18,431 bases of DNA, taken from positions 1 through 18,431 of the forward strand of contig JAGXNO010000058.1 in the NCBI GenBank assembly GCA_019894975.1. Direction: 5' to 3'. Under the pieces are notes generated by a model. The model saw only the letters and a list, made by a program, of their open reading frames with translations, did not search any database and was not told where the DNA came from. This stretch comes from Promethearchaeota archaeon (lineage in GTDB: Archaea > Asgardarchaeota > Lokiarchaeia > Sigyniarchaeales > SOKP01). Shown here piece by piece: positions 1 to 18,431 of this stretch. The first letter of the stretch is position 1. Each line of letters opens with the position of its first letter. The position numbers and the translations under genes are program-made.

Positions 1-554
1 CTATTTCGAGAAGCTAATAATAATTCTTGTGCCACGTTTTCTGCGAATGTTTTTTCATTTGCGTGAGAGCGAGCACCAATAGCTTGGACAATATATTTAA
101 GACCTAAGTCAACTCGGCGTTGGGGTGCGATATCGACCGCAGAAGCATAAGAAATCCCACCCATAGCTATCTTCGTCGTTTCTTCTCTTGGAGCGGTATT
201 AACTATAGCATCTGTGATAACTTGAATAGGATTTTCTCCGCTTGTTAATTCAATTAATACAAAAGCATCCTTTAGAGCTCTTAATAATTTAAATTTTTTT
301 CCAGAATTAAAGGAACTTTTACGACCTCTGATTCTACTACCAATAAATCCAGGAGCTAGTAATCTATTAATAAATCGCTCGATTACAGAGACCTTTGAAG
401 ATTTCCAAAACCTTCTATGCTCATGTCTCCCCGCTGAATGAGGGACTATGATAGGTTTTAAATTAATATAATTTTCTAAGGTTCTATCCCTAATTTCGAT
501 GTTTTCAAATGACCATCTATTAAAGAGTTTTACTTCATTCTTTGTTTTGCTCAT
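1..554 (-). CDS. rps7: 30S ribosomal protein uS7 (3' end runs off the window; missing from the ORF track)
   Basis: Manual translation from ATG at 554: MSKTKNEVKLFNRWSFENIEIRDRTLEKYINLKPIIVPHSAGRHEHRRFWKSSKVSVIERFINRL...SGKKFK...GENPIQVITDAIVNTAPREETTKIAMGGISYASAVDIAPQRRVD. These are archaeal/eukaryotic uS7 motifs. GAGGT Shine-Dalgarno at 567..563; lies directly after rps12. Confidence 0.97.
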   Translation of the reverse strand, partial: MSKTKNEVKLFNRWSFENIEIRDRTLENYINLKPIIVPHSAGRHEHRRFWKSSKVSVIERFINRLLAPGFIGSRIRGRKSSFNSGKKFKLLRALKDAFVLIELTSGENPIQVITDAIVNTAPREETTKIAMGGISYASAVDIAPQRRVDLGLKYIVQAIGARSHANEKTFAENVAQELLLASRN

Positions 555-562
555 AATTCTTT

Positions 563-567
563 ACCTC
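563..567 (-). promoter_or_regulatory. Shine-Dalgarno site (GAGGT) of rps7
   Basis: Minus strand reads GAGGTaaagaattATG, 8 nt spacing. Confidence 0.7.
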
Positions 568-572
568 ATTGA

Positions 573-1001
573 TTATCGGAGTGGTTTTTCCTTTTTCCCG
601 CTAAGTAATGCTTCTAAACTCACACCATTTACTTTTACTACCCTGTATCGAACACCAGGAAGGTCACCTATACTTCTCCCTTTTGCGCCCCCGATTCCTT
701 CAACTATTACTCTATCATGCTCTTCAATAAAATTTAATGCTCCATCACCTGGTAAGAATGCGGTTACACCTTTACCATTTTTCTTGAGTTGGATACGTAC
801 ACATTTCCGAATTGCCGAATTAGGCTGTTTACTCTCCCTACCAACCTTTTGAAGTACAATACCTAATGCTTGGGGGCTCCCTTCTAAGGGGTCTACTTTC
901 TGTTTGAGTTTGAGTTTTCTTCTCTTATATTTAGTCTTTGACCATTGAAATTTTTTCCGATTTGCTTTTAATTTTCTTGCTGCGTAAAGTCCTTTTGGCA
1001 C
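573..1001 (-). CDS. rps12: 30S ribosomal protein uS12 (S23 family); probable start GTG at 1001, whereas the ORF track starts at TTG 1016
   Basis: [34 protein letters not shown] and [13 protein letters not shown] motifs. A GGTG at 1014..1011 lies 9 nt upstream of GTG-CCA-AAA-GGA, which favours that start. Confidence 0.97.
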
Positions 1002-1065
1002 TTCTTTTAACACCAAATTTAATTTATTTATATTGAGAAAAAATACATGATAGAAATTAAAATTT

Positions 1066-1088
1066 ATGTATATAGTTTAATTTCTTAC
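1066..1088 (-). promoter_or_regulatory. Possible BRE/TATA promoter for rps12-rps7
   Basis: Minus strand gtaagaaattaaacTATATAcat: a purine-rich stretch followed by TATATA (1074..1069), downstream of the peptidase T-tract. The AT-rich background limits certainty. Confidence 0.35.
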
Positions 1089-1106
1089 GAATTTTTGACT
1101 CTTCTC

Positions 1107-1116
1107 AAAAAAAAAA
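1107..1116 (-). terminator. Oligo-T (T10) archaeal terminator after the M28 peptidase gene
   Basis: A10 run on the + strand, 8 nt past the peptidase stop codon. U-tracts are established archaeal termination signals. Confidence 0.55.
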
Positions 1117-1124
1117 GGTTAATT

Positions 1125-2384
1125 TTATTCTACTCTCAGATCAAGACTTTTTATTACGTTATAGCAAATTTCAATACAATCATTAAGCTTTTCAGCTGAA
1201 CACTTCTCAGGAGTATCCTGTTTTGAATGAATATACTTTACATCATCTTCTGTGCTAAAGAGACTGACTTGAAAACCACTATTTTCATATTTTTTTGCAT
1301 AAGCCCGAAAAATTTGGTGATCACTAGAACCTGCTCCGATTTTTACTGATTCTTTCTTGATAGGTATTTTTTGTCGATTAGCTGATGCTTCTAAAACACT
1401 ATTGAGATTTTTATTTAAATCCTTTTTTTTAAACAACCCTATTTTATCTAAGAGCCCTATATATGTTCCAACCATATCAATATTAATGTTATAGGATTTA
1501 TCCAAATCATATTCATGAATTAATTCTTCGAAATGTTGGTTACAGTATTGTCTTGACCCCCATAAACCCCTTTCTTCTGCTCCACACCAAAGAAAGATCA
1601 CATCAGTTCTATTTAAGGGATTTTTTTTTATCAATTTAGCTAATTCTATTAGTATTGCTACTCCGCTGGCATTATCAATTGAACCGATCGATTTATTAGA
1701 TTTTTTATTTGCAAGCAATATGAGATTCAAAATTAGAATAATAAGTCCAATGACAAAAATTATGTTCCTAAAGTTATAATAAAATGTGTTAATTTGAGCT
1801 ATTGAAAATATAACTAGGAGAGACCAGATTGAAACGATAAAAGTTAAGATTAAATAGGTGAGAATTAGTAATGCTCCGTATTTATATAAAATCTTTATCA
1901 TTTTCATTGGATACCGCTGAGAAGCAGTATCGTGATGAGCGGAAAAGATTATCACAGGTCTTTTAGGAAAGGGATCTTTACATTGAAAAGATAAAATTAG
2001 ATTTTTTGCTTCTTTGTTCTTACCTATGAACCTTAATTGAATACTATCAAAGAGGAATTTTACTACAAAGAAAACTATCACAAAAAATAATATATCAAGT
2101 ATCAAAATAATCCAGGTAATGCTTGGAAATAACATAATTATTTGGTAGATAAATATATAAGCAAAAAGAAAGGTAAATATTAACTTTAATGTTATTGTAA
2201 ATATGTTAGCCCATTCAAATGTCTCAGTTGTAGGATTAATATCTTCTTTCTTTAATTCCTGAATGATATAATTGAGACATTTCGTTTCTCCTTCAGTTGA
2301 TGCATGTCGTCTAAAAGCTAATGCTTTGACATGATTAATAGATGCTTGTTCATCATATAACTTTGATGATGTAATTTCAATCAC
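1125..2384 (-). CDS. Membrane-embedded M28-family zinc metallopeptidase
   Basis: Metal-ligand motifs in order: SAHHDT, GSIDNASGVA, GAEERG, NIDMVG, SSDH, YIHS. Two hydrophobic hairpins (about 4 TM helices) are inserted in the catalytic domain. GTG start. Confidence 0.9.
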   Translation of the reverse strand: MIEITSSKLYDEQASINHVKALAFRRHASTEGETKCLNYIIQELKKEDINPTTETFEWANIFTITLKLIFTFLFAYIFIYQIIMLFPSITWIILILDILFFVIVFFVVKFLFDSIQLRFIGKNKEAKNLILSFQCKDPFPKRPVIIFSAHHDTASQRYPMKMIKILYKYGALLILTYLILTFIVSIWSLLVIFSIAQINTFYYNFRNIIFVIGLIILILNLILLANKKSNKSIGSIDNASGVAILIELAKLIKKNPLNRTDVIFLWCGAEERGLWGSRQYCNQHFEELIHEYDLDKSYNINIDMVGTYIGLLDKIGLFKKKDLNKNLNSVLEASANRQKIPIKKESVKIGAGSSDHQIFRAYAKKYENSGFQVSLFSTEDDVKYIHSKQDTPEKCSAEKLNDCIEICYNVIKSLDLRVE

Positions 2385-2397
2385 TTTTATTTTCAGT

Positions 2398-2434
2398 TAT
2401 TATTAAAAATAAGTAATTATTTCTTTTAATAATA
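2398..2434. repeat. Perfect 11-bp inverted repeat (TATTATTAAAA-N15-TTTTAATAATA)
   Basis: Arms at 2398..2408 and 2424..2434, 14-50 nt upstream of the peptidase start. The arms are A/T only. Confidence 0.5.
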
Positions 2435-2501
2435 GTGAATAGAGTAATTAAAAGAATATAGGGAATAAAAGATGAAAAGTGTTTTGACGAATAAAGATCG
2501 A

Positions 2502-2987
2502 TTATATATTTTTCGTATTAATTATTACATTATCAACTTCAAAATACCTTAAGACAAGTGCTTTAATTTTTCTTATCATGGAACCTTCTTTCCCAATCGC
2601 TTTTCCACGATCTTGAGGTCTTACTGTTATTATGACTGTTTTCTTTAGATTCCTGCTTTCCTTTACTTCAATATCTTGAACTAAAATGGAATTTTTAGTA
2701 GTTTGAAGTATATTTTGAATAAATGTATTAAGATCTTCTGAAAAAGCAATTACATCAATTTTTTTATTGAGCTTTGATTTTAAATCTTTAACATGTTCAC
2801 CTGCTTTTCCAATTGCTTTTCCTACATCTTGCTCCTTTACAAGGAAGACAATAGCTTCGGAACTATCATCAAGATTTTTAAAAGTCAAGCAATCTTTTAT
2901 AATAGCACCAGAGATGTTATTAAATAACGAGATAAGGTCCATTGCCGCCCTATCGATTTTAATATTTTTTCTTAGCATAGGTACCAT
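2502..2987 (-). CDS. nusA: Archaeal NusA-like transcription factor (two KH domains)
   Basis: Two KH GxxG loops (GKAIGKAG, GKAIGKEG), IIKDC motif and the canonical position after rpl30e. The start may be the second ATG at 2978. Confidence 0.95.
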   Translation of the reverse strand: MVPMLRKNIKIDRAAMDLISLFNNISGAIIKDCLTFKNLDDSSEAIVFLVKEQDVGKAIGKAGEHVKDLKSKLNKKIDVIAFSEDLNTFIQNILQTTKNSILVQDIEVKESRNLKKTVIITVRPQDRGKAIGKEGSMIRKIKALVLRYFEVDNVIINTKNI

Positions 2988-3000
2988 TTACGAAATATAA

Positions 3001-3378
3001 TTAAGTTAGTTTTGTCCTCAAGGACAGAATGTCTGAATCTCCTTCATTTATAATACCTATCACGGATATCATATACGGTTTCGCGCAGGTTAATCCTAAT
3101 TCCCAACTAGAACCTTTATACCTATGAATAAATATTTTATCCTTCATAAGAGAAATATAATGATTTAGTTGGTTTACTAACTCTGCTGGACAATTATTAG
3201 CTATAATAATCATCTTAAAGGCGTCATTTCTTAGATATTTCAATACGCTATTTTTTCCATATATAACTTTACCAGTTTTATAGGTTACTCTAATATTCGA
3301 ATCAACATCAAATTCTTTCTTTTTCTTACGCGATAAATCAACTTTATCTGTAACGGTATCAATTTTCTTTTTTGCCAT
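3001..3378 (-). CDS. rpl30e: 50S ribosomal protein eL30
   Basis: KTGKVIYG, IIIANNCP, YKGSSWELGLTCAKPY and EGDSDIL motifs. Canonical position after rpoA2. Confidence 0.96.
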   Translation of the reverse strand: MAKKKIDTVTDKVDLSRKKKKEFDVDSNIRVTYKTGKVIYGKNSVLKYLRNDAFKMIIIANNCPAELVNQLNHYISLMKDKIFIHRYKGSSWELGLTCAKPYMISVIGIINEGDSDILSLRTKLT

Positions 3379-3459
3379 GATATTTTCAAATCGTGTCCAT
3401 ATAATTAGTAATAATAATAAATTAAGTTTTTTCGTTTTTTAATTTTTTCGTGTATTTTA

Positions 3460-4677
<1,218 letters not shown>

Positions 4678-4727
4678 TTATTATCCTTATACTTTTTTTA
4701 CAAATCTATATCTTTCTGTTTTTAATC

Positions 4728-7667
4728 TTATCCTAATTTTTCCTTCTTCCAATCTAAATAAGCTTTTGTTTCTTTACCTCTCCATATAGCCTTTTTTCCG
4801 AATTCATCTTCAAACTGCTTACTTAATGAATCTTCATCTACAGTTTCTTTTTCCTTTTTAGGTTCTGGTTTCGCTTTTGGGCTCACGGATTTTTTAGGTT
4901 TCACTTCAACAGTTTTCTTTGCCTTAGTGCTAGTTTTTCGAGTGGTAGTTTCTTCTTCGATTTCTTCACGGATATGTTCTACATCAAGAGCTTTTGCTTT
5001 TAATAATAATACATCTAAATTTACTGCTGAACCATGATCCGTATGCATCGGGTCAATACCATCATCACCAAATCTAAATTGTATTATATTCTTATCAGAA
5101 TTTCTAACAGTTCCATCATTTTCTACAACCATATCCTGTAACGCATTAACTAATCTCCTCTGCATATATCCACTGGTTGATGTCCTTACAGCTGTATCCA
5201 CAAGACCTTCCCTTCCACCCATAGCATGGAAGAAGAACTCTACTGGTTTTAATCCATTTCGGTAAGACGATGACACAAAACCTCTAGATTTAGGTGAAAG
5301 ATCATTCACTTTAAAATGTGGTAAGGTTCTACTACTATAACCTCTATTAATTCTTTCACCTCTTATAGCTTGTTGTCCTACAACAGCAGACATCTGCCCT
5401 AAGTTTAAGATATTCCCTCTTGCCCCAGATTTTGTCATAATAACTGAATGTGCTTCATCTCCAATAAAATCAGCTGCGGATTCTTCGGCCTGTTTTCGAG
5501 CTTCTGCTAATACTTGCCGTATTCTTAATTCTAAAGTCTCTCTCATTGAACGCCCAGGAGCTCTTTTCAGAACAGTTGTATCATTTTCAAGAAATGCTTT
5601 TATAAGTTTTTCAGATTCATCATTAGCTTCTTTTAATATGTTTTCTATATTTTCATATGCATGACCATGCACATAAACCTCATCCAATCCCATAGTCATA
5701 CCATTTTTCCTGATAACATATAACAGCATTTTTGTAGCACTATCTAAAAACTGTCTACCGCGCGCATTCCCATGATCCTTAATAATTCGAGCCAGAATAC
5801 TATTAGGCTTCATATCACCAAAAGAATTTTCATCTATAGTGCCCGTTATAAGTCTCCCATTCTTAATTACTACGTAAGCATCATAAGCACAATTTTCTTC
5901 TTCGCATACATCACACTTCTTGCAAAACTTAGATTTTACTTTTAAGTTTAAATCGTCAGGAAATAAGCTGCTAAAAATATCTTTTCCAGAATATAGGGGT
6001 TCTGGATCTGTTGTTATAGGATCTAATTGTTCTAATCTAAACTCAGGAGTATTGTCAAATATTCCTCCAATATAAAATAGATTTAATGCTTCCTTTTTAG
6101 TATAGAGAGAATCCTTGCTTGTAAATTGAAAAACACTTGATATAAAATCTTGAATTCCCCCTAAAATGGGGGCACCTAAACGAGGTGATAAAATATGTTC
6201 TTGTACTTTAAGAAGTAGTTCAGCTTCGGTACGAGCTTCTTCACTTTGAGGAACATGTAAATTCATTTCATCCCCATCGAAATCAGCATTATATGGGGGG
6301 CATACTGTTAAATTTAATCTGAAGGTTCGGCCATCCATTATTTTTACTTCATGTGACATTATTGACATTCTATGTAGCGAAGGTTGACGATTAAATAACA
6401 CTAAGTCTCCCTCGGCCAAATGACGCTCAACAGTAAATCCTGGCGCCAACATATCGGATATAATTTTACGGTTTTTAACGTAACGTAGGTCTATTCTTCT
6501 ACGATCATTCCGTATGATGTAATTTGCTCCCGGATGTCTGAATGGACCATTTAAAACCATTTGTTTCATTTCTTCAATATTCCAATCGTTAACATTAGTA
6601 GGGATGGTTAAAATTTTAGCTATCTGTATAGGTACACCTACATCATTAATGCTGATATAGGGATTTGGTGAAATTACACTTCTTGCAGAAAAATCTACTC
6701 TTTTACCACTTAAATTGCTTCGAAACCTTCCTTCTTTACCTTTTAATCTTTGAGTTAGTGTTCTCAGGGCTCTCCCAGAACGATGTCTCGCAGGAGGTAT
6801 TCCAGAAACTTGGTTATCAAGATATGTGGTAATATGATACTGTAATAATTCCCAAAGATCTTCAACGATTAAATGAGGCGCCCCAGCATCTATATTCTCT
6901 CTTAATCTTTGATTAATTCTGATAACATCCACAAGTTTATGAGTTAAATCATCTTCAGACCGGATACCGCTATCCAACGTAATTGAGGGCCTAGCACATA
7001 CTGGAGGGATAGGAAGTACGGTAAAAATTACCCATTCAAGTCTAGCATTTTCAGGAGCTATCCCTAAAATTCTAAGATCAACATCGCTCATTTTTTTGAG
7101 TCGTTCCAAAATCTCAATAGGAGTTATTCTACGAGAACCTTTTCCTTCTTCTTCTTCATAAAATGTGGTAGGTTTCTCAATAATAATTTTTTTCTTCTTT
7201 GCAGTACAATAAGGACAACTTTTAGCCTTCCTTGCACGTTTAAATACAATTTTTGAAGCTTCTTCATCACCCTCGAAGAATACTTTTCTATGCTTTATTT
7301 GTTCTTGTCTGAACGTATCTTTTTCTTCTTCAGTGAGCATTAAACGGGAGCAATCAGGGCAAATACTACGCAACACTTTTAAAACTTTTTTTGCATAGCC
7401 TACATGAATAACGGGGCGTGCTAATTCAATATGACCGAAATGACCCATGCAATTTGATACTAAATTACCACAAGTTTGGCATCTTTGACCGGGCTCAATA
7501 GTACCGAGCCTTTGATCCATAAGACCGCTCGGGATTGGTAATCCATCCTCATCATACGTATCGGCTGTTATAATACGAGCAGCTGACATTTTTCGTATTT
7601 CATCTGGACTCAAGAGTCCAAATTTGATTTTTTCAATCATTTTAGTTCGAGAAAAAGTATAACTCAT
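4728..7667 (-). CDS. rpoA1: DNA-directed RNA polymerase subunit A' (Rpo1N) with an extended C-terminal tail
   Basis: CQTC..CMGHFGHIEL Zn site, LKGKEGRFRSNLSGKRVDFSAR, FNRQPSLH, catalytic YNADFDGDEMN and bridge helix GREGLVDTAVRTSTSGYMQRRL. No intein. GAGGT SD at 7681..7677. Confidence 0.99.
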   Translation of the reverse strand: MSYTFSRTKMIEKIKFGLLSPDEIRKMSAARIITADTYDEDGLPIPSGLMDQRLGTIEPGQRCQTCGNLVSNCMGHFGHIELARPVIHVGYAKKVLKVLRSICPDCSRLMLTEEEKDTFRQEQIKHRKVFFEGDEEASKIVFKRARKAKSCPYCTAKKKKIIIEKPTTFYEEEEGKGSRRITPIEILERLKKMSDVDLRILGIAPENARLEWVIFTVLPIPPVCARPSITLDSGIRSEDDLTHKLVDVIRINQRLRENIDAGAPHLIVEDLWELLQYHITTYLDNQVSGIPPARHRSGRALRTLTQRLKGKEGRFRSNLSGKRVDFSARSVISPNPYISINDVGVPIQIAKILTIPTNVNDWNIEEMKQMVLNGPFRHPGANYIIRNDRRRIDLRYVKNRKIISDMLAPGFTVERHLAEGDLVLFNRQPSLHRMSIMSHEVKIMDGRTFRLNLTVCPPYNADFDGDEMNLHVPQSEEARTEAELLLKVQEHILSPRLGAPILGGIQDFISSVFQFTSKDSLYTKKEALNLFYIGGIFDNTPEFRLEQLDPITTDPEPLYSGKDIFSSLFPDDLNLKVKSKFCKKCDVCEEENCAYDAYVVIKNGRLITGTIDENSFGDMKPNSILARIIKDHGNARGRQFLDSATKMLLYVIRKNGMTMGLDEVYVHGHAYENIENILKEANDESEKLIKAFLENDTTVLKRAPGRSMRETLELRIRQVLAEARKQAEESAADFIGDEAHSVIMTKSGARGNILNLGQMSAVVGQQAIRGERINRGYSSRTLPHFKVNDLSPKSRGFVSSSYRNGLKPVEFFFHAMGGREGLVDTAVRTSTSGYMQRRLVNALQDMVVENDGTVRNSDKNIIQFRFGDDGIDPMHTDHGSAVNLDVLLLKAKALDVEHIREEIEEETTTRKTSTKAKKTVEVKPKKSVSPKAKPEPKKEKETVDEDSLSKQFEDEFGKKAIWRGKETKAYLDWKKEKLG

Positions 7668-7676
7668 TTAGTATTT

Positions 7677-7681
7677 ACCTC
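7677..7681 (-). promoter_or_regulatory. Shine-Dalgarno site (GAGGT) of rpoA1
   Basis: Minus strand ccGAGGTaaatactaaATG, 9 nt spacing. Confidence 0.7.
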
Positions 7682-7897
7682 GGTATTAATTATTAAACAC
7701 ATATAATTTGATGAATAAGGGTACGTCATAAGAGAAAACGTCCTCTATATTGATGATGATTTGCTAATTTTAAAAAATAAGATAGTGAGTCTTCCACTGT
7801 AAGTAAATTAAGATAGCAAATAATAAAAATTTTATCCTTTTCTGTGAGATTAGATTTAAAAGAGTTTAATTTTTGGATATAATTTAATTATATAGAA

Positions 7898-8503
7898 ATG
7901 AAGTTAATTGATTTTTTTAGAAGCAAAATTATTCTATTTATTATTCAGATTTTGATTCTAAGCTTATTTCTATTTTATTCTGGCTATCAATTTAGTATTA
8001 CATTTGATAGCACAGTCACTGTATCACAGAAAAGAATCATCCAATTCATAGCAAACTATGTTTTGTTTGATAATTTACCTGGGATGTTTTTTATCTATTT
8101 TATTTGGTTTATAACCTCATTAATTCCTATTTTTTTCCACAATAATCTTAAAAAAGCCTATTCTATGAACCTAATGACCTTCTTTTTTCCTAACTTCTTT
8201 GTATTCGCGTTTCTATATAACAATTCAAGAAACTATTTTGATTCAAATTTCTTACAGCATTTCTTACATTCATTATTACTGGGAATGCTAATTATAATGG
8301 TATCCATAGGGGTCTCTTTAATTTTAAAAAAAATAATGAAAGTAAAAACAGAAGAGCAAATAGAAAATCTAAATATTATAATTAACAAGATAAAATCAAA
8401 ATGCCCAAAATGTGGTACAGAATTTAATTCAACACCAATTTTTTGTTATAATTGTGAATCAAAAATAATACTAAAAGCTGAGGAAAATGTTGGAATCAAA
8501 TGA
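7898..8503 (+). CDS. Hypothetical membrane protein (about 4 TM) with C-terminal zinc ribbon
   Basis: Four Phe/Ile/Leu-rich segments followed by CPKC-x10-CYNC. Overlaps the next gene by 17 nt. Confidence 0.8.
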   Translation: MKLIDFFRSKIILFIIQILILSLFLFYSGYQFSITFDSTVTVSQKRIIQFIANYVLFDNLPGMFFIYFIWFITSLIPIFFHNNLKKAYSMNLMTFFFPNFFVFAFLYNNSRNYFDSNFLQHFLHSLLLGMLIIMVSIGVSLILKKIMKVKTEEQIENLNIIINKIKSKCPKCGTEFNSTPIFCYNCESKIILKAEENVGIK

Positions 8504-9953
8504 TAACATACACCCTTTAGAATTATTATTCAATCCAAAAAATGTAGTCATATTAAGAGTAGGTGGAGCAATTGAGCCTATGGTAAAAGGATTTAAACGA
8601 CAGGGATTTGACCTTGATAACTTATATTTAATATCTCCGAGAGAAGAGAGTTTCCTGGGGTTAAGATGCTATAAGTCATTAGAAGAAATTCCCATAGATC
8701 ATATAGACCTTTTAATATTATCCATTAGAAGAGATCTTCTAGTTGAAACTCTTCAGGAAGTTCTTTCAAAAAAGAAGGTGAATTTTATACACATATTCAC
8801 AGCAGGAACAGGTGAATTTGATCAAACTGGTAGTGAAATCGAACAAGAATTAAAACGTATTTTAGATAACTATAAAAATACAAGGAGTATCGGCCCGAAT
8901 TGTATGGGAATTTATAGTCCACGTGGAAATGCTGCTTATTATTCTTCATTTCCTGAAGAGCTTGGAAATATTGGCTTAATCTTCCAATCTGGTGATTTAC
9001 ATTCGAAAATTATCAAATTTGGATCTCGAAGATATCACCTTCGATTTTCAATTGGAGTTAGCATTGGGAATTGTGTTGATATTCAAATTTCTGAGGTATT
9101 ACACTATTTAAACGAAGATAAAGATACAGATGTAATTTGTGTCTACTTTGAAGGAATTTCACCAATTCATAAGAATGAGGGGAAAAGATTATTGGAAGTT
9201 TTGAAAAATATGAAAAAACCAGTATTATTTATGAGAGGAGGGAAAACTGAAAGAGGTCAAACTGCTGTGTTATCACACACAGGATCTATGGCGACCAATA
9301 AGAACATTTGGAAGGCAGTATATAGACAAACATCTTTAATTGAGATCCCTTCCTCATTGGATGAATTAATTGATATCGTATACTTATTTTCATCATATTT
9401 TAATCGTTTTAAGAAGCTTAAAAAAGAAGTTGAATTTCCTAGAAACAAGAGAACTCTAATTATATTATGGTCAGGAGGATTTGGAATTTTAGCAACAGAT
9501 ACAATGATAGAAATGGGACTTGAAGTTCCTCAATTCAAGGGTGAAACGTTAGAAAAGCTTACGAATATCTATCCGATCCGTGTAGGAAGTTTAGCTAATC
9601 CATTAGATCTACCTTTTGTAACATATCAAAAAGAACTTGTAGATGTGACTAAGGCCGCTGTAGATGAAGATATTAGCCTTGTAATAATAGAAACAGACGC
9701 TTGGAAAAACATAGAAGGTAAACGCTTTAAAGGTTATTATGAAAACCTATTAGAAATTAGGGATTATGTGGAAAACCAAAACAAAACGGTGATTATCATT
9801 TTACATCAATATCCAAGCGAATCTCGCAAGGTCTTTGTTGATATGCTACTTAAAGACAATTTTCTTGTTTATCCCTCTCTTGAAGCCGCAGCTAAATCAT
9901 ATTTAAAGCTTTACGAATATGGGAAGAAGATTGAAGGTTTTAAAAAGAAATAG
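8487..9953 (+). CDS. CoA-binding protein, NDP-forming acyl-CoA synthetase alpha-subunit-like (AcdA family)
   Basis: LFNPKNV, GPNCMG, QSG, SIGN, VYFEG, GKTERG..AVLSHTGS (phospho-His loop), SGG and NPLD. No ATP-grasp domain. Confidence 0.9.
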   Translation: MLESNDNIHPLELLFNPKNVVILRVGGAIEPMVKGFKRQGFDLDNLYLISPREESFLGLRCYKSLEEIPIDHIDLLILSIRRDLLVETLQEVLSKKKVNFIHIFTAGTGEFDQTGSEIEQELKRILDNYKNTRSIGPNCMGIYSPRGNAAYYSSFPEELGNIGLIFQSGDLHSKIIKFGSRRYHLRFSIGVSIGNCVDIQISEVLHYLNEDKDTDVICVYFEGISPIHKNEGKRLLEVLKNMKKPVLFMRGGKTERGQTAVLSHTGSMATNKNIWKAVYRQTSLIEIPSSLDELIDIVYLFSSYFNRFKKLKKEVEFPRNKRTLIILWSGGFGILATDTMIEMGLEVPQFKGETLEKLTNIYPIRVGSLANPLDLPFVTYQKELVDVTKAAVDEDISLVIIETDAWKNIEGKRFKGYYENLLEIRDYVENQNKTVIIILHQYPSESRKVFVDMLLKDNFLVYPSLEAAAKSYLKLYEYGKKIEGFKKK

Positions 9954-10033
9954 ATTGTAATTTAAATCCTCGAATTTATTTATATGGGAAAGGAATAATA
10001 AACAATTTAGGCACTCTTTAATTTATATTCAAA

Positions 10034-11011
10034 ATGTTAGGGGAAATTATTGCTATTTTAGCGGTGCTTACATTTGTTGTTTCTAGTGTACTATTCCGTA
10101 AAACAGAGCATGAAGCTAGCCCTACGTTTATCAACTTTTTTCGGACCGCAGTAGGTACATTAACATTCATCCTCCTAGCTATCTTTTTAAATCGATTTAA
10201 CCTCATTTTCCAAATCCCATGGGAATTATGGTTAATTTTGATTTTAAGTTTCGTATTTGGTCAAGTAATGGGGGATACCGCTTATTTTTCCGCTCAAAAA
10301 GAACTAGGAACTACAATAGCTCTTGCAATTTCAATGACTTTTCCACTATTTACTTTCATTTTATCTTTAATTTTTCTCGATCGTGCTTTCAAATTAAATT
10401 TGCTTCTCTCAATGCTACTAATTGGTGTTGGAATCACTATAATTGGAAAATCTAAAGCAAATGCTGAAAACACAAAGGAAATGGAAAATAATCCAAAACC
10501 TAATACCTCAAAAATAAGATTTTCAGAAATTCTTAGCAGGAATATTGTTAAATCAATAATTTATTGTTTTACAGCGGCTTTTGGATGGGCTGTTGGTGCT
10601 GTTATGATTGAATTTGCCACTATTAAAATAGACCAAATTATTCAAGCACAAGAACTTAGTTCTATTATTGGAAATGTTATCCGATTCCCATTTGCTTTAT
10701 TGATTTTGGGTTCAATGGTGGGGAGGGAGAATTATTTAAAAAAAGATCAGGATTCAAATGCTAAACAAAAAAAATCTATTAAAACATTAGGATTATTATT
10801 AGGTGCTTCTATTATAGGAACTTCACTTGGATCATATCTATATACTGAGTCTGTACACGTAGCAGGGGCAGATGTAGTAGCGTTAATTGCAAGTGCAGCT
10901 CCTTTGTTTGCATTACCACTTACATATTTAATTAATAAGGAAACTATATCTAAATATGGCTTTATTGGTGTTATGCTAACAATTTTTGGAGTGCTTCTAA
11001 TTCTTATTTAA
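10034..11011 (+). CDS. EamA/DMT-family transporter
   Basis: Two repeats of five hydrophobic helices separated by a polar loop. FINFFR / GNVIRF, MTFPLF / AAPLF and KETIS..GFIG patterns are typical of EamA. Confidence 0.9.
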   Translation: MLGEIIAILAVLTFVVSSVLFRKTEHEASPTFINFFRTAVGTLTFILLAIFLNRFNLIFQIPWELWLILILSFVFGQVMGDTAYFSAQKELGTTIALAISMTFPLFTFILSLIFLDRAFKLNLLLSMLLIGVGITIIGKSKANAENTKEMENNPKPNTSKIRFSEILSRNIVKSIIYCFTAAFGWAVGAVMIEFATIKIDQIIQAQELSSIIGNVIRFPFALLILGSMVGRENYLKKDQDSNAKQKKSIKTLGLLLGASIIGTSLGSYLYTESVHVAGADVVALIASAAPLFALPLTYLINKETISKYGFIGVMLTIFGVLLILI

Positions 11012-11021
11012 TTTTAGATAC

Positions 11022-11630
11022 TTACTCAAGTTTATCGTAATCTAATTTATTCTTCTCTAAAATCTTAACAACTAAGTCTCTAAAAATTTTCTCTATATTA
11101 ACGTTATCTTTCGCTGAGGTCTTATAAAAATCACTCTCTGCATGTCGAGTCATGAATCTGTCGATTACTAATTTATCTACTCGAGTTTTATCATCAACGT
11201 TTTCAACAAGATCTTTTTTTGTGCCAATAAACATTCTAGGAGTAGTGCCATGATTATGTTCACCCAATCTTTCATACCACCAATCTAATCTTAATAGTGT
11301 TTGAAGATCTACTAAACTAAATACCATAAATATACCGTTAGCACCATTAATATAATAGGGGAATAATTTTTTAAACTGTTCCCGACCTCCAAAATCCCAA
11401 ATACTAATTCTAACGAAAGTATTGTCTCCACCTACAGTTATGGGTAGGTCGTATGTGTAGAACTCAATTCCAAGAGTTTGTGTAGTATCAACTTCAAATG
11501 TATTAAAACATAAACGCTTGGCAATACATGTCTTTCCTACGCGTTCTTGCCCCAATATTACGATTTTAAAAATATAAATAGGTTTATCTTCATTATTAAC
11601 CTTAAATATTGGTTTATCTTGTGCTGTCAT
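11022..11630 (-). CDS. Ras-superfamily (Rab-like) small GTPase
   Basis: G1 GQERVGKT, G2 TLGIEF, G3 WDFGGRE, YYINGA (RabF4-like), G4 TKKD and G5 TSAK. No C-terminal Cys prenylation motif. Confidence 0.95.
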   Translation of the reverse strand: MTAQDKPIFKVNNEDKPIYIFKIVILGQERVGKTCIAKRLCFNTFEVDTTQTLGIEFYTYDLPITVGGDNTFVRISIWDFGGREQFKKLFPYYINGANGIFMVFSLVDLQTLLRLDWWYERLGEHNHGTTPRMFIGTKKDLVENVDDKTRVDKLVIDRFMTRHAESDFYKTSAKDNVNIEKIFRDLVVKILEKNKLDYDKLE

Positions 11631-11762
11631 TATTAAAATCTAAATCCCTTTCTTTAATAAACTTTAAGACTAATAATTTAAAATAAAAGTTGGAACTTAT
11701 AAATTGTGAACATTCGTTAAAAATGGCATTGATCCAAAACTATGATTAATCTCTGAGAACGA

Positions 11763-12821
11763 TTAAACTTCATGAGTTTTTAAACAAATTTTACCCTTCT
11801 TAAAAATTTCTGCATAGGATGGTTTCGTATGTTGCCATGAGCCATCATTTATGATCTGAATTGGATGTCCATTTACCGTTCCATTATACACTTCCTTATG
11901 ATGAGAATGCCCATATACTAGATGATTTATTTGTGATAAATCATGCTCTTCGTCCTCTAAGAATCTTTTTATCTCACCGAAATAATAATCAGGTTTACTG
12001 GCATGTTCCCATTTTTTCATTACGCGCATGTTTACCTTAATTAGATTAAATTCTAAGGTACTTAGTTCTGAAAAAAGGGTTTTTTGTGATTCGAGAGAAA
12101 CATTTTTTAAGTCAGCTAATTCTTCAATCATCATATTATAAGTAATAGGTTTAATTTTTCTGCTATTCTTGATTACTTCATTCCAAAAATAGTCATATGT
12201 CTCTTTTATTTCAAATTTGTGATTAGATATTAAGGATTTCCATATTTGTCCTACAAAAAAGCGATATACGTCACCATCAAATTGATATCCATGAGTCATG
12301 AAACATCGGTAATCTTCCTCTAATTCTAGTCCATCAATTCTAATCTTATGAACTGGATTATCCTCAATTTGATCTCGTGTGTTAAATAATAACAGCATAT
12401 CCTCATTATTCACCTTTTTTAATAGTAAATACTGACAGTAAATTTCATTAGCAAACAATTCACTGAAATCACTATTCTTAAACCTCCTCAAATATTTTTC
12501 TTTTCGACGCTCAAATTTCTCATCATAATCTCCCGTAACAGGAATTTCATGATTTCCAAGAACAAAAATAAGTTTTACTTTCCTTTTAATTTCCAGTAGG
12601 AGGGTTAAGATTTCTTGGATTTTCTCCCTTTTTAAAAGAATTCTAGGGAGATCCGTACATAAATCAATGAAATCTCCTAATATTAAAAGAGCTCTTAACT
12701 CATTTCCGAAATCTCCTTTGAGTATTCTTTTTAAAAACTGAATTAATTGATCTTTTTCACTATCCAAGGAACCTAAATGAATATCAGAAATTGTTAAGAT
12801 TTTTGGATTATTACCTTCCAT
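11763..12821 (-). CDS. Calcineurin-like metallophosphoesterase (LpxH/YbbF-like motif pattern)
   Basis: All five metal motifs: SDIHLG, LGDFID, GNHE, THG and GHSH, plus C-terminal NDGSW. Confidence 0.92.
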   Translation of the reverse strand: MEGNNPKILTISDIHLGSLDSEKDQLIQFLKRILKGDFGNELRALLILGDFIDLCTDLPRILLKREKIQEILTLLLEIKRKVKLIFVLGNHEIPVTGDYDEKFERRKEKYLRRFKNSDFSELFANEIYCQYLLLKKVNNEDMLLLFNTRDQIEDNPVHKIRIDGLELEEDYRCFMTHGYQFDGDVYRFFVGQIWKSLISNHKFEIKETYDYFWNEVIKNSRKIKPITYNMMIEELADLKNVSLESQKTLFSELSTLEFNLIKVNMRVMKKWEHASKPDYYFGEIKRFLEDEEHDLSQINHLVYGHSHHKEVYNGTVNGHPIQIINDGSWQHTKPSYAEIFKKGKICLKTHEV

Positions 12822-12940
12822 GTTTTAATGATCTCTTTATAAAATGTTGACTCAATTAAAATTAATTATACTAGATAATATAATTATTTTATCCATCACG
12901 AACTAGAAGAGATTATACTTATCTTTAACTTAAATATAAT

Positions 12941-13108
12941 TTAATAAAGAATTCTCGACTTTAACTTCCTCAAAAAATCACTATATTCTGTACATTCCTT
13001 ACAATCAGGAATCTTACATAAAAATTGTAATTTTGGAAGCTCAAATTTATCGAAAAAGGGACAAACCAACAATTCAAATCGAGGAATAAAAACTATATCA
13101 GATCCCAT
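12941..13108 (-). CDS. Small Cys-rich hypothetical protein, 55 aa (not in the ORF track)
   Basis: ATG at 13108 to TAA at 12941 gives MGSDIVFIPRFELLVCPFFDKFELPKLQFLCKIPDCKECTEYSDFLRKLKSRILY. Four Cys (C16, C31, C36, C39). TTTATAAA box 23-30 nt upstream of the ATG. Confidence 0.7.
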   Translation of the reverse strand: MGSDIVFIPRFELLVCPFFDKFELPKLQFLCKIPDCKECTEYSDFLRKLKSRILY

Positions 13109-13130
13109 TTAAAACACTATTTTAGGGGAG

Positions 13131-13138
13131 TTTATAAA
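13131..13138 (-). promoter_or_regulatory. TATA box for a probable leaderless transcript of the 55-aa ORF
   Basis: TTTATAAA at -23 to -30 from ATG 13108, the archaeal spacing for a start site at or near the ATG. Confidence 0.5.
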
Positions 13139-13340
13139 TATAAAAATATAGTTTGTATTTTTAAATCCTCTGAGAGCGAAAAATTTATAATAAAATTGAG
13201 TAAATCATTGAAAATAGAATTGTATGAAAGGTAAATTCAGAGTGTGATATTCATATAAACTTCTCTGAAAAACTTAGTTTTGTTAGAATTAGAAATGGTT
13301 ATATATTATATCAAATTAGAATTTTATCAACAGACTTAAA

Positions 13341-15131
13341 GTGAATTTTATGAACCCTACTGTACAATTCCATCACAAGAAAGAATATTGGTATATAAGT
13401 GCATTTTTAAACTCAATGGAAGTCAATGAGGAAGTTAGAGATCAAAAAATAAAGACTTTGCTAGATCTGATAAAAGGTAGATTAAGCAATCTTAAAGACT
13501 CTGAAAAAAAAGATTCTAAAAGTGTAGAAACTGAAGAGAAAAAATCTGACTTTGAATATTTGGAACGATTGCCTGATGTTGAAGAAAATAAAAGAATGTT
13601 AATTAAAATGGGTCAAATTATATCTATTGAATGTAAATGGGTACCTGTTTTTAGTGGTTTTTCTTTTACAGATGAAAAACGAGATTTTACTAGAGGTATT
13701 AAACCCGTACCTATAATTTATGACTCATTGGGATATTTTGAATTCAAAGTAGATTATAATAAGTTAGGGAGTGAAAAAGAATCTATAAAACCCCTTTTAA
13801 TACAGCAAATGCCGATAATAGCAAGAAAAGTAATAAAAGAATTCTGCAAAGAGGAAGATAATCAATTTATTTTGGTTGACTACGAAAGCAACATATTTGA
13901 CATAGTAATTACAAATAAATCTCATCCAAGTAAAATATCCTGGACTGAGGAAAAGATAAACGAGTACAAAAGAAGTCTTGGATATTGGACAGAGATATAT
14001 TCTGGTAGTTGGGAAGATTATTCGGTTGAGCTTTTTAATGACAGAGTAGCTCACAATTTATCAAATCGTACTTCAGAATTGCATTATCTTTCTAGAAATT
14101 CAGGATTTATTTACATGGAGGAAGAAAATTATGATAAACATTTTGATAGATATATGGTAGGGAGTGTCCTAGAACCCGCAGCAGAAATTAGAGCCATACA
14201 GTATGCACTAATGTCAATTAATGAATCCCTTGATGTGCTATTTAAAAAACGGGTTGGGATTTTTATGAGTTTAGGAAGATTAGAAGAAAAAATCAAACAG
14301 CTTAGGCTTTTAAAAGGAAATATTCAAACAAATTTAAGTGTAATTTATAAAGAATTAGATTGGAATAGACGTCAGCATTATACTAAAGTAATGAGTCATC
14401 TAATAGAGGAATTCAGGTTAAAAGATATTTTTAAAAGAGTCGATTCTAAATTCGTTCTAATAGAAGATTCGCTGAAAGAATTATACGTGAAAGGAAAGGA
14501 AAGACGCAGTGAGATGAGAGAAAAGACATTAACGCTTTTAGGTACTCTTTTTAGTTTAGGAGTTCTTGCAGATATCACATTGTTATTTATAAATAATGCA
14601 TTTGATTTAGCAGAGGAACATTTGTTAACAAGGCTTTTGTATTTTATTACGTTTTTTGTCATCGTTTTATTATTCGGTATTTCTTTATTAAGGTTTTGGG
14701 GAAAAGCAAGAAATTTAAAGCAAACAGAAAGGGGTGAAGCTGTTGATGCTTTAATCGAGGATGGGAAGGGTAATGTTGTAGTAATTGAACGTATGTTTCC
14801 CCCATATCAGGGAATGTATGCCCTTCCTGGAGGATTTATAGAGAGGGAGAGAGGAGAGAAACCAAAAGATGCTGTGATACGTGAAGTTAGAGAAGAAACA
14901 AATTTAGAGATAGAAATTGAGAGAAAAGTCGGAGAGTATGATAAAAAAGGGAGAGATCCTAGAGATGACATAAAATCAACCGTTTTTAAATGCAGGTGCG
15001 AAGATTTCTCTAAACTAAATAAGGGTGAAGATACTCAACGCGTTAAATTAATTTCATTAAGAGAACTGAAGACAAAGGAAATAGCATTTGATCATAGACA
15101 AATGTTGAAAGATGCGGGATATGATGTTTGA
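13341..15131 (+). CDS. Membrane protein: large N-terminal soluble domain + helical stalk + 2 TM + C-terminal Nudix hydrolase domain
   Basis: TM1 at about aa 397-417 and TM2 at about aa 432-453. Nudix domain at about aa 467-596 (AVDALI, YALPGGF, REVREETNL, GRDPR, IAFDH). Start is GTG 13341 or ATG 13350. Confidence 0.9.
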   Translation: MNFMNPTVQFHHKKEYWYISAFLNSMEVNEEVRDQKIKTLLDLIKGRLSNLKDSEKKDSKSVETEEKKSDFEYLERLPDVEENKRMLIKMGQIISIECKWVPVFSGFSFTDEKRDFTRGIKPVPIIYDSLGYFEFKVDYNKLGSEKESIKPLLIQQMPIIARKVIKEFCKEEDNQFILVDYESNIFDIVITNKSHPSKISWTEEKINEYKRSLGYWTEIYSGSWEDYSVELFNDRVAHNLSNRTSELHYLSRNSGFIYMEEENYDKHFDRYMVGSVLEPAAEIRAIQYALMSINESLDVLFKKRVGIFMSLGRLEEKIKQLRLLKGNIQTNLSVIYKELDWNRRQHYTKVMSHLIEEFRLKDIFKRVDSKFVLIEDSLKELYVKGKERRSEMREKTLTLLGTLFSLGVLADITLLFINNAFDLAEEHLLTRLLYFITFFVIVLLFGISLLRFWGKARNLKQTERGEAVDALIEDGKGNVVVIERMFPPYQGMYALPGGFIERERGEKPKDAVIREVREETNLEIEIERKVGEYDKKGRDPRDDIKSTVFKCRCEDFSKLNKGEDTQRVKLISLRELKTKEIAFDHRQMLKDAGYDV

Positions 15132-15330
15132 TAATATTATTAGATCCTTCTTCCATGAAATAGAAAGATTAGTGGAAATTATTGAATATAGATAGTTAAC
15201 AAAACCTAATAATATTAAAAGTAGGTTGTAAATGATAATTAACTCGTTTTTTTTAAACAACATATTTTTATTAATTGATATCATATTACTTGATATTAAT
15301 GAGATTTAGTGATGAAAAGGTTTTTTCTTT

Positions 15331-16548
15331 ATGATGAAATATCGAAAAATGGGTTCTTTGGGATGGGACGTTTCTGCTTTGGGTTTTGGAGCAATGCGTT
15401 TCCCTGTTGATAAAGATTTTCAAATAAAGGAAGAGGAATCAATTCAAATGATTCGTTATGCGATAAATCATGGCGTAAATTACATTGATACAGCTTATCC
15501 ATATCATGGAGGTCGAAGTGAGGTGATCGTAGGAAAAGCATTACAGAATGGGTATCGAGAGAAAATTCATTTAACCACGAAATTACCAATTTGGTTAATT
15601 AGGAGACCGAATCACTTTGAAAGATATCTTAAAAGGCAAATAGATAGATTACAAACCAATCCAGACATATATTTATTTCACGGGCTTAATAAACCGCGAT
15701 TTAAGAAAATAAAAGATTTGAATTTAATTAAAAACATGGAAAATGCGAGAGATAATGGACTTTTTAAATACATAGGTTTCTCATTTCACGATAGCTACGA
15801 TGTCTTCAAAGAGATCGTTGATTCATACCAATGGGATTGCTGTCAAATACAGTTGAATTATTTAGATATAAATTATCAAGCAGGTATAAAAGGTTTAGAC
15901 TACGCTGGGGAAAAAGATATTGCGGTTATCATTATGGAACCCATTCGAGGAGGAAAATTAGCAATTCCTAATGATGATTTAGAATCAAAACCGTTGATAA
16001 AAAATGTATTGAATAATTCCAGTAAACAGAAGACTATGGCTGATTGGGCACTACAGTTTTTATGGAACCAGAAACATGTTTCTGTTGTTTTAAGCGGCAT
16101 GAGCACTATGCAATAAGTTGTGGAAAATGTCGAATCGGCCAATAATTCAGGGATCAACTCATTAACTGATCCGGAATTAAAAATTATCGCAGCTTTAAGG
16201 GATGCCTTTAATAATTATGTAGTAGTTTCATGTACTAGATGTGGGTATTGTATACCATGTCCGAACGGTGTTTCAATCCCTAGTATATTAGGAGTACTCA
16301 ATGAAATCGCATATTGGGGAGACAGAGCTCGGATGGGATACAATCAAATGGCTAAAACCCCGGAAGATTTAAATAGAAGACGAGAAGGAGGAGAACAGGT
16401 TGAGGGTGCTGCTACACTTTGCACCCAATGTGGAGAATGTTTAGAGAAATGTCCCCAACAAATTGAAATTCCAGATATGATGGATAAAGCTAATTATATT
16501 TTTAGAGATGGGAAAGATATAACTGAGATACTTGAAATAGATCCATAA
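15331..16548 (+). pseudogene. Aldo/keto reductase with C-terminal 2x[4Fe-4S] domain, interrupted by an in-frame TAA at 16114..16116
   Basis: LGFGAMRFP, NYIDTAYPYHGG, LTTKLP, IGFSFH, CQIQLNYLD, IMEPIRGGKLA, then VLSGMSTMQ*VVENVESA continuing in the same frame to CTRCGYCIPCP and CTQCGECLEKCPQ. Confidence 0.85.
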
Positions 16549-16592
16549 AACATATTTTATCTCTTTAAATTTATATATGATGGTGTAAAAAA

Positions 16593-17129
16593 ATGGTAAG
16601 AAAAACTACAAAAAAGGAATTAACAGAAGTCGTGAAAACTATTAGACTTTATGGAAATCGCATGCTGGAAGGTTTAAAAGAAAATGAAGTAAAATGGGTT
16701 CCAGAAAATACCAAAGGAAGATCAATTGAGAGTTATCTAAGACATCTTCTGAATTCGGAGGCATATTGGTATAACATGGTAAAAGGTGGATCATTTGAAT
16801 ATTATTCGAAAAAAATCAGTTTTGATGATTTAGTTAATGGTTTTACAAAACATAAGTCAAAAATAGTCGAATTAATAGATAATGCAGATGATGAAGATCT
16901 GAATCTAAGAATTCCAGAGTGGGAAGGGGAAAATTTTCAAAATTTAAGGAGAAGAGGAACTCTTGCATGGAAAATTTACAGGACATCTATGCACGCGGTT
17001 CATCATTTCGGGCAAATAGCATATATCCGATTCAGTTTGGAAAATCCACCTGCTGATAAAATTGATGGACATTCAGATTCCTGGGGTTATATAATGGATC
17101 AGCTGGTATTTTTAGCCCATTCGGACTAA
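16593..17129 (+). CDS. DinB/YfiT-like four-helix-bundle metalloprotein
   Basis: RSIESYLRHLLNSEAYW (first His) and HAVHHFGQI (HxxxH-GQ) signatures. GGTG SD at 16582..16585. Confidence 0.85.
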   Translation: MVRKTTKKELTEVVKTIRLYGNRMLEGLKENEVKWVPENTKGRSIESYLRHLLNSEAYWYNMVKGGSFEYYSKKISFDDLVNGFTKHKSKIVELIDNADDEDLNLRIPEWEGENFQNLRRRGTLAWKIYRTSMHAVHHFGQIAYIRFSLENPPADKIDGHSDSWGYIMDQLVFLAHSD

Positions 17130-17147
17130 AATGAAATGCAGATCCCC

Positions 17148-17582
17148 CTAATAATTTCTTTTGAAAATGGCTTTTAATTTAAATTTTTCAATCAAATCTT
17201 TTATAACACAATCAAATTTCTCAGAAATAATTAGAAATAGTTTAACCCATCCACTATCTAATGAAATTTCTTGTAAATCAGATGTAGGAGCAAAAAGAAT
17301 AATTAAATCTTTGATTTTAGAAAAATCCTCATTCTTTAATTTTAAGATGTGATCTTCAAGTTCACTAATAAGATCTTCTTTAGTATCGAATAAGGATCGT
17401 ATCATATTCGTTTCTGGAGTTTTTATAAATTCCTTAATTAATTCTAAGATATTAATGATAACTTCAATCGTCTCATTAACGTTTTCTAGTTTTTTCTCAT
17501 CGATGTACTCATTAATTCTATTTTTAGTTGAATATTCCTCAAGTAATTTATTAATTTTTTTGGGAGAGACAGTTTTTATCAC
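17148..17582 (-). CDS. Hypothetical helical protein
   Basis: 144-codon ORF filling the gap between two + strand genes, with charged amphipathic composition and a distinctive LFAPTSDLQEISLDSGW segment. Start uncertain (GTG). Confidence 0.65.
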   Translation of the reverse strand: MIKTVSPKKINKLLEEYSTKNRINEYIDEKKLENVNETIEVIINILELIKEFIKTPETNMIRSLFDTKEDLISELEDHILKLKNEDFSKIKDLIILFAPTSDLQEISLDSGWVKLFLIISEKFDCVIKDLIEKFKLKAIFKRNY

Positions 17583-17816
17583 AGCTTAGGGATAATATTT
17601 TACTTTCTTAATCTTTGATAGGCTCAATAGAAATAAATCTCTTTACTTATTCTCCTCGTAAATGAGAAATTGGATTGTAAGAAAAACAAGGTTCTAATTA
17701 TTTAATATGTTCTAGATAGTATAATTAGTATTTATTTATCAACTATAAAGAGCCCATAAATCGAAAATCTTGGAATATAGAAAGGTGAATGTAAAATATC
17801 CTCTAAAAATCTTCCA

Positions 17817-18431
17817 TTGACTAGAGAAAATATACCGTTTGAACGACTTTTTAATCCACGTGCGATAGTTATAATTGGTGTTTCAAAATTAAATCCAATG
17901 GGAGCAACTCAATATGTTTTTGCATTGAAATCTGCTCAATTTCCGAATCCAATATACCTTGTAAACCCAAAATATACAGGTGAGGAATTAATGGGATATA
18001 AGTTTTATAATTCTGTTTCTTCAATACCAAACGATCCACCTGTTGATCTTGCGATAGTAGCCGTACCCGCTCACTTAACCCCTTCAATTATTGAAGAAAG
18101 TGGGAAAAAGGGAATTTCTTTCGCACACATATTTAGTAGCGGATTTTCTGAATTAGACTCTGAATTTGATAAGAAAGGAAAAAGACTTGAAGAGGAGCTA
18201 ATCAGTGTTGCTTCAAAATGCGGAATACGTATCCTCGGTCCAAATTGTATGGGCATATTCGCACCAAAATCAAAACTCACCTTTTTAATGCCAATGAGGG
18301 AAATGCAGAGGGCAACTAGCAATAGTAATGAAAAAGATTCAGAATATTTTGAAGGTTTAGAAGATATCGGGGATATGAAAAATAGTGGGCAAATTGCTTT
18401 TATATCACAGAGTGGGGGGATTGCTTTCACT
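17817..18431 (+). CDS. Second CoA-binding / acyl-CoA synthetase alpha-like protein (runs off the window; not in the ORF track)
   Basis: Manual translation: ..FERLFNPRAIVIIGVSK..IYLVNPKY..PVDLAIVAVPA..AHIFSSGFSE..IRILGPNCMGIFAP..GQIAFISQSGG. The first canonical start is TTG 17817; an in-frame ATA at 17796 is an alternative. Confidence 0.92.
   Translation, partial: MTRENIPFERLFNPRAIVIIGVSKLNPMGATQYVFALKSAQFPNPIYLVNPKYTGEELMGYKFYNSVSSIPNDPPVDLAIVAVPAHLTPSIIEESGKKGISFAHIFSSGFSELDSEFDKKGKRLEEELISVASKCGIRILGPNCMGIFAPKSKLTFLMPMREMQRATSNSNEKDSEYFEGLEDIGDMKNSGQIAFISQSGGIAFT

Follow-up and report, generated by a model that had tools for sequence, protein, structure and literature searches.

Positions 13341-15131 (forward strand) of the window, by which we mean the whole 18,431-nucleotide stretch of Promethearchaeota DNA analysed here, form a single open frame of 596 aa when translated from the GTG at 13341 (ORF listing and translation). 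The homologue alignment and the sequence favour the ATG at 13350 over this GTG as the probable start codon, giving a gene of 13350-15131 on the forward strand and a protein of 593 aa; residue numbers used here run from the GTG. The frame encodes, in order, a cytoplasmic domain of about 395 aa, a basic patch, a first transmembrane helix (TM1), an acidic loop, a second transmembrane helix (TM2) and a Nudix domain. An initial annotation, made from the sequence, had described this architecture as a soluble domain with a stalk, two TM helices and a Nudix domain. The ORF, hydropathy and Pfam agreed that the architecture is real, and every string quoted in that annotation (the basic patch, DLAEEH, RDPR, AFDH and FINNAF) was found in the translation. 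Its overall interpretation, an oligomeric pore regulated by or degrading ADP-ribose or another nucleotide signal, was partly supported. A Pfam search with the ORF product, at E values up to 1, returned NUDIX only, with no match to CorA (PF01544) or to DUF155/RMD1, the latter having been named as a relationship to check. An Rfam search across the window gave no match. The neighbouring genes in the window encode a split RNA polymerase A'/A'', a Ras-family GTPase, a metallophosphoesterase and an aldo-keto reductase. The metallophosphoesterase, which lies upstream, had no match in a PDB sequence search, and none of the last three genes lies beside the closest relative of the window copy.

Hydropathy identified exactly two TM segments, at about aa 396-420 (TM1, positions 14526-14600) and aa 432-456 (TM2, positions 14634-14708), both on the forward strand, and in the AF2 model TM1 runs on from the stalk helix. 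The basic patch KGKERRSEMREK (aa 384-395, positions 14490-14525, forward strand) lies at the cytoplasmic entry of TM1, and the extracellular loop between the helices (positions 14601-14633, forward strand) is acidic and contains DLAEEH (aa 422-427). Because the cytoplasmic ends of the TM helices are flanked by basic residues and the loop is acidic, the positive-inside rule places both large domains in the cytoplasm, in agreement with the earlier view that they share one side of the membrane. Conservation was higher in TM1 (0.45) than in TM2 (0.33). The conserved face of TM1 consists of N401, G405, G407 and D/E411, and it is kept also in family members that lack the Nudix domain; the window copy deviates at two of these top-conserved positions (N401 to G and G405 to S). 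CorA uses TM1 as its pore helix and needs the GMN motif for Mg2+ selectivity. The window protein has no GMN, its TM1 ending in FINNAF, and MPEL is likewise missing; the Asgard CorA proteins of the same phylum all carry YGMNF..MPE.

The N-terminal domain and its predicted fold

The cytoplasmic N-terminal domain (aa 1-395, positions 13341-14525, forward strand) belongs to no Pfam family and was characterized by AF2 modelling, Foldseek and VIA-align. The Foldseek list for the full-length AF2 model (pLDDT 78) was crowded by Nudix matches, and the N-terminal part was therefore modelled separately. The model of aa 1-462, built from 59 sequences, had a pLDDT of 91.7 and a pTM of 0.85. In it, an alpha/beta sandwich (aa 9-259) leads into three long helices (aa 261-306, 311-341 and 345-395). 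When this model was searched against the PDB with Foldseek, the top match was a CorA chain, 8tme_A (E = 1.5e-3, probability 1.0), and CorA chains made up the majority of the top 50 matches. The TM-scores against full-length CorA were low (0.25-0.33), and these were counted against a channel reading. VIA-align, which was run without Foldseek, matched the soluble domain of Campylobacter jejuni CorA (8zah_A) with a Z of 11.4 over 170 residues (model 10-386, rmsd 9.2), the sole top row to cover the alpha/beta domain as well as the helices. The other VIA-align matches were to 8zak_A (Z 12.2, 111 aligned, rmsd 2.3), CtMrs2 8q8q (Z 9.1, 185 aligned, rmsd 7.3), CmaX (Z 9.4), MjCorA and ZntB (both Z 9.1), human MRS2 (Z 8.2, 236 aligned) and full-length TmCorA (Z 7.5-8.8, up to 247 residues aligned, model 25-456), and a Z of 8-12 is possible for long-helix proteins through helix arrangement alone.

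The initial annotation had proposed a CorA/Mrs2/ZntB layout and suggested a Foldseek comparison; CorA led that comparison, and VIA-align Z values to CorA, ZntB, Mrs2 and CmaX spanned 7.5-12.2. Because the Foldseek matches were mostly to CorA and VIA-align matched CorA, ZntB, Mrs2 and CmaX, the models support a CorA/Mrs2/ZntB architecture for the N-domain, stalk and two TM helices, at fold level only. Several features are held in common with the CorA, Mrs2, ZntB and CmaX proteins of the MIT superfamily (PF01544): the predicted order of elements (alpha/beta domain, long helices, stalk into TM1, short outer loop, TM2), the cytoplasmic position of both termini, the better conservation of TM1 than of TM2, and structural matches that cover nearly the whole model. 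In contrast to those proteins, the window protein lacks GMN/MPEL and any sequence or profile similarity (comparing the family profile with that of Asgard CorA in hhalign gave a probability of 2%), and its family adds a Nudix domain of about 140 aa after TM2 and has its own conserved polar signature in the N-domain, including NLSNRxSELH.

The most conserved block of the family is aa 201-260 (positions 13941-14120, forward strand), with a conservation of 0.65 compared to 0.41 for aa 9-200. It contains W201, W216, Y220-S-G222, D226-Y227, R235, NLSNRxSELH at 239-248 and S254, and E246 is invariant across 59 diverse members. The block probably serves to bind a ligand or metal, or to contact a neighbouring subunit. 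A conserved ELDxNRRQHY turn (aa 338-347, positions 14352-14381, forward strand) joins the second long helix to the stalk and, in the AF2 model, marks the membrane-distal end of the helical bundle. A Lys/Glu/Ser-rich low-complexity insertion (aa 49-73, positions 13485-13559, forward strand) is mostly missing in other aligned family members, and the pLDDT over aa 51-70 was about 69. A four-copy complex prediction of aa 262-462 scored 0.00, which speaks neither for nor against assembly.

The Nudix domain

The cytoplasmic Nudix domain (aa 465-591, positions 14733-15113, forward strand) matched PF00293 (E = 9.6e-17) over 131 of the 134 profile positions. Its best match was PDB 2yyh of Aquifex aeolicus (sequence E = 1.7e-18, 35-36% identity; Foldseek TM-score 0.82 by target, rmsd 1.9), and RDPR, GxDA and FDH are common to both. 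Unlike the window domain, 2yyh is a stand-alone soluble protein of 139 aa, and its structural-genomics label, '8-oxo-dGTPase domain', leaves the substrate of the window Nudix unfixed. The domain had initially been called complete. Judged against the consensus GX5EX7REUXEEXGU with its catalytic REx2EE, the Nudix box GFIERERGEKPKDAVIREVREETNL (positions 14832-14906, forward strand) retains an intact core (REVREE), but it reads GX7EX7REVREETNL, with a two-residue insertion in GX5E and N in place of the last G, so that completeness held for the core and not for the box as a whole. Most family members with a full box likewise have N at this final position. Among the 78 full-length members, the full Nudix box was found in 72, the RDPR motif (aa 538-541, positions 14952-14963, forward strand) in 75, and [AS]FDH, which is AFDH in the window copy (aa 582-585, positions 15084-15095, forward strand), in all 78. 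The sequence predicts that the domain is catalytically competent.

An ADP-ribose-binding type of Nudix domain had also been proposed, and the comparisons agreed: the best NCBIfam models were NadM-Nudix (2.1e-10) and NrtR (1.7e-9), followed by MutT (5e-5), and RDPR is common to 2yyh, 3i9x and the NrtR protein 2fml in the alignments. The NadM-Nudix and NrtR matches scored 37-40 bits against curated cut-offs of about 400 bits, which are set for two-domain proteins, and because all of the NCBIfam Nudix matches fell far under their cut-offs, the assignment of a substrate is a guess. The PDB matches of the domain included EF2700 (2fml, NrtR), 2qjo (NadM-Nudix) and 3gz8 (SoNrtR with ADP-ribose). NrtR Nudix domains bind ADP-ribose and show genomic linkage to NAD genes (PMC2330246). 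The NrtR and NadM-Nudix proteins are the closest characterized relatives in sequence and structure. In addition to RDPR, 2fml has an FDH-type C-terminal motif in a weakly aligned stretch, and this motif is shared with the window Nudix by 2yyh and 3i9x, both uncharacterized. The likeness extends to linkage with NAD biosynthesis genes (here nadA) and to the fusion of Nudix to an output module. The partner here is a membrane protein, however, and not a winged-helix domain or an NMN adenylyltransferase, and most members of the window family keep an intact Nudix box, whereas in most NrtRs the box has degenerated. Assignment of the domain to the NadM/NrtR, ADP-ribose-related type is supported at the level of sequence; JGI annotates the homologues as '8-oxo-dGTP diphosphatase'.

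Family distribution and gene neighbourhoods

The genome survey was performed with the N-domain alone; the Nudix tails of the whole-family alignment matched stand-alone Nudix genes everywhere. At 80 genome loci from Promethearchaeota and a clade of Myxococcota, all 78 full-length members had the Nudix fusion. It occurs in at least 80 genomes and is not private to this assembly; a private fusion was an outcome that the initial annotation had named as evidence against its reading. At 50% identity, the Nudix domain was present in 15 of 40 representatives, and the N-domain with two TM helices was found also without it. The alternative of a Nudix part usually encoded by its own adjoining gene was rejected, because the genes for the N-domain and two TM helices that stand alone have no Nudix neighbour. 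Homologues were recorded from Promethearchaeota, Hermod-, Hel- and Hodarchaeota, and these records, together with the split RNA polymerase and Ras-family GTPase genes in the window, support an Asgard origin of the DNA. The family falls into about 75 clusters at 50% identity and is marked by the signature NLSNRxSELH, ELDxNRRQHY and LNxLFGxGxLAD. Its members currently carry the label 'NUDIX hydrolase' or '8-oxo-dGTP diphosphatase', and a literature search found no description of a CorA-like 2TM plus Nudix architecture. The family is so far uncharacterized and unannotated.

PF01544 had no match in the 95%-complete genome, yet sister genomes within the same genus and family contain canonical CorA, and the idea that the family replaces CorA was rejected on this ground. 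The coexisting CorA, the missing GMN and the lack of CorA profile similarity agree with the earlier statement that the protein is not an ordinary Mg2+ channel. A transporter of divalent cations (Mg2+, Mn2+, Co2+ or Zn2+) from the wider CorA fold class, with the Nudix domain as an unrelated add-on such as a MutT-like sanitiser, would fit the fold matches to CorA, ZntB and CmaX, the acidic residues in TM1 and the loop, the split MgtE genes that adjoin one homologue, and the 8-oxo-dGTPase labels from JGI and structural genomics. We consider it very improbable, given that the lineage already has canonical CorA and MgtE, that there is no GMN motif, that MutT models rank below the NadM/NrtR models, and that a fusion retained in both Asgard archaea and Myxococcota speaks for a coupled function.

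The nadA gene adjoins or lies near the family gene in 37 of the 80 loci, head-to-head at a distance of 89-205 bp in 30 and within 5 kb in 7 more. In a second clade nadA is located downstream on the same strand, indicating that the adjacency outlived a rearrangement. It sits inside a longer conserved synteny with a hexapeptide-repeat gene, ThiF and Roadblock, and could be gene order inherited among related genomes. A Pfam tally of the 103 neighbours of nadA-less loci contained no recurrent NAD gene, and TIR_2 three times. The proximity of nadA at these loci, the catalytic residues kept in 72 of 78 members, the housekeeping-like surroundings with no defence islands at the inspected loci, and the absence of both GMN and a CorA sequence signal are what would be expected of a membrane-tethered housekeeping pyrophosphatase. 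Its Nudix domain would clear ADP-ribose or an NAD by-product during NAD recycling, while the N-domain and TM helices would anchor, oligomerise or regulate it and pass no ions. This explanation appears rather unlikely to us. The conserved polar and small face of TM1, with its acidic residue, would be superfluous for a plain anchor. The membrane module is widespread without a Nudix domain or a neighbouring Nudix gene, which argues that it has a function of its own, and the extracellular loop is too short for sensing, which makes the membrane part the likely output.

Neither nadA nor a TIR gene was found near the window copy among the window ORFs. The genome contains a second copy of the family, on contig C55, that has a canonical Nudix box and both of these genes as neighbours, and the genome holds just two TIR_2 genes, one of which is this neighbour. 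This TIR protein, encoded at C55 positions 5955-6989, combines repeats with a single TM helix and a TIR domain on the cytoplasmic side; the domain keeps a Glu in a C-x-K-E-L motif, a residue that we presume to be catalytic as in other TIR NADases. Homologous TIR receptor-like genes with different sensor domains flank the family gene at three further loci (L014, L021 and L057), and the closest relative of the window protein has a TIR-NACHT-WD40 gene as its neighbour. TIR adjacency was found at only five places (the C55 paralogue, L014, L021, L057 and the P0003 locus), four of them within a single clade. Together, the nadA and TIR neighbours give new support for a link between the family and NAD/ADP-ribose.

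The same TIR genes raise a further alternative, namely that the protein acts as effector in a Thoeris-like pathway of immunity or stress response based on TIR signalling. A membrane TIR sensor would make a signal derived from ADP-ribose, and this signal would open the pore and collapse the membrane potential, with the Nudix domain as off-switch. One of the two TIR_2 genes of the genome beside the C55 paralogue, the Glu kept in its presumed catalytic motif, the varied sensors of the flanking TIR genes at the three loci and the TIR-NACHT-WD40 gene beside the closest relative all fit such a role, and Thoeris effectors with TM helices (bioRxiv 10.64898/2025.12.03.692087) and CRISPR CorA-NrN fusions provide precedents. 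We nonetheless judge it improbable. The window has no TIR gene and no defence gene, and most members lie in the stable nadA/ThiF/Roadblock synteny and not in variable islands. The PADLOC match was confined to the Nudix part (candidate defence model PDC-S07), and the five TIR-adjacent places come mostly from the one clade.

A possible nucleotide-controlled channel

The reading that we favour, although we give it somewhat less than an even chance, is a CorA-fold channel that is controlled by, and degrades, ADP-ribose or a related NAD+ derivative; we infer the oligomer, the pore, the ligand and the coupling. The protein would assemble into a CorA-like ring with TM1 lining a cation-conducting pore, and the conserved small and polar face of TM1, terminating in an acidic residue, would be the pore face. 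Opening would be governed by the cytoplasmic parts, namely the polar cluster of aa 201-260 and 338-347 and the Nudix domains directly behind TM2, which would sense ADP-ribose or a related NAD+-derived nucleotide. Hydrolysis of this nucleotide by the Nudix domain would end the signal. A broader version, which we regard as unlikely, would extend to Asgard archaea and, by transfer, to some Myxococcota: adjoining membrane TIR receptors would make an ADP-ribose-type messenger from NAD+, and the messenger would open a CorA-fold pore that resets itself via its Nudix domain.

TRPM2 is an ADP-ribose-gated cation channel with a C-terminal Nudix domain, the NUDT9-homology domain. The window protein resembles it, by analogy only, in combining a cation-channel-like membrane protein with a C-terminal cytoplasmic Nudix fold of the ADP-ribose class. 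The membrane parts are unrelated, two TM helices of CorA-like type here and a six-TM tetrameric TRP channel there, and the host here is prokaryotic. A second comparison is with the CorA effectors of type III CRISPR systems, which are associated with NrN, DEDD or SAM-lyase partners and occur as fusions with their ligand-degrading enzyme (PMC10600005). These too are divergent CorA-like membrane proteins, and their unique cytoplasmic domain binds a nucleotide signal (PMC10600005). The window gene differs in that neither cas10 nor other cas genes were found among the window ORFs or in the homologue loci inspected, and in that its enzyme is a C-terminal Nudix pyrophosphatase and not a DHH/DEDD phosphodiesterase. 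The ligand class is also likely to differ, ADP-ribose-like compared to SAM-AMP.

If the favoured channel reading is correct, the family would be a new class of CorA-fold channel, regulated by nucleotides rather than Mg2+. To our knowledge, the CRISPR SAM-AMP effectors are the only other nucleotide-regulated CorA-fold channels. As a prokaryotic channel with a fused Nudix domain of the ADP-ribose type it would moreover be the first of its kind, and it would offer a simple two-TM system in which to study ligand hydrolysis as a channel timer. As modelled, the fused CorA-fold/Nudix family could couple NAD+ breakdown signals to ion flow, and the nadA and membrane TIR links would then tie ion flow across the membranes of Asgard archaea to NAD+ supply and to signals derived from NAD+. 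Such a prokaryotic pathway from NAD+ signal to ion flux, with the logic of TRPM2 built from other parts, would lie in the lineage closest to eukaryotes and would be relevant to how eukaryote-like TIR/NAD+ signalling arose. Even under a modest reading, an unannotated family with a sharp sequence signature has been defined. Within it, the window copy is a long-branch paralogue, a divergent duplicate of the nadA- and TIR-linked C55 copy, and its role may have changed.

Architecture and extent of the family

The protein is encoded by one long open frame in the window (13341-15131, +; ORF listing and translation). Its start is probably the ATG at 13350, because homologues begin at that position, which gives a length of 593 residues; residue numbers here are counted from the GTG at 13341. 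Hydropathy indicated two membrane helices and no others, TM1 at about aa 396-420 and TM2 at about aa 432-456. Ahead of TM1 lies a basic patch, KGKERRSEMREK, an acidic loop of 11 residues (DLAEEH) joins the helices, and TM2 is succeeded by basic residues; under the positive-inside rule, this arrangement predicts that the N-terminal domain (~395 aa) and the Nudix domain are both cytoplasmic. Sequence, hydropathy and Pfam thus confirmed the layout proposed in the initial annotation (soluble domain, basic patch, two TM helices, acidic loop and Nudix domain, with both large domains on the same side), and all of the strings quoted there are present in the sequence.

An exhaustive HMMER search with aa 1-462 against 1.84 billion representatives matched only 75 clusters. 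The Nudix domain was found in 15 of 40 near-full-length representatives, and the remainder, of 400-440 aa, end a few residues past TM2; the N-domain with its two TM helices therefore appears to be a module in its own right, within which the Nudix fusion defines a sub-group. A locus scan with one genome per species yielded 80 loci, nearly all from Promethearchaeota (some of them under the labels Hermod-, Hel- and Hodarchaeota), together with one Myxococcota clade. All 78 full-length proteins from these loci carried a Nudix domain, with a complete Nudix box in 72, RDPR in 75 and [AS]FDH in 78, which argues that the fusion is old and under selection and is no assembly artefact. The concern that it might be private to this assembly, or that the Nudix part might normally be a separate gene, was thereby ruled out; no Nudix gene lay next to the stand-alone members at the loci inspected.

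The distribution of the protein family within the phylum is patchy. It was found in 25 of 151 sampled genomes; in the taxonomic family of the window's genome the count was 16 of 25 genomes, and the sample also included complete genomes from sister genera in which no member was found. No Pfam model in the copy searched covers the N-domain, and no paper describing a CorA-fold and Nudix architecture was found in the literature; none of the parts is of a new kind, and there are precedents for the design logic. Quick tree building with midpoint rooting grouped the Myxococcota clade of the fused protein (loci L084, L090, L091 and L003) with a long-branch Asgard member (L041), and the tree carries a warning that this join may be false; the grouping may reflect inter-domain transfer. 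The Nudix core of these four proteins is REx2DE, and in TM1 they carry the motif LGTLFSLGVLAD, which the window copy matches almost exactly.

Conserved sites and the predicted CorA-like fold

Conservation peaks at aa 201-260 (0.65 versus 0.41 for aa 9-200), a stretch that holds W201, W216, Y220, G222, D226-Y227, R235 and NLSNRxSELH; E246 was invariant in 59 of 59 diverse members. An ELDxNRRQHY turn at aa 338-347 is conserved as well, and the helix directions of the predicted structure would place it at the membrane-distal end adjoining the alpha/beta domain; in CorA, this is the location of the regulatory metal sites at subunit interfaces. TM1 was more conserved than TM2 (0.45 versus 0.33) and carries a one-sided pattern, N401-G405-G407-D/E411, that is kept in Nudix-less members too; the pore helix of CorA is TM1. 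The outer loop of family members usually contains a Glu.

An AlphaFold2 model of aa 1-462, built from a 59-sequence alignment, was confident (pLDDT 91.7, pTM 0.85). It comprises an alpha/beta domain (strands 9-23, 95-109, 127-138, 186-195 and 246-259, with helices between), long helices at 261-306, 311-341 and 345-357, a single 64-residue helix (360-423) forming the stalk and TM1, and finally TM2 (428-461). A Foldseek search of the PDB, one of the checks proposed in the initial annotation, ranked CorA first (8tme_A, E 1.5e-3, probability 1.0), and CorA chains made up the majority of the top 50, although with weak E-values and low TM-scores (0.25-0.33). VIA-align against 48,161 representatives, which is independent of Foldseek, returned many meaningless helical-bundle matches; the one top-ranking row to extend across alpha/beta domain and helices alike was C. 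jejuni CorA (8zah_A, Z 11.4, 170 residues, model 10-386, rmsd 9.2), and CtMrs2 aligned over 185 residues (Z 9.1). The second structure comparison gave 8zak_A (Z 12.2, 111 residues, rmsd 2.3), CmaX (Z 9.4), M. jannaschii CorA and ZntB (both Z 9.1), full-length T. maritima CorA (Z 7.5-8.8, <=247 residues, model 25-456) and human MRS2 (Z 8.2, 236 residues). Because all branches of the CorA superfamily were recovered in the right topological order, a CorA-like architecture is likely at the level of fold. The likeness stops there: the protein had no match to Pfam CorA, and alignment of the family profile with a profile of nine Asgard CorA proteins gave a probability of 2%. The GMN motif is absent, as had been noted.

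Other genomes of the genus and family encode canonical CorA, so the present protein family is an addition to CorA, and a role as its replacement was ruled out. PF01544 CorA occurred once in each of the genus's two other genomes and the family's four others in that sample; the 95%-complete assembly of the own genome had no PF01544 match, probably owing to an assembly gap. A plain cation transporter joined to an unrelated Nudix domain would account for the fold, but a fusion retained in both Asgard archaea and Myxococcota speaks for a joint function. On a Helarchaeota contig (L001:4370-5535, -), the homologue and a side-by-side pair of half-size MgtE genes run divergently, and another contig of the own genome, C135, also carries a split MgtE pair.

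The Nudix domain and NAD-linked neighbours in the family

NUDIX was the only Pfam domain recognised (aa 465-591, E 9.6e-17). The domain had been described as complete; its catalytic REx2EE core is intact, but the box, GX7EX7REVREETNL, has two extra residues ahead of the first Glu and Asn in place of the last Gly. The best solved relative is an uncharacterised Aquifex protein (2yyh, E 1.7e-18), followed by 3i9x, the NrtR protein EF2700 (2fml), NadM-Nudix (2qjo) and Shewanella NrtR with ADP-ribose (3gz8). NCBIfam placed NadM-Nudix and NrtR above MutT, all far below cut-offs, in line with the NrtR/NadM-Nudix type suggested initially. NrtR Nudix domains bind ADP-ribose and are encoded beside NAD genes (PMC2330246). 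For the ligand, our best guess is ADP-ribose or a close derivative. Fused members P0037, P0039 and P0048 lack the literal REx2EE motif and may bind without hydrolysing, as most NrtRs do.

The best-supported reading is a channel of the CorA fold that would open under the control of a nucleotide derived from NAD+, which the protein's own Nudix domain would bind and hydrolyse; TRPM2 with its NUDT9-homology domain is one of the two closest design precedents, and the other is the CRISPR-associated CorA effectors that are fused to an enzyme degrading their ligand. A membrane-tethered ADP-ribose pyrophosphatase with no pore would also suit the catalytic core, but the one-sided pattern of TM1 is more than a mere anchor would need.

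A divergent nadA lay at 89-205 bp in 30 of the 80 loci, and within 5 kb in 7 more. The less divergent second copy in the own genome (contig C55, L008:7358-9085, +; 575 aa, 46% identical) has nadA 133 bp downstream on the same strand rather than head-to-head, so the adjacency has outlasted a change of orientation between clades. The nadA block also contains hexapeptide-repeat, ThiF and Roadblock genes (on C55, further upstream of the copy), so the nadA signal is partly inherited gene order.

TIR domains consume NAD+ and produce ADP-ribose-type signals. The C55 copy is divergent from an upstream TIR membrane protein (L008:5955-6989, -; 344 aa) whose predicted layout is two extracellular repeats, a single TM helix and a TIR domain in the cytoplasm; the own genome has only two TIR_2 genes. 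Loci L014, L021 and L057 are flanked by homologous TIR genes with other sensor parts, and the receptor-like proteins beside members of one clade (L014:6059-7615, -; L057:9881-11872, -) carry, where the C55 protein has its repeats, a beta-propeller and an unassigned N-terminal region, respectively. The closest relative of the window's protein (59% identity) adjoins a convergent gene, 268 bp away, for a 1259-aa TIR-NPHP3_N(NACHT-like)-WD40 protein (L009:2768-6547, -). These neighbours would fit a TIR-driven defence effector, but neither nadA nor TIR genes lie beside the window's own copy, whose branch in the tree is long (1.28 substitutions per site), and no CRISPR, TIR or other defence genes were found in the window.

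Genomic setting and a possible wider scaffold

The actual neighbours of the window copy are not conserved, in that its aldo-keto reductase, small GTPase and metallophosphoesterase genes are missing beside its closest relative. The surrounding genes include RNA polymerase A' and A'', NusA-like KH, L7Ae/L30e, S12 and S7, an M28 peptidase, an EamA transporter, a ferredoxin, a DinB-like protein, the aldo-keto reductase, and two separate genes (8487-9953 and 17817-18431, +) for ACD-type CoA-ligase (acyl-CoA synthetase) parts with CoA-binding and succinyl-CoA-ligase-like domains. The surroundings and the records of homologues assign the window to an Asgard archaeon (Promethearchaeota). An Rfam search of the window gave no matches. 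An AT-rich spacer of 519 bp (12822-13340) separates the Nudix-fusion gene from a divergent pair encoding a Ras/Roc-family small GTPase (11022-11630, -; 202 aa) and a calcineurin-like metallophosphoesterase (11763-12821, -; 352 aa), the latter with no sequence match in the PDB. This pairing is absent beside the closest relative.

Predicted shapes suggest a wider, unstudied scaffold that takes different, exchangeable enzymatic domains. In the ESM Atlas, the same predicted shape was seen in PF27233 (MJ0711_N) proteins, in a Bacillota cluster with a GGACT domain in 76% of its members, and in other unnamed families as well as large Bacteroidota clusters, likewise unnamed, of proteins 516-587 aa long.
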